From: Candidatus Spongiisociaceae bacterium
Lineage (GTDB): Bacteria > Actinomycetota > Acidimicrobiia > Spongiisociales > Spongiisociaceae
DNA: 64,000 bases
Direction of reading: 5' to 3'
Assembly: GCA_965202665.1 (NCBI GenBank)
Contig: OZ241841.1
Span: 32,001 to 96,000, forward strand
A program made the position numbers and the translations under genes. Of this stretch, positions 1 through 64,000 are shown piece by piece (within the stretch, counting starts at the first letter, position 1; each line of letters opens with the position of its first letter). The notes beneath the pieces were generated by a model. It did not search any database. It saw only the letters and a list, made by a program, of their open reading frames with translations, and had not been told where the DNA came from.

Positions 1-123
1 CCGGAGAAGCCCGTTTCGGCCCCTGACCAGGCATTTTAGCATCACCCAGGTGCCGGGCCGGGAGGCAGCGGCCGCCCGCCCCTGCGTTGGATGGGTGGCT
101 TCTCTTCGCCGAAAACGACCCTC

Positions 124-151
124 TTGAAAACGTCGCGGGAATTCGTATCTT
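124..151 (+). promoter_or_regulatory. Putative sigma70-type promoter for a leaderless darT-arh transcript
   Basis: TTGAAA (124-129), 16-bp spacer, TATCTT (146-151). The ATG at 159 lies 7 nt downstream with no Shine-Dalgarno. Confidence 0.55.
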
Positions 152-158
152 GTACCGT

Positions 159-797
159 ATGAGCAACTCATGCCCCGCCCATTCCATCGCGGACAGCCTG
201 CGCAGGCGGCGGATCCTCTACGTCTGCCATATGACCCCCTGCCATCGCCTGCCCTCCATATTCGCCTCCGGGGGGCTGCTCTCGCTGGCCGCCCGCCGGG
301 TGAGCGGCATCGCCGAACCGGAACAGCCGCACGACTGGGGCGGGGAAGGCAAACGGGAGGCCTTGGCCGGATACGTAGTGTGCGGTTTCGAAACCCCCAA
401 GTGGATGTGCCGCAAACACCCCGAAGAGCTGGCCCTCGTCCTCCTAGACGCCCACGCGGTGTGCTGCGGGGAAAGCGTCCTCTTCTGCCCCGGCAACTCC
501 GCCGACGACCGCTACCCCGCCTCCGATATCGCAAAGATGACCGGCGCAGAACATTTTGACGACTGCTTCAAAAATCGCCATGACCGAGAATCAAAGTTCG
601 GCGAGATATTGGTTCCGGGCCAGGTTCCGGTCGACCTTTTCCGCGGCCTGCTCTTCTGCGACCGGGAGGCGATGGACTACTGGATTCCCAAAATAGAAGG
701 CCTGTTTCCGCACCCGCCGCTTACTGCGGACGTCCGGTACCTTTGGGGATACGCGTTTCCGGTAGACTGGAGCCCCAGCGAAAGGATCCGCCCATGA
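159..797 (+). CDS. darT: DarT-family (DUF4433-like) nucleic-acid ADP-ribosyltransferase toxin
   Basis: Motif order matches DarT: YVCHMT..RLPSIFASGGLLS (cf. YHxTHxxNLxSILxxGLLS), K-R, YV, FCPGNSA (cf. FTxGNAA), GEILVPGQVP (cf. AExLVxxxVP, catalytic Glu). Start moved from TTG87 to ATG159 on promoter evidence. The stop overlaps the next ATG (ATGA). Confidence 0.75.
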   Translation: MSNSCPAHSIADSLRRRRILYVCHMTPCHRLPSIFASGGLLSLAARRVSGIAEPEQPHDWGGEGKREALAGYVVCGFETPKWMCRKHPEELALVLLDAHAVCCGESVLFCPGNSADDRYPASDIAKMTGAEHFDDCFKNRHDRESKFGEILVPGQVPVDLFRGLLFCDREAMDYWIPKIEGLFPHPPLTADVRYLWGYAFPVDWSPSERIRP

Positions 798-2209
798 CCT
801 CACAATACGATCTTTCCTCCTTGCCCGTCGACGGTCCGGACAGTTACGTGTTGCGTATGGACCGCGTGCTGATCGCGGCGGCGGCGGGGGACGCTTTGGG
901 ATGGATGACCGAATCCATCCGCGACGTTGAACAGTTGCGGAACCGGTTCAACACCGACTGGCTGACCTACTACCGAGACTGGAGCAAACCGGAAGGAGGC
1001 GCCCGGAGCTACATTGACCGAATCCGCCGGGGCGACTACTCCGATGACACGCAGCTGACTTTGGCCACCGCCCGGTCGCTACGGGGAGACGGCTCGCTGG
1101 ACGCCGGCTATTTCGCCCATTGGGAACTGCCCGCCTGGCTGGACTATGCACGGGGAGCGGGCTCGGCCACCCTGGCCGCCGCCCGGAACTTCCAACGTAA
1201 TTCGGTTCGCTGGAACCAAAACTTCTACACCTACACTCGCCGTCATCAGACTTTTGACTACCGGGACGCGGGGGGCAACGGTGCGGCGATGCGGGTTGCG
1301 CCCATCGCCTTGGCCAACCTGGCCGACCCGGATCTGATAACCGAGGGGGTGTGGCGCTCGGCGATCACCACCCACGGCCATCCGCGGGCGGTGTTGGGGG
1401 CTTTGCTCTACGCACACGCCTTGCAACTCTGCTTCATCGGCCAAAAGTCGCTTTCCAAATCGGATCTGGTCGAAGAGCTGGCCGGACGGTTGGAGCGAAC
1501 CGACCCGCCCCCGACTCCGGAGTTCGATGAATGGGTGGCCGTATGGAACCGGGGCGCAGACACATCTTTCGCCAACCTGATGGAAAAAGTCGCCCAGGAG
1601 ACGGCAGCCGACCTCATTCACTTGGCGGAGCTTTCCTCGGACGCAACGACCACCCGCCGTTTCATGGAAGCGCTGGGATGCTTCCGACCGGAGACGAAAG
1701 GCTCGGGAACGGGCACCGTTCTAGCCGCGTTGGCCATAGCGTTGCAGGAGCGGGACGACGTCCACCAGGCCATCCCTTGGACGATCAATCAGCTGGGTTC
1801 CGACACCGACACCATCGGTTCCTTCGTAGGAGGGTTGTGCGGAGCCATCTACGGAACGGATTTCGCCCAATCCGTCTGGTTCTACGAACTGCAGGATCAC
1901 GACGGGTTGTCAATGGCCGCCAACCGGATGGGGCGCATCGTCCGCCGGGAGGAGGCAGCGGAGCCTTGTCCCGCTTCAAACCAAACTCATTGGAAAGAAA
2001 ACCTCCCCAAAGCGCCGGACAGCATCCGTTCCGGTGTTCTGTCCGAAGGAGACTGGGTGTTTCATCACCTTTTCGGCCATGGCAAGATCGACGAAATTGA
2101 AACCCAACCTTTCAGAAACGACTCCGACGGCCAAGTTCGCTTAGTGCGCGCCGACTTCAACAACGGCCAAAGTTGCAAGTTCCGCAGTTTACAATCTCTT
2201 CAGATTTAA
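794..2209 (+). CDS. ADP-ribosylglycohydrolase (ARH) paralog 1 with C-terminal Tudor/SH3-like domain
   Basis: AAAGDALG, YSDDTQLT, GGNGAAMRVAP, TTHGHP and DTDTIG motifs intact. C-terminal GDWVFHHLFGHGKIDEIE...VRADF. ATG794 overlaps the darT stop. Confidence 0.9.
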   Translation: MTSQYDLSSLPVDGPDSYVLRMDRVLIAAAAGDALGWMTESIRDVEQLRNRFNTDWLTYYRDWSKPEGGARSYIDRIRRGDYSDDTQLTLATARSLRGDGSLDAGYFAHWELPAWLDYARGAGSATLAAARNFQRNSVRWNQNFYTYTRRHQTFDYRDAGGNGAAMRVAPIALANLADPDLITEGVWRSAITTHGHPRAVLGALLYAHALQLCFIGQKSLSKSDLVEELAGRLERTDPPPTPEFDEWVAVWNRGADTSFANLMEKVAQETAADLIHLAELSSDATTTRRFMEALGCFRPETKGSGTGTVLAALAIALQERDDVHQAIPWTINQLGSDTDTIGSFVGGLCGAIYGTDFAQSVWFYELQDHDGLSMAANRMGRIVRREEAAEPCPASNQTHWKENLPKAPDSIRSGVLSEGDWVFHHLFGHGKIDEIETQPFRNDSDGQVRLVRADFNNGQSCKFRSLQSLQI

Positions 2210-2289
2210 TGGAGGAGTAGGGGGTTAGGACCGCGGCACTGGACCGGAGTGGCGGCCCGCCCCGTCGCCGAGGCTGGCACCGCGTCGAA

Positions 2290-2409
2290 TGGATGATGTC
2301 TTTTTTGCCGAAAACAGCCCTCGGCCAGCCGATCACGGTCACAACCCGGGGACTGTGGGATTTCGGATTTCCGCTAAACTGGCTTCCCAATGAAAGGGCA
2401 CGGCTATGA
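2290..2409 (+). pseudogene. Remnant of a second darT copy: upstream flank fused to the last ~24 codons
   Basis: 2326-2409 reads QPITVTTRGLWDFGFPLNWLPNERARL*, aligning with the darT C-terminus PPLTADVRYLWGYAFPVDWSPSERIRP*, with the same ATGA overlap into the next ARH. 2290-2322 resembles 88-123 upstream of darT. Confidence 0.75.
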
Positions 2410-3833
2410 CCTCGCAATTTGATATCTCCTCGTTGCCCGACGGGGGTCCGGACGGCTTTTACTATCGTTTGGACTGCGTACTGATGGCGGCCGCGGCGGG
2501 TGATGCGCTGGGGTGGATGACCGAATCGGTCCGCGACGTTGAACAGTTGCGTAACCGGTTCGGCACCGACTGGCTGACCTACTACAGGGACTGGAGCAAG
2601 CCGGAGGGAGGCCGACGCGGATACATGGACCGCATCCGCCGGGGCGACTATTCGGACGATACGCAACTGACGTTGGCCACCGCACGGTCGTTGCGCGGGG
2701 ACGGATCGCTGGACGCCGAACATTTCGCCTACCGGGAGTTGCCCGCTTGGTTGGACTACGCGAGAGGAGCCGGGGCGGCCACGCGAGCCGCCGCCCGGGC
2801 CTTTCGGAAACAGTCGGTACGCTGGAACAAAAACTTCTACACCTATACCCGCCGTCACCAAACCTGCGATTACCGGGATGCGGGGGGCAATGGGGTAGCG
2901 ATGCGGGTTGCGCCCATCGCTTTGGCCAACTTGGCCGACCCGGATCTGATAACCGAGGGGGTGTGGCGTTCTGCCATCACCACCCACGGCCACCCGCGGG
3001 CGGTAGCGGGGGCACTGCTCTACGCCCACGCCCTGCGCCTGTGTTTCATGCGCCGCCGTTCTTTGACCAGATCCTATTTGGCCGGGAACCTGACGGAGCT
3101 GTTGGAGGGCGCCGCCCCTCCCGCCGTCCCGGAGTTCGATGAATGGCTGGCCATATGGAACCGGCGAGCCGACACGACCTTCGGCAACCTGCTGGAAAAA
3201 GTAGCGGGAGAAGCGGCCGCCGACCTCGCCCACTTAGCGGAACTGCCCGCTGATGACGAGCGGTCCACCCGCCGTTACATGGAGGTTCTGGGATGTTTCC
3301 GCCCCGAAACGAAAGGTTCGGGAACCGGCACCGTCCTCGCCGCCCTCGCCATAGCAACCGAAGAAAGGGACGACATCCAGCAGGCACTCCCTTGGACCAT
3401 CAACCAACTGGGTTCCGACACCGACACCATCGGCTCCTTCGTAGGAGGACTATGCGGAGCCGTCCATGGGGTGGACTTTGCGCAAAGCATTTGGTTCTAC
3501 GAACTGCAGGACCATGATGGGATATCGCATGCGTCGCGATGCATAGGACATATAGCCAACCGCCTCCATCCATTCCAAACCGTTTCCGTTCCCCCGCGCA
3601 ACGGAGCCAAAGGCCAACCCCCCTTGTTGACGGAGCGCATAAAAGCGGAGGACCTTGCCGAAGGCCAATGGGTTTTTCACTCCATCTTCCGCGAAGGAAA
3701 AATAGAAAAAATAGAAACCCGCCCCCTGCGCAACCAACCGGACCGCCAAGTCCGACTAGTCCGCGTGTGCTTCGAAAACGGCCAAAGTTGCAAGTTCCGC
3801 AGTTTCGTTCCATCCGGCATTAGCTCGCGCTGA
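2406..3833 (+). CDS. ARH paralog 2 with C-terminal Tudor/SH3-like domain
   Basis: Same ARH motifs, with long stretches identical to paralog 1. C-terminal GQWVFHSIFREGKIEKIE...VRVCF. Confidence 0.9.
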   Translation: MTSQFDISSLPDGGPDGFYYRLDCVLMAAAAGDALGWMTESVRDVEQLRNRFGTDWLTYYRDWSKPEGGRRGYMDRIRRGDYSDDTQLTLATARSLRGDGSLDAEHFAYRELPAWLDYARGAGAATRAAARAFRKQSVRWNKNFYTYTRRHQTCDYRDAGGNGVAMRVAPIALANLADPDLITEGVWRSAITTHGHPRAVAGALLYAHALRLCFMRRRSLTRSYLAGNLTELLEGAAPPAVPEFDEWLAIWNRRADTTFGNLLEKVAGEAAADLAHLAELPADDERSTRRYMEVLGCFRPETKGSGTGTVLAALAIATEERDDIQQALPWTINQLGSDTDTIGSFVGGLCGAVHGVDFAQSIWFYELQDHDGISHASRCIGHIANRLHPFQTVSVPPRNGAKGQPPLLTERIKAEDLAEGQWVFHSIFREGKIEKIETRPLRNQPDRQVRLVRVCFENGQSCKFRSFVPSGISSR

Positions 3834-5206
3834 TGACATCGGAGCGGATTTCCGAGCACTTGGAAAGCGCGCTGTTCGCCAACGCCTGCGGGGACGCGCT
3901 GGGGTGGATTACGGAAATGAATCAAGACCCCTCCAGGTTGTGGCGGATCATTGGCTCCAGCTGGCTAACCGACTTTGCGGACTGGTCGAAATCCGCTGGC
4001 GCGGGCGGCGGGATCAGGTACGTGGACATGGTGCGCGCAGGTGAATATTCCGACGACACGCAGTTGACTTTGGCCATCTTCCGTTCTTTGCGGGGCGACG
4101 GCTCCTTCGATGGCGACCATTTCACCGGCCGGGAGCTGGCGAAGTATCTGGATTACGCACGCGGGGCCGGGGCGGCCACGGTAGGGGCTTGCCTGGCCTG
4201 CCGGAGACGGCCGACTAGGTGGAATGACAACTTTTTCACCTACGGATACCGCGGCCGGCGGGATTACCGGAGCGGAGGCGGCAACGGGGCGGCGATGAGA
4301 GTGTCGCCGGTCGCTTTGGCGAACTTGCGCAACCCGGAGCAACTGGAGGACGGCGTGTGGCGGTCGTCGGTGGCGACGCACGGCCATCCCACCGCCGTCT
4401 TGGGTTCCCTGCTCTTCGCCCACGCCCTGCGCCTGTGCCTGGAAAGACGAGAGCCCGTGCCGCGCTCCGAACTGGTCGGAGAGTTGATTCCGGTTATCGC
4501 CGGGGCCGCTCCTCCGCCGACCCCGGAGTTTGAACATTGGGTGGACGTTTGGAACCGGTCTTACGATCTGGTCTGGGACGAACTCCCTTTTGAGGAACTG
4601 TTGGATAAGCGAGCCGGTGAAGTGGTCGGTCAACTGGAACAGCTGGCGGAGATTCCTTCTGAACCGGAGGCCACCCGCGCCTTTATGGAGGACGTGGGCT
4701 GTTTCAGCGGGGGAACCTTCGGCTCCGGAACCGGCACCACTTTGGCGGCCCTGGCTATCTACCTGCAAGACCGGAACGATCCCCGGTCGGCCATCCCATG
4801 GGCAGTCAACCAGCTGGGTTCCGACACGGACAGCATCGCCGGGTTCGTGGGAGGAATGTGCGGAGCGTCTTACGGCCGGGAGGCCATCCCGTCTCACTGG
4901 TTCCACCAGGTGCAGGACTCCCAGTACCTGGCCTATGCGGCCCGTTGCCTGGAGGGGGTAATCAACGGCCGTACCAACGCCGGCGACAATTTCCTTCCCG
5001 AACCAACGGATGAGGACGCCCTCCTGCCGCAACTGCCCGAATGTTTGGAATCACACGATCTCGGCGCGGGAGACCGGGTTTTCCACCCCATTTTGGGAAC
5101 CGGGGAAATAGAAGATGTAGAAACCCAATACGACAATCGCGTCCGTCTTACCAGAGTAACCTTCGATCAAGGCCAAAGCTGCAAATTCAAATACGTGCTT
5201 CCCTAA
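3833..5206 (+). CDS. ARH paralog 3 (more divergent) with C-terminal Tudor/SH3-like domain
   Basis: GDALG, YSDDTQLT, GGNGAAMRVSP, ATHGHP, DTDSIAG. C-terminal GDRVFHPILGTGEIEDVE...TRVTF. TGATG coupling to paralog 2. Confidence 0.9.
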   Translation: MTSERISEHLESALFANACGDALGWITEMNQDPSRLWRIIGSSWLTDFADWSKSAGAGGGIRYVDMVRAGEYSDDTQLTLAIFRSLRGDGSFDGDHFTGRELAKYLDYARGAGAATVGACLACRRRPTRWNDNFFTYGYRGRRDYRSGGGNGAAMRVSPVALANLRNPEQLEDGVWRSSVATHGHPTAVLGSLLFAHALRLCLERREPVPRSELVGELIPVIAGAAPPPTPEFEHWVDVWNRSYDLVWDELPFEELLDKRAGEVVGQLEQLAEIPSEPEATRAFMEDVGCFSGGTFGSGTGTTLAALAIYLQDRNDPRSAIPWAVNQLGSDTDSIAGFVGGMCGASYGREAIPSHWFHQVQDSQYLAYAARCLEGVINGRTNAGDNFLPEPTDEDALLPQLPECLESHDLGAGDRVFHPILGTGEIEDVETQYDNRVRLTRVTFDQGQSCKFKYVLP

Positions 5207-5210
5207 AGGT

Positions 5211-8054
5211 TCAGGCTCCAGCATCCAGGCGGGCAATCAGTCGGGGAACGTCCTGCTCAAATACCAGTCCGAAGTTTTCCCATTTGCCCCAGCGACCGTC
5301 CTTGTTGACCGCTTTTAGCCACAAATTCAGATACTGCTGCTTCGCGCTCGCCTCCGCCTCGGTCGCTCCTTTCGTCTCCACAATCAAATTCGTTTCGTCT
5401 TCCCTTAGGCAAGACCTTTCTCCCGCCGGACGCAGGCGAACTACGAAATCCGGATAGTAAGGCACTGACCGCCCTTCGAACACATAATCCACCTTGAAAC
5501 CGATGTGCTCGCGGTCATTTTTAACCCAACCCGCAACGTTTCTATGGCCGGAGAAAATCCTTCCCGCATGCTTTTCCAAACCGGAGTCGTATACGCCGAC
5601 ATTCAGGTGAGTGCGTCCCACGTTGCCGTCTATCAATTCAGGACGGCGACGGGTCACCCATGGACGCATTTCCCTGGTAGATAAAACAGGGCGGTGGGGG
5701 TTTTCGTAGACCCCTTCCATCATATGATATTCTTCCTGAAATAGATGGGGGCGAAGGTGTCGCACTATCTGTCCCAGCCCGGCCTTGATAACCATCTTTT
5801 CAGAAACGCCGTTGCCCACTATTTGCAACATCTCAGGGTTTTTCACAAACTCCAGCATCACCATGGCCAGCTGGCCCCACATGGCGGCACCGCCGTCCGG
5901 CCATCCCTCCCGGCTCCGGTAAAACACCCGGGCCGCATCGAAGGCCAAAGTTTGCAACCGTATCTCCTCCAGTTTGTCGCGTAGCACCGTCTCATCGGGT
6001 TCGGCGGTAACGTACTCCAATGTTTTAGCCATTCCCGCTTCGGTAAAAACCTCATCCGCCCGCAACAGAAGGGGCTCTACATCTTCCCAGTCTATTTTGA
6101 GTGTCTGACGAGGCATGGTTTCCACTCGCAACAGAGCGGGCCAGGCGACCTCGAACTTGCGGTTTTTCTCCACGGTGTATACGTCCACCGGTGGATGCGT
6201 AATCCTCTCACGGGCGGTGGACGTCTCCTTTTCGGCTAGCAACAAGGTGAATGGAACTCCGAAAATGCGCACATATTCGGGTTCAAAGGATCCGTCTGCG
6301 TTCAACTCGTAGGAAGTGCGGCGCAAACCGCGTCCGATTACCTGCTCGCATAAGAGTTGGCTTGTGAAAGCCCTCAACCCCATAATGTGCGTGACCGTTT
6401 TGGCATCCCACCCTTCGGAAATCATATTCACGGCGATGACATGCCTGATTTGCCCGCCGGGGGAACCTTCCACCCCCACGGTTTTGGCAATTTCCCGTAG
6501 CCGCTCCGCCTGTTCCCCCGCTTTACCGGCAACCCGCTCCCCGGCCTCTAATTTTTTCACCGCCTTGATGGTCGTACTGTCATAGTGGAGCGTGGTTTCC
6601 TTATCGATCAATTCGTCATTAACCAGCTTCAAATCAACAAATAGCCTTTTCACACGCTCCGCCGTCTCCGTTCTGTTGCAGATGCTGACCATAACCGGCG
6701 GAACCGATGAACTCTGCTCTCCCCATTCCTTGAGCGTGTCCGACCATGATCCGGCCAGCAGTTGGTATGCCGACACCACGAGCGGTGGCAAGGGCTCTCC
6801 TATCATATTTTTCCCGCCGCGTAAGTTTTCTTTGACGCCTTCTTCTTCATATAGATGAAACAGTTTGCTGCGCCTCTCCTCCCCTCCTGCTTCCAATCCA
6901 GGGAGCGGTTCGTCGTCCGGCGTGGTCAGGTTATCCTCGGCGGCGATACGCGGCGTCTTTACCAGCCCTGATTCGATTGCGTCGGATAAGCCGAAGTCGG
7001 ACACCACCCATGGGAACAGCCGCTCCTCCCGTTGCGTTTTCTTCCCAGGAGGAGGAAACGGGGTGGCGGTGAAATCGTAGCAACGAACAAGTTTTCCCAT
7101 CTTGTGGAGCCTGTCCAAACCCTGAATCCACACCGTGGCCGTTTCTCGATCCTCTTTTTTGTACTCGGTGAGTTTGGCATTCGACGGCACCCGCCAGGCG
7201 TGATGAGCCTCGTCGTTGAACACCAGAAACGGCTCCGTCAAATCCAGCATGCGGTTGAAAACCCGAGTTGCGAAGGCGCGATCCGTTTCCGGATCCAGTT
7301 TTACGACGCCCCGGCCCGACTCGGTTTGCGGGGCCAGTTTATGCCAGTTGGTTATCAGCAACTTCACCCGATTGAGTTTCTGCCGGAAACCGCCGCCGGG
7401 CGGCACCAGGGCAAAAAGGTCGTAATAATTGTCAGTATGGGAGGGTAGCAAAACCTGTAACCGATCCCGTACCGTAAGATTGGGCGCCAGAATCAGAAAA
7501 TTCTTCACCCAGCCGCGCTCTCTACGTCGCGCTTTATCGGCCCCGGCATAGTTCAAAGATTGCCAGGCAATCAACATTGCCATCAGCACCGTTTTGCCGG
7601 TTCCGGTGGCCATCTTGGCGCACCATCTTTCCAGCGAACCCCCATCTCCGGTAATCCGTTGCGCAACACTCCGGCCGGTGGCGTCTTCTGTGAGAAAAAT
7701 GATAGTCTCGGCCGCTTCCAGTTGCGCGTAAAACAACTTGTGTTCCCGCTCAGGATTTTCCCAATGTTCCAACAGCCGTCTAGTAATAGAGGTAAGACCG
7801 GGACGGCCTCGGCTTCGCCAGCGGATAAGGGCCTCCCTAATGTCATTAACCAACTGCAGAGGCTCTTCTATAAAATCGCCACTTCGAGGTTCGCGCAACT
7901 GGTAGGTGGCGTATCGCCGATGATGCACCAGTTCGAACTCTTTGGTCTCCCGGTTGAGTTTCCAATGCTTATCCGGACAGCTGAACGGCCTGTTGATAAT
8001 CAAATCTCCATCCACCCCCAACACCGTTCTGTCCATGGTATCAGTACCCATCAC
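5211..8054 (-). CDS. res: Type III restriction endonuclease subunit (SF2 helicase + PD-(D/E)xK nuclease)
   Basis: KMATGTGKT Walker A, DEAHH, EGWD, EQVIGRGLR, C-terminal YPDF...IVETKG. Coupled to mod. Confidence 0.9.
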   Translation of the reverse strand: MMGTDTMDRTVLGVDGDLIINRPFSCPDKHWKLNRETKEFELVHHRRYATYQLREPRSGDFIEEPLQLVNDIREALIRWRSRGRPGLTSITRRLLEHWENPEREHKLFYAQLEAAETIIFLTEDATGRSVAQRITGDGGSLERWCAKMATGTGKTVLMAMLIAWQSLNYAGADKARRRERGWVKNFLILAPNLTVRDRLQVLLPSHTDNYYDLFALVPPGGGFRQKLNRVKLLITNWHKLAPQTESGRGVVKLDPETDRAFATRVFNRMLDLTEPFLVFNDEAHHAWRVPSNAKLTEYKKEDRETATVWIQGLDRLHKMGKLVRCYDFTATPFPPPGKKTQREERLFPWVVSDFGLSDAIESGLVKTPRIAAEDNLTTPDDEPLPGLEAGGEERRSKLFHLYEEEGVKENLRGGKNMIGEPLPPLVVSAYQLLAGSWSDTLKEWGEQSSSVPPVMVSICNRTETAERVKRLFVDLKLVNDELIDKETTLHYDSTTIKAVKKLEAGERVAGKAGEQAERLREIAKTVGVEGSPGGQIRHVIAVNMISEGWDAKTVTHIMGLRAFTSQLLCEQVIGRGLRRTSYELNADGSFEPEYVRIFGVPFTLLLAEKETSTARERITHPPVDVYTVEKNRKFEVAWPALLRVETMPRQTLKIDWEDVEPLLLRADEVFTEAGMAKTLEYVTAEPDETVLRDKLEEIRLQTLAFDAARVFYRSREGWPDGGAAMWGQLAMVMLEFVKNPEMLQIVGNGVSEKMVIKAGLGQIVRHLRPHLFQEEYHMMEGVYENPHRPVLSTREMRPWVTRRRPELIDGNVGRTHLNVGVYDSGLEKHAGRIFSGHRNVAGWVKNDREHIGFKVDYVFEGRSVPYYPDFVVRLRPAGERSCLREDETNLIVETKGATEAEASAKQQYLNLWLKAVNKDGRWGKWENFGLVFEQDVPRLIARLDAGA

Positions 8055-10603
8055 TCCTCCTGCCCCACTTGTTTGGACTCTGGCAGAGGTATAACCACCA
8101 TCGATTCCACCCCGCGCCGATCAACGATTTTAACCGCCACCCGCCGATACTGACCCGCCTCAAAGGGAAGGCTTATATCCCCGTGGTACCATTCCAGAAG
8201 ATCCTCATCTATCGTCGCGCCTAGTGTCTTAGCTAGACTTCCCCAACCGTCCTTAGGACTTTGTGCGTTCGGGAAAAATATCTGGGAGGGGAACAGACTC
8301 TTTCCGTCGTAGTTGGAATCCAAAGACCACAAGGCGACCTCTTCCGCTCCGCTTGGTATAACCTTATTTGATTGATGATCATAGTAATCGAAACCAATAA
8401 TCTTTACTTGCCAAATGTCTTCACCTGTCTCCTCAATGTCAATATCAGGCTGGCCTACCAACCAAAAGACATCATCGCCAGGTTGGGCACCCTTCAAATC
8501 TGTAACAAGCAAATCAGCGTCGATAACAGCACGAACTAGATCCACCCCAGGCCAACTTTTTCGGCCTAGCAACTCGGATGCCGCCGTATCGAACCCGAAG
8601 GCTGCGAACAGCACCATCTCCGGACGTGGAACAAGTGATTGGGCTTCTTCTATAGCCTGCTCCACCTGAAAGCCCGATAAAGGCGCATAGGGCGATCCAA
8701 ACACTACAACGCACACCTTTCCTTCTTCCAATACCCCGGTGGCATGTATCCATCGGCCGCCAGCGTGTTCTGCTAGTTCATCAAAACGGATTTTGCCGTT
8801 ACGGACGGTGCGCACCCCGGAACGACGCATCTGCTCCAACCAATCTCGCCAATCATCCATTCCTTCCACATCGGCCACTACCTCCCCCCGGCTAGATGGA
8901 CCATTTTCGGACAACGGCAACACCGGATGCGGAGCATACGGAGCTGGCAACGCCTCTATAGTAAACCACCCCGTAACCCGTCGCTTACGGGATATCCTTC
9001 GTGGACGGTCTACCAAGTCGATGGTTTCCGAATCTAAATCGTATGCTAAGGTTTTAGCAGTAACCTTCGGGCAGGTCTTATATATGAACCCACTAGCCGG
9101 GCTACTCCCATCCCTCAGCTCATAATATGGGTAAACCGCGGTAAGTAACCGCTTTCTTGCTATAGTTAAAGCCACTCTGCTAGTGTCAATGGTAATCCAA
9201 CGGCGACCCCACTGCTCGGCTACATACGCGGTGGTTCCGCTCCCGCAGGTCGGATCAAGCACCAAATCACCTGGATCCGATGTCATAAGCATGCAGCGCT
9301 CTACAGCAGTAGTTGCAGTTTGGACAACATATATCTTACCAAAAGGACGTATCTGTTTCCACCATATATTATGTAGCCTGCTTCCTGGCCAATCCTCCTC
9401 GTATTTCTTATACATTAGTTGTTTTGATTTACCCGCCTTGTCACACAGCCTATTTAACTCTGCAAGATTATCCATACCTTCTTTTGATACACTCCAATGC
9501 ATATTAGGGGGACAATAAAATATTTTACCGCTCCATTTATAAGGTTCGGAACGGTTCTGGACATAGCCTTGAGATGTTAATAGGCGACGTGCATAAAGAC
9601 GTATCTTTTCCATATTATCAGGATTCTCTCTTTCTCTTTTAGATAATTCGCGTGTTGTTCCATCCAACTCTTCACCCATAACCCAAGATCCGAAATGTTT
9701 AACAACGTCTTCTCTAGTTCGCTCACCAAACAATTGGCGAAATTTAATTTTGGTTTTATCTTTAGCATACCAAAGCAGATAGTTGGCGGCATTGGGCAAC
9801 AGAGTAGAAGATCCCCCTCCCGAAGTAGCATATGTAATCAGCTCCACTCGGTTCTCAGCTCCAAATATTTCATCCAACAGCAAGCCCATCCGCATAACAT
9901 TTTCCGAACCGATCTGGACAAAAACAGACCCGCTATCCTTTAGCAGTTCCCGACATAGTAGTAATCTATCTCGCATATAAGACAAGTATGAATGAATTTC
10001 TTTTCGCCAAGTGTCCCGGAACGCCTGTACCATCTCCGGTTCCCTTGACACTCCAGTCTTGGTCTCACCTACATTCAAATTGTCCGTTACAATCTGCCAA
10101 TTCCCTCCATATTTTATACCGTAAGGTGGGTCAAAGTAAATAGTTTGAACTTGTCCGCCCATGCCCTCTTTCTCTAATAGCGATGCCATTACCAGCAGGC
10201 TGTCGCCTGCGATCATCCGATTTCGCCAACCTACCTCGTGCTGGTAAAACTCTACCGATTCCCGACCAGTCAGTTGGCCAGGATCAAATAGCGGGGGTTG
10301 CCCCCCCCCCCCCCGCGCCTCTTCCGCCCTTATGGCATCCAGAACGCTCAACGGCTCTATGCGCTCATGGACATGCAAATCCCGGACGTCCACTTCCAAA
10401 ATTCGGTTCTCGCGCTTCCCGTGCCATGACAGGAAGGGGTCGGTGCGGTCATCGTGTTCCCAAACCCGCGTCTCCGCCTCGCCCGGATGATCTAGATGCG
10501 CTTCGGCCTGACCGGCCTGCGGGTTGTTTAGCCTGCTCGCCTTGGAGTGGTCATAGGAGGACGGTCGCCCCCCCCCCCCCGTAGATCTACGTTGATTGGA
10601 CAT
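8051..10603 (-). CDS. mod: Type III R-M DNA methyltransferase subunit (beta-class amino-MTase)
   Basis: DPPY (10121-10132) precedes DPTCGSGTT motif I (~9230-9256). Lies immediately upstream of res. Confidence 0.9.
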   Translation of the reverse strand: MSNQRRSTGGGGRPSSYDHSKASRLNNPQAGQAEAHLDHPGEAETRVWEHDDRTDPFLSWHGKRENRILEVDVRDLHVHERIEPLSVLDAIRAEEARGGGGQPPLFDPGQLTGRESVEFYQHEVGWRNRMIAGDSLLVMASLLEKEGMGGQVQTIYFDPPYGIKYGGNWQIVTDNLNVGETKTGVSREPEMVQAFRDTWRKEIHSYLSYMRDRLLLCRELLKDSGSVFVQIGSENVMRMGLLLDEIFGAENRVELITYATSGGGSSTLLPNAANYLLWYAKDKTKIKFRQLFGERTREDVVKHFGSWVMGEELDGTTRELSKRERENPDNMEKIRLYARRLLTSQGYVQNRSEPYKWSGKIFYCPPNMHWSVSKEGMDNLAELNRLCDKAGKSKQLMYKKYEEDWPGSRLHNIWWKQIRPFGKIYVVQTATTAVERCMLMTSDPGDLVLDPTCGSGTTAYVAEQWGRRWITIDTSRVALTIARKRLLTAVYPYYELRDGSSPASGFIYKTCPKVTAKTLAYDLDSETIDLVDRPRRISRKRRVTGWFTIEALPAPYAPHPVLPLSENGPSSRGEVVADVEGMDDWRDWLEQMRRSGVRTVRNGKIRFDELAEHAGGRWIHATGVLEEGKVCVVVFGSPYAPLSGFQVEQAIEEAQSLVPRPEMVLFAAFGFDTAASELLGRKSWPGVDLVRAVIDADLLVTDLKGAQPGDDVFWLVGQPDIDIEETGEDIWQVKIIGFDYYDHQSNKVIPSGAEEVALWSLDSNYDGKSLFPSQIFFPNAQSPKDGWGSLAKTLGATIDEDLLEWYHGDISLPFEAGQYRRVAVKIVDRRGVESMVVIPLPESKQVGQEE
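10301..10314 (-). repeat. G14 homopolymer within mod (putative phase-variation tract)
   Basis: 14 consecutive C on the + strand, encoding the RGGGGQ segment; currently in frame. Confidence 0.85.
10568..10580 (-). repeat. G13 homopolymer at the 5' end of mod (putative phase-variation tract)
   Basis: 13 consecutive C on the + strand, encoding TGGGGR; currently in frame. Confidence 0.85.
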
Positions 10604-10608
10604 CTCTG

Positions 10609-10935
10609 CTACTTACCCTGAGTAGTGTTGTAGTTTTCGTTATATAACAATACTTTGGTTACGTTTACTGATTTTGTTAGGAAGGGGTTGTCTAGCGTTT
10701 CGGTGTCTAGCAGGTCTATCTTGCGGTCGAACATTTTTTGCAGTTCTAGCAGAACGTCGATGTAGAACCATGTTGACTGGTAGGCTTCCGGTTTGAACTC
10801 CACTAGGAAATCGAGGTCGCTTTGGTCGGTGAAATCACCTGTCGCGGCGGAGCCGAACAGGTGGAGGCGGCGGATGTTGTGCTCCGCGCACAACCGCCGC
10901 AGGTCAGCCAAGCGGTCCTCTATCAAAGCTATCAC
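10609..10935 (-). CDS. Minimal nucleotidyltransferase (MNT/MntA-like), no HEPN partner
   Basis: LFGSAATGDF...SDLDFLVEF (GS..DxD) and RKIDL. GTG start at 10935 with GGAGAAGG RBS; 108 aa. Confidence 0.85.
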   Translation of the reverse strand: MIALIEDRLADLRRLCAEHNIRRLHLFGSAATGDFTDQSDLDFLVEFKPEAYQSTWFYIDVLLELQKMFDRKIDLLDTETLDNPFLTKSVNVTKVLLYNENYNTTQGK

Positions 10936-10949
10936 GGGTTGACCTTCTC

Positions 10950-12146
10950 CTATTCTTTGGTTAGGTGGGTGAAGCGGCGGCGGCCTACTGATAGGGTTTT
11001 GCCTGCTACTTCTTCCCTGGGGTGGGTTTCTTCTTTTGTCGGTTGGCCGTCTATGCGGACTGCTCCTTGGGAGAGCATCCGGCGGCCTTCGCTTTTGGAC
11101 TTTACCAGGCCCGTTGCCGCTAGCAAAGCGGGCAGGTATACCGGGTCGTCCTCCGGCAGGACGTAGCGGGGGGCGTCTTCGGGGGGTTGGTGGGCGCGGA
11201 ACTGGCGGTTGAAGGCTTCCTCGGCCCGCTCCCCCGCTCCCGGGCCGTGGTAGAAGTCGGCGATGGAGCGGGCCAGCGTCCGCTTCGCCTCCCCCGGATG
11301 GGCCGTCCCCGCGGCCAGTCCGGCCGCCTGCTCTTCGGCCCGTTCCCAGTCCAAGCCGGATGCCAGGCGCAGCCACTGCGGCATGGCCTGGTCGGGGATG
11401 CTCATCGTCTTGCCGAACATTTCCTCCGGCGGCTCGTCGATCCCGATGTAGTTACCCAGGGACTGCGACATTTTCATCCGCCCGTCGGTGCCCACCAGCA
11501 ACGGCATCGTCAAAACCATCTGCGGGCGTTGGCCGAACCGCTGCTGCACCTGGCGGCCCATAATCAGGTTGAACAACTGGTCGGTCCCCCCCAGCTCCAC
11601 GTCCGCTTTGATCGCTACCGAATCGTAGGCCTGCAACAGCGGATACATGAACTCCATCATGGAAATGGGACGTTCGGCCGCAAACCGTTGGGAGAAATCG
11701 TCCCGTTCCAGCATCTGCGCCAAAGTGGTCATCGCCGTCAGACGCAGCACGTCGGCCATGTCCAAACCGGACAGCCACTCCGAATTGCGGCGAATCTCCA
11801 GGTTGTCCTCCGACAGAATCTTGCGGAACCCGCCCAGCACCGCCTCCGCGTGCTCCGCCACCTCCTCGGCGGTGAGCCGTTTGCGGGTCTCCGAACGGCC
11901 GCTCGGATCCCCCACTTGGGCGGTGAAATCCCCCACTATCAGCACCGCGGTGTGCCCCAGATCCTGGAACTGGCGCAGTTTGCGCAGAACCACCGCCCAC
12001 CCCAAAGTCACCGCCGGGGCGGTCGGGTCCAAACCTAGTTTCACCCGCAACGGGCGCCCCTCCCCCAGCCGCGCCTCCAACTCGTCCTCCGGGAGGAACG
12101 TTTCGGCGCCGCGCAACAGCCTCTCCGCCTGATGTTGGGGGTTCAT
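10950..12146 (-). CDS. tyrS: Tyrosine--tRNA ligase
   Basis: KLGLDPTAP, GDFTAQVGDPSGR, YPLLQAYDS, ELGGTDQLFN, C-terminal S4 domain. Start ATG12146. Confidence 0.95.
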   Translation of the reverse strand: MNPQHQAERLLRGAETFLPEDELEARLGEGRPLRVKLGLDPTAPAVTLGWAVVLRKLRQFQDLGHTAVLIVGDFTAQVGDPSGRSETRKRLTAEEVAEHAEAVLGGFRKILSEDNLEIRRNSEWLSGLDMADVLRLTAMTTLAQMLERDDFSQRFAAERPISMMEFMYPLLQAYDSVAIKADVELGGTDQLFNLIMGRQVQQRFGQRPQMVLTMPLLVGTDGRMKMSQSLGNYIGIDEPPEEMFGKTMSIPDQAMPQWLRLASGLDWERAEEQAAGLAAGTAHPGEAKRTLARSIADFYHGPGAGERAEEAFNRQFRAHQPPEDAPRYVLPEDDPVYLPALLAATGLVKSKSEGRRMLSQGAVRIDGQPTKEETHPREEVAGKTLSVGRRRFTHLTKE

Positions 12147-12184
12147 GACCGCCAAGAATAACGCCCCCGGCCCCCGCCCGCCTC

Positions 12185-13411
12185 TTAGGCGGCGCTGGCC
12201 CGCAGGGACTCCACCGGTTCCAAGCGGGAAGCCCGCACCGCCGGATACAGGCCGGCTAACAGCCCCACCACCGCCCCCAGCAGGGGGGCGGCCAGCGGAA
12301 TCACCGGGTTCAACACCGGCGTCCAAGTGCGGGCGGCCGACACCGCCACCACCGTCAGAATGCCCAACGAAGCCCCCACCACCCCGCCGAACAGGCCCAC
12401 CCCGGTCGACTCCAGCAGAAACTGGTAGGCGATGTGCCGCCGCCCCGCCCCCAGCGCCCGGCGCAGGCCGATTTCCCCCACCCGCTCCAGCACCGACACC
12501 AGGGTGACGTTGGCGATACCGATTCCGCCCACCAGCAGCGACACGCCCCCCAAAATCAGGAACAGGGCGTTCACGTTCTCCTGCACCTCCTCCCGCAACT
12601 CGTCCGGTTCGGGCGGGGCCTGCACCCGCACAATGGACGGGTCGTCGGGCGACACCGCTATCGGCCCCTGGGCGGCGATGAGCGGGGCCGCCCCCACCTC
12701 GGTGCGGATCTGGATGGTGGTGGGCGACTCCAACTTGTAGAGGCGGCGGGCGGTGCCCTCCGGTATGATGAGGGCGTTCAGCAACTCCGGTTGCCGTTCC
12801 ACGTCGGCCAAGATGCCCATCACCGCGAAGCTGACGTCCCCCACGAACACCACCGGTTGCTGATCCACCCGGTTCACGTTCAACCGTTGCGCCGCCCCCG
12901 AACCGAGCACCGTCACCCGGTCGGCCCGCTCCGAATGGCCGAAGTCGTACCAGCGGCCGGTGGCCAGCCGCCCCCGCGAGGCCGGGTAGATGCCCGGGGA
13001 GGCGGCGATCATCGGAATCTGAAATTCGGTTTGGCCCAGCGGGTCTTTGATGGGAACCGACCGCGCCAGGTCCCCCCCTATCGACACCTCCGCCATGGAA
13101 CCGGCCGCCACCACCCCGTTCAGGCGGGCCAGCCGCCGCTCCGAATCCCAGGGCAGGGACAAGCGCCGGTTGGCCGCCGAAAAACCCCCTTCGGTGGTCA
13201 GCACCACCGAGGTGGCCGACAGCTCGTCGAAAGTGGCCACTATTTGGTTGCCGGCCGTGTCCGCCACCCCCAAAGTGGCCACCAGGGCCGCTATCCCCAG
13301 CACCGCCCCCAAGGCGGTGAGAAGCGACCGGCCGGGGCGGGTGAACAATCCGGCCAGCGCCTCCGAAAACAGGTCCCGGAGGCGAAACCGGGAGCGGGGA
13401 ATGCCGCTCAC
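12185..13411 (-). CDS. MacB/FtsX-family ABC transporter permease
   Basis: GGIGIANVTLVSVLERVGEIGLRRALGA; YPAVRASRLEP. Confidence 0.92.
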   Translation of the reverse strand: MSGIPRSRFRLRDLFSEALAGLFTRPGRSLLTALGAVLGIAALVATLGVADTAGNQIVATFDELSATSVVLTTEGGFSAANRRLSLPWDSERRLARLNGVVAAGSMAEVSIGGDLARSVPIKDPLGQTEFQIPMIAASPGIYPASRGRLATGRWYDFGHSERADRVTVLGSGAAQRLNVNRVDQQPVVFVGDVSFAVMGILADVERQPELLNALIIPEGTARRLYKLESPTTIQIRTEVGAAPLIAAQGPIAVSPDDPSIVRVQAPPEPDELREEVQENVNALFLILGGVSLLVGGIGIANVTLVSVLERVGEIGLRRALGAGRRHIAYQFLLESTGVGLFGGVVGASLGILTVVAVSAARTWTPVLNPVIPLAAPLLGAVVGLLAGLYPAVRASRLEPVESLRASAA

Positions 13412-14094
13412 GCCGCCGTCTCCTCCGCGGCCCGCCCGTCGTGCATGCCGATTATCCGCTCCGCCCGCCCGCTGACCAGCGGGTCGTGGGTGACGATGAC
13501 GATGGTCAACCCGTCGGCCCGCAACTCCTCGAACAGTTCCAAGATGGACTCGCTGGTGGCGCTGTCCAAACTGCCGGTGGGTTCATCGCACAGCAAAATG
13601 GGGGGCCGGGTGACGATCGCCCGGGCGATGGCCACCCTTTGCCGCTCCCCGCCGGACAGGCGGGAAGGAAGAAACCCGGCCCGCTCGGTCAACCCCACCC
13701 GGGCCAGCGCCTCCCGGGCCCGGGGTTTGCGCTCCGCCGGGGGGACGCTCCCGTACAGCATGGACAGGATCACGTTCTCCAGCACGGTGCGGTGGGCGAG
13801 CAGGTGAAAAGACTGGAAGACGAATCCGATGCGGTGCGCCCGCAGGCCGGTGCGCTCCCCCTCCGACAGGCCGGAAACGTCGTGCCCTTCAAACCAGTAG
13901 CGGCCGTTGCTTTGGCGGTCCAGCAGGGCGATGATGTTGAGCAAAGTGGATTTGCCGCTCCCCGACGGCCCCACAATGGACATGTAGTCCCCCCGGTTGA
14001 CGGCCAGGTCGGCCTCCCGCAGGGCGTTGATCTCCACCTCTCCGGAGCGGAAGGTGCGCCCCACCCCCTCCATCCGCACCAAAATCTCACGCAC
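13408..14094 (-). CDS. ABC transporter ATP-binding protein (LolD/MacB-like)
   Basis: [27 protein letters not shown]. Confidence 0.95.
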   Translation of the reverse strand: MREILVRMEGVGRTFRSGEVEINALREADLAVNRGDYMSIVGPSGSGKSTLLNIIALLDRQSNGRYWFEGHDVSGLSEGERTGLRAHRIGFVFQSFHLLAHRTVLENVILSMLYGSVPPAERKPRAREALARVGLTERAGFLPSRLSGGERQRVAIARAIVTRPPILLCDEPTGSLDSATSESILELFEELRADGLTIVIVTHDPLVSGRAERIIGMHDGRAAEETAA

Positions 14095-16114
14095 CGGAGG
14101 CGACCCCCACCACCACCTGATCCCCCTCTATGATCTCGCCGTTCAACGGGGTGATTTCCACCAAACCCTGGGCCGCCAACCCGGGAACCACTTCCACGAA
14201 CCGGCTGGACCCGTCCTCCCCGGCGATCTCGATGCGGACCGCTCCGTCGGCGGTGGCCGACAGGGCGGCGGCCGGGACGGCCCACACCTCCCCTTCGGTG
14301 CCCCCCACCGGGATCACTATCCGCACGTTTTTTCCCACCAGGTCGTCCGGTATTTCCTCGGTGGAGGTGATTTCCATGTAATGCCGGTCGCTGGCCACGT
14401 TGCGGGTGCCGGGCCGGTTCTCCAGCAGGCGGATCACGCCCGGAATGGGGTCGGTCAGCGAAGGATCCTCGATCCGGGCCTCCCCCCCCTCCCGCACCAG
14501 CGACACGTCCCGCACCAGCACCGAGCCCCGCACCGCCAAATCGGACCCGGTGACGGTCATAAACCCGCCGCTCACCTGGCTGCCCAACTCGGAGGTGAGG
14601 GCGTCCACCCGCACCGGCATCCGCTTCAGGAAAATTACCTCCCCGGCCGGAATCCAAGTCCCGTAATCGGCCTCCAATTTGGCCAGGTCGTTGCGGGCGG
14701 CCTCCAGTTCCGTTTCCGCGTCGTCCGCCCCGCTTTGCAGTGCGGCCAAATCTGGCGGTTTCAACAGCTCGTTCAACGCGTCTTGCGCGTCCAGCAAGCG
14801 GTTGCGGGCCGTGCGGCGCTCGGTGGCGGCCAAAGCGGGGCGCCTGGCCAGCGCCGCCCGGGCGTCGGCCTCCGTCTGCCGGGCCCTCGTCAGGCGATCC
14901 TCCAGGTTGGGCGGGTTGAGCAGCTCGTTCAACGACTCCTGGGCGTCCAACAGCCGGTTGCGGGCGGCCCGCATGTCGGATTCGGCCTGTCTGGGCCGCG
15001 CCGCCACCGCCTCCCGGGCGTCGGTTATCGCCTTCTCCGCTTCCTCCAGGCTCATGCGGGCCGCGTTCACCGCCAACCGCAACGACTCCAACTGGGCGGA
15101 GGTGGGGATGTTGCCGCCCTCCGGGTGCACCCCCATCTGGGCGCTTCGCCAGCCGCTCTCCGCCTCCGCGTAAGAGCGGGCGGCCGTTTCCCGGGCCCGT
15201 TCCGCGTCCAGCACCGCCCGGGCGGCGGCCGCGTCCTCCTCGGCCACCCGCAACTCGGTTTTGCGCAGGTTCTCCCCGGCGTCGGCCGCCTCCGCCCGCG
15301 CCTGGCGCAGTTGCTTGTCGGTGGGGCCCGCCTCCAACTCCTCCAAAGACTGCTCGGCTTCGGCCAAAGCGGTGCGGGCCGCCGCGTCGGCGGCCGCCAC
15401 GCTGGTTTCGATGTTGTTCCAATTTTCCTGGGCGTCGGCCACGGCGCTGCGCGCCTGGCGGAGCTGGGCGTCGGTGGGGCCCCTTTCCGCATCCGTCAAA
15501 CTTTTGCGGGCGGCGCGCAGGGAGTCGTCGGCGGATTTCACCCGGTTGCGGGCCGTTTTCAGGGAAGTCTGCTCCTGTTCGCTGATCCCGTTGGCCTGGT
15601 AGCCCCGGGCCTGGTACCAGGTTTCCACCGCCGTCTCGGTGTTTTCGTCCCAAACCTGGTCGGCTTCCCCGTCGAAAAACCCGAGGCGGATCAAAGACCG
15701 TTCCAACTGCATCACATCCGGGCCGACCGCCCCCGGCCGCATATCCCGGAACACCGGAATGGGGCCTTCCAGCAGGAACACCGGCCGGCCCGCTATTTCA
15801 ATGGCCGTCTCCCCCTCCGCCAGGTCATCCCCCCGGCTGGGGGCGGCGGTCACCACCAGATTCCCGGACACCCCGCCCAGGGACCCGCCCAAGGAAAGAA
15901 TGGCCGGATCGTCGTATCCGACATCGGCCCGGGTGATCACGTTGGCCGACAGTTCGGTGCGTTCCACCGTCACCGTGATCAACGAAGGATCCGGCGGCTC
16001 CGCTTCGGCGGCTATCTGTGCGGGGGAACGTATGCTCCGCCCGAACCACCATCCCGTCCCGGCGGACGCCGCCACCAGCAAGACGACTACGCCGACCGAC
16101 AGCCCGCGTTTCAT
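14087..16114 (-). CDS. Membrane-fusion/adaptor protein with peptidoglycan-binding domain and long repeated coiled coil
   Basis: N-terminal TM helix; PG-binding-like GPDVMQLERSL..LG..G.AD; duplicated helical segments; located in the ABC operon. Confidence 0.8.
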   Translation of the reverse strand: MKRGLSVGVVVLLVAASAGTGWWFGRSIRSPAQIAAEAEPPDPSLITVTVERTELSANVITRADVGYDDPAILSLGGSLGGVSGNLVVTAAPSRGDDLAEGETAIEIAGRPVFLLEGPIPVFRDMRPGAVGPDVMQLERSLIRLGFFDGEADQVWDENTETAVETWYQARGYQANGISEQEQTSLKTARNRVKSADDSLRAARKSLTDAERGPTDAQLRQARSAVADAQENWNNIETSVAAADAAARTALAEAEQSLEELEAGPTDKQLRQARAEAADAGENLRKTELRVAEEDAAAARAVLDAERARETAARSYAEAESGWRSAQMGVHPEGGNIPTSAQLESLRLAVNAARMSLEEAEKAITDAREAVAARPRQAESDMRAARNRLLDAQESLNELLNPPNLEDRLTRARQTEADARAALARRPALAATERRTARNRLLDAQDALNELLKPPDLAALQSGADDAETELEAARNDLAKLEADYGTWIPAGEVIFLKRMPVRVDALTSELGSQVSGGFMTVTGSDLAVRGSVLVRDVSLVREGGEARIEDPSLTDPIPGVIRLLENRPGTRNVASDRHYMEITSTEEIPDDLVGKNVRIVIPVGGTEGEVWAVPAAALSATADGAVRIEIAGEDGSSRFVEVVPGLAAQGLVEITPLNGEIIEGDQVVVGVASGA

Positions 16115-16135
16115 CGCCCGCCGCCGGCGGTCAAA

Positions 16136-17212
16136 TCAACCCACGCCCAAAGAGTCGCGGGCCCGGAGCAAGGCGTCCCGATTTTGTTGGATGAACTCCT
16201 TCTCATATTCGGATCGCACCTCCTGCTCCAGTTGCCGCCGCGCCTCCCCGCATTCGTAGTTGGCCACCGCCAAGGCGATCTCCTCCTCCTGCAGGGCGGT
16301 CAGCGCCTCCTGGTCCACATCCTGGCGGGACTGCTGCTCGAACTGGGCGTAGAAATCATCCAACTCCTGCGGGCTGCTGTTGGCCACAAACTCCTGTATC
16401 TCCTCGTCCGACCATCCGGCGAAAGGATCGGAGCCTCCGGCAATGGCCTGGTATCTCTGCTGCAGGTCGTCAAGGGCCGTGTTCCAAATATCGTCGGCGC
16501 TCTCGTACTGGTAGCCCCGATCGGACATGCAGGCGGTCCAACCCTGGTCGGCGTCCGCCATCCGGGGATCGGCGTCCACCCGCTCTTGCAGATCGGTTAG
16601 CAACGGTTCCAACTCTGAAAAAATGGCTTCGGCTTGGCCGAACACTTCTTGCGCCGCCTCCCCTTGGCATCCTCCGCCCCAAAAAGTGGCGTCCGACTCT
16701 TCCGCCCCGGCCTCCAGTCCGGTTTCCGCGCCGTACAATCCTTCGTAGTAGGCGTTTCTCTCCGACTCCGACATAGCGGCCACAATGGCTTCGTTGGGGT
16801 CCGTCCACTGCCCGGACGGGTCATTTTCATCAATCGCGTCGTATCTGGTGCTGATGCCGAAACCCTGCTCGCGGGCGAACTGCTCCTCGTCGAAGGCGAC
16901 CCCGATAATGGAGGACGGGGTCGCCGCGGGCACGTATTCAAACCCCTGGTTGGCCATGCAGGTTGCTATCAACTCCTGCTGGCGCATCTCCCATCGGCGG
17001 AACTGTTCCTGGGAGGCGTCCGGGTCGTTGGGGTCGAAGCCGAAGAAGGAATCCAAGGTAGCGGGTTCTTCGCCGGGATCCGGCGCGGCGGTAGTGGAGG
17101 TTTCCCCCTCCGTCCCGGCGGAAAGTTCCCCGTCCGCCCCGGACGAGGAGCCGCAGGCGGCCGCCGTCAAAAGCAACGCCGCACCTAGCATCGAAAGCAA
17201 ACGCCTGGGCAT
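16136..17212 (-). CDS. Acidic lipoprotein associated with the ABC exporter
   Basis: Signal peptide with lipobox-like TAAAC; CM..GF/Y motifs; GAAAGGGG RBS before ATG17212. Confidence 0.75.
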   Translation of the reverse strand: MPRRLLSMLGAALLLTAAACGSSSGADGELSAGTEGETSTTAAPDPGEEPATLDSFFGFDPNDPDASQEQFRRWEMRQQELIATCMANQGFEYVPAATPSSIIGVAFDEEQFAREQGFGISTRYDAIDENDPSGQWTDPNEAIVAAMSESERNAYYEGLYGAETGLEAGAEESDATFWGGGCQGEAAQEVFGQAEAIFSELEPLLTDLQERVDADPRMADADQGWTACMSDRGYQYESADDIWNTALDDLQQRYQAIAGGSDPFAGWSDEEIQEFVANSSPQELDDFYAQFEQQSRQDVDQEALTALQEEEIALAVANYECGEARRQLEQEVRSEYEKEFIQQNRDALLRARDSLGVG

Positions 17213-17311
17213 CGCATACCCCTTTCGTTCCGGGGGCTCCGGGAAGCGGAGACGCGTCCGGCGGGCGGAACCCTCCCTCATATTATGCCACATGCCCGTT
17301 GGCAATCGTCT

Positions 17312-18706
17312 TTACGACCAGACCAGGGGGCGTTCTTGGAGCAACTCGGCCGGGCCGTCGCGCAGGCCGTTGCCGTTCCGGTCCCAAAAAACGCGGATGG
17401 TGTCGGTAACGGTGCGGGTATGGTGCTTGGGTTTGACGGGCCCCGTGTATTGGAAAGAAGCGGTTTGGGAGCCTGAAACGGTGGCTTCCCGGGTGTGCAC
17501 CGCCAGATCATCCCGGATAACCTGTATGACGATCCGTTGCCGGGACAGGGTGGAATCTCTCAGCAAAGCGGTGATGGTCACTTTTGCCTCGTATTTGGCC
17601 CCGGCGGGCGATGTGACTTGCAGTTCGGTGGGGGCCGAACGCCACACCACCGGGGCGGAAGTTTCGTTTCCCACCAAATCGGCGTCGAACACTTGCCCCT
17701 CCGCCCCCGCCCAGGCGTAGACGATGTTGACGGCGGCGACGGGGGAATGGGACAGGCCTACCACCACTTTGCCCATGGAATCGGTGCGGGGGTCGGCGCG
17801 GTCGATGCGGCAGTCCGCGGAAGTGCCGGCGTCCACCCCGTTGATGCGGGCCCCCGCGTCCAGCCAGCACAGCCCGTTGGAATAAAGGCGCCCTACCGCG
17901 AAAACGTCTATCAGCAATCCGGGGTAGGGGTCGCCGTTGGGTTTTAGGGCGGTGATTTCCGCGGTGGTGGAACCCGCCGTGGACAGGCGGTCCGGTTCGA
18001 CGACGATGCTCAACCGCACCGGTTGCGCCTCCCCCGTCTCCAGCGAACGCGCCAGTTGCAGGGCCATGTCCGACCGGGTCACCGCCGCGTCGGGCCGGAA
18101 CAATGCGGGGGAGGCCCCGGGCATTATTTCGGCGGCGGCCAGCTGCCCGGCGGCCCGGGTCAGTTCCGCCTCCGAATCGGGCAAATCCTCGAATGTCCGT
18201 ATGACTTCGGGGAGGCCGATCCCGGCTTGCAGCAACAGGCGGTGGATGAACCGCGCCATCTGGCCGCGGGGCACCTCGCGGCCCGGGTCGAAAGTTCCGT
18301 CGGAGGCCCCCCGGGTGACGCCCAGCTGGAGCAGGCGGGCGATGTCGAGTCGGGTTTCTTCGTCGAGGTGGGCGATGTCGGTGAACGGGGAGGTTGGGTT
18401 GTCGGGCAAGTCCAGGCCGAGGGCGCGGGCGGTGCGGATGAGGAAGCGGGCCATTTGGGAGCGGGTGACCCGGCCGTCGGGATCGTAGACGGCGGCGGAA
18501 ACCCCTCGCGTCACCCCGTAGTGGAGGATGCAGGCGATGGCCCGTTGCCTCTCCTCGCTGAGTTGGCCGATGTCGGCGAAGGCGGAGGCCGTCGGGGATT
18601 GGGGGCAAGTCGGGAAACCCCCCTCGGCGCCGTCTTCTTGCGCTCCGGCCGCTCCGGTTGCGGCCAGCGCCGCAAGAACCAACGCGCACACTGCGATTCG
18701 GCGCAT
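17312..18706 (-). CDS. Secreted S-layer homology (SLH) domain protein
   Basis: Signal peptide and three SLH-like repeats (GVTRG...YDP...VTRSQMA; TFDP..VPRGQMA; FRPD..VTRSDMA). TGnTAAAAT lies 5 nt before ATG18706. Confidence 0.85.
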   Translation of the reverse strand: MRRIAVCALVLAALAATGAAGAQEDGAEGGFPTCPQSPTASAFADIGQLSEERQRAIACILHYGVTRGVSAAVYDPDGRVTRSQMARFLIRTARALGLDLPDNPTSPFTDIAHLDEETRLDIARLLQLGVTRGASDGTFDPGREVPRGQMARFIHRLLLQAGIGLPEVIRTFEDLPDSEAELTRAAGQLAAAEIMPGASPALFRPDAAVTRSDMALQLARSLETGEAQPVRLSIVVEPDRLSTAGSTTAEITALKPNGDPYPGLLIDVFAVGRLYSNGLCWLDAGARINGVDAGTSADCRIDRADPRTDSMGKVVVGLSHSPVAAVNIVYAWAGAEGQVFDADLVGNETSAPVVWRSAPTELQVTSPAGAKYEAKVTITALLRDSTLSRQRIVIQVIRDDLAVHTREATVSGSQTASFQYTGPVKPKHHTRTVTDTIRVFWDRNGNGLRDGPAELLQERPLVWS

Positions 18707-18745
18707 ATCGTATTTTACCACGCCCCGTCGCCTTCCGTTTACGTA

Positions 18746-19315
18746 TTATGTTTCCAGGAGAAACCTCCATGGGCGGTCGGTTGCCTTGGTGATGCCGATG
18801 CGGGGGGTGGCCCGGATGCGGGACGGGTGGGGCGGGGGGCCGGGTTCCAGGCGCAACGGGCCGGTAAAAGCGGAGGAGCCGTCCTGCGCGCCGGTTACGC
18901 CCAGGGCCTGGGTTAGTTTGCCGGGGCCGTCCGCCAAATGATCGCTCCGCCCCCGCCGCCGCGCCGCGACCTCTTCCCCCTCCGCCGCTTGGCCGCCTCT
19001 CAGCAGCACCGCCTGCCCTTCCCCGGCCGGGCCGGTCACCAGGTTCAGGCACCAGTGGACGCCATAGGAGCGGTATACGTACCAGAACCCGGACGGGCCG
19101 AACATGGACCCGTTGCGGGCGGTCGGCCCCCGGAAGGCGTGGGAGGCCGGGTCGTCGGAGCCGCCGTAGGCTTCCGTTTCGTTGATTGTCAGCGAGACGC
19201 GGGGCCCCAGTTCGCTGACCAGCCGGCTCCCTAAAAGAGCCTTGGCGGCTTGGGCCGGGCCGGATGACAAATCAATCCACCCTCCCCCGGTCGGCGCCCG
19301 GTCGGCGCCGGTCAA
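18746..19315 (-). CDS. DNA-3-methyladenine glycosylase (MPG/Aag family)
   Basis: ETEAY..DPASHA, YVYRSYGVH, AVLLR, GPGKLTQALG, TPRIGI. The TTG start overlapping the argF stop is inferred. Confidence 0.9.
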   Translation of the reverse strand: MTGADRAPTGGGWIDLSSGPAQAAKALLGSRLVSELGPRVSLTINETEAYGGSDDPASHAFRGPTARNGSMFGPSGFWYVYRSYGVHWCLNLVTGPAGEGQAVLLRGGQAAEGEEVAARRRGRSDHLADGPGKLTQALGVTGAQDGSSAFTGPLRLEPGPPPHPSRIRATPRIGITKATDRPWRFLLET

Positions 19316-20205
19316 CCGGCCAACTCCGTCAGCACCGACTTCATGGCATGCAGGCGGTTTTCGGCCTGGTCGAAGACGCGGGAGCGGGGATGGTCCATCA
19401 CCCCGTCGGTAACCTCTTCGCCCCGGTGGGCGGGGAGGCAGTGCATGAAAATGGCGTCCGGGCGGGCGCGGGCGAACAAGGCTTCGTCCACCCGGTAGGG
19501 GGCGAACAGTTCCCGCCGTTCCGCCGCCTCCGACTCCTGTCCCATCGACGCCCAGACGTCGGTGTACACCGCGTCCGCCCCCTCCACCGCCGCTAAATCG
19601 TGGGTGATTACGGCCCGTCCCCCGCACAGTTCGATGTAGGAATCTTCGGGGGCGAACCCGGGCGGGCCCACCACCCGCACCTCGGCCCCCAGCAGGGCGG
19701 CCCCGGCCATGAGGCTGTGGCACACGTTGTTGCCGTCCCCCACGAAGGCCACCACCGCCCCCGCCGGCTCCCGGTGTTCGGCCAAAGTCTGCAGGTCGGC
19801 CACCGCTTGGCAGGGGTGCTCCAACTCCGACAACAGGTTGACGACCGGAACGGAGGCCGCCCGAGCCGTCTCCGCCAAGGTCTGATGGCGGAACACGCGC
19901 AAGGCCAGAACATCCAGATAACGTTCCAGCACCCGGGACAGGTCCTCCGCCGACTCCCGGCTTCCCAGCCCCACCTCCGACTGCCCCAGCGCCACCGGAT
20001 GGGCCCCCAGTTCCACCGCCGCTATCTCCGCCGACACCCGGGTGCGGGCGGACGGCTTCTCGAAGAAAAGCCCGATTTTCTTCCCCGCCAAGGCCCCCCG
20101 GCCCCGGGCGCGGTCTTTTTTCATCCGGGCCGCCTCCTCCACCATCCGCTCCAACTGACGGGCCTCCAAATCGGCGATGCACAACAGGTTCGCGATTTCC
20201 CTCAT
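19312..20205 (-). CDS. argF: Ornithine carbamoyltransferase
   Basis: FEKPSARTR, HPCQ, DVWASMG, HCLP, QAENR. Confidence 0.93.
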   Translation of the reverse strand: MREIANLLCIADLEARQLERMVEEAARMKKDRARGRGALAGKKIGLFFEKPSARTRVSAEIAAVELGAHPVALGQSEVGLGSRESAEDLSRVLERYLDVLALRVFRHQTLAETARAASVPVVNLLSELEHPCQAVADLQTLAEHREPAGAVVAFVGDGNNVCHSLMAGAALLGAEVRVVGPPGFAPEDSYIELCGGRAVITHDLAAVEGADAVYTDVWASMGQESEAAERRELFAPYRVDEALFARARPDAIFMHCLPAHRGEEVTDGVMDHPRSRVFDQAENRLHAMKSVLTELAG

Positions 20206-22607
20206 TCCACCGACCCCCGCAGTTGTCCGTCCAGCCGCTCCGCCACCGCCCCGGCGATTTCTTTAAGGACGGGGGCCGCTTCCTCGTCGGTCAAAGTGCG
20301 ATCCATGCCCCGCAACGTGACCCGCACCGCCAGGCTGCGGCGGCCGTCCGGAATGGAGGAACCCCGAAACTCGTCGAACAAGTCCAGCGTTTCCAGGGTG
20401 GGCCCGGCGACGGTGCGCATCACCGACAGCAACCGGGCGGCCGGGACGTCCTCGGGGAGGATGAACGACATGTCGAAAACCAGGGGGGGGAACATGGACA
20501 CCGGGCGGAAAATCCAGTCGTCCGCCGGGGCTATCAGCGGTTCCAAATCCAACTCGGCGATCACCACCCGCCCCTCCAGCCCCGCCTCCCGGGCCAGGGA
20601 CGGGTGCAACTCCCCCATGAACCCGATCGTCTTCCCCTCGCAGAAAACGTTGGCGCCCCGCCCCGGGTGCAACTCCTCCAGCCGGGTTTGGGGCAGGCTC
20701 AGATTGCGGCCCCCCGTTTCCGACAACAGTTCGATCAGGCTGGCCCCGGAGAACACATCCACGTCCTCCCCGGCGATTATCACCCCCAGTTGCATCGGCT
20801 GGTGGGGGATGCGGGGATCGTCGGGGTCGTCCCTCCGCCAGAAAACCCGCCCGATTTCAAAAAAAGCCTCCCGGTCGGCGCCCCGGGCCGCGTTGCGGGC
20901 GGCGGCGTCCATCAAGCCGGGGATGAGGGTGGTGCGCAGGACGGACTCTTCCTCGCGGAGGGGGTTCTTCACCCTGATTCCGGTGCGGCGGGGGCTGTCT
21001 TCGGGAATGCGCAACGAATCCAGCAGCCCCGGCCCCAGGAAACTCAAAGTATGCACTTCGCTCAAACCGGCCCCCACCAGCACCTCCCGCAGGCGGCGGA
21101 GGGCCGACTGGGCCGGGGAAAGGGACCCGTCCGTCCCGTGCCGCACCCGGTCCGCGAAACGGTCGAAGCCGTAGAGGCGGGCGATTTCCTCCACCAGGTC
21201 GGCCGGGCGGGCGGCGTCCGGCCGGTGGGTGGGGACCGTCACCGCCGCCGCCTCCCCGGAGTCGGCGGGTTCGGTTTGGAAACCGAGCCGGTTCAGCAGG
21301 CCCAGGGATTCGGCGAAGCCCGGTTGCGGCCCCAGCAGGCGGGAGACGTCTCCGGCCCGCAGCCGCACCGTCCAGGGCCGGCGGGGGGAGGGATAGCGGT
21401 CCACCGCCTCCGCCCGCGGCGTTCCGCCTCCGAGGGAAACGATCAGTTCCACCGCCCGGGCGACGGCCAGCCCGGACAGGTTGGGGTCCACTCCCCGTTC
21501 AAAGCGGGCGGAGGCTTCACTGCGCAATCCCAGCCGATGGGAGGTGGACAATATGGAGGGGGGGTGCCAGTTGGCGGCCTCCACCAGAATTTCGCCGGTG
21601 TCGGCGCCCACCTCGGTGGACTCCCCGCCCATCACCCCCGCCAAGGCGATGGGCCCGGACGGGTCGGCCACCACGATGTCCGTTTCGTCCAATTCCCGTT
21701 GGGAGCCGTCCAAGGTGCGCAGGCCCTCCCCCGCCCCGGCCCGGCGGATGATAAGGCGGCGTCCTGCCACTTTGGCGGCGTCGAACATGTGAATGGGGTG
21801 GCCCAGCTCCCACATCACGTAGTTGGAAACGTCCACCACGTTGGAAATGGGGCGTTGCCCGATGGAAAGCAACCGCCGTTGCATCCACCAGGGTGAAGGC
21901 CCCACCCGCACTCCGTCTATCTCATGCCCGACGAAGCGGGGGCAGGCGACGGGGTCTTCGATGGCTATGTCGACGCCGGCCGGGGCGGGACCGCAGGCGG
22001 GTCGGGGGTCGACGTCCCGCAACGGTATTTCCCAGTAGGCGGCCAACTCCCGGGCCAACCCCCGGATGCTCATGCAGTCCCCCCGGTTGGGGGTGATGGA
22101 AACGTCCAGCACCGCGTCGCCTAAGCCAGCGGCCTCGGCGAAGTCCCGTCCCACGTCCGACGGGCCGGCCGCGCCCATCAGGTCCAGTACCATGATGCCC
22201 TCATGGTCGTCGCCCAGCCCCAGCTCGCGGGCGGAGGCGATCATCCCATGGGAGGCAGCCCCCCGAATTTCCCGCACCCCCACCTCCAGGGGCCGTTTGG
22301 AGCCGAGGCCCAGTCGGGAACCGGCCCGGGCATAGGCCACGATCGCCCCCGCCTCGAAGTTCCACGCCCCGCACACCACATCCAAAGTCTGGGATCCGTC
22401 ATTCACCCGGCAGAAGCGGAGGCGGTCGGCGTTGGGATGGGGGCCCGCCTCCTCCACCCGGGCCACCACCACCCCCTCAAAACCGGGGGAGATATGCTCC
22501 ACGTTCTCCACCTCGTGTCCCAGCGAGGCCAGGATTTCCTCCAGCTCCTGCGGGTCGGAAGTAGGCAGATCCAGAAAGTCGGCCAGCCAGCTGATGGGGA
22601 CTTTCAT
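20202..22607 (-). CDS. pheT: Phenylalanine--tRNA ligase beta subunit
   Basis: MKVPISWL, HPNADRL, TPNRGD, RFERGVD, FDX-ACB C-terminus. ATGA overlap with pheS. Confidence 0.96.
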   Translation of the reverse strand: MKVPISWLADFLDLPTSDPQELEEILASLGHEVENVEHISPGFEGVVVARVEEAGPHPNADRLRFCRVNDGSQTLDVVCGAWNFEAGAIVAYARAGSRLGLGSKRPLEVGVREIRGAASHGMIASARELGLGDDHEGIMVLDLMGAAGPSDVGRDFAEAAGLGDAVLDVSITPNRGDCMSIRGLARELAAYWEIPLRDVDPRPACGPAPAGVDIAIEDPVACPRFVGHEIDGVRVGPSPWWMQRRLLSIGQRPISNVVDVSNYVMWELGHPIHMFDAAKVAGRRLIIRRAGAGEGLRTLDGSQRELDETDIVVADPSGPIALAGVMGGESTEVGADTGEILVEAANWHPPSILSTSHRLGLRSEASARFERGVDPNLSGLAVARAVELIVSLGGGTPRAEAVDRYPSPRRPWTVRLRAGDVSRLLGPQPGFAESLGLLNRLGFQTEPADSGEAAAVTVPTHRPDAARPADLVEEIARLYGFDRFADRVRHGTDGSLSPAQSALRRLREVLVGAGLSEVHTLSFLGPGLLDSLRIPEDSPRRTGIRVKNPLREEESVLRTTLIPGLMDAAARNAARGADREAFFEIGRVFWRRDDPDDPRIPHQPMQLGVIIAGEDVDVFSGASLIELLSETGGRNLSLPQTRLEELHPGRGANVFCEGKTIGFMGELHPSLAREAGLEGRVVIAELDLEPLIAPADDWIFRPVSMFPPLVFDMSFILPEDVPAARLLSVMRTVAGPTLETLDLFDEFRGSSIPDGRRSLAVRVTLRGMDRTLTDEEAAPVLKEIAGAVAERLDGQLRGSVE

Positions 22608-23623
22608 CGGAACTGCCTCAGAATCCGCAAGTCGTTTTCGTAGAAGTGGCGGATGTCGTCTATGCCGTGTTTGACCATGGCCAGGCGCTCCACGCCCATG
22701 CCGAAGGCGAAGCCGGTCACCCGCTCCGGGTCGTATCCCACCGCTTCGAACACGTTGGGGTCCACCATTCCGCATCCCAGCATTTCCAGCCACTGGCCGC
22801 CCCATCGCACCAGCATTTCCGCCGATGGTTCGGTGAACGGGAAAAAATGGGGGACGAAGCGGGTTTCGGCCTCCGGGCCGAAAAACTCCCGGGCGAAGTG
22901 GGCCAGGGTCCCTTTCAGGTCGCCGAAGGTGATGTCCTCGTCCACCGCCAAGCCTTCTATCTGATGGAAAACCGGGGAATGGGTGGCGTCCCACGTGTCG
23001 GTGCGGAACACCCTCCCCGGAACCACCACGTAGGCCGGGGGGCGGCGGTTTTCCATGTACCGGATCTGCATGGGGGAGGTCTGGGTTCGCAACAGCAACT
23101 CGTCGGGCCCGGTTCGTTCCCGGTCGTCGTAGGACTCCACGTACATGGTGTCCGACTCGAAACGGGACGGATGGGTGGGGGGCGTGTTCAGGGCGTCGAA
23201 GTTGTACCAGGCCAGCTCCACTTCCGGGCCTTCCGCCACCTGATATCCCAAAGCCCGGAAAATGTCGCAGACTTCATCCATGGTGAGGGTCAGCAAGTGA
23301 TGGTTTCCCCGCCGGAAACGCCGGTAAGGGAGGGTGACGTCCACCCGGTCTTCCTCCAGCAGGCGGTCTTCGGCCTCCGCCTGCAGGGCCGCCCGCCGTT
23401 CATCCACCGCCTTGGCCAGCTTCTGCATGGTTTCCCCGATGACGCGGCCCACCGCTTTCCGCTGTTGCAGGTTCAGCTGGCCTATCCCCCGCCGGGCTTG
23501 CGCGATCTCCGAACGGCGGCCCAGCAACTCGGATTCCAGCTCTTCCAGATCCTCCAGGCTGGAGGTTTCGGTGATCCGCCCCGGGGCGGTTTCCGCCAGC
23601 TGTTTTATCCGGTCAAGGTCCAT
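22604..23623 (-). CDS. pheS: Phenylalanine--tRNA ligase alpha subunit
   Basis: LLRTQTSP, FHQIEG, FPFTEPS, GFAFGMGVER. Confidence 0.97.
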   Translation of the reverse strand: MDLDRIKQLAETAPGRITETSSLEDLEELESELLGRRSEIAQARRGIGQLNLQQRKAVGRVIGETMQKLAKAVDERRAALQAEAEDRLLEEDRVDVTLPYRRFRRGNHHLLTLTMDEVCDIFRALGYQVAEGPEVELAWYNFDALNTPPTHPSRFESDTMYVESYDDRERTGPDELLLRTQTSPMQIRYMENRRPPAYVVVPGRVFRTDTWDATHSPVFHQIEGLAVDEDITFGDLKGTLAHFAREFFGPEAETRFVPHFFPFTEPSAEMLVRWGGQWLEMLGCGMVDPNVFEAVGYDPERVTGFAFGMGVERLAMVKHGIDDIRHFYENDLRILRQFR

Positions 23624-23664
23624 GCCGCCGCCTGGTTATCGCCGAGCCCGCGGTTCCGCCGCAA

Positions 23665-24021
23665 CTAGGGACGTTGCGCGTCCGCCAGTTCCACAATTTG
23701 GCGGAAGGCGTCGGGATCGTTGACCGCCAAGTCGGCCAGCATTTTCCGATCCACCTCCAACTCGGCCGCTTTCAACCCGGCGATCAGCTGGGAGTAGGTC
23801 ATGCCGTTTTCCCGGGCGGCGGCGTTGATGCGGCTGATCCACAACCGGCGGAACTGGCCTTTGCGGGTGCGCCGGTCGCGGTAGGCGTACTGCATGGACT
23901 TCATCACCTGCTCGTTGGCGGCCCGGTGCCGACGGCTTTTGGCTCCGCCGTAGCCTTTGGCCTGGGCGAGGACCCGGCGGCGACGGCGCCGGGAGTTGGG
24001 GGAACGGGTTACGCGCGCCAT
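23665..24021 (-). CDS. rplT: 50S ribosomal protein L20
   Basis: [29 protein letters not shown]. Confidence 0.97.
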
Positions 24022-24035
24022 TTCACGCCTCCTCT

Positions 24036-24230
24036 TTACATTCCCAGCAGGCGCTTGGCCCGCTTCTCGTCGCCTTTGGCCAAACCGGTCTCGCCTTTCA
24101 GACGGCGGTAGGAGTCCTTCCCTTTGGCCATGCGAAGATGGCCGCGGTGCGACTGACGGCGGCGCAGTTTGCCGGTTCCGGTCACCTTGTAGCGCTTGGC
24201 GGCGCCTTTGTGCGTTTTCATCTTGGGCAT
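24036..24230 (-). CDS. rpmI: 50S ribosomal protein L35
   Basis: [13 protein letters not shown]; located between infC and rplT. Confidence 0.97.
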
Positions 24231-24289
24231 AGTTTGTTCCTTGTTAGACGGCGGATGGTTGAATGACGCAACGGTCCAGCGGCCGGAAT

Positions 24290-24838
24290 TCAGTCGCGGG
24301 CCGGGGCCGGTTCTCCGGCGCGGAGGCCCCCTTTGCGGATGGGGCCGAAGGTCATTGTCATATTGCGGCCTTCAATCTTGGGCTCCTGCTCGATTTTAGA
24401 TACTTCTTCCAAGTCGACGGTGAGCCGATCCAGTATGGCGTGTCCCAGCTGGGGGCGGCTGGCCTCCCGGCCCCGCAGCCAAACCCGGATCCGCACCCGG
24501 TCGCCGTTTTCCAAAAAGCGACGGGCCCGGTTGCGCTTCACCTCGTAATCGTGGTTGCCGATTTTCACCCGGAAGGAAAGTTCCTTGATGTTGCTGCGGG
24601 TGGTTCGTTTGCGGGCTTCCCGCTCTTTGACGGACTGCTCGTACTTGAACTTGCCGTAGTCCATCAACCGAGTGACCGGGGGCGTGGCGGAGGGGGCCAC
24701 CTCTACCAGGTCCAACCCCAGCTGGTCGGCCAGCCACAGCGCCTCCCGCAGGGTTTTGACCCCTACCTGCGCCCCGTCGGGCGCCACCACCCGCACCTGT
24801 TCGGCCTGGATATCCTTGTTGACGCGCAGATCTGCGAT
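24290..24838 (-). CDS. infC: Translation initiation factor IF-3 (non-AUG start, ATC)
   Basis: [31 protein letters not shown] lies 8 nt before ATC at 24838. Confidence 0.95.
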
Positions 24839-24899
24839 ACTGTCATCCTCCTCGTGTTCATAGGGCTTTCGGAAATCGCATCCGATTGTTCCGGGAAAC

Positions 24900-25022
24900 C
24901 AAGAGAACCCACCCCGACGGGGACCAGCCCGCCGGCGCACCGCAACCCACTGCCGGGCCGGGAACCGCGGCGCGCCCTGAACAGGCGGCCGGGTGGGAAG
25001 CCGCTGGGCTCCCTCTTAGTTT
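24900..25022 (-). ncRNA. Putative L20-leader-like cis-regulatory RNA upstream of infC-rpmI-rplT
   Basis: Minus strand AAGAGGGAGC-ccagcg-GCTTCCCACCCG hairpin plus CACC, just after the -10 TATAGT (25032-25037). Boundaries approximate. Confidence 0.6.
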
Positions 25023-25208
25023 CGCCCGCCCACTATACACCTTCCCTGAACGCGGTGCAACCACCCTGGCCGAGGATTCGGTTTTGGACCGGAGCGAAAT
25101 CCGCGTCGCCCGCCACGGCGTCGTCAGGAAAGGCGGGCCCAGGTCAGGTCGCGGCCGATCAGCAACTCCGTCATCTCCGCCAAGTGGGTGTTGCGCATGC
25201 GGATCTTG

Positions 25209-25664
25209 TCAGAGGGAGCGGAGGGCGTTGGCTGCTACTAGGGCGGCGGCGGCGGCTTCTCGGCCCCGGTTGTCGGGGCCGGGGCGGCTGCGGGCGATGG
25301 CGGCGGCGGCGTTTCGTACGGTCAGCACCCCGTTGGCTACCGGGGTTCCCGTGTCCAAGGCCACTCGGGCCAAGCCGGCCGCGCTTTGGGCGGCCACATG
25401 GGTGTAATGGTCGGTCTCCCCCTCGATCACCGCCCCCAGGGCCACCACCGCGTCCATGGTCTTCGCCAAAGCGGCCGCTATCACCGGCATCTCCAGCGCC
25501 CCGGCTGCCTCCACCACCACCACTCTCTCCACCCCCGCCTCCTCCAAAAACTGCAGGGCTCCGTCCAGCAAAGGCTGCGTGTCGAACTTGGCGAAGCGGG
25601 ACACCACCACTCCCACTGACAGGCCGGAACCGTCCCGGTTGGCGGCGACTTCACGACGGATCAT
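25209..25664 (-). CDS. ribH: 6,7-dimethyl-8-ribityllumazine synthase
   Basis: VVVSRF, GALEMP, LGAVIEGETDH, NGVLT, NRGREAA. Confidence 0.93.
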   Translation of the reverse strand: MIRREVAANRDGSGLSVGVVVSRFAKFDTQPLLDGALQFLEEAGVERVVVVEAAGALEMPVIAAALAKTMDAVVALGAVIEGETDHYTHVAAQSAAGLARVALDTGTPVANGVLTVRNAAAAIARSRPGPDNRGREAAAAALVAANALRSL

Positions 25665-26871
25665 CGTCTTCCAACTCCATCATGTGCCCCATTTTCTCCA
25701 CTTTGGTGCGCAGATATCTCCGGTTGTGGTCGTTTTCGCCGGTAACCAGCGGCACCCTTTCCACGATGCTCAACCCGTATCCTTCGATCCCGGCCCGTTT
25801 GGTGGGATTGTTGGTGAGCAAGCGCATGGTTGTCACGCCCAGGTCGGACAGTATCTGGGCCCCTACTCCGTAGTCGCGGGCGTCTTTGGGCAAACCCAGT
25901 TCTACGTTGGCCTCCACCGTGTCCCGACCCGCGTCCTGCAGGGCGTAGGCGGCTAGTTTGTGCATTAGGCCGATGCCCCGTCCCTCATGGCCCCGAATGT
26001 ACAGGATCACCCCCCGGCCTTCGTCGCCTATCCGATGCAGCGCTTCATCCAGCTGGGCCCCGCAGTCGCATCGCAGACTGGAAAAAACATCCCCCGTCAA
26101 GCATTCGGAATGAACCCGCACCAGCACCTCCCCGGCGCCGGCCACCGTGCCCCGCACCAAGGCCACGTGTTGGCGGCCGTCCACCAGCGACTCGTAGCCG
26201 ATGGCCCGGAAGTCCCCGTAGGGGGTGGGAATGACGGTTTCCGAACCGCGCCGCACCAGCCGCTCGTCCCGACGGCGGTAGGCCACCAAGTCGGCGATGG
26301 TGCACATCAACAGTCCCTGTTCTTTGGCGAAGGTCTCCAACTCCGCGCCCCGTTTCATGTCCCCGTCGTCGTTGACTATTTCGCACAGCACGGCCACCGG
26401 TTGCAAGTCCGCCATTCGGGCCAGGTCGATGGCCGCCTCGGTATGCCCCGCCCTCCGCAACACTCCCCCTTCCTTGTAGCGCAAGGGAAAAATGTGGCCG
26501 GGACGGTGAAAGTCCTCCGCCCGGCTGTCCGGGTCGGCCAGGGCGCGGATTGTTTTAGAGCGGTCGGCGGCTGAAATGCCGGTGGTGGTGCCCTGCGCCA
26601 GATCCACCGAGATGGTGAATCCGGTGCGGAAGCTGTCGGTGTTTTCGGTAACCATCAACGGGAGGCGCAACTCGTCCAGCCGTTTGGAGATCATCGGAAC
26701 GCATATCAAACCGCTGGTGTAACGGACCATGAACCCGATTTTTTCTTCGGTGGCCAGCTGGGCGGCCATCATCAGGTCGCCTTCGTTCTCCCGGTCGGCG
26801 TCGTCCACCACCACCACCATCTCCCCCCGCCGAAAAGCCTCCACCACTTCCGGAATGGGAGCGAAGCTCAC
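25651..26871 (-). CDS. ribBA: Bifunctional DHBP synthase / GTP cyclohydrolase II
   Basis: DRENEGDL, RAGHTEA, RVHSECLTGD, RCDCG, HEGRGIG. Confidence 0.96.
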   Translation of the reverse strand: MSFAPIPEVVEAFRRGEMVVVVDDADRENEGDLMMAAQLATEEKIGFMVRYTSGLICVPMISKRLDELRLPLMVTENTDSFRTGFTISVDLAQGTTTGISAADRSKTIRALADPDSRAEDFHRPGHIFPLRYKEGGVLRRAGHTEAAIDLARMADLQPVAVLCEIVNDDGDMKRGAELETFAKEQGLLMCTIADLVAYRRRDERLVRRGSETVIPTPYGDFRAIGYESLVDGRQHVALVRGTVAGAGEVLVRVHSECLTGDVFSSLRCDCGAQLDEALHRIGDEGRGVILYIRGHEGRGIGLMHKLAAYALQDAGRDTVEANVELGLPKDARDYGVGAQILSDLGVTTMRLLTNNPTKRAGIEGYGLSIVERVPLVTGENDHNRRYLRTKVEKMGHMMELEDDDPS

Positions 26872-27503
26872 GGCCCCGCCCCGCCCCGCCCCGCCCCGGC
26901 GCCGCTCCGCTCCAGATAGCGGGCTACGTATTTGGCCAAAATGTCAACCTCCACGTTTACGGAATCGTCGATTAGGCGGTCGCCGAGGACGGTGGTGCGC
27001 AAAGTATGGGGCACCAAGGCTACCTCCACCAGAACATTCTCCCCTTCGTCGGTTGCCGAGACCGCGGTGAGGCTCACCCCGTCCAAGGCTATGGAGCCTT
27101 TTTCCACCAGGTAGGGGGCGAGGAGGCCGGAGATGAGAACTTTCATCCGCCGTCCTTCCTCATCTTGTTTTATGGAAACCACCGGGGCGGTAGCGTCCAC
27201 ATGGCCTTGCACGATGTGCCCCTCCCAGCGGGAGTCGGCCCGCATGGGCCGTTCCAGATTCACGTATTGGCCGATGGCCAGCTCACCCAGGTTGGTGCGG
27301 GAGATGGTTTCGGGCACCACCTCGGCCGTAAACGACTCCGGGGAAACCTTTTCCGCCGTTAGGCAAACCCCGTTCACCGCGATGGAATCCCCCACCTGCA
27401 GGCCGGGCAGTGTTTTCACCGCCGCCACCTCCAAAACCAACCCCGGGTCCGACTCTCGGCGGGCGGCCACCCGGGCCCGCTCCTCTACGATGCCGGTGAA
27501 CAT
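26868..27503 (-). CDS. ribE: Riboflavin synthase (alpha chain)
   Basis: MFTGIVE, GDSIAVNGVCLT, GHIVQGHVD. Confidence 0.96.
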   Translation of the reverse strand: MFTGIVEERARVAARRESDPGLVLEVAAVKTLPGLQVGDSIAVNGVCLTAEKVSPESFTAEVVPETISRTNLGELAIGQYVNLERPMRADSRWEGHIVQGHVDATAPVVSIKQDEEGRRMKVLISGLLAPYLVEKGSIALDGVSLTAVSATDEGENVLVEVALVPHTLRTTVLGDRLIDDSVNVEVDILAKYVARYLERSGAGAGRGGAGP

Positions 27504-27519
27504 TCTCGCCCTCGCTTCC

Positions 27520-28023
27520 TCATTCGGCGGCCCGAACCCGATGATAGGCGGGGTCCAGCTGCAACGCCGCCGCCCGGCGCAGGCCCACCCAGGCGGGGAT
27601 CCCGGCTGCCTCCAGCGCCGCCAGGCCCCTCCCCCGCACCCGATGGTCGGGATCGACCGCCGCCGCGGTGACGCTGCCCACCCCGGCCGCCGTCAGGGCT
27701 TCGGCGCAGGGCGGGGTGGCTCCGTAATGGGAGCACGGCTCCAAAGTGACGAAGACGTCCGCTCCCCGGGCCGCCGGCCCCGCCATGCGGAGGGCGAGCA
27801 CTTCGGCGTGCTCCCGCCCGTATGCCTGATGCGCCCCCTCTCCCAGGATGTCTCCCGTTCGGGAGGCGATCACGCATCCCACCCGCGGGTTGGGGGCGGG
27901 ATGGTGGGCGCGGGCCAACTCCAGCGCCCGGTCCATCATTCGCTCCGCCCAGGGGAGCGGGACGGCGGGCAACCGCACGTGGTTCAGGGGCAAACCGCCG
28001 CTCATCTGATGCATGGTATCCAA
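27520..28023 (-). CDS. ribD: RibD pyrimidine deaminase domain only (no reductase domain)
   Basis: PNPRVGCV, HAEVLAL, TLEPCSHYGATPPC. The ORF stops after the deaminase domain; start uncertain. Confidence 0.85.
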   Translation of the reverse strand: MDTMHQMSGGLPLNHVRLPAVPLPWAERMMDRALELARAHHPAPNPRVGCVIASRTGDILGEGAHQAYGREHAEVLALRMAGPAARGADVFVTLEPCSHYGATPPCAEALTAAGVGSVTAAAVDPDHRVRGRGLAALEAAGIPAWVGLRRAAALQLDPAYHRVRAAE

Positions 28024-28033
28024 ACCGGCCCCC

Positions 28034-28708
28034 TTACCCGGAGGCGGCCGCCGCCGCCCGCAACTTTCTTACCGCGGCGGGCGGATCGGGGGTTCGGAAG
28101 ATGGCGGTTCCGGCCACGAACACATCGGCCCCGGCGGAGCGGGCCAACCGGATGGTGCGCGAGTCGATCCCCCCGTCTACCTGCAGGCCGGCGCCCAGCC
28201 CGCCCGCCTCTATGGCCCGCCGGGCCTCTTCCACTTTTCCCAGCACCCCGGATATGAACTCCTGTCCGCCGAAGCCGGGTTGCACCGACATCACCACCGC
28301 CAAGTCGCACAACTCCAGGCAGGGTTCCAGCACGGCGAAGGGGGTGTCCGGGCTGATCGCCGCCCCGAAATGCAATCCCTCCTCCCGGGCGCGGCGGGCG
28401 GCCGCCGCCGGGTCGGACACCGCCTCTACATGCACGCTCACCCCGTCCGCCCCCGCCTCCCGCAGCGGGCCGAAGAAAGGAACCGGGTCGACGGTCATCA
28501 GATGGCAGTCGAAGTGAAGTTTGGTTACCGCCCGCAGGGAGCGAATCACCGGAATGCCCAGCGAGATGTTGGGGACGAACCGGCCGTCCATCACGTCGAT
28601 GTGCAACATGTCCGCCTCCTCCGCCACCGCTCCCACCTCTTCGCCTAAGCGGGCGAAGTCGGCGGCGAGGATGGAGGCGGCGATGCGAACCGGGGCGGAT
28701 GTTTTCAC
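28034..28708 (-). CDS. rpe: Ribulose-phosphate 3-epimerase
   Basis: ASILAADF, HIDVMDG, DCHLM, PGFGGQ, VDGGI. GTG start at 28708. Confidence 0.95.
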   Translation of the reverse strand: MKTSAPVRIAASILAADFARLGEEVGAVAEEADMLHIDVMDGRFVPNISLGIPVIRSLRAVTKLHFDCHLMTVDPVPFFGPLREAGADGVSVHVEAVSDPAAAARRAREEGLHFGAAISPDTPFAVLEPCLELCDLAVVMSVQPGFGGQEFISGVLGKVEEARRAIEAGGLGAGLQVDGGIDSRTIRLARSAGADVFVAGTAIFRTPDPPAAVRKLRAAAAASG

Positions 28709-28740
28709 CTCCCCATCGTACCCTCCCCGCCCTCCTCCGC

Positions 28741-29982
28741 TCATCGTTGCAGCACCGCGATGAACATTCCGTCCGTGTCGGTGAGATGGGGGGCCATTAA
28801 TAACCCCTCCTCCATCCGCCGGCCCGGCAATCCTTCCGGCGGACGGGCCCCCAGGCCGGCCACCGCCCCCGTGGTTTCGGCGCTGGTGACGGTGCACACC
28901 GAATACACCAGCCGCCCGCCGGGGCGCAGCATCTCCAAGCCGGCTTCCAGCAGGCCCCGTTGCCGGGAAGCCAGCCGCCGGTAATCGTCTTCGGTGACCC
29001 GGTAGCGAATTTCCGGGCGGCGGCGCAAGGTCCCCAAGCCGGTGCAGGGGGCGTCTAGCAGCACCCGGTCAAAGGTTCCGGGGGGGAAAGGCGGGCGGCG
29101 GCCGTCGGCCAGCACCCACCATCCTCCGAATTCCGGGCCCGCCCAGCGCCGGGCCGCCCGCCGGATGCGGCGGGGATGGACATCCACCGCCGCCAGCGCC
29201 TGCGGAGCGCCCGCCCACAGGATGGCCGATTTTCCACCCGGGGCGGCCCCGATGTCCAACACCCGGTGGCCGGGGGAGGCCATCACCGCCTGCGCCGCCG
29301 CCGCCGAAGCCGGATCGATGATCAGCGCCCCGGATGGCGCGGGGGCGGTTCCCCGGGCGTAAACCCCGGCCACCGCGGTGGGAACCGCCCCGGCGGGGGG
29401 GCGGGCGCCCGCCTCCATCCAAAAAGTCATCGGAGCTTGGCGGTGGCTGGCTTCTAGAAAAGCGGCGGTTGATTCCAACCCCCACGTTTCCCGCAGGTCC
29501 GCCGTCAGCCACTGGGGGATCCCGTAGGTTGCGGACAGGGAGCGGGGCGGGGACGGTTCCCCCTGGCGTTGCAGGCGGCGCACCAGGGCGTTGACGAAGC
29601 CGACCGCCGGGCCGTGTCCGGCGGCGCGGGCCGACTCCGCCGCCGTGTCGGCCGCGGCGTGATCGGGGGTGCGGTCGAACAGCACCTCGTGGAACGCCAC
29701 CCGCAGGCAGTCCAGCAACGGCCCTTGGATGGAACCGAAAGGACGTTTGGACATGGCGGCGATGGCCCGGTCGATGCGGGCCAGGTTGCGCAACGTTCCG
29801 TACGTCAGATGACGGACCAAGCGGGCGTCGTTCTCCGGCATATCCAGTTTCCGGAGCAACGCGTTGGACCAAGCCCCCTCCCGATCCACCCTGCCCACCA
29901 AACCTGCCGCCGTCGCCCGGGCCGCCACCCCCGCTTTCAAAACGGCCTTATCGGGCATCAATTGCCAGGGGGCGGATATCAC
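28741..29982 (-). CDS. rsmB: 16S rRNA m5C methyltransferase RsmB/Sun (NusB-like N-domain)
   Basis: AAPGGKS, DAPCTGLGTLRRRPE, YSVCT. Confidence 0.88.
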   Translation of the reverse strand: MISAPWQLMPDKAVLKAGVAARATAAGLVGRVDREGAWSNALLRKLDMPENDARLVRHLTYGTLRNLARIDRAIAAMSKRPFGSIQGPLLDCLRVAFHEVLFDRTPDHAAADTAAESARAAGHGPAVGFVNALVRRLQRQGEPSPPRSLSATYGIPQWLTADLRETWGLESTAAFLEASHRQAPMTFWMEAGARPPAGAVPTAVAGVYARGTAPAPSGALIIDPASAAAAQAVMASPGHRVLDIGAAPGGKSAILWAGAPQALAAVDVHPRRIRRAARRWAGPEFGGWWVLADGRRPPFPPGTFDRVLLDAPCTGLGTLRRRPEIRYRVTEDDYRRLASRQRGLLEAGLEMLRPGGRLVYSVCTVTSAETTGAVAGLGARPPEGLPGRRMEEGLLMAPHLTDTDGMFIAVLQR

Positions 29983-30623
29983 ACCTCGGACATAACATTC
30001 GACTGCGGAACGGTCTCCATGTCATCCGGGAGGGGCGGGGCCGGCCCGGGGTTGGTTGAGGCCGGAGGACGCGGATCGGGGACGGGCGGGCGGGCGTCGG
30101 AGGGGACTCCCATTCGCCCCTTGATTTCGCTCACTTCCCTTTCCACCACCCGCACCCGGTCATCCACTACCTGCACCCGGTTATCCACCCGGCGGATTTC
30201 CTTCGTCAACGCGGACCTGGTCTTTCGGATTTGCTTCTCCAAATGGGCCCTCGTTTCTTTAATCTCGGCTTTGGTTTCCTCAAGGCCGTCCGCAATCCGC
30301 CCGATATCGTTGGCCATTCCCTGCATCTGCATCTGCAACAGGTTGAACCGGTTCTCCGCCGCCTCCCGATCAGCTGCGCGCGCTTCCTCCAACGCCGCCC
30401 GATCGGCCGCACGCACCTCCTCAGCCGCCGCCCGATCGGCCGCACGCACCTCCTCAGCCGCCGCCCGGTCAGCCGCACGCACCTCCTCAGCCGCTACCCG
30501 GTCAGCCGTACGCACCTCTTCAGCCGCCGCCCGGTCAGCGGCGCGGAAGCGCAACATCATCACCGTTAGGCCGACGAACAGACCGGCGGCCAAGGACAAG
30601 TTGTAGAGAAACTCGCCGTTCAT
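29979..30623 (-). CDS. Hypothetical membrane-anchored coiled-coil protein with 11-aa tandem repeats
   Basis: N-terminal hydrophobic helix; six RAADRAAAEEV-like units; GAAAGGGG RBS; GTGA coupling to rsmB. Confidence 0.75.
   Translation of the reverse strand: MNGEFLYNLSLAAGLFVGLTVMMLRFRAADRAAAEEVRTADRVAAEEVRAADRAAAEEVRAADRAAAEEVRAADRAALEEARAADREAAENRFNLLQMQMQGMANDIGRIADGLEETKAEIKETRAHLEKQIRKTRSALTKEIRRVDNRVQVVDDRVRVVEREVSEIKGRMGVPSDARPPVPDPRPPASTNPGPAPPLPDDMETVPQSNVMSEV
30348..30545 (-). repeat. 33-bp coding tandem repeat, about 6 units
   Basis: Repeating cgcacctcctcagccgccgcccg(a/g)tc(a/g)gccgca on the + strand. Confidence 0.9.
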
Positions 30624-30799
30624 GGCTATCCCCTTTCCTGGTAAGAGTATACACGGAAATATGAGCCCGCGTCTTGCTATATTCTTAATATATGTAAAAC
30701 GCGGACAAATTCAATACCCTTGTTTCAACAATCGGTTAGAAAACGCCAGCGGGCTTGGGCGGCGGGACGGACACTTACCGGAGGGCGGCGCTCCAGCGG

Positions 30800-31723
30800 C
30801 TATTCGAATCGGCCCGGATCGCCTTTCACGCCTCTCCACCATGCGGCGGCCGGCATGGGACGTTTGCCGGGGGGTTGCACCGTCCCCAACTGCAACGGGC
30901 GGTCGCCGGAGCCGACCATTATCCGCTCCCCCGCCGCTGCCGGGCGGCCCGGGGGAAGGGCGGGGAACTCAGAATCGGCTACGCGGGCGGTGAGGATTTT
31001 GAAGCCGGGGACGCCCCGCCAGACGGCTGCCGCCCCCGGACGGGGGTTGAAAGCCCGCACCATCCGCGCCGTCTCCGCCGCCGGGCGATGAAAGTCCAAG
31101 CGGGCCTCCCCGGATTTGATGCGGGGGGCGTAGGTGACCAGCCTCTCGTCCTGCGCGACCGCCATCGCCTCCCCGGACAATATTTTCCCCAAGTTGTCCT
31201 CCAGCAGGCGGGCGGCGCCCTCCGCCAAACGTTCGGTCAGGCCGCCGCCGGTTTCCTCCGATCCAATGGGGGTCTCCCAGGAGCAAAACACGGGCCCGGC
31301 GTCCAAGTCCTCCGTCATCGCCATCAGCGACGCCCCGGTGGTCTCATCCCCGGCCAAGATGGCCCGCTCCACGGGGGCCGCCCCCCGCCAGCGGGGCAAC
31401 AACGAAAAATGAACGTTGACCATCCCCGCCTCCGGCGTCTCCAAGATGGTTCGGGGAAGCAACAAGCCGAAGCCCGCCGTCACCGCCAGCCGCACCGGTT
31501 GCGACCGCAACGCCGCCGCGGTTGCCGCTGCGTCCTCCGCCTCCGCCACCGGCAGTCCCAGCTCCTCCGCCGCCTCCCCGACCGGGGTGGGCGAGGTTTT
31601 CCGCCCCCGTCCCCGGGCTTTGGCGGAGCGAGTAACCACCAGCCTCACCTCCCCCGTCCGATGCAGGGCCCGCAGGCAGGGCACGGCCGAGGCGGGGGTG
31701 CCCAAAAAAGCAAGGGGCGTCAC
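30800..31723 (-). CDS. fmt: Methionyl-tRNA formyltransferase
   Basis: FLGTP, NVHFSLLPRWRGAAP, LDAG. Confidence 0.95.
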   Translation of the reverse strand: MTPLAFLGTPASAVPCLRALHRTGEVRLVVTRSAKARGRGRKTSPTPVGEAAEELGLPVAEAEDAAATAAALRSQPVRLAVTAGFGLLLPRTILETPEAGMVNVHFSLLPRWRGAAPVERAILAGDETTGASLMAMTEDLDAGPVFCSWETPIGSEETGGGLTERLAEGAARLLEDNLGKILSGEAMAVAQDERLVTYAPRIKSGEARLDFHRPAAETARMVRAFNPRPGAAAVWRGVPGFKILTARVADSEFPALPPGRPAAAGERIMVGSGDRPLQLGTVQPPGKRPMPAAAWWRGVKGDPGRFE

Positions 31724-32217
31724 TGGTGCGGCCCTATCACCGCTCCGCGCAACTCCCGCAGAACCGCCTTCCGGAGGCGCCTGTCCAGCCGTTCCACCAA
31801 CAACGTCCCGTTCAGGTGATCCAGTTCATGTTGCAGCACCCGTCCCAGCAATTCGTCTCCGGCGAACTCCAGGGGCTTCCCCTCCAGGTCGCATCCGGCC
31901 ATTTTCACCCATCCCGGCCGGACGATCGGCCACGAGCGATCCGGCACCGACAGGCACCCTTCCTCGAACTCCCAGGAATCGGAGGTTTCCATCAACCGCG
32001 GGTTGACCAGAACCTGCGGCCCTTCGCCGGCGTCGAACACGAATATCCGCTTGGAAACTCCGATCTGGGGGGCGGCCAGACCTACGCCCGGGGCGTCGTA
32101 CATCGTCTCCAACATATCGTCTGCCAACCGGTACAACGCCCGGTCGAACTCCTCCACCGGCTGGGCCGGGATGCGCAACACCGCATCTCCGAAGGTGCGG
32201 ATGGGAAAAATGGCCAT
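31720..32217 (-). CDS. def: Peptide deformylase
   Basis: GVGLAAPQIG, EGCLSVP, QHELDH. Confidence 0.97.
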   Translation of the reverse strand: MAIFPIRTFGDAVLRIPAQPVEEFDRALYRLADDMLETMYDAPGVGLAAPQIGVSKRIFVFDAGEGPQVLVNPRLMETSDSWEFEEGCLSVPDRSWPIVRPGWVKMAGCDLEGKPLEFAGDELLGRVLQHELDHLNGTLLVERLDRRLRKAVLRELRGAVIGPHQ

Positions 32218-32338
32218 TTATCGTTCACAGGGACTCGCGGGCGATCTGCGGCGGGGATGCGCCGTTACGCGCCTTGCGTTTCCAACCCCGTCCCGCGGGC
32301 GGAATCTTACAGAACCGCCGGCGGGCATGTTGGGAAAT

Positions 32339-34162
32339 CTAGAGATGGCGGGGATCGACGTCGGCCCGTACCCGCCCGCCCGCTTCGCGTATTCGGGCGA
32401 TGACCGGCCGCAGCCGTTCCCGGAGCGGGTCCAGGTTCGTCCCTTGCAACAGCCAACGGACTCCGCCGTCCGCCTCCTCCGCCGGGCCGTGCGCCGCCGC
32501 CCCCGCCGGGAGGTCCCGCATGGCCTCCTCCAGCGGGGAGTAATCCGCGGCGCCGCCCGCCCGCAACAGGATCATCTCCCTCGCCGGGGGCAGTCCCAGC
32601 CGTCGGCGGAGGGCCAGTTCCTCCTCCAAGAAGACGGCCGGATCCCCCTTCTGCAACGCCCGGAACACCGGGTGTTGCGGGTCGGCGGTCTGGATTATCA
32701 TCCGCCGTCCCCGCCGCCCTCCCAGGCTGCCCGCCACCCGGGCCAACAGGAGCAGCGCCTCCTCCGCCGCCCGGTAGTCGGGACGGCGCACCAGGCCGTC
32801 GGCGTCCACCACCACCGCCAGGCGCACCGGCGGCAACTCCGGCAGGTCGCGTTCCGTTCCCACCAACACCGTCCGCCCCGAATCCGCCTCCCCCGCCGCG
32901 CCGCCGCCCAGCTTGCGGGACAGTTCCTCCAACACCCGGCCCGTCCCCGCCCCCAGCGGCTCAAACCGTTTCCCGCCGCAGGCCGGGCATCCGCCCAGCT
33001 CCGCACCGCATCGCGGGCAATGGCCCCCCGGATCGGGCCGGGAGCCGCATTCCGGGCAGATGCGCAAACTCCGGCAAGACGCGCAACGGGCGGCGGGCGA
33101 GTAACCGCGCCGGTGGCAGAACACCAGCGCCGGGCCGCCCGCGTCGACCGCCGCCCGGATGGCGATGCGGGCCCGTTCGGTGATCACCCCTCCGCCGGGC
33201 GGCTCCCCCCGCCGGTCCGCCGTTTCCACCGGCGGCCACCGTCTTCCCCGAACCGGCGCCTCCTCCTCCCCGGCCGCCCGGGACTCCAGGGCGGGGACCG
33301 GCCCCGCCGACAGCGCCGGGAAACCCTCCATCCGGGCCCGCAATCGGATGTGGAAGCCGGCGGCCACGGTGGGAGTGCGCCGCTCCTTCATGCCCGGACG
33401 CCCCTCGTCCACCAGCACCGCCATCGCCAGATCCCGCACCGGCCACCACATGGCCCGCAACGTTCCCACCACCGCCAAACCCGGCTGGGCGGCCGCCCGC
33501 GACCATATTTCGGTCAGGGCGGCGGCGTCCCCGGCCGCCTCCGCCACCCGCCGCCCCAAGTCGCGGCGCAACTCATGGGCCAGCTGAGCCGCTTCCGCCG
33601 CGGTGGGGGCTATCACCATCACCGACTTGCCTTTTTGCAAAGGGGCGGTGACCGCCCCGCGGATCAGCCCCGCCCTGTCCCCCGCGGTAGGCAGGTGCAT
33701 AACCGGGCCGGGCCGCCCCGCCGCCGCCAGCCTGCTCACCTCCGGCGCCGGGCTGTCGGCGGGGGGGATGGAGGGAAGATGCAACCGGCGGGGCGGGCGG
33801 GGGAGATTGGGGGGGGCGGCGCGGCCCAAGACGGCCGACAGGGGGGCCAGGTAATGGCGGGCCGTCTCCCGCAGGGCGGGCAGCATCTCCGGGGTGAAAA
33901 CCGGCTGTCCCCCCAAAACGGCGGCCACTTCTTTCAGAGGGGGGGATGCGGGAAACAGGGAGTCGCGGTCCAGGGGGGGTTCGCACCCCGTTTCCACTAC
34001 GAAACCGCGGGTGGTCCGCCCCCCCAGAGGAACCCGCACCAGCGACCCCACCTCCACCCGGTCGGCCAGCGGCGGGGGGAGGCGGTAGAGGTAGCCTTCG
34101 TCGACCGCGAAGGCGGAAATGTCGGGAACGACGCGGACCGCCGGAGCGGAGTCCGGGCTCAG
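32339..34162 (-). CDS. priA: Primosomal protein N' (PriA) with degenerate helicase motifs
   Basis: N-terminal G.LVRVPLG.R...G.V, RRGY, four CxxC, VLVGTE, IIQT, LPP, DVDP. Follows metK. CTG start inferred. Confidence 0.85.
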   Translation of the reverse strand: MSPDSAPAVRVVPDISAFAVDEGYLYRLPPPLADRVEVGSLVRVPLGGRTTRGFVVETGCEPPLDRDSLFPASPPLKEVAAVLGGQPVFTPEMLPALRETARHYLAPLSAVLGRAAPPNLPRPPRRLHLPSIPPADSPAPEVSRLAAAGRPGPVMHLPTAGDRAGLIRGAVTAPLQKGKSVMVIAPTAAEAAQLAHELRRDLGRRVAEAAGDAAALTEIWSRAAAQPGLAVVGTLRAMWWPVRDLAMAVLVDEGRPGMKERRTPTVAAGFHIRLRARMEGFPALSAGPVPALESRAAGEEEAPVRGRRWPPVETADRRGEPPGGGVITERARIAIRAAVDAGGPALVFCHRRGYSPAARCASCRSLRICPECGSRPDPGGHCPRCGAELGGCPACGGKRFEPLGAGTGRVLEELSRKLGGGAAGEADSGRTVLVGTERDLPELPPVRLAVVVDADGLVRRPDYRAAEEALLLLARVAGSLGGRRGRRMIIQTADPQHPVFRALQKGDPAVFLEEELALRRRLGLPPAREMILLRAGGAADYSPLEEAMRDLPAGAAAHGPAEEADGGVRWLLQGTNLDPLRERLRPVIARIREAGGRVRADVDPRHL

Positions 34163-35325
34163 CCCGCCTCCCGGCGCAACGCGGCGGCCTGGTCGGTGGC
34201 CTCCCAGGGGAACTCCGGGCGGCCGAAGTGGCCGTAGCTGGAGGTGGGGGTGTAGATGGGGTTGCGCAATCCGAGACAGTCCAGCATCCGCTTGGGCCGA
34301 AAATCGAAGCATTCCCCCACCAGATTCAGCAACCGGTCCGGGTCCATCTGCGCGGTTCCGAATGTTTCTACGTTGAGGGAGAAGGGCCGGGCTTTGCCTA
34401 TGGCGTAGGAAACGGCGATTTCGCAGGCTTCCGCCAGCTCGGCGGCTACCACGTTTTTGGCTACGTAGCGGGCGAAGTAGGCCGCGGAGCGGTCCACTTT
34501 GGAGGGGTCTTTGCCGGAGAAGGCCCCTCCGCCGTGCCGGGCGTAACCGCCGTAGGTGTCCACGATGATTTTGCGTCCGGTCAGCCCGGCGTCGGCCCCC
34601 GGACCTCCTATTACGAAACTGCCGGACGGGTTGACCAGCAACTTGGTGCGTTCGTCGAGCCAACCCTCCCCGCAATGCTCCACCACATGGGCCCGCAAGT
34701 CTTCTTCCATCTGCGATTTGTCGACTCCCGAGGCGTGGTGGGCGGAGATGAGCACCCGGGGGACGGTTACGGGGCGGCCGTTCTCGTATTGCACCGTCAC
34801 CTGGGTTTTTCCGTCCGGATGCAGATAGGGAAGGTCGCCGTTTTTGCGGACTTGCGCCAAGCGTCGCGCCAGCTGGTGGGCCAGGGCGATGGGCAGGGGC
34901 ATAAGATGTTCGCTTTCCCGGTTGGCGTACCCGAACATGAGCCCCTGGTCGCCCGCCCCTTCCCGGTCGTTCGGATCGTCGGAGAGCCCTTGGCGCGCCT
35001 CCAATGATTCGTTCACGCCCCCGGCGATGTCGGCACTCTGCTTGTTGAGCAAAACCTCCACTTCCACCTCGTCGGCCGCAAATCCGATGTCCGGGTCCAC
35101 GTAACCGATGTCGCGGATGGCGGCGCGGGCCACCGATTCAAAGTCGTGGGACGGGTCGGACACTTCCCCGGCCAGTATCACCTTGTGGTTGGATACCAAT
35201 GTTTCGCAGGCCACCCGGGCCCCCTCGTCGGCTTGCAACATGGCGTCCAAAACGGCGTCGGAAATGCGGTCGGCCACCTTGTCCGGATGGCCTTCGGTGA
35301 CGGATTCGCTGGTGAAAAGTTTCAT
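34159..35325 (-). CDS. metK: S-adenosylmethionine synthetase
   Basis: FTSESVTEGHPDK, GAGDQG, GGGAFSGKD. Confidence 0.97.
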   Translation of the reverse strand: MKLFTSESVTEGHPDKVADRISDAVLDAMLQADEGARVACETLVSNHKVILAGEVSDPSHDFESVARAAIRDIGYVDPDIGFAADEVEVEVLLNKQSADIAGGVNESLEARQGLSDDPNDREGAGDQGLMFGYANRESEHLMPLPIALAHQLARRLAQVRKNGDLPYLHPDGKTQVTVQYENGRPVTVPRVLISAHHASGVDKSQMEEDLRAHVVEHCGEGWLDERTKLLVNPSGSFVIGGPGADAGLTGRKIIVDTYGGYARHGGGAFSGKDPSKVDRSAAYFARYVAKNVVAAELAEACEIAVSYAIGKARPFSLNVETFGTAQMDPDRLLNLVGECFDFRPKRMLDCLGLRNPIYTPTSSYGHFGRPEFPWEATDQAAALRREAG

Positions 35326-35377
35326 ATCGGGCAAGTTTACAGCAACACTGCGACAGATTGCCGGGACGGCGCCGGGG

Positions 35378-36571
35378 CTAGCGGTTGCGCAGTTCCGCCA
35401 CCCGCCTCCAGATAGCGGCCGCCACCTCCCGTTTGCGCATCAACGGCAACGTCTCCACATCGCCTGCGGGGGTGATGAAACGCACCGCGTTGTCATCGGA
35501 ACCGAAGCCGCTGCCCGGAGCCGCCACGTCGTTGGCCACCAGCAGGTCCACCCCGTAGGAGGCCGCCTTGCGCACCGCCCTGTCAAACCCGCCCACTTCG
35601 GCCGCGAAACCCACCAACGTCGTCCCCTCCGCGACCCGCTCCGCCAGCCCGGCCAAAACGTTGGGGGTGGCTTCCAGCGTGATGGAGGGCGGGCCCGAGG
35701 CCCGGTCCAGTTTGCGGTCTACGGCATGGGCGGGGCGGAAGTCGGCCACCGCCGCCGCCAGCACCGCCGCGTCCAGTTCCCCGGCCCGGGACCAGGCCGC
35801 CTCCGCCATCTCCGCCGCGCTTTCCACCTCCACGATTTCCATGTCGGCGGAGGCCGGGGGCGGAGCGGCGGTTACCAGAATCACCCGCGCTCCCCGGCGG
35901 GCGGCTTCCCCGGCCAACTCATGTCCCATTTTGCCCGAAGAGCGGTTGCCCAGGTAGCGCACCGCGTCCAGGGCCTCCCGGGTGCCGCCCGCGGTGACCA
36001 AGACCGTCATGCCCGCCAGGGAGCGATCGAAGGACTCCGCCACCGCGGCCAGTATCTCCTCCGGTTCGGCCATCCGCCCCATCCCGCGGTCGCCGCCCGC
36101 CAAATCCCCTTCCGCCGGGCCCACCAGGCGGCGGCCGTCTTCTATGAGCCGGGATACGTTGCGCCGGGTGGAGGGTTGCTCCCACATTTCGACGTGCATG
36201 GCCGGGGCCAGCACCACCGGCCCGGCGAAGGCGGACACTACCGAGGTGAGGGCGTCGTCGGCCAGGCCGTGGGCGATTTTGGCCAGCAGGTTGGCGGTGG
36301 CGGGGGCTACCGCTACCGCCTCCGCCCAGCGGGCCAGTTCGGTGTGGGGGCTGATCCGTTCGTTGCCGAACAAATCGAGCAAAACCGGGTGGCCGGTGAC
36401 CGCGGCCAAAGTGCGCTCGCCTAAAAACCGGCGGGCGGACGGGGTCATCACCGCCCGCACTTCCGCTCCCGCCTCTACCAGGCGGCGGGCCAGATAGGCC
36501 GCTTTGTATGCGGCCACTCCACCGCCCACCCCCAGTACCAGACGGCGGTCCGACAGGGCGGGTTCAGTCAG
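35378..36571 (-). CDS. coaBC: Bifunctional phosphopantothenoylcysteine decarboxylase/ligase
   Basis: LGVGGGVAAYKA, APATAN, PAMH, TAGGTRE, NRSSGKMG, GFAAE. CTG start inferred. Confidence 0.93.
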   Translation of the reverse strand: MTEPALSDRRLVLGVGGGVAAYKAAYLARRLVEAGAEVRAVMTPSARRFLGERTLAAVTGHPVLLDLFGNERISPHTELARWAEAVAVAPATANLLAKIAHGLADDALTSVVSAFAGPVVLAPAMHVEMWEQPSTRRNVSRLIEDGRRLVGPAEGDLAGGDRGMGRMAEPEEILAAVAESFDRSLAGMTVLVTAGGTREALDAVRYLGNRSSGKMGHELAGEAARRGARVILVTAAPPPASADMEIVEVESAAEMAEAAWSRAGELDAAVLAAAVADFRPAHAVDRKLDRASGPPSITLEATPNVLAGLAERVAEGTTLVGFAAEVGGFDRAVRKAASYGVDLLVANDVAAPGSGFGSDDNAVRFITPAGDVETLPLMRKREVAAAIWRRVAELRNR

Positions 36572-36851
36572 ATCCGCCCTCAGGTATTTTTAGAAAATTG
36601 GCTTCCTCTTTTTGGGGCGGGGGCGGTTCGCCCACCCGGGAAGTCAGCTTGTCCCCGGCTATCTCCTCCAAGGCGATGGTCAGGGGCTTCTGGCTCTGCG
36701 ACAGCACCTGCGGCGGGGCGTACTGGCCGATGCCGCCCCCCAGCTGGGTGTAATAGTTGTTGATATCGCGGGCCCGCCGGGCGGCTACCACCACCAGGTC
36801 GAAACGGCCGCCCACCTTGTCGACCAACTTCTCAATGGGGGGTTCGATCAT
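36564..36851 (-). CDS. rpoZ: RNA polymerase omega subunit
   Basis: PPIEKL, AARRARDI, KPLTIALEEI. Confidence 0.93.
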   Translation of the reverse strand: MIEPPIEKLVDKVGGRFDLVVVAARRARDINNYYTQLGGGIGQYAPPQVLSQSQKPLTIALEEIAGDKLTSRVGEPPPPQKEEANFLKIPEGGSD

Positions 36852-36903
36852 CGTCCTGCCTTTACCTGTCGCCTTTCTGACCTTGACTTCCCAGAACCGC
36901 CGA

Positions 36904-37497
36904 TTATCGGCCGGTCCGCTCAGTCTCCGGTTTTATTATAGCCAAAATTTCTCGTACGGCGTCGTCCACTCGGTCGTTTATCACCTGATGGGGGAATCCC
37001 TCCCCTATCCGTATCTGTTCGGCGGCCGCCGCCATCCGGGAGGCGATCACCTCTTCGGTCATGTCCCCCCGCCCCCGCAAGCGGTTTTCCAGCTCTTCCA
37101 TGGTGGGCGGTTTTAGGAAGATGGCCGTCGCCTCCGGATATTCTTCCCTAATCCGCTGCGCTCCTTTGGCCTCCACGTCCAGAACCACGTTCCGCCCTTG
37201 CGTCAGATGCCCTTCCACTTCGGAGACCGGGGTCCCGTAACGATGCCCGGCGTAACGTTCCCATTCCAGCAATTTGCCCTCCCTCGCCCAAGCCTCGAAT
37301 TCGGCTTCGTCCAGGAAAAAATAGTGCTCCCCGTCCACTTCGCCCGGACGGGGCGGGCGGGTGGTGGCCGACACCGCGAAGCGGTGGGGCCATCGGCCCG
37401 CCAAACCGGACAGAATGGTCTGCTTTCCCACCCCGGAGGGCCCGCAGATGATCGCCAACCGGCCGCGGCCAGCCGCCACATTGGCCACCTCCGTCAC
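36904..37497 (-). CDS. gmk: Guanylate kinase
   Basis: GPSGVGK, SATTRPPRPGEVDG, YGTP. Confidence 0.96.
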   Translation of the reverse strand: MTEVANVAAGRGRLAIICGPSGVGKQTILSGLAGRWPHRFAVSATTRPPRPGEVDGEHYFFLDEAEFEAWAREGKLLEWERYAGHRYGTPVSEVEGHLTQGRNVVLDVEAKGAQRIREEYPEATAIFLKPPTMEELENRLRGRGDMTEEVIASRMAAAAEQIRIGEGFPHQVINDRVDDAVREILAIIKPETERTGR

Positions 37498-37502
37498 CCG
37501 GG

Positions 37503-37823
37503 CTATCCGGACTTATCGCATTCTTCAATCAGTTTCTGCCTCTGCCGTACGCCCAATCCCCGCAGCCGCCGGTTTTCGGAGATGCCCAGTTTCTCCATCG
37601 TCCGTTTGGTTTTCATCTTGCCGTAGCCGGGAATGGACACCACCACCGCCGACACTTTCATGCCGGCGGCGATCTCGTCGGTTTCCGCCATCTCCAAAAG
37701 TTCGGCCACCGTCATGGAACGGGTCTTCAGGGCCTGCTTCCATTCGGCGCGGGTGCGGCGAACATGGGCCGCCTTCGCCAAAGCTGCGGCCCGTTGCTCT
37801 TCCGTCAAAGGGGTGAGGGGCAT
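37503..37823 (-). CDS. mihF: Actinobacterial integration host factor (mIHF)
   Basis: LTEEQRAAALAKAA..R..RAE, PGYGK, RRLRGLG. Confidence 0.93.
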   Translation of the reverse strand: MPLTPLTEEQRAAALAKAAHVRRTRAEWKQALKTRSMTVAELLEMAETDEIAAGMKVSAVVVSIPGYGKMKTKRTMEKLGISENRRLRGLGVRQRQKLIEECDKSG

Positions 37824-37933
37824 TTGTCGACTCCTTCGTCCAAGCCTGCCGGGTGGCGGTTTGCCGACCCAACTTTACCCGGAGAACCGGGCTAAGTAGC
37901 CCAACCGCCCAGTATCTCCCGGAGCGGCGTTTT

Positions 37934-38680
37934 TCAGTCCGGCGCCGGGCTCGCCTCCGCCGCGCCCGGCCCGGCCGCCGCCAGCTTGGCCGCGATGGCC
38001 GCCGCAGCCGCCGCCGGGTCGGGAGCGCGGGTGATGGGCCGTCCTATAACCAGCAGGTCCGCCCCCCAGCTCAAGGCTTCGACCGGGGTGGCGGTGCGCA
38101 CCTGGTCGTCCCCTTCGGCCGCCGCCGGGCGGATGCCGGGCGTCACTTTCAGCATGTCCGGGGCGGCGTCGGCGATCACCCTCAGCTCGCGGGGGGAGGC
38201 GATCACCCCTTCGCAATCGGCTTCGGCGGCCAGGCGGGCCCGGCGGGACGACAACCCGGCGGGGGAACCGCTCTCCCCGGTCTCGGCCAAATCGGAAGAG
38301 TCGAGGCTGGTGAGGACGGTGACCGCCAGCACCCCCGCCGGACGCGAACCCGCCCCTTCGGCCAGTCCGTCCACCGCCTCCCGCAACATGGTCCGGCCGC
38401 CCGCGGCGTGGGCCGTCACCCACCGGGCCCCGGCCGCTCCCAGCCCGCGGGCGGCGGCCCGCACCGTGTTGGGGATGTCGTGCAGTTTGGCGTCCACCAG
38501 CAGGGGCTTGCCCATCCGGGACAGGGCCGCCACCACCCCCGGGCCGGGCCCGGTTAGCAGTTCCAGCCCCACTTTGAAACCCCCCACATGGGGGGACACC
38601 CTCCGCGCCAGGTGCACCGCTTCCTCGGCGGTGGAAACATCCAGCGCCGCCAAGATGGGATTGCGGACAGCTTCGTTCAT
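37934..38680 (-). CDS. pyrF: Orotidine-5'-phosphate decarboxylase
   Basis: ALD, KVG, DAKLHDIPNT, TPGIR, GRPI. Confidence 0.96.
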   Translation of the reverse strand: MNEAVRNPILAALDVSTAEEAVHLARRVSPHVGGFKVGLELLTGPGPGVVAALSRMGKPLLVDAKLHDIPNTVRAAARGLGAAGARWVTAHAAGGRTMLREAVDGLAEGAGSRPAGVLAVTVLTSLDSSDLAETGESGSPAGLSSRRARLAAEADCEGVIASPRELRVIADAAPDMLKVTPGIRPAAAEGDDQVRTATPVEALSWGADLLVIGRPITRAPDPAAAAAAIAAKLAAAGPGAAEASPAPD

Positions 38681-38684
38681 GGCC

Positions 38685-39605
38685 TTACCCTACTTTCATG
38701 ATTCCGGTCAGTTCCGATACCTTCCCCACCCGGTTCGCCCGGCACCAGCGGGCCAACTCCCGGTCGATGCGGCGCGCCGCCCGGGGGGCGGAGAAATGCA
38801 CGGTGCCGATGGCCACCGCGCTGGCCCCCGCCATCATATATTCCACCACGTCCGCCCCCGAGACCGCCCCCCCGCAGCCGACGATGGGAACCCCCGGCAG
38901 GGCGCGGGCCGTCTCCGTCACGCACCGCATGGCCAGCGGCTTCAGCGGCGGGCCCGAATAACCGCCCACCGTTCCCGCCAGCCGGGGGCGGCCGGTGGCG
39001 ATGTCCACCGCCGCCCCCAGGGCGGTGTTGGTCAGCACCAGCCAGTCCGCCCCGGCTGCTACCACCGCCCGGGCCACCGAAACGATATCGGGGGCGTTGG
39101 GGGACAGCTTCACCCCCATGGGCGAAGACACCGCCTCCCGCACCGCGGCCGTAACCCGGCCGGACAGGGCCGCGTCGAGGGCGATCAGGCCTTCCCCCTC
39201 CAGGTTGGGGCAGGACAGGTTCACTTCCACCGCCGCCGTTCCCGCTTCTTGCAACCCCCGGGCCACCGCCGCGAACTCCCCGGGGGTGCGCCCCACCGCC
39301 GACCCCCATACCGGAACCGGCAGGGAGGCGATGCGCGGGCCGAACTGGGCCGCCCACCGTTCAATGCCCGGATTCTGGATGCCTATCCCGTTCAGCATCC
39401 CCGTCCCGGCCGGGGCCAGGCGGGGCGGCGGGTTGCCCGGCCAAGGATCCTGCGATACCGACTTGGCCACCAGCGCCCCGTAGCAATCCAAAGTCCCCGC
39501 CCCGGCGAAGTCCACCGCCGACCCGACCGTCCCCGACGCCCCGATGAGGGGCGAACGGAGCCGAATCGGCCCCAAGGTCACCGACCGGTCGGGGTTCCGT
39601 GCCAT
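38685..39605 (-). CDS. pyrD: Dihydroorotate dehydrogenase (family 1 catalytic subunit)
   Basis: [35 protein letters not shown]. Confidence 0.93.
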
Positions 39606-42600
39606 TCCTGCAGGCTCCGCACCCTGCGCACCGCTTCCCGGCCGGAGGCCAGGCTGCGGGCCGCGGCATGGGCGGCGGAGATGGTGGTGATGCACGGCAC
39701 GCCCCGGGCGGAGGCGGCCCGGCGGATGAGTTTGCCGTCCCCCCGGGCCCGCCGCCCCCGGGGGGTGTTGATCACCAGCCCCACTTCCCCCTCCGACACC
39801 CGTTGCACTATGTCGCGCGGCCCCTCCCCGGCTTTGGGCACGGACTCGGCCTCCACCCCCCCGCGCCGCAGGAAGGCGGCGGTGCCGGGGGAGGCCAGAA
39901 GATGAAAGCCCTCCGCGGCGAACGCCCGGGCCGCGTCCAGACCGGGCGGTTTGTCCCGGTCGGCCAGGGACAAAAAGACCGTCCCCCCGTCCGGGATGCC
40001 GCTCCCGGCGGCCAGCATGGCCTTGGCGTAGGCCACCCCCGGGTCGTCCCCGATCCCCATCACCTCCCCGGTGGCGCGCATTTCCGGTCCGAGCACGATA
40101 TCCTCCTCCGGGAACCGGTCCCAGGGCAGCACCGCCTCCTTGGCGGAGGTGAAAGCGGGGGCCGGAGCGTCGGCAAACACCCCTTGCCTCCGCAACTCTT
40201 CCAGGGAATCCCCCATCATCACCCGGGTGGCCGCCTTGGCCAGCGGAACCCCCGTCGCCTTGGAAATGAAAGGGACGGTGCGGGAACCGCGCGGGTTGGC
40301 CTCCAAAACGAACACCTCGTCCCCCGCCGGCCGGTCCGGGCCTCCGTATTTGACCGCAAACTGGATGTTGATCAGGCCCCGCACCCGCAGGGCGGCGGCC
40401 AAGTCGGCGGAGGCGGCGATGATGCGCTCCCGCACCTCCCCGGGCAGGGTGGGGGGCGGGGTCAGGCATGCGGAGTCGCCGGAATGAACCCCGGCCTGCT
40501 CCACATGCTCCATCACCCCCCCCACCAGCAGTTCCGATCCGTCGAACACCGCATCCACGTCCAACTCCACCGCCGACTCCAAAAACCGGTCCACCAGCAA
40601 CGGCGCCGCGAACAGATCCAGGCCCGCCACCTGCTCAAAGCCGTAGATTTCCCCCAGGTAGGAGTCCAGTTCATCGTAGGAATAGACCACCCGCATGGCC
40701 CGCCCCCCCAGCACGTAGGAGGGCCGCACCAGCACCGGAAACCCGATGCGGTCCACCACTTCCTGGGCCTGCGCCGGGTTGGCGGCGATGCCGTGCGGGG
40801 GCTGGGCGATCCCCAGCTCCCGGCACACGGCCGAGAAGCGCTCCCGGTCTTCGGCGGCGTCGATGCTGTCCGGGGAGGTGCCGGCGATGGGAACCCCGGC
40901 CGCCTCCAAATCGCGGGCCAGGGACAGGGGGGTCTGTCCGCCCAGTTGCACCAGCACCGCCTCCGGGTTTTCGGCGGCGCAGATTTCCAGCACGTCTTCG
41001 GCGGTGAGGGGTTCGAAGTAAAGACGGTCGGAAGTGTCGTAATCGGTGGACACCGTCTCCGGGTTGCAGTTCACCATCACCGTCTCGTAACCGGCTTCCC
41101 GCAGGGCGAAGGAGGCGTGCACGCAACAGTAATCGAATTCTATTCCCTGCCCGATGCGGTTGGGTCCGGAGCCCAAAATCACCACCCGGGGCCGCCCGGA
41201 CGGCTCCGTCTCGCTTTCGTCCTCGTAGGTGGAATAGAAGTAGGGGGTGCGCGCCTCGAATTCGGCTGCGCAGGTGTCCACCCGCTTATAGGTGGGAAGC
41301 ACCCCCGTCCGGCGGCGGGCGGCCCGGATCTCCTCCGGGGTCCTGTTCCACAGGTAGGCCAGCTGGCGATCGGAGAAGCCTTTCCGCTTGGCCTCCCGCA
41401 GCGTCTCCGCGTCCGGCTCGGGGCTTTCCCATCCGGCGGCCGCTTCCAGCTCGGCCCGGGTTTCGCAGATTTCCAGCATTTGGTCCAGAAACCACGGGTC
41501 TATGCCGGTGGCGGCCGCTACGTCGGCGACCTCCCAACCGCGGCGGAGGGCCTCGGCCGTCTGATATATGCGGTCGGGGGTGGGAACGGAGATCCGCTCC
41601 CCCAGCTCCTCGTCGGACATTCCGAGCAGGGGCCGCTCCCCTTGATCGGCGTTCAAACCCGCCCGTCCCGTTTCCAGGCTGCGCAGGGCCTTCTGCAGGG
41701 CCTCCGGGAAGGTGCGTCCGATGGCCATCGCCTCCCCCACGGAACGCATGGAGGTGCCCAGCCGGTCGGAGGTGGAGGGAAATTTGGCGAAGTCGAAGCG
41801 GGGGACTTTCACCACCGCGTAGTCCAAAGCCGGTTCAAAGCAGGCGGGGGTGGCCTCGGTGATGTCGTTGGCGATCTCGTCCAAAGCGCATCCCACCGCC
41901 AGCAGGGCGGCGATTTTGGCGATGGGGAAGCCGGTGGCTTTGGAGGCCAGCGCCGAAGAACGGGACACCCGGGGGTTCATTTCGATGATCAGGCGGCGGC
42001 CGGTGCGGGGATCCACCGCGAACTGCACGTTGGAGCCGCCGGTCTGCACCCCGATGGCCCGCAGGCAGGTGATGGCGTCGTCCCGCATCAACTGGTATTC
42101 CCGGTCGGACAGGGTTTGAATGGGGGCCACCGTGATGGAATCGCCGGTGTGAACCCCCATCGGATCCAGGTTTTCGATGGAACATACGATCACCGCGTTG
42201 CCGTTGCGGTCGGCCATCACCTCCAACTCGAACTCTTTCCACCCCTCCACCGACTCCTCCACCAGGATCTCCCCCACCGGGGAGGCCTCCAAGCCCCGTT
42301 CGGCGATGCGGGCGAACTCGTCGGAGTCCCGGGCCACCCCGGTGCCGCCGCCGCCCAGGATGTAGGAGGGGCGCACCATCACCGGGAAGCCGATCTCCCC
42401 TGCCGCCGCCCCGGCTTCGGCCATGGAGCGGGCGTAGCGGGAGCGGGGCATTTCCAGCCCGGCCGCCTCCATCGTTTCTTTAAACAGTCCCCTATCCTCG
42501 GCCCGTTCGATGGCGTCGAAGCCGGCCCCGATCAGCTCCACCCCGTATTCGTCCAAAGCGCCGGCGCGGGCCAGGTCGGCGGTCACGTTGAGGGCGGTCT

Positions 42601-42877
42601 GCCCGCCCAGGGTGGGGAGGAGGGCGTCCGGTTTTTCCCGGCGGATGATTTCCTCCACGACGCCGGGGGTTATCGGCTCTAGGTAGGTGGCGTCGGAAAA
42701 CTGGGGGTCGGTCATTATGGTGGCCGGGTTGGAGTTGACCAGGGCCACCCGGTAGCCCCGGGCGCGGAGGGCTTTGGCTGCCTGGGTGCCCGAATAGTCG
42801 AACTCGCAGGCTTGGCCGATCACGATCGGGCCGGAGCCGATGAGCAGGATGGATGACAAATCGGTCCGGGCGGGCAT
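39578..42877 (-). CDS. carB: Carbamoyl-phosphate synthase large subunit
   Basis: [31 protein letters not shown] domain. Confidence 0.97.
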
Positions 42878-44061
42878 CAGGGTCCCTCTGTCCGGTCGGG
42901 GGCGGGAGGGGCGTCCAATCCCATCAGGTCGATGAAGTCGTCGAACAGGCCGAGGGCGTCGTGCGGGCCGGGGGCGGCCTCCGGATGGTATTGCACGGAG
43001 AAGGCGGGAATGTCCAGGCATCTCATCCCCTCCAAGGTGCCGTCGTTCAGGTTCTGATGGGTGGGGCGAATCGGACCGAAGGCGCTTTCCGCCTCCTCCG
43101 GCAGCCTCTCCGGACCGGGCAGGCCCGGCGCGGGGGGCGGGGGGCGGCCCGCCAGCGGCCACAGATCCACCGCGAAGCCGTGGTTCTGGGCCGTGATCTC
43201 CACCCGGCCGTCGCCCAGGCGGCGCACCGGATGGTTCCCCCCGTGATGGCCGAAAGGCAGTTTGAAGGTTTCGGCCCCCAAAGCCAACCCCAGCACCTGG
43301 TGCCCCAGGCAGATGCCGAACACCGGAACCTTGCCCAGCAACCCCCGCAGGGTGGCGATCTGGCGGACCAGGGGTTCGGGGTCGCCCGGCCCGTTGGACA
43401 GGAACACCCCGTCCGGACGGAAGGCCTCCACTTCCTCGGGGAGAACGGTGGCGGGCAGGACGTGCACTTGTATTCCCCGGTCGGCCAGCCGCCGCCCTAT
43501 GTCCCGCTTCATCCCCAAGTCGATGGCCGCCACCCGTCCCACTGGGTCGCCCTCCGGGTCGATCCGGTACGGCCTGGGGGTGGTTACCGCCCCGGCCAGG
43601 TCCTGGCCTTCCATGCCGGGGGCGGCGGCGGCCATCGCCTGCAACTCGGCGATGCCGCCCTCGTCGGAGATGACGGCCGGCTGGGCGCCCGCCTCCCGGA
43701 TGTGGCGGGTGAGGCGGCGGGTGTCGATGTCGGCCAGGGCGCGCACTCCGTGACTGCGCAGGTAGGCGGCGATGGAACCCTCCGCCCGCCAGTTGGAATG
43801 ACGGCGGGACAGGGAGCGCACCACCAGCCCCCGGGCGGCGGGGGCGTCCGCCTGGTCGTCCCAGTCGTTCACCCCGTAGTTGCCGATGTGGGGGGAGGTC
43901 ATTACCACCACCTGCCCGGCGTAGGAGGGGTCGGACAGCACCTCCTGGTAGCCGGTCATGGACGTGTTGAACACCACCTCCCCGACCGCGGGGCCCTCCG
44001 CTCCCACCGCCCGGCCGGTGAACACCTCCCCGGAGGCGGTGACTAAAACGCCCCGTCTCAT
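42877..44061 (-). CDS. carA: Carbamoyl-phosphate synthase small subunit
   Basis: [33 protein letters not shown]. Confidence 0.97.
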
Positions 44062-45407
44062 ATTCCGGCCCCCGCCGGCGGGGAGGCCGGGCCGTTGGGG
44101 ATGCGTCCCCGGTCGTAGGTGGGGCGGCCCCGGTAGAAGGTGTACCGCACCCGGCCGGTGAGGGGGCGGCCGGTGAAGGGGTTGTTGGAGGATTTGGAAT
44201 GGTAGGGCGGAGCGGGGGTCCAAGGCTCGTCCCAGTCCACCGCCGTCAGGTTGGCGGGGGAACCGGGCCGGATCCACTGTCCCTGGTCGGGGAGGCCGGC
44301 GATGGCGGCGGGGGTTACCGACATGCGCAGGAACAAGGTAACCGGATCGGGATCCAATGCGGTGCGCACCGCCGCCAAGGCGGTTTCCAACCCGGTCACC
44401 CCCCTGGGGGCCTCTTCGAACGGCACATCCTTTTCGTGGGCGGCGTGGGGGGCGTGGTCGGTGGCCACCGCGTCGATGGTTCCGTCGGCCAAGGCCTCCG
44501 CCAAGGCGGCGCGGTCCTGTTCGGCGCGCAACGGCGGATACATTTTGTACACGGGGTCCATTCCCTTCACTTGGCGGTGGGTGAAAACCAGATGGTGGGG
44601 GGCGACTTCGGCGGTTACCGGCAACCCTTTGTCTTTCGCCTCCCTTATCAGGGTTACGGAGGCGGCGGCGCTCACATGCTGGATGTGATATCGGGCGCCG
44701 GTCATTTCGGCCAAGGTCAGGTCGCGGGCCACCGTCACCGTTTCCGCCGCGGCGGGCAGTCCGTACATTCCCAGAAGCGATGATACTTCCCCTTCGTGCA
44801 TGTGCCCGCCCCGGGCCAGCCCCTCGTCCTCGGCGTGCTGGGCGACCACCGCGCCCCGGTCGCACACGTACTCCATCGCCCGGCGCAACAGGCCGGCGTC
44901 GGCCACCGTCCGCCCGTCGTCGGTGAATAATCTCACCCCCGCCTCGAACATTTCATCCAGGCGGGCCAGCGACTTTCCCCGGCCGCTTTTGGTGACGCAC
45001 CCGGCGGGAACCACTTCCGCCAGCCCCGCCGTCCGGCCCCGGTCGGTTACGTAGCGGGCCAGATGCCCGGCGTCCACCGGCGGGTCGGTGTTGGGCATGG
45101 CCAGCAGCGCCGTGTATCCGCCCGCCGCCGCCGCCGCCGACCCGGAGGCTATGTCCTCCTTCCACTCCTCCCCCGGTTCCCGCAAGTGGGCGTGCAAATC
45201 CACCAGCCCCGGCCCCACCACCAGCCCGGCGGCGTCCACCGCCTCGGTTGCGGGGTTTTCCGGGCGGGGCAGGTCGGGGCCGACCGCCGCCACCCGCCCG
45301 TTTTCGATTAAAACGTCGGCGGCGGCCGGGCCGTCGGGGGTGAGAACCGTCCCGCCCGCGATCAGATATCCCACCGGGCGGGGCCTGGAGTCGGCGGCGG
45401 GGGTCAT
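44058..45407 (-). CDS. pyrC: Dihydroorotase
   Basis: [21 protein letters not shown]. Confidence 0.95.
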
Positions 45408-46312
45408 GGCCGTCCCGCCAGGAGCCGGAAAAGCACCGCCATCCGCACCGCCACCCCCGCCTCCACCTGTTCCATCATCAAAGCCCGTTCTTCGCCCGCC
45501 ACCGAATCTTCAATCTCCACGCCCCGGTTCATCGGGCCGGGGTGAAGCACCACCGATTCGGGGGGCATGGCCTCGAACCGGCTCCGGGTGAGGCCGAAGC
45601 GGGAGGCGTATTCGGGCAGGGACGGGAAAACCGAACTTCCGCCCCGCTCCGTCTGGATGCGCAGCAGGCATACGGCGTCCATTTCGCCTATGACGTCGTC
45701 GAAACGGTCGGTGACGGCCGCCGGCCATCCCCGGTCGGTGACCGGTTGCAGGGTGCGGGGCGCCACCAAAGTAACCTCCGCTCCTAGGGCGGTGAAGGCG
45801 AACATGTTGGAACGGGCCACCCGGGAGTGGCGAATGTCGCCCACGATGGCCACCCGCAGCCCGTCCAGTTTGCCGAACCGGCGGCGGAGGGTAAACGAGT
45901 CCAGCAGGGCCTGGGTGGGGTGCTGATGGGCCCCGTCCCCGGCGTTCACCACCGGCAGGCCGGTCCATTCCGCCATCCGCCAAGGAGCGCCGGCCGCCCG
46001 ATGGCGCACCACCAGCAGGTCGGCCCCCATCGCCTGCAGGGTATGGGCTGTGTCGCGCAGGCTTTCCCCTTTGGACAGGGCCGATCCTTTCCCGGCGAAG
46101 TTGATGACTTCGGCGGACAGGGCCCGGGCCGCCCGCTCGAAGGAAAGGCGGGTGCGGGTGGAATCCTCAAAGAACATCAGGGCGGCGCTTGCGCCCTGCA
46201 AGGCGGGGACTTTGGGTATGGGGCGGGCCAGCACCTCCCGGAATTCTTCGGCCAAGTCCAGCAGGTTTTCCAACTCGGCCCGGGGCGCGCCTTCGGTGGT
46301 GAGGAAACTCAT
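45404..46312 (-). CDS. pyrB: Aspartate carbamoyltransferase catalytic subunit
   Basis: [29 protein letters not shown] overlap with pyrR. Confidence 0.96.
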
Positions 46313-46863
46313 GTTCCGGCAGGGGGGGCGTCGGGCGATCGTTCTATCCACACCCCTTCTTCCCGGCCTTGGTCGGTTTCGGCCAGACGGGCCGTCACCC
46401 GTTCCGCGCGGGAAGTGGGCACGTTGATTCCCACATAGTCGGGGCGGATGGGAAGTTGGCGGTGCCCCCGATCCGCTAGAACGGCCAGCCGCACCGCCGC
46501 CGGCCGGCCGAAGTCGTTGAGGGCGTCCAAGGCGGAGCGCACGGTGCGGCCCGTGTACAGCACATCGTCCACTAACACCACGGTGCGGCCGGTGATGTCC
46601 ACCGGGAGGCGGGTGCGGGCCAGCCGGGCGGCGGGCCGTTGCGCCAAATCGTCCCGGTGCAGGCCGATGTCCAACGCCCCTACCGGCGTTTCCGCGTCGT
46701 GGAATTCCCGGATGGCGGCGGCTATCCGCTCCGCCAGCGGCGCCCCCCGGGTGTGGATTCCGATTAGCAGGAGCTGGTCCGGACGATCGGCCCCTTCCAT
46801 GATTTCATGGGACATCCGCCGCACCGCCCGGTTAATTTCCTCCCCGGTCATCACCTGCGGCAC
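46309..46863 (-). CDS. pyrR: Bifunctional pyr regulator / uracil phosphoribosyltransferase
   Basis: [28 protein letters not shown]. Confidence 0.96.
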
Positions 46864-46947
46864 GGGGCCTCCGCAACCGGAGCGGGATGGGCGGCGCCAA
46901 CCGCGGCGGGCGGGGGCCGTCCCTGAGCGGACAAGGGCATTGTTTCT

Positions 46948-46978
46948 CCTTCCCGGCCTCGCCGAACCGGATTAAAGG
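46948..46978 (-). ncRNA. PyrR-binding RNA element
   Basis: Minus strand CCUUUAA-UCCGGUUCGGCGAGGCCGGG-AAGG resembles the CCUUUAA...GUCCNGNGAGGY...AAGG consensus. The -10 TAAAAT is at 46990-46995. Confidence 0.8.
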
Positions 46979-47181
46979 TCTTGCTTGGCATTTTAGCCCG
47001 TCGTCTCCCCCGGCATAAATCCCACCTCCGCGGCCTCCTCATAGCGTCCGGCTACGGGCGGGCCGTCTAGGATGGGAAATGTCGCACCGGCCTCCTACCC
47101 TGCGCCCTATAGCCGGTTCCGAGGTTGCGCTGGCCGCCGGGGGGTAACCGGGGCCCGACTGACGCCGGAGGAGAAGGGGAT

Positions 47182-50016
47182 ATGAGCACAACCGAAGAAC
47201 TGTTCAACGAAGGCTTGGCCGGCTCTTTGCGACGGTGCCTGCCCGAATGGGATCAGCCCGACGTGGTAATTGCGGAGCAGACCGGGCTGTTGGCCTCCAG
47301 TCTCAGAAAGAAGGTGGACATTTTGGTGTCGGACCCATATCTGCCGCCGGTGTGCCTTGAGGTGGAGATTGACCCGCCCGCCGGGCAAAGCAACCCCGCG
47401 GAGGACGCTATCCGCCGTTTGGGCGAGCAGTTGTCCCCAGAGGCGGGCGCCTACGCGAATCAACATGTCAGCACCTCCATAGCGGTGCGCGCCCCTTTCG
47501 CGGTGAGAGATCTCAAAACTTTCCAGGAAAGGAGGGACGCCCTGTTGGGAGGCATGCCGCTTTTCTATAAAGCCTGTTACCAGGAGGGCAAAGAAGGCTA
47601 CATTACCTATCCAAGAGAAGGGTACATAAACGGAACCGTCCGGGAGTTATCCGAATTCATAAAATTAGCTGCAATCCCCACTGAAGAAATGAGACGCACC
47701 TCCGACAAAATAATCAATGCAGTAAAAAGCGCGGCGACCAAGATTTCCCGCGCCCTAAATGATGAGGGGGAACGGCGTCGAATAGCGGATGTCTTGGCGC
47801 GTAGGGACCCAGATGGCGCATTGAGGGTGGCGGCTGTTGTCTGGTTGAACGCTTTTTTGATGCAGAATAAACTGGCTTCGGCATTGCCCGAACATGTTCT
47901 TTCCATTCAACAAATGATAGATCAAGAGGGCGACGGTATGTTACGTAACCGGAATATCAGAAAAGTTTGGGTTGATATTCAGAGAATAAACTATCGCTCC
48001 ATTTATGACCCGGCATTGGGCGCGTTGCCGCGTAACATAAATGCTTATATTCTTATGGATTCTCTTCAGAATATTATTGAAGCTGCGGAAGATACTGAAA
48101 TTACAAATTTGGATAAGGTTATCAATGTCGGGGGGGACCTTTTCGCCCGTATGATAGTGGATCGGAAGGAAACCGCTTCCTTTTATACCTTGCCGGAGGT
48201 GGCTGAATTGTTAGCCTACTTGACTATCCCGGCCGATGTATCACCCGCCAACGGCAGTTGGGGCAAGGTACGGCTGGGAGATTTCGCTTGCGGTACCGGA
48301 ACTCTTCTCCGGGCAGGTTATCGCAGGATCAGTTCTTTAGCTAACGATGAATCTTTGCACAAGTGGCTGATAACGGAGGGTATTGCCGGTTTTGATATAA
48401 CTCCCATAGCGGCGCATTTAACAGCCACCGCTTTGGCCTCTTTCGAACCCGCCCAGTCCTACTATACTACCAACATCGGGGTGGTTCCCATAGGAACGGA
48501 CGGTCGGACCGGTTCCCTGGAATTGCTTAATGAATATATGTTGGAAAATTTGTTCGGATCCGGCACTAAGGCCTCTCTGGGCAAGAAAGACGATGATGAA
48601 GAAGATAAGATTACCGCCGCTACCGGTTTGACCGCAATGAACGGAACCTTCGATTTCATTCTTATGAACCCTCCTTATTCTCGTACTCGGGGCGGACAAT
48701 CCGCTTTTGACATTGAAGGGGTGCCGCCGGAAGAACGTAAGCTATGTCAAGCTAGAGCCGGTAAACTGCGTAAGAAAACTCCCGCCAACGGACAGGCGGG
48801 CCTGGGTTCTGACTTTGCGGTAATCGCCGACCTTAAACTGGCCGATCACGGGCGGGTGGGGCTGGTTCTGCCTATGACCGCCGCCTCTGCCTCCTCTTGG
48901 CGTCAAGTTCGGAAAATGTTTGAAAAACAATACAGCGATCTAACTACCGTCTCTTACGCAGGAGGCGCGAAAGGCGGCAAAGAGTCAATGTCCGCCGATA
49001 CTCATCAGGGGGAAATGTTGCTAATAGCGCAGAAGGGACTAAAAGGACGAGCCGGTATCGCCAGCGTCATCATTGACCATCCTGTTCGGTCTATGGCGGA
49101 GGCCGCCGAAACCGCCCGGGGTATCACCAAATCTCTCCGGGGAACTGAACCGGGGCAGGAAGGGATTCTGAGAGTCGGGGAAGACGAAGTAGGACGCTGG
49201 CGGGTGCAGTCGGTGTCAAATGAAGGCGACTCTTGGGGTGCGGTCGGTGCGCAAAGCCTGGAATTAACCGACATTATCAGCGAACTGTTAAGGGGAAAAT
49301 TTGGTCCCCAAAAAGTAAAAATGACTACGGTAGGGGAGCTATTCACAGTGGGACCCACCCATCATCTGATCGGCCATGTAGTAGGTAAGGAAGCAATAGG
49401 GGCCTTTGAGTTTCATTCCATAAAAGGTTCGGCAAGCCCCCGGCTGGGGGATCGGGCGCTCTGGTCGTCCGGACGTAAATATCAGGACAATCAAACCATT
49501 AACGTGTCACCGACCCATTACGGGATTGTTTACAACCCTGATAAAGCGGATGGCATACGCGAAAGCGCATCCGATCTGTTGTTGCAACGCAATATGAGAT
49601 GGACATCTCAACCGGCTTTAGCGGCCTATGCTGAAAGGTCCATGCTAGGCGGTCAAGGGTGGATCACATTGCAACACAATAACAATTTAGTAAAGTTGGG
49701 ATTCGCTTTATGGGCCAACTCTACATTGGGAATGGCGACATATTGGTATCACGGAGGACGTCAACATAGCGGAAGAACCCGGGCTCAAGTGACCAGTATA
49801 ACCGCCCTGCCCTGCCCTGATTTTCAACATTACATCAGCAAACTCGAAGGTTTGGATGATGTTAGCGATTTTGATCTTGATCTGGCTAACCGCGCTGACC
49901 AAGATCAAACCAGGGCAAAATTTGATGAACTTGTTTCGGAAGTCCTTGATATTGATTACGATAAGATTCGCCAACTGGCGGGAATGTGGGTAGCGGAACC
50001 GTCAGTAAAAGGATGA
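47182..50016 (+). CDS. Single-polypeptide Type IIG-like restriction-modification enzyme (nuclease-like N-terminus, gamma-class N6-MTase, TRD)
   Basis: DFACGTGTLL motif I followed by ILMNPPY motif IV; N-terminal VDILV...LEVE; strong RBS before ATG47182; low GC; opposite strand to its neighbours. Confidence 0.8.
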   Translation: MSTTEELFNEGLAGSLRRCLPEWDQPDVVIAEQTGLLASSLRKKVDILVSDPYLPPVCLEVEIDPPAGQSNPAEDAIRRLGEQLSPEAGAYANQHVSTSIAVRAPFAVRDLKTFQERRDALLGGMPLFYKACYQEGKEGYITYPREGYINGTVRELSEFIKLAAIPTEEMRRTSDKIINAVKSAATKISRALNDEGERRRIADVLARRDPDGALRVAAVVWLNAFLMQNKLASALPEHVLSIQQMIDQEGDGMLRNRNIRKVWVDIQRINYRSIYDPALGALPRNINAYILMDSLQNIIEAAEDTEITNLDKVINVGGDLFARMIVDRKETASFYTLPEVAELLAYLTIPADVSPANGSWGKVRLGDFACGTGTLLRAGYRRISSLANDESLHKWLITEGIAGFDITPIAAHLTATALASFEPAQSYYTTNIGVVPIGTDGRTGSLELLNEYMLENLFGSGTKASLGKKDDDEEDKITAATGLTAMNGTFDFILMNPPYSRTRGGQSAFDIEGVPPEERKLCQARAGKLRKKTPANGQAGLGSDFAVIADLKLADHGRVGLVLPMTAASASSWRQVRKMFEKQYSDLTTVSYAGGAKGGKESMSADTHQGEMLLIAQKGLKGRAGIASVIIDHPVRSMAEAAETARGITKSLRGTEPGQEGILRVGEDEVGRWRVQSVSNEGDSWGAVGAQSLELTDIISELLRGKFGPQKVKMTTVGELFTVGPTHHLIGHVVGKEAIGAFEFHSIKGSASPRLGDRALWSSGRKYQDNQTINVSPTHYGIVYNPDKADGIRESASDLLLQRNMRWTSQPALAAYAERSMLGGQGWITLQHNNNLVKLGFALWANSTLGMATYWYHGGRQHSGRTRAQVTSITALPCPDFQHYISKLEGLDDVSDFDLDLANRADQDQTRAKFDELVSEVLDIDYDKIRQLAGMWVAEPSVKG

Positions 50017-50041
50017 CCGGTTCGTCTCTCCGGGGAAAGGC

Positions 50042-50494
50042 CTACCCGGTGTCGGAGATGGCATCGGCGGGTAGATGGGCGGCTAGCACGCCGTTGATGA
50101 AAACGCTGCTGGCGGCGGTGGAAAAACGTTTAGCCAGCTCTATCGCCTCGTTCAAAACCACCGCCGGGGGCGTGTCCTCATACTGCAACTCATACAAACC
50201 CAGCCGCAAAATTGCCCGATCCACGGCCGCCATCCGGGGCACCGCCCAATGATCGGACGACTGACCCAGGGCTTCATCCAACTCCGGGAGACGGGACCAC
50301 GCCCCCTCCGCATAACGGCGAGCCCGCCCCCTCAAATGAGTAGTGTCCGGCTCCGCAAAGTTGCGCTGTTCCGCCTCATAGAGGGCCTTGAGCGCTTGCT
50401 GCCGCGCCCGTCTTCCGCTAGTAGCCGTCCCGGCGTGCTTCTCTGATTCGTCGGGGGAATCCTGCGTTTGCGCCCGCGGCTCGGAGGAGATCAC
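50042..50494 (-). CDS. nusB: Transcription antitermination factor NusB
   Basis: [32 protein letters not shown]. Confidence 0.95.
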
Positions 50495-51048
50495 ACCCGG
50501 GTGATATATTCACCGGAGCGGGTGTCCACTTTTATGACATCGCCCGCCTCCACAAACAGCGGCGCTTGCACTACCAGCCCGGTCTGCACGGTTACGCCTT
50601 TGGTCGCCCCCGACACCCGGTCGCCCTTCACCCCCGGTTCCGCTTCCGTCACCTCCAGCTCCACCGCCGCCGGCAACTCCACCCCCAGGGCCCGGCCTTT
50701 GAACAGCCGCAACCCGGCCACCGCCCCTTCCGTCAAAAACCGGCGGGCCTCTCCCACCTCGTCCGGCGACAGCGCATGTTGCGAATAGTCCTCCAGGTTC
50801 ATGAAATGGCAGCCCAGGTCGTCTTCGTACAGGAACTGGTGATCGCGTCTTTCCACCATCGCCCGCGGAACGTCCTCGTCCGCCCGGAACGTCCGGTCCA
50901 CCACCGCTCCCGAATTCAGGTTGCGCAGTTTCATCCGCACGAAGGCCCGTCCTTTGCCCGGCTTCACATGCTGATGCTCCAGAATCTGAAACAGGCCTTC
51001 GGGCAACTCCAGGGCCATCCCCGTTTTGACGTCGTTGGTGGAAACCAT
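50491..51048 (-). CDS. efp: Elongation factor P
   Basis: [23 protein letters not shown]. Confidence 0.97.
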
Positions 51049-51081
51049 GCCCCCATATTAGGGGGATGGCCCGCCGTCCGC

Positions 51082-52596
51082 CTACCCCGCCCCGATGGCG
51101 GCCAAGCCCAAGTCGATTTCCTCCGGCCCCACCGGTTCCACCACCGGGTCCCCGATGCCCCTGAGCAACACCATTCGCAGACCTTGCTCCGTTCGTTTCT
51201 TATCCCGGGAAATCAAGGTCAGAACCCGGTCCCGGTCCACCGGCGGGGCCTGCGTCGGCAACCCCAGCTTCTCCAGCGGACCCCGCACCAGTTGCGGATC
51301 GAATCCGTAGCGGTGGGCGGACACTTCCGCCTCCGCCGCCATCCCCACCGCCACCGCCAACCCGTGGGGCATCCCGCACGCCGCCTCCACCCCGTGCCCG
51401 ATGGTGTGGCCGAAGTTGAGCGCCGCCCGGCGGCCCGCTTCCCGGAAGTCGGCCGCCACCACCTCCGTTTTCACCGCCGCCGCCCGCCGCACCACCTCCC
51501 CCAGCGGGGCTTTCAGGCCGCGCCGGTCGAACAACTCGGTCAAAGCCGGGTCGGCGATGAACCCGGCTTTGACCGCCTCCGCCGCCCCTTCCCGCAGCAG
51601 CTCCGCCGGCAACTTCTCCAAAATCCGCAGGTTGATCGCCACCCGGGACGGATGCCAAAAGGCCCCCACCAGGTTCTTGCCGGCCACGTTCACCCCGGTT
51701 TTGCCCCCGATGGCGGCGTCCACCGCCGCCAGCAAAGTGGTGGGAACCAAAACGCTTTCCACTCCCCGCAGCCAGGTGGCGGCCACGAACCCGGCCAAGT
51801 CGGTGGCCGCTCCCCCGCCCACCCCGACGATGACGTCGCGTCTTCCCAGGTTGGCCTCCGCCAGCCGCTCATAGGCCATCCCCGCGGTGGCCACCGTCTT
51901 CGCCGCGTCCCGGTCCGGCAACGCGATGGAGGCGGCGACCGCCAGCCCCCGCCCCCGCAAGTCCTCCGTTACCCGCTCCGCCCAGTCCGCAACCGACAGC
52001 TGGTAGAACACCGCCGCCGCCCGCCGCCCCTCCGAGTCGGGCAACAGGGGGGAGGGCAGATGCGGGCCGATCAGAACCTCCGAGGACTCGCCCGCCGTAA
52101 GCCTCGCGCATTCCCCGGCCCGGGCCGCCGTCTCCTCCGCCGAACCGCTTCCGTCGATCACGTAATGGGCGGCCGCCTGGTAATGCGGGCGGCGTTCGGC
52201 CAGCAGCTCCTCCAGGCGGGAGGCGGCGTCCCGCCCTTCCAGCAGGGGCCGCCCTCCCTGGGCCCGCCCGGCCAAAACGGAAACCGGGGCGTCCAGCCAC
52301 GCCACCGCTCCGCTGTCGCGCATCGCCTCCCGGTTGGACTTGTCCAAAACCGCCCCCCCGCCGGTGGAAATAACCGCCTCCCCCGGGGCGGCGGCCAGCC
52401 GGGCCACCTCTTCTTTCTCCAACCTCCGGAAGCGCTCCTCCCCTCCGGCGGCGAATATTTGGCCGATGGAAAGGCCCGCCCGCTCCTCGATCAGCCGGTC
52501 CATGTCCCGATGGGCGACTCCCCGGGCGGCCGCCGCCAGCTCCCCGGCAGTGGTTTTGCCGGAGCCCATCATTCCGATGAGCCAGACTTTTCCCAT
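51082..52596 (-). CDS. aroKB: Fused shikimate kinase / 3-dehydroquinate synthase
   Basis: GMMGSGKTT, STGGG, RPLL, then GGGAATD, PTTLLA..DAAIGGK, LNFGHTIGH. Confidence 0.93.
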   Translation of the reverse strand: MGKVWLIGMMGSGKTTAGELAAAARGVAHRDMDRLIEERAGLSIGQIFAAGGEERFRRLEKEEVARLAAAPGEAVISTGGGAVLDKSNREAMRDSGAVAWLDAPVSVLAGRAQGGRPLLEGRDAASRLEELLAERRPHYQAAAHYVIDGSGSAEETAARAGECARLTAGESSEVLIGPHLPSPLLPDSEGRRAAAVFYQLSVADWAERVTEDLRGRGLAVAASIALPDRDAAKTVATAGMAYERLAEANLGRRDVIVGVGGGAATDLAGFVAATWLRGVESVLVPTTLLAAVDAAIGGKTGVNVAGKNLVGAFWHPSRVAINLRILEKLPAELLREGAAEAVKAGFIADPALTELFDRRGLKAPLGEVVRRAAAVKTEVVAADFREAGRRAALNFGHTIGHGVEAACGMPHGLAVAVGMAAEAEVSAHRYGFDPQLVRGPLEKLGLPTQAPPVDRDRVLTLISRDKKRTEQGLRMVLLRGIGDPVVEPVGPEEIDLGLAAIGAG

Positions 52597-52602
52597 CGGC
52601 GT

Positions 52603-53754
52603 TCAGAAGCCGGCCAGCCGGGCCCGGTAGGCTTCCACCCCGGCTGTGAAATCGGCCAACGCGTCCCCGCCGAACTTGCGTTGCATCTCCTGGGCCAGCA
52701 CCACGGCCACCATCTGTTCGGCCACCACCCCCGCCGCGGGCACCGCGCACACGTCCGACCGCTCCCGAAAGGCCTTCTCCGGTTGCTTGGTGACCACGTC
52801 CACCGTGCGCAAAGGGCGCATCACCGTGGAAATCGGTTTCATGGCCGCCCGCACCCGCAACGGCTGGCCGGTGGACATCCCCCCCTCGGTCCCCCCCGCC
52901 CGGACGGTGGGGCGGACGAAAACGCCGTCCTCGTAGAAAATCTCGTCGTGGGCCTCCGAACCCCGGCGGCGGGCCGTTTCCATCCCATCCCCCACCTCCA
53001 CCGCTTTTATGGCCTGGATGGACATCAAAGCCCCGGCCAGCCGGGCGTCCAGCCGCCTCTCCCAATGCACATGGGATCCGATCCCGGGGGGCAAGCCGTG
53101 CGCCACCACTTCCACCACCCCGCCCAAAGTGTCCCGGTCGGCGGCGGCCCGTTCTATTTCAGCCACCATCTCCGCCTCCGCCTCGGCTCCGAAGGCCCGC
53201 ACCGGCGAAGAGTCTATGGCGGGCAGGTCCTCCACGGCGGGGAGGTCCTCCCGTTGCGACTCCGCCCGCCCGATGGCCGTCACATGGCTCAGCACCGCCA
53301 CCCCGGCCGCCGCCAGCAGTTGCTTGGCCAGGTAGCCGGCGACGGTGCGGGCCGCCGTTTCCCGGGCCGAGGCCCTTTCCAGAATGTTGCGGGCGTCTTT
53401 GGTGTCGTATTTGAGCATTCCCGCCAAGTCGGCGTGGCCGGGGCGGGGGGTGGTCATAGGACGGCGCGGCTCCCCCGGATCGGGGGACATTTCCTCCGAC
53501 CAGCGGGGCCATTCCGTGTTGCGAATCAGCACCGCCACCGGCGAACCCAGGGTCAGGCCGTGCCGCACCCCGCCCAGGAACTCCAGCTCGTCCCGCTCTA
53601 TCTTCATCCGGTTGCCCCGCCCGAATCCCAGTCGGCGGCGGGCCAGCTCGGAGGCCAGTCCCTCCCGCAGGCAGGGCATGCCGGCGGGGAGGCCCTCCAC
53701 GATGGTCACCAAGCCCGGGCCGTGCGATTCTCCGGCGGTGAGAAAACGAAACAT
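52603..53754 (-). CDS. aroC: Chorismate synthase
   Basis: TAGESHG, RPGHAD, ERASARETA, MKPIST. Confidence 0.97.
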   Translation of the reverse strand: MFRFLTAGESHGPGLVTIVEGLPAGMPCLREGLASELARRRLGFGRGNRMKIERDELEFLGGVRHGLTLGSPVAVLIRNTEWPRWSEEMSPDPGEPRRPMTTPRPGHADLAGMLKYDTKDARNILERASARETAARTVAGYLAKQLLAAAGVAVLSHVTAIGRAESQREDLPAVEDLPAIDSSPVRAFGAEAEAEMVAEIERAAADRDTLGGVVEVVAHGLPPGIGSHVHWERRLDARLAGALMSIQAIKAVEVGDGMETARRRGSEAHDEIFYEDGVFVRPTVRAGGTEGGMSTGQPLRVRAAMKPISTVMRPLRTVDVVTKQPEKAFRERSDVCAVPAAGVVAEQMVAVVLAQEMQRKFGGDALADFTAGVEAYRARLAGF

Positions 53755-53810
53755 AGGCCGATATTAGAGGATGGCCGGGACGTTTCCCGGACGCCGCCCG
53801 CCCCGGCTGG

Positions 53811-54575
53811 TTACGCCAAGGCGATCCGCTCCCAGAAAGGGGAGCCGGCCGCGGCCGCCGCCAGCCAGGCGGTTGCCGCCATAAAAGGCCCGAAGGCCAA
53901 AAGGTCCCCGCCGGTGCGCTTACCCGCCGCCATCAGCAAAACTCCGGCGACCGCCCCGGTTGCGAAGGCGGCCAGCAGGGACAGGGCCGCCCACCGCCAT
54001 CCCGCGTAGCCGGTGAACAAACCCAGCAGGAAAGCCAGTTTCACATCCCCGTAACCCAGCCCGCCCCGGGCCAGCAGGGCCGCGGCCAGCATCACCGCGA
54101 AGCTCCCCGCCCCGGACGCCGCCGCCTCCCCCAGCCGGGCCGACTCCCCCGCCGCCAGCGAACCGGCGGCCAGCAACGCGCCGCCGACCGCGATTCCCGG
54201 AAACAGAATCCGGTTGGGCACTCGCATCTGCTCCAAGTCGATGACGGCCAAGGCCAGGGCGATGGAGGCGAACCACAGGTAGGCGGGGAGGACCGGGGAG
54301 GCCCCGATTGCCAGAACGGTGGCCGCCCACAACCCTCCGCAGGCCGCCTCCAGCAACGGGCCCCGCGCCGGAATGCGCATCCCGCACTGCGGGCACCGAC
54401 CGCGGCGGGCCGCCCACCATCCCAGCGGAACCCAGTCCCATCCCCCCCTCCGCCCGCAATGGGAGAACCGCCCGGCCCCGCCTCCGCCCGGCCGTCGGTC
54501 GGCCCAGGCGAACAGGGGACGGGCGGCCAGCATCCCCGACAAAGCGGCCCAGCCGGCCCAGGCCGCCAAACTCAT
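53811..54575 (-). CDS. Prepilin peptidase (A24 family)
   Basis: GRCPQC, VIDLE..RVPN, GLGYGDVKL, FGPF. Confidence 0.88.
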   Translation of the reverse strand: MSLAAWAGWAALSGMLAARPLFAWADRRPGGGGAGRFSHCGRRGGWDWVPLGWWAARRGRCPQCGMRIPARGPLLEAACGGLWAATVLAIGASPVLPAYLWFASIALALAVIDLEQMRVPNRILFPGIAVGGALLAAGSLAAGESARLGEAAASGAGSFAVMLAAALLARGGLGYGDVKLAFLLGLFTGYAGWRWAALSLLAAFATGAVAGVLLMAAGKRTGGDLLAFGPFMAATAWLAAAAAGSPFWERIALA

Positions 54576-55347
54576 CGGCCCGCCTCGGCCAGGGCCTGCA
54601 GCATTACGCGGGCGGGAACCGTCTTTCCCGTCCAGATGCGGAACCCGGCGACGGCCTGGCCCACCAGCATCATTTCCCCGGTCGCCACCGGCCGTCCGGC
54701 GGCCCGCATCCGCAGCATGGCCGGAGTGGGTCCGTGCCCGTAGTTCATTTCAAACAAACCGACCGCTTCCTCCAGCACCGCCTCCGGCAGGGACTCGCCC
54801 TCCAAGCCGAGGGGGGTGGCGTTCACCGTCACCGCCCCCGGAACCGGCCGCCCCCAGGGGACGGTCCGCGTCCCCGCCGCCGGTCCCTCCGCCAAGGCGG
54901 CGGCCGCCTGCGGACGGCGGGCCGACACCCACAACTCCCTCCCTTCCAGCGCCAGCAGGGCGGCCGCCGCCGCCCCGCCCGCCCCCAGCACCAGCGCCGG
55001 GGCCCCGTCCGGGAGGCGGGCGTCCTCCCAGGCGAAGGCCACCCCGTCCGGGTCGGTGGTGTGGCCGTGCAACATTCCGTCCCGTAGCCACAGGGTGTTG
55101 GCAACCCCGCACCGCTCCGCCTGCGGGGTGAGGCGGTCGCACAACTCCGCGGCCAGCCTCTTGTGGGGCATGGTCACGTTGGCCCCGTCCAGCCGCCCGT
55201 CCCGGATTTCCCCCGCTCCGGCCCGCATCCCCGCCTCGTCCACCCGGCGGCGGCCGTAACGGCCTTCCATTCCGATGTGGCGCAGGGCCGCCCCCATTAT
55301 CACCGGCGACAGCGAATGCTCCACCGGGTCGCCGAAGATAGTGAAAT

Positions 55348-55351
<4 letters not shown>
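54572..55351 (-). CDS. aroE: Shikimate dehydrogenase
   Basis: GDPVEHSLSP, NVTMPHK, GAGGAA, NATPLG. Confidence 0.95.
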
Positions 55352-56471
<1,120 letters not shown>

Positions 56472-56475
<4 letters not shown>

Positions 56476-56914
56476 TTCCCCCCCTCCCGCCCCCGGCGGT
56501 CCAGGTAACCCTGCAGCATCACCGCCGCCGCCGTCTTGTCCACCGCCCCCCGCCGGGCCGCCCGGCCCGCCCCGGCCGCGGCTAAAACCCGGTCGGCGAT
56601 GCGGGTGGTGAACCGTTCGTCGTACAGTTCCACCGGCGCCGACAGGGCTTTTTCCACTTCGGCTGCGAACCGGCGGGCCGCCCGCGCCGAATGATGTTCG
56701 GTCCCGTCCAGGGAAACCGGCAACCCCACCACCACCGATGCGGCCCCGTACTCCTCCATTATTTCCCCCAGGCGGGTCAGGAGACGGGGATCCCGGCGGC
56801 GGATGACCTCCACCGGCTGGGCGGTCAGGCCCAGGCCGTCCGACACCGCCACCCCCACCCGGGCCGTCCCGTAATCCAAACCCATTATCCGGCGGACGGG
56901 CGGACGGGGGGGGC

Positions 56915-56918
<4 letters not shown>
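56472..56918 (-). CDS. ruvX: RuvX/YqgF family nuclease
   Basis: GLDYG..RVGVAVSD, VVGLP, DERFTT, VDKTAA. Confidence 0.95.
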
Positions 56919-59551
<2,633 letters not shown>

Positions 59552-59563
59552 GGCCCTGCCAGG

Positions 59564-60976
59564 TTAGCCGGGCGCCGGTTCTTTCCCCGACCGGTCGGAC
59601 CGGGCCCGGGGCGGGCGTCCCAGCCGGGCGTCCCATTCCGCCAAGCGGCGGGCCGTCTCCGCTTCCGCTCCCTGTTGGGTGGGCCGGTAGAAGACCATCC
59701 CCTCCGCTTCGGGGGGCAGGTAGGCCTGTTCCACCAGATGGTCCGGGAAGTCGTGCGGGTTGAGGTAGCCGGGGGCCCGTCCGTCCACCGCCTCCCCGAC
59801 CAGCCGCCCGCCGGTGGAGCGCAGATGGGTGGGCGTAGCCGCCTCCGGGGCGGCGGCCACCGCTTGCCGGGCGGCCAGCATCCCGGTTTTCACCGAATCC
59901 GATTTGGGGGCCGCGGCTAGGAAGACGGCCGCCTGCGACAGGTTGAAGGCGGCCTCCGGCAGGCCCACGTAGGCCAGGGCGCGGGCGGCGGCCACCGCCT
60001 GCGGGAGGGCTTGCGGTTCGGCCAGTCCCACATCCTCGGAGGCGAAGATCACCATCCGCCGGGCGATGAACTCCGGATCCTCCCCCGCCTCCAGCATGGT
60101 GTGCAGCCAGTAGAGGGCCGCATCCGGGTCGGAACCCCGCAGGGATTTGATGAAAGCCGAGATGACGTCGTAGTGGCGGTCGCCTTTTTTGTCGTAGCGG
60201 ATGATGCGCCGCTGCAGGGCCTCCTCCATGTCCTCCACCGTGATGTTGCCCCGCCCGGCCCCGCGGGCCACCACCGCCGCCACCTCCAGCGCGTTGAGGG
60301 CCAGGCGGGCGTCCCCTCCCGCTCGTTCCGCCAGGGAAATTCGGGCTTCGGGGTCCATGACGAGGGGCGGCGCGGCGGATTCCCGTTCCATGGCGGCCAG
60401 GCCGGATTCCTCGTTGGACAGGGCCCGCTCCAAAAGGTCGCCCAGCTCGGCGGGGGGAATGGGTTCCAGCCGGAAAAGGGTGCTGCGGCTGATCAGGGGG
60501 GAGTTCACCTCGAAGAACGGGTTCTCGGTGGTGGCCCCCACCAGGATGACCGTTCCGTCCTCCGCCGCCGGGAGCAGGGCGTCCTGCTGGGCTTTGTTGA
60601 AGCGGTGGATTTCGTCCAAAAACAGCACGGTGCGCTCCCCTCCCTCCTCCAGGCGGCGGCGGGCCCGGTCCAGAACCTCCCGCACGTCCCGCACTCCGTG
60701 GGCGGAGGCGGACAACTGTTCGAAGGAGGCCTCCGTTTCGGAAGCCACCAGCCGCGCCAAGGTGGTTTTGCCCGTTCCGGGCGGCCCGAACAGGATCATC
60801 GACGTCGGGCAGCCCGTTTCCACCATGGTTCGGAAGGCGGCCCCGGGGGACAACAGGGCGGGCTGGCCGGCCACTTCCTCCAAGGTGCGGGGACGCATCC
60901 GGTCGGCCAGCGGAGCCGCCCGGCGACGGCGCTCCTCCCCCTCCCGCGCGAAAAAGGCGGGCTGGCCGCCGATCAT
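59564..60976 (-). CDS. rarA: Replication-associated recombination protein A (RarA/MgsA)
   Basis: PLADRMRP, GPPGTGKTT, DEIHRFNKAQQD, SAFIKSLRGSD. Confidence 0.95.
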   Translation of the reverse strand: MIGGQPAFFAREGEERRRRAAPLADRMRPRTLEEVAGQPALLSPGAAFRTMVETGCPTSMILFGPPGTGKTTLARLVASETEASFEQLSASAHGVRDVREVLDRARRRLEEGGERTVLFLDEIHRFNKAQQDALLPAAEDGTVILVGATTENPFFEVNSPLISRSTLFRLEPIPPAELGDLLERALSNEESGLAAMERESAAPPLVMDPEARISLAERAGGDARLALNALEVAAVVARGAGRGNITVEDMEEALQRRIIRYDKKGDRHYDVISAFIKSLRGSDPDAALYWLHTMLEAGEDPEFIARRMVIFASEDVGLAEPQALPQAVAAARALAYVGLPEAAFNLSQAAVFLAAAPKSDSVKTGMLAARQAVAAAPEAATPTHLRSTGGRLVGEAVDGRAPGYLNPHDFPDHLVEQAYLPPEAEGMVFYRPTQQGAEAETARRLAEWDARLGRPPRARSDRSGKEPAPG

Positions 60977-62757
60977 CCACCCCCGTTGGGGGAGGCAGGG
61001 GAGGCGTCTAAGGCGCGGCGGGCGGCGGGAGTCAGATCCAAGCCCAGTTCCCGCAACCCGGCGTCGGGCACGATGGTGGGGGCGGTGGTGAGCGGGTCGG
61101 CCCCGGTCTGGGTTTTGGGGAAGGGGATCACCTCCCGGATGCTGGGTTCGTCGCGCAGGATGGCGACCAGCCGGTCGATGCCGATGGCGAAGCCGGCGTG
61201 GGGCGGGGTTCCGTAGCGCAACGCTTCCAGGAACCATCCGAAGCGGCTTTCCGCCTCCCGGGGGGAGATGCCCAGAATGTCGAACACCGCCCGTTGCGTG
61301 TCCGGGTCGTGGATCCTCACCGATCCCGACCCCAGCTCGGACCCGTTCAACACCAGGTCGTAGGCTTGGGAAACGGCCCGCAGGGGATGGTCGCGCATTT
61401 CCTCCACGGAAACCGGGGCGGTAAACGGGTGGTGGGAGGGTACCGGGACTCCCCCCTCCCCCGCCTCGAACATGGGGAAGTCGGTCACCCACAACAATGC
61501 CAGCCGGTGGTGGCCGTCCGGGCGCCCGAAGTCCAAGCGGAGCGTCCCCAGCACCTCCCCCGCTATGTCCGGGGAGTCGGCCGCCAAGGCCAAAACATCC
61601 CCCGGTTGCGCGTCCAAGGCGCGGGCTACGCCTGCGGTTTCGGCATCGGATAGGAACTTGGCCACCGGGGAGCGCAAACCCCCGTCCTCTTCCGCCACCG
61701 CCCACACCAGCCCGGCCGCTCCCAGTTCCCGGGCCCTGGCGATCAGACCGTCCAGCTGCGCCCGGGACATTTCCCGAGGGCCCAGGTTGATTCCCCGCAC
61801 CGCGCCGCCCCCGTCCAACGCGGCGGCGAAGCCCCGGAAGCCGGTGCCTTGGAATATGGGGGTGAGGTCGGCGATTTCCATCCCGAAGCGCAGGTCGGGC
61901 TTGTCGGAGCCGTAACGGTCCATAGCCTCCCGGTAGGTGAGGCGGGGCAGGGGCAGGGCGATCTCCTCCCCCCGGCAGCGGCGGATCACCTCCGCCATCA
62001 CCCGCTCCACGGCTTCGAACACCCCCTCCCGCCCCCAGAAGGAACCTTCCAGGTCCAGCTGGGTGAACTCCGCTTGCCGGTCGGCCCGGGTGTCCTCATC
62101 CCGGTAGCAACGGGCGATTTGGTAGTAGCGCTCCACTCCGGAGATCATCAGCAGCTGTTTGAACAGCTGCGGGCTTTGCGGGAGGGCGTAGAAGCGGCCC
62201 GGGCGGTGGCGGCTGGGCACTAGGAAGTCGCGGGCCCCCTCCGGGGTGGAGTTGATGAGGGTGGGGGTTTCCACGTCCATGAAACCCAGGCCGTCCAGCG
62301 TTTCCCGGATGGCCCGGATCGTCCCGGTGCGGGCCCGCAGGTTGGCGGCCATGCGGGGGCGGCGCAGGTCCAGGTAGCGGTGCCGCAAGCGGGCGGCTTC
62401 TTCGATTTCGGCCCGGTCTTCGATCATGAACGGCAACGGGTCGGCGGGACCCAGAACGGTCACTTCATCCGCCGCCACTTCCATCTCCCCGGTTTCCAAA
62501 TCCGGGTTTTCGCTTCCCTCCGGGCGGCGTTGCAGAATCCCGGACACGGACACGCAGTATTCCATTTTCAACCCGGCCGCGGCCGGGGCCCGCTCCGGGT
62601 CCACCAGGACCTGCGCCAGTCCGGAGCCGTCCCGCAGGTCGAAGAACAGGACCCCGCCCAGGTCCCGCACCCGCACCACCCATCCGGCCAGACGCACCCT
62701 CTCCCCCGCCAGCTCCGGGGTCATCTGCGCCGCGTGATGGGTGCGGTAGGGGTTCAC
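60973..62757 (-). CDS. aspS: Aspartate--tRNA ligase
   Basis: RDLGG..F.DLRD, EGARDFLVPSR, LPQSPQLFKQ, GSVRIH, PPHAG. Confidence 0.97.
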   Translation of the reverse strand: MNPYRTHHAAQMTPELAGERVRLAGWVVRVRDLGGVLFFDLRDGSGLAQVLVDPERAPAAAGLKMEYCVSVSGILQRRPEGSENPDLETGEMEVAADEVTVLGPADPLPFMIEDRAEIEEAARLRHRYLDLRRPRMAANLRARTGTIRAIRETLDGLGFMDVETPTLINSTPEGARDFLVPSRHRPGRFYALPQSPQLFKQLLMISGVERYYQIARCYRDEDTRADRQAEFTQLDLEGSFWGREGVFEAVERVMAEVIRRCRGEEIALPLPRLTYREAMDRYGSDKPDLRFGMEIADLTPIFQGTGFRGFAAALDGGGAVRGINLGPREMSRAQLDGLIARARELGAAGLVWAVAEEDGGLRSPVAKFLSDAETAGVARALDAQPGDVLALAADSPDIAGEVLGTLRLDFGRPDGHHRLALLWVTDFPMFEAGEGGVPVPSHHPFTAPVSVEEMRDHPLRAVSQAYDLVLNGSELGSGSVRIHDPDTQRAVFDILGISPREAESRFGWFLEALRYGTPPHAGFAIGIDRLVAILRDEPSIREVIPFPKTQTGADPLTTAPTIVPDAGLRELGLDLTPAARRALDASPASPNGGG

Positions 62758-63998
62758 GCCGTCACCCGCCCAGAGGCGCGGGCCCAGGCCGCCAGATCGC
62801 CGGCGGGCATGGTTCGTTCGTCCCCGGAACTCAGGTCTTTCACCTTCACCAGGCCCTCCTCCCATTCCGCTCCGATGATGGCCGCCACCGCCGCGTCCCG
62901 CCGGTCGGCGGCGCGGAACTGGGCTTTTACCGGCCGCTGCCCGGCGGTTAGGTCGCAACGCACCCCGGCCGCCCGCAGACGGCGGGCGTAGTCCTGGGCG
63001 AGGGCCCGCAAGCCGGGGTCGGCCACCACCAGGAACACGTCCAAAGCACGGGCGGGGGGGCGGTTCCCCAGGGCGGCCAGGATGCGGTCCAGTCCCAAAG
63101 CCAGACCCACTCCGGGCAGGCGGGGGCCGCCCAGCAGGGCGGAGAGACCGTCGTAGCGTCCGCCGCCGCCCACCGCCTTCTGGGCGGCCTGATAACCGGC
63201 CGGTTCGTATTCGAAGACGGTGCGGTTGTAATAGTCCAGTCCCCTAACCAGGCGAGGCTCCTCCCGGAAGGTTATGCCCCTTTCTTCCAAACCCGTTTTC
63301 AGGAGCCGGTAGTGGGCGGCGGTTTCCTCCCCCAGGTGATCCACCGGGGCGGGGGCGCCGGCCGTGGCTTCCCGGTCGGCTTTGGAGTCCAACACCCGCA
63401 GGGGGTTTTGCTCCAGGCGTTTTTGGGCGTCGGGGCTGAGGAGGGCGCGGCGCCGGCCGAGCCAGTCGGCCAGGAGGCGGTGGTAACGTTTCCGGTCGGA
63501 GGGGTCGCCGATGGAATTAATGAGGATTTCCACATCGGCCAGGCCGCATTCCAGCAGATACCGGTAGCCGAGTTCGATCACCTCCAGGTCGGCTTCCACA
63601 TCGTCCGCCCCCAGGTATTCCACCCCCAGTTGCCAGAACTGGCGGCGACGGCCCTCTTGGGGTCGTTCGTGGCGGAACATGGGACCGGAATAGGCCCCTT
63701 TGAACTCCCCGGTCCGTCCCGCCTGCAGGTAGGCCCGCACCACCCCGGCCGTGTTCTCGGGGCGGAGCGTCAAGCGGCGGCCTTTGCGGTCTTGGAAGGC
63801 GTACATCTGTTTTTCCACCACCTCGGTGTGCTCCCCCACCCCCCGGGCGAAAAGTTCGGCGCTTTCGAAGACGGGTGTGGCCACCAGCTCGTAGCCGTAA
63901 CGTTCGGTAAGCGTGTCCCATACCCGCAGCAGGCGCCGCCACATGCGGGAGTCGGGCGGCATTATGTCATCGGTGCCTTTCGGGGCGCGCAGGTTCAC
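62754..63998 (-). CDS. hisS: Histidine--tRNA ligase
   Basis: PKGTDD, LRPENTA, RHERPQ, LVRGLDYY, GGGRYD. Confidence 0.97.
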   Translation of the reverse strand: MNLRAPKGTDDIMPPDSRMWRRLLRVWDTLTERYGYELVATPVFESAELFARGVGEHTEVVEKQMYAFQDRKGRRLTLRPENTAGVVRAYLQAGRTGEFKGAYSGPMFRHERPQEGRRRQFWQLGVEYLGADDVEADLEVIELGYRYLLECGLADVEILINSIGDPSDRKRYHRLLADWLGRRRALLSPDAQKRLEQNPLRVLDSKADREATAGAPAPVDHLGEETAAHYRLLKTGLEERGITFREEPRLVRGLDYYNRTVFEYEPAGYQAAQKAVGGGGRYDGLSALLGGPRLPGVGLALGLDRILAALGNRPPARALDVFLVVADPGLRALAQDYARRLRAAGVRCDLTAGQRPVKAQFRAADRRDAAVAAIIGAEWEEGLVKVKDLSSGDERTMPAGDLAAWARASGRVTA

Positions 63999-64000
63999 GG

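Follow-up and report, generated by a model that had tools for sequence, protein, structure and literature searches.

Three ADP-ribosylglycohydrolase (ARH) genes in the window, the whole stretch of 64,000 nucleotides that was analysed, each encode a C-terminal module of about 50 residues. The module belongs to a conserved domain of DarT-linked ARHs and is predicted to fold as a Tudor/SH3-like barrel packed on the catalytic core. It resembles the Tudor domain of PcrA/UvrD and lacks the lysine that PcrA needs for binding RNA polymerase (RNAP). With somewhat less than even confidence, we read it as a docked domain that engages ADP-ribosylated ssDNA as substrate, rather than as a tether to RNAP. 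ARH enzymes are known erasers of protein ADP-ribose, and DarG3, the ARH-fold antitoxin of DarHTG, suggests that one ARH clade may have turned to DNA. The barrel would be the domain that marks the DarT-linked clade, and it would offer a short list of residues for ARH recognition of DNA.

The genes of the locus are listed in Table 1. darT, with its catalytic residues, stands directly upstream of ARH1 and matches PF14487 above the cut-off; H24 and E149, invariant in an alignment of 50 of 50 DarT sequences, are both kept, and the darT stop overlaps the ARH1 start as ATGA. The metal-binding residues D33, E40, S83-D84-D85 and D337-T338-D339 are present in ARH1, ARH2 and ARH3, and the ARH1 core matched ARH structures with fold Z scores of 31–38. 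By sequence, ARH1 is likely an antitoxin of the DarG3 type. The remnant preceding ARH2 was aligned with darT by tblastn (48% over 25 aa, E = 0.009) and ends in the same ATGA overlap, here with the ARH2 start. A decayed second darT in this position indicates tandem duplication of a darT-ARH unit, the likely source of the extra ARH copies, which would likely serve dosage or give cover against related DarT toxins. The presumed antitoxin gene of a DarT-ARH pair can thus be triplicated. The array was covered in contigs of four runs from three studies (30, 30, 30 and 29 of 30 bins) by overlapping pieces, none of which spans it whole, and this overlapping coverage makes an assembly artefact unlikely. 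No UvrD-like helicase gene was found at the locus, and an rRNA operon lies upstream of darT on the opposite strand. The type III restriction-modification neighbours place the module in a defence-island context. A promoter and terminator scan of the locus stayed at chance level.

Table 1. Features of the darT-ARH locus (positions in the window).
Feature	Position	Strand	Evidence or remark
DarT-like ssDNA ADP-ribosyltransferase gene, 212 aa	159..797	+	PF14487 E 1.1e-6, above cut-off; PADLOC DarT E 1e-5
ARH1, ADP-ribosylglycohydrolase, 471 aa, SDDT/DTD motifs intact	794..2209	+	PF03747 E 4e-46
Tudor/SH3-like barrel of ARH1 (predicted), residues 416-464	~2039..2185	+	model, profile alignment, fold search
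Decayed 3' remnant of second darT copy	2260..2409, left edge approximate	+	tblastn, DNA alignment, translation
ARH2, 475 aa, 72% identity to ARH1	2406..3833	+	PF03747 E 8e-47
Tudor/SH3-like barrel of ARH2 (predicted)	~3654..3800	+	tail comparison, tail profile
ARH3, 457 aa, 50% identity to ARH1	3833..5206	+	PF03747 E 9e-45
Tudor/SH3-like barrel of ARH3 (predicted); beta2-beta3 hairpin 5 residues shorter	~5060..5191	+	
Type III restriction-modification res and mod genes	5211..10603	-	neighbours, not part of module

The initial annotation had described the terminal module in all three ARHs, and a comparison of the tails confirmed both the module and the residues quoted for it. In the AF2 model of ARH1 (pTM 0.93; tail pLDDT 93–97), a helix at 407–413 precedes four strands at 421–424, 428–439, 446–455 and 460–468. 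The fourth strand is G-Q-S-C-K-F, so the QSCKF that had been placed after the module is part of the domain in the model. The proposed Tudor/SH3-like fold was borne out by these strands and by matches in the Z range 3.9–5.0 to EF-P domain I, UvrD-CTD and CarD. The best fold matches were EF-P domain I/eIF5A (Z 4.8–5.0, 54–58 residues aligned, rmsd 2.1–2.9), tied with UvrD-CTD; 7egs_B gave Z 4.6 (rmsd 2.8, 48 aligned), CarD Z 4.4 and 5dma Z 3.9, with PcrA/UvrD structures overall at 3.8–4.6; all these values are middling and derive from the whole-chain ARH1 model. When the PDB was searched by sequence with this profile of the tail, UvrD CTDs came out at E 0.06–0.26, level with an unrelated USP8 match, and an ESM Atlas search with the tail gave no usable match. 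A single-sequence model of the ARH3 tail (pLDDT 65; best fold Z 3.4) was uninformative and was set aside.

Because the pTM is 0.93 and the core makes up only 82% of the chain, the placement of the barrel on the catalytic core, rather than on a long flexible linker, is predicted with confidence, which argues against the earlier idea of RNAP docking. The variable Pro-rich linker was recovered in part: it is the variable part of the protein (18.6% identity) and carries 4–5 Pro per 30 residues, but only about 10 residues (391–400, pLDDT 61) are modelled at low confidence. MI-APC covariation over 226 sequences (Neff 145) gave noise (top z 4.0) and no usable tail-core contact. Confident packing in the model would also suit a mainly structural barrel, one that binds no ligand and lends stability to the ARH fold or to an oligomer, and the most invariant tail residues are indeed glycines, one Gln and hydrophobics. 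We think such a role very unlikely, since protein-acting ARHs fold without the barrel (their solved structures align with the core only, not the tail) and exposed polar residues are conserved (Q438 in 109/118 tails, R/K464 in 92/118).

The tail profile found the barrel in 76 of 84 ARH ORFs, drawn from 79 GTDB loci and the window flank; the other eight are truncated where a locus or contig ends, are split, or have diverged strongly. Among 150 matches listed from 1.84 billion proteins, 85 combine an ARH core with the tail, 43 are short C-terminal fragments, 19 are partial, and 3 have a different N-terminus. The other ARH-like gene of the host genome gave no tail match. Phage genomes yielded one weak ARH core match in 50,697 records, and a viral fold search returned ARH cores only.

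A trigger-sensing role of diversified tails had been offered as an alternative, and one form of it would have them sense phage proteins whose binding releases or inactivates the antitoxin; there are three paralogues, and their hairpins differ. Other strains carry a second ARH2 allele; of the 29 listed differences that were scored, 7 non-synonymous and 3 synonymous ones lie in its tail, but the changed patch also spans core and linker, which fits recombination. Family-wide identity was 42.7% for the tail and 46.2% for the core, ARH3 differed from ARH1 and ARH2 to much the same degree in both parts (tail 54.5%, core 53–54%), and of 13 hand-picked close pairs 6 had the tail as the better conserved part and 7 the core. 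With conservation so near that of the catalytic core, the tail does not behave as a diversified sensor, and the part that does vary is the linker. We regard this as the most improbable of the explanations considered.

H424 is present in 104 of 118 tails and F/L427 in 117; the window tails have H-F, H-F and H-L at these positions (ARH1–3). The HxxFGxG motif named in the initial annotation is intact in ARH1, whereas ARH2 reads FREG and ARH3 ILG. His is absent from the tails of a Bacteroidota clade. It is kept in 0/23 tails with a helicase at the locus versus 27/36 without; a link between His loss and helicase presence was nevertheless rejected, since the loss follows the Bacteroidota clade in a quick tree.

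Kinship of the tail with the PcrA/UvrD Tudor and the CarD RID, also claimed at the outset, holds at the profile level for strands 1–3 at most. Against PcrA the probability was 96.3% (E 1.9e-9, 41 columns, strands 1–3; reversed control E 0.21), against the CarD RID 92% (29 columns, strands 1–2) and against Mfd, represented by 5 sequences, only 8%. This similarity is the natural ground for a barrel that docks the eraser on RNAP, or on UvrB, and cleans transcription-bubble ssDNA in the manner of PcrA-CTD or the CarD RID. Equivalents of H681 and W684/F705 are kept in 99/118 tails across three separate subclades, and TGE hairpins occur in host ORFs that, recognised by sequence, we take to be RpoB-like and UvrB-like. 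A precedent is DinX, reported to carry a PcrA-like Tudor (PMC6511836). The His/aromatic face of the proposed tether therefore stands, but its lysine does not: at Q459, S460 and C461, the three plausible registers for K712/K727, K/R occurs in 0, 4 and 0 of 118 tails, against 31/31 PcrA tails. Only a fourth, shifted register supplies a basic residue, K462 (K/R in 85/118). This lysine of PcrA is reported as needed for RNAP binding (PMC5397179, PMC8318588), and K712A alone as lowering it strongly (PMC5397179). PF21196 matched none of the three window tails at E up to 2; leaving aside the own pcrA region, it gave no more than one match per genome in the host and 39 other ARH-carrying genomes, and most of these matches fell in frames of 700–880 aa.

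The CarD comparison was likewise divided. PF02559 matched two of the three tails at E 0.014 and 0.056, both below the cut-off of 23 bits (15.9 and 14.0), and did not match the ARH2 tail. Position 440 is hydrophobic, as is CarD I27, and K462 may correspond to CarD R47 in one register, the strand-4 register being uncertain by about 2 residues; the CarD R25 position, however, is a near-invariant Gln (109/118). PcrA-CTD and CarD/Mfd use different sites on RNAP (PMC8318588), so having the motif in common does not single out a binding partner. With His gone in the Bacteroidota clade, the whole motif gone in a sister clade, the tail present in one archaeal locus (L072), and a predicted docking on the core unlike PcrA's long disordered linker, we judge an RNAP or UvrB tether unlikely.

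Motifs resembling clamp-binding sequences, in extensions of the QxxLF type, end 17 of 44 relatives, against 1.0 in shuffles; as sequence motifs they point to the replisome. A PcrA/CarD-type Tudor may have been taken over to ride RNAP or UvrB by its His/aromatic face, with the clamp motif added in many relatives, a combined version that we hold to be quite unlikely. If true, the eraser would be stationed at the transcription and replication machinery of the host and would shield host ssDNA while phage DNA stays open to DarT, giving self/non-self discrimination through eraser localisation. The clamp motifs offer a way to test by what means a DarTG antitoxin would protect the DNA of the host and not that of the phage. 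A link to RNAP would be the more striking, yet it has less support.

darT is present in 73 of 79 related ARH loci, so the ARHs are likelier to be antitoxins than, as had been suggested, erasers of phage Alt/ModA marks. A UvrD-like helicase joins DarT and ARH in 39/79 loci, many in Bacteroidota. The tail might have substituted for a Tudor missing from the partner helicase (found in 0/40 partner helicase ORFs), an idea rejected because the tail also occurs in helicase-less loci. Near-obligate linkage, together with natural fusions of DarT and ARH that occur in either order (L049, L080, L058), would suit a barrel that holds the toxin, the other alternative named at the outset, as DarG2 is reported to bind DarT2 by its second domain (PMC11825919; 10.1101/2023.12.14.571748). 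The DarG2 domain, however, is described as mimicking acidic ssDNA (10.1101/2023.12.14.571748), while the ARH hairpin is mostly basic; DarG1 reportedly does not bind its own toxin (PMC11825919); and the window has three ARHs for one DarT. The strict PcrA-target motif DxxTGE was found in 0/75 DarT, 0/40 helicase and 0/84 ARH ORFs. Toxin binding is therefore doubtful, though it keeps a real chance of being right.

Under the preferred substrate reading, DarT would modify ssDNA and block phage replication as in DarTG/DarHTG, and the ARHs, as presumed antitoxins, would strip the ADP-ribose mark from host DNA. The barrel would extend the substrate-binding surface through its His/aromatic pocket and the usually basic beta2-beta3 hairpin (net charge at least +2 in 88/118 tails), and would so fit a protein-type ARH fold to DNA. 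This reading is favoured by the sister clade, whose tails share G-[LF]-G, G-Q-[TS] and a downstream K/R (122–124 of 124) and lack the HxxFG motif and PcrA's RNAP residues. Counting against it, profile comparison supports homology of the domain in the sister clade only weakly (E 1e-4 to 9e-4, probability 23–54%), the His/aromatics relevant to RNAP in PcrA are retained in those 99/118 tails, none of the three tails in the window is strongly basic (K+R/D+E 6/8, 10/6 and 6/7), and most of the hairpin loop is missing from ARH3.

Compared with the PcrA/UvrD Tudor (PF21196; 5DMA, 7EGS, 7EGT), the tail aligns over strands 1–3 and keeps the His, the aromatic and the beta3 Phe, but differs in lacking K712/K727, in its own strand 4, in a longer beta2-beta3 hairpin and in a linker that is short and ordered in the model. 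The CarD RID has a comparably long hairpin and a similar fold, but the tail has Gln at the R25 site, and strand 4 aligns unreliably. DinX likewise joins a PcrA-like Tudor to another DNA-processing enzyme, but is reported to retain the RNAP-binding residues (PMC6511836), of which the ARH tail has only some. In DarTG1 (NADAR antitoxin) and DarTG2 (macrodomain antitoxin), a PF14487 toxin is likewise followed by an ADP-ribose eraser; the window eraser differs in having an ARH fold. Like DarG2, whose C-terminal domain binds DarT, the window antitoxins have two domains, but the second is a predicted SH3-like barrel, basic in most members rather than DNA-mimicking. Our literature search, which covered few subscription papers, found nothing on a Tudor domain of DarT-linked ARHs, and passages on DarHTG in PMC13069673 mention none. 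DarHTG (Liu-DS3), described in NAR in 2026 with the ARH-fold antitoxin DarG3, is reported as frequent in Bacteroidota and present in under 0.5% of E. coli; toxin neutralisation and phage defence were shown for the E. coli system only, and the evidence there for DarG3 as antitoxin is indirect (PMC13069673). The enterobacterial operon L131, made up of helicase, DarT and ARH genes and found in 21/5,426 E. coli genomes, fits that frequency, and its ARH matches our core profile (E 4e-81); it is likely DS3. The probable E. coli DarG3 would then sit in the sister clade, which keeps only G-x-G and G-Q-[ST], and its domain lacks the HxxFG motif. The window shares with DarHTG the order of DarT and then an ARH-fold gene, and differs in its three ARH copies, its decayed second darT and the absence of a helicase gene. 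The E. coli system needs its helicase; DarT-ARH pairs thus also occur where no such gene accompanies them, and by sequence the window locus is a helicase-less, triplicated relative of DarHTG/DarG3.

The C-terminal module that the initial annotation had described on every ADP-ribosylglycohydrolase (ARH) of the window was present in ARH1, ARH2, and ARH3, with QSCKF as its final strand. An AF2 model of ARH1 was built from 118 sequences (the three window proteins and 115 of 120 matches; four truncated matches and one near-identical copy were left out), and yielded a pLDDT of 92, a pTM of 0.93, and a tail of four strands. The tail region matched EF-P domain I (Z 5.0), eIF5A (4.9), UvrD-CTD 7egs (4.6), CarD (4.4), and PcrA 5dma (3.9), tied and middling values taken from the whole-chain model. 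Profile alignments gave 96.3% against 31 PcrA Tudors over strands 1-3, 92% against eight CarD RIDs over strands 1-2, and 8% against five Mfd RIDs. In an unbiased search of 201 genomes of the host's class the only outside matches were two PcrA C-termini, and partial matches from 1.84 billion proteins were, among the matches listed, mostly PcrA-type Tudor repeats. Fold matches to SH3-like barrels, profile alignments, and unbiased searches agreed; the annotated Tudor-like fold was therefore correct, and the tail is a real domain.

The function proposed from this likeness, docking of the eraser on RNA polymerase (RNAP), is doubtful. According to the accessible text of two papers, the PcrA substitutions H681A, W684A, K712A, and L714A each severely lower RNAP binding (PMC5397179), and the PcrA CTD targets a DxxTGE hairpin, a site distinct from that of Mfd (PMC8318588). 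The His, the aromatic/Leu, and the beta3 Phe were kept jointly in 99 of 118 tails. At the PcrA Lys site, K/R occurred in 31/31 PcrA tails vs. 0, 4, and 0 of 118 ARH tails at three candidate positions; in the PcrA set the His and Phe counts were fixed by the selection pattern, the Lys count was not. A PF21196 search returned no match to the tails, and a quick tree placed loss of the His in a Bacteroidota clade. The sister clade (124 sequences, including the enterobacterial protein) retained G-[LF]-G, G-Q-[TS], and one K/R and nothing else; its domain was collinear with the window-type tail at weak homology (E between 1e-4 and 9e-4, with 0.22 for the reversed control) and showed no similarity to PcrA (E 0.2-0.5). 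These losses lowered our estimate of an RNAP tether, even though one register could pair K462 of ARH1 with CarD R47, position 440 resembles I27 (CarD residues from parts of 10.1101/2023.03.16.533025), and CarD-type binding rests largely on backbone sheet extension (PMC5397179, in part).

Two other host loci carry related domains. Directly after pcrA, a gene of about 240 aa encodes three PcrA-type Tudor repeats (host contig G000:C1, about 648056-648914, minus strand; L081-L083) and gave three further PF21196 matches above cut-off; its product is possibly an RNAP/UvrB-site competitor or adaptor. In a 648-aa ORF (G000:C1 1603859-1604605, plus strand; L085:43-1989), a long N-terminal part rich in Lys, Ala, and Pro precedes two tandem CarD units.

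Trigger sensing by diversified tails was not borne out, as tail and core diverged at similar rates. Identity was 42.7% (tail) vs. 46.2% (core) family-wide, 67% vs. 79% between ARH1 and ARH2, and 54.5% vs. 53-54% in pairs with ARH3; among 13 close pairs the tail was more conserved in six and less in seven. One ARH2 allele patch of other strains brings several tail substitutions, and extends over core and linker too.

Because the barrel is a hallmark of DarT-linked ARHs that is absent from solved protein-acting ARHs, is predicted by the model to pack on the ARH core, keeps the aromatic pocket while lacking the Lys used for pairing with an acidic partner, and bears a long hairpin, basic in 88 of 118 members, we tentatively favour a role in which it would help the ARH engage ADP-ribosylated ssDNA, a reading that is plausible, short of probable. 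Against it stand the less basic hairpins of the window's own proteins and the absence of most of the hairpin loop from ARH3. That the barrel instead binds DarT seems unlikely to us, with DarG2 as precedent (PMC11825919 and 10.1101/2023.12.14.571748, both in part) and the natural occurrence of DarT-ARH fusions speaking for it.

Clamp-binding-like motifs were found in 17 of 44 His-keeping relatives with post-barrel extensions of 20-50 residues (homologues P0032-P0122), vs. 1.04 (maximum 5) in 2,000 shuffles, and a narrower pattern in 22 of 132 vs. 6.6; both patterns are looser than the published consensus (10.1101/2025.08.20.671105, in part), the broader was picked with the sequences already in view, and related proteins do not count as independent cases. 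None of the window's three ARHs had such a motif; in the sister clade the count was 1/37. Where this family has a recognizable docking signal, that signal points to the replisome.

Features of the ARH locus (window coordinates)
Feature	Position	Placement	Detail
DarT-like gene	159-797	before ARH array	PF14487, E 1.1e-6
Three tandem ARH genes	794-5206		471, 475, 457 aa
Decayed darT 3' end	in 2210-2405 gap		ATGA overlap as at intact copy
Type III RM genes		downstream of ARH array, opposite strand	
rRNA operon		upstream of darT, opposite strand	

ARH2 and ARH3 were 72% and 50% identical to ARH1. The decayed darT end with its shared overlap indicates that ARH1 and ARH2 came from tandem duplication of a darT-ARH unit; one other genome of the host's genus has four ARH copies. 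Overlapping contig pieces (four runs, three studies) covered the array. Strain differences formed a dense patch at 3380-3882, over the end of ARH2, where one run had 27 across 506 bases, and were few elsewhere; the patch is likely a recombined allele. Catalytic residues were intact in DarT and in 3/3 window ARHs, for which we infer antitoxin activity.

A profile made from 47 upstream genes of the 79 GTDB loci, with a Pfam check on a subset, detected a DarT-like ORF in 73 of them; three of the remaining six lay at contig ends, and in the other three none was found. In 39/79 there was also a UvrD-like helicase (about 500 aa); in cyanobacterial L054, L056, and L066 a 1,250-aa AAA_11/AAA_12 helicase took its place. 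The DarH-like helicases upstream of darT (L006-L079) had no Tudor; 20 of 37 full-length ones ended in [DE][DE][LI]PF, which we take to resemble the SSB C-terminal tail. DarT-ARH fusions in both orders and one ARH-SIR2 fusion were observed (L049:3133-5193, L058:5971-8052, L080:482-3082, L079:5956-9201). At L009, L011, and L042, DarT is fused to a TPR or other domain, and two or three intervening genes set it apart from the ARH; one of these gave a weak OmpA-family match. The arrangement is possibly a further defence variant.

Neither the Tudor-like domain nor helicase-less pairs nor triplication turned up in our literature search, as far as the available parts of the sources go; the PMC13069673 supplement beyond Tables S1-S3 could bear on this (further related literature, also in part: PMC9503650; 10.1101/2025.01.08.631726; PMC6511836). 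DarT paired with an ARH antitoxin has been known since 2026, and the same paper, in its available part, names the helicase, DarT, and ARH layout DarHTG and the ARH-fold antitoxin DarG3 (PMC13069673). An enterobacterial operon of this layout occurred in 21 of 5,426 E. coli genomes. The system in the window is a relative of DarHTG that has no helicase and whose ARH is triplicated.
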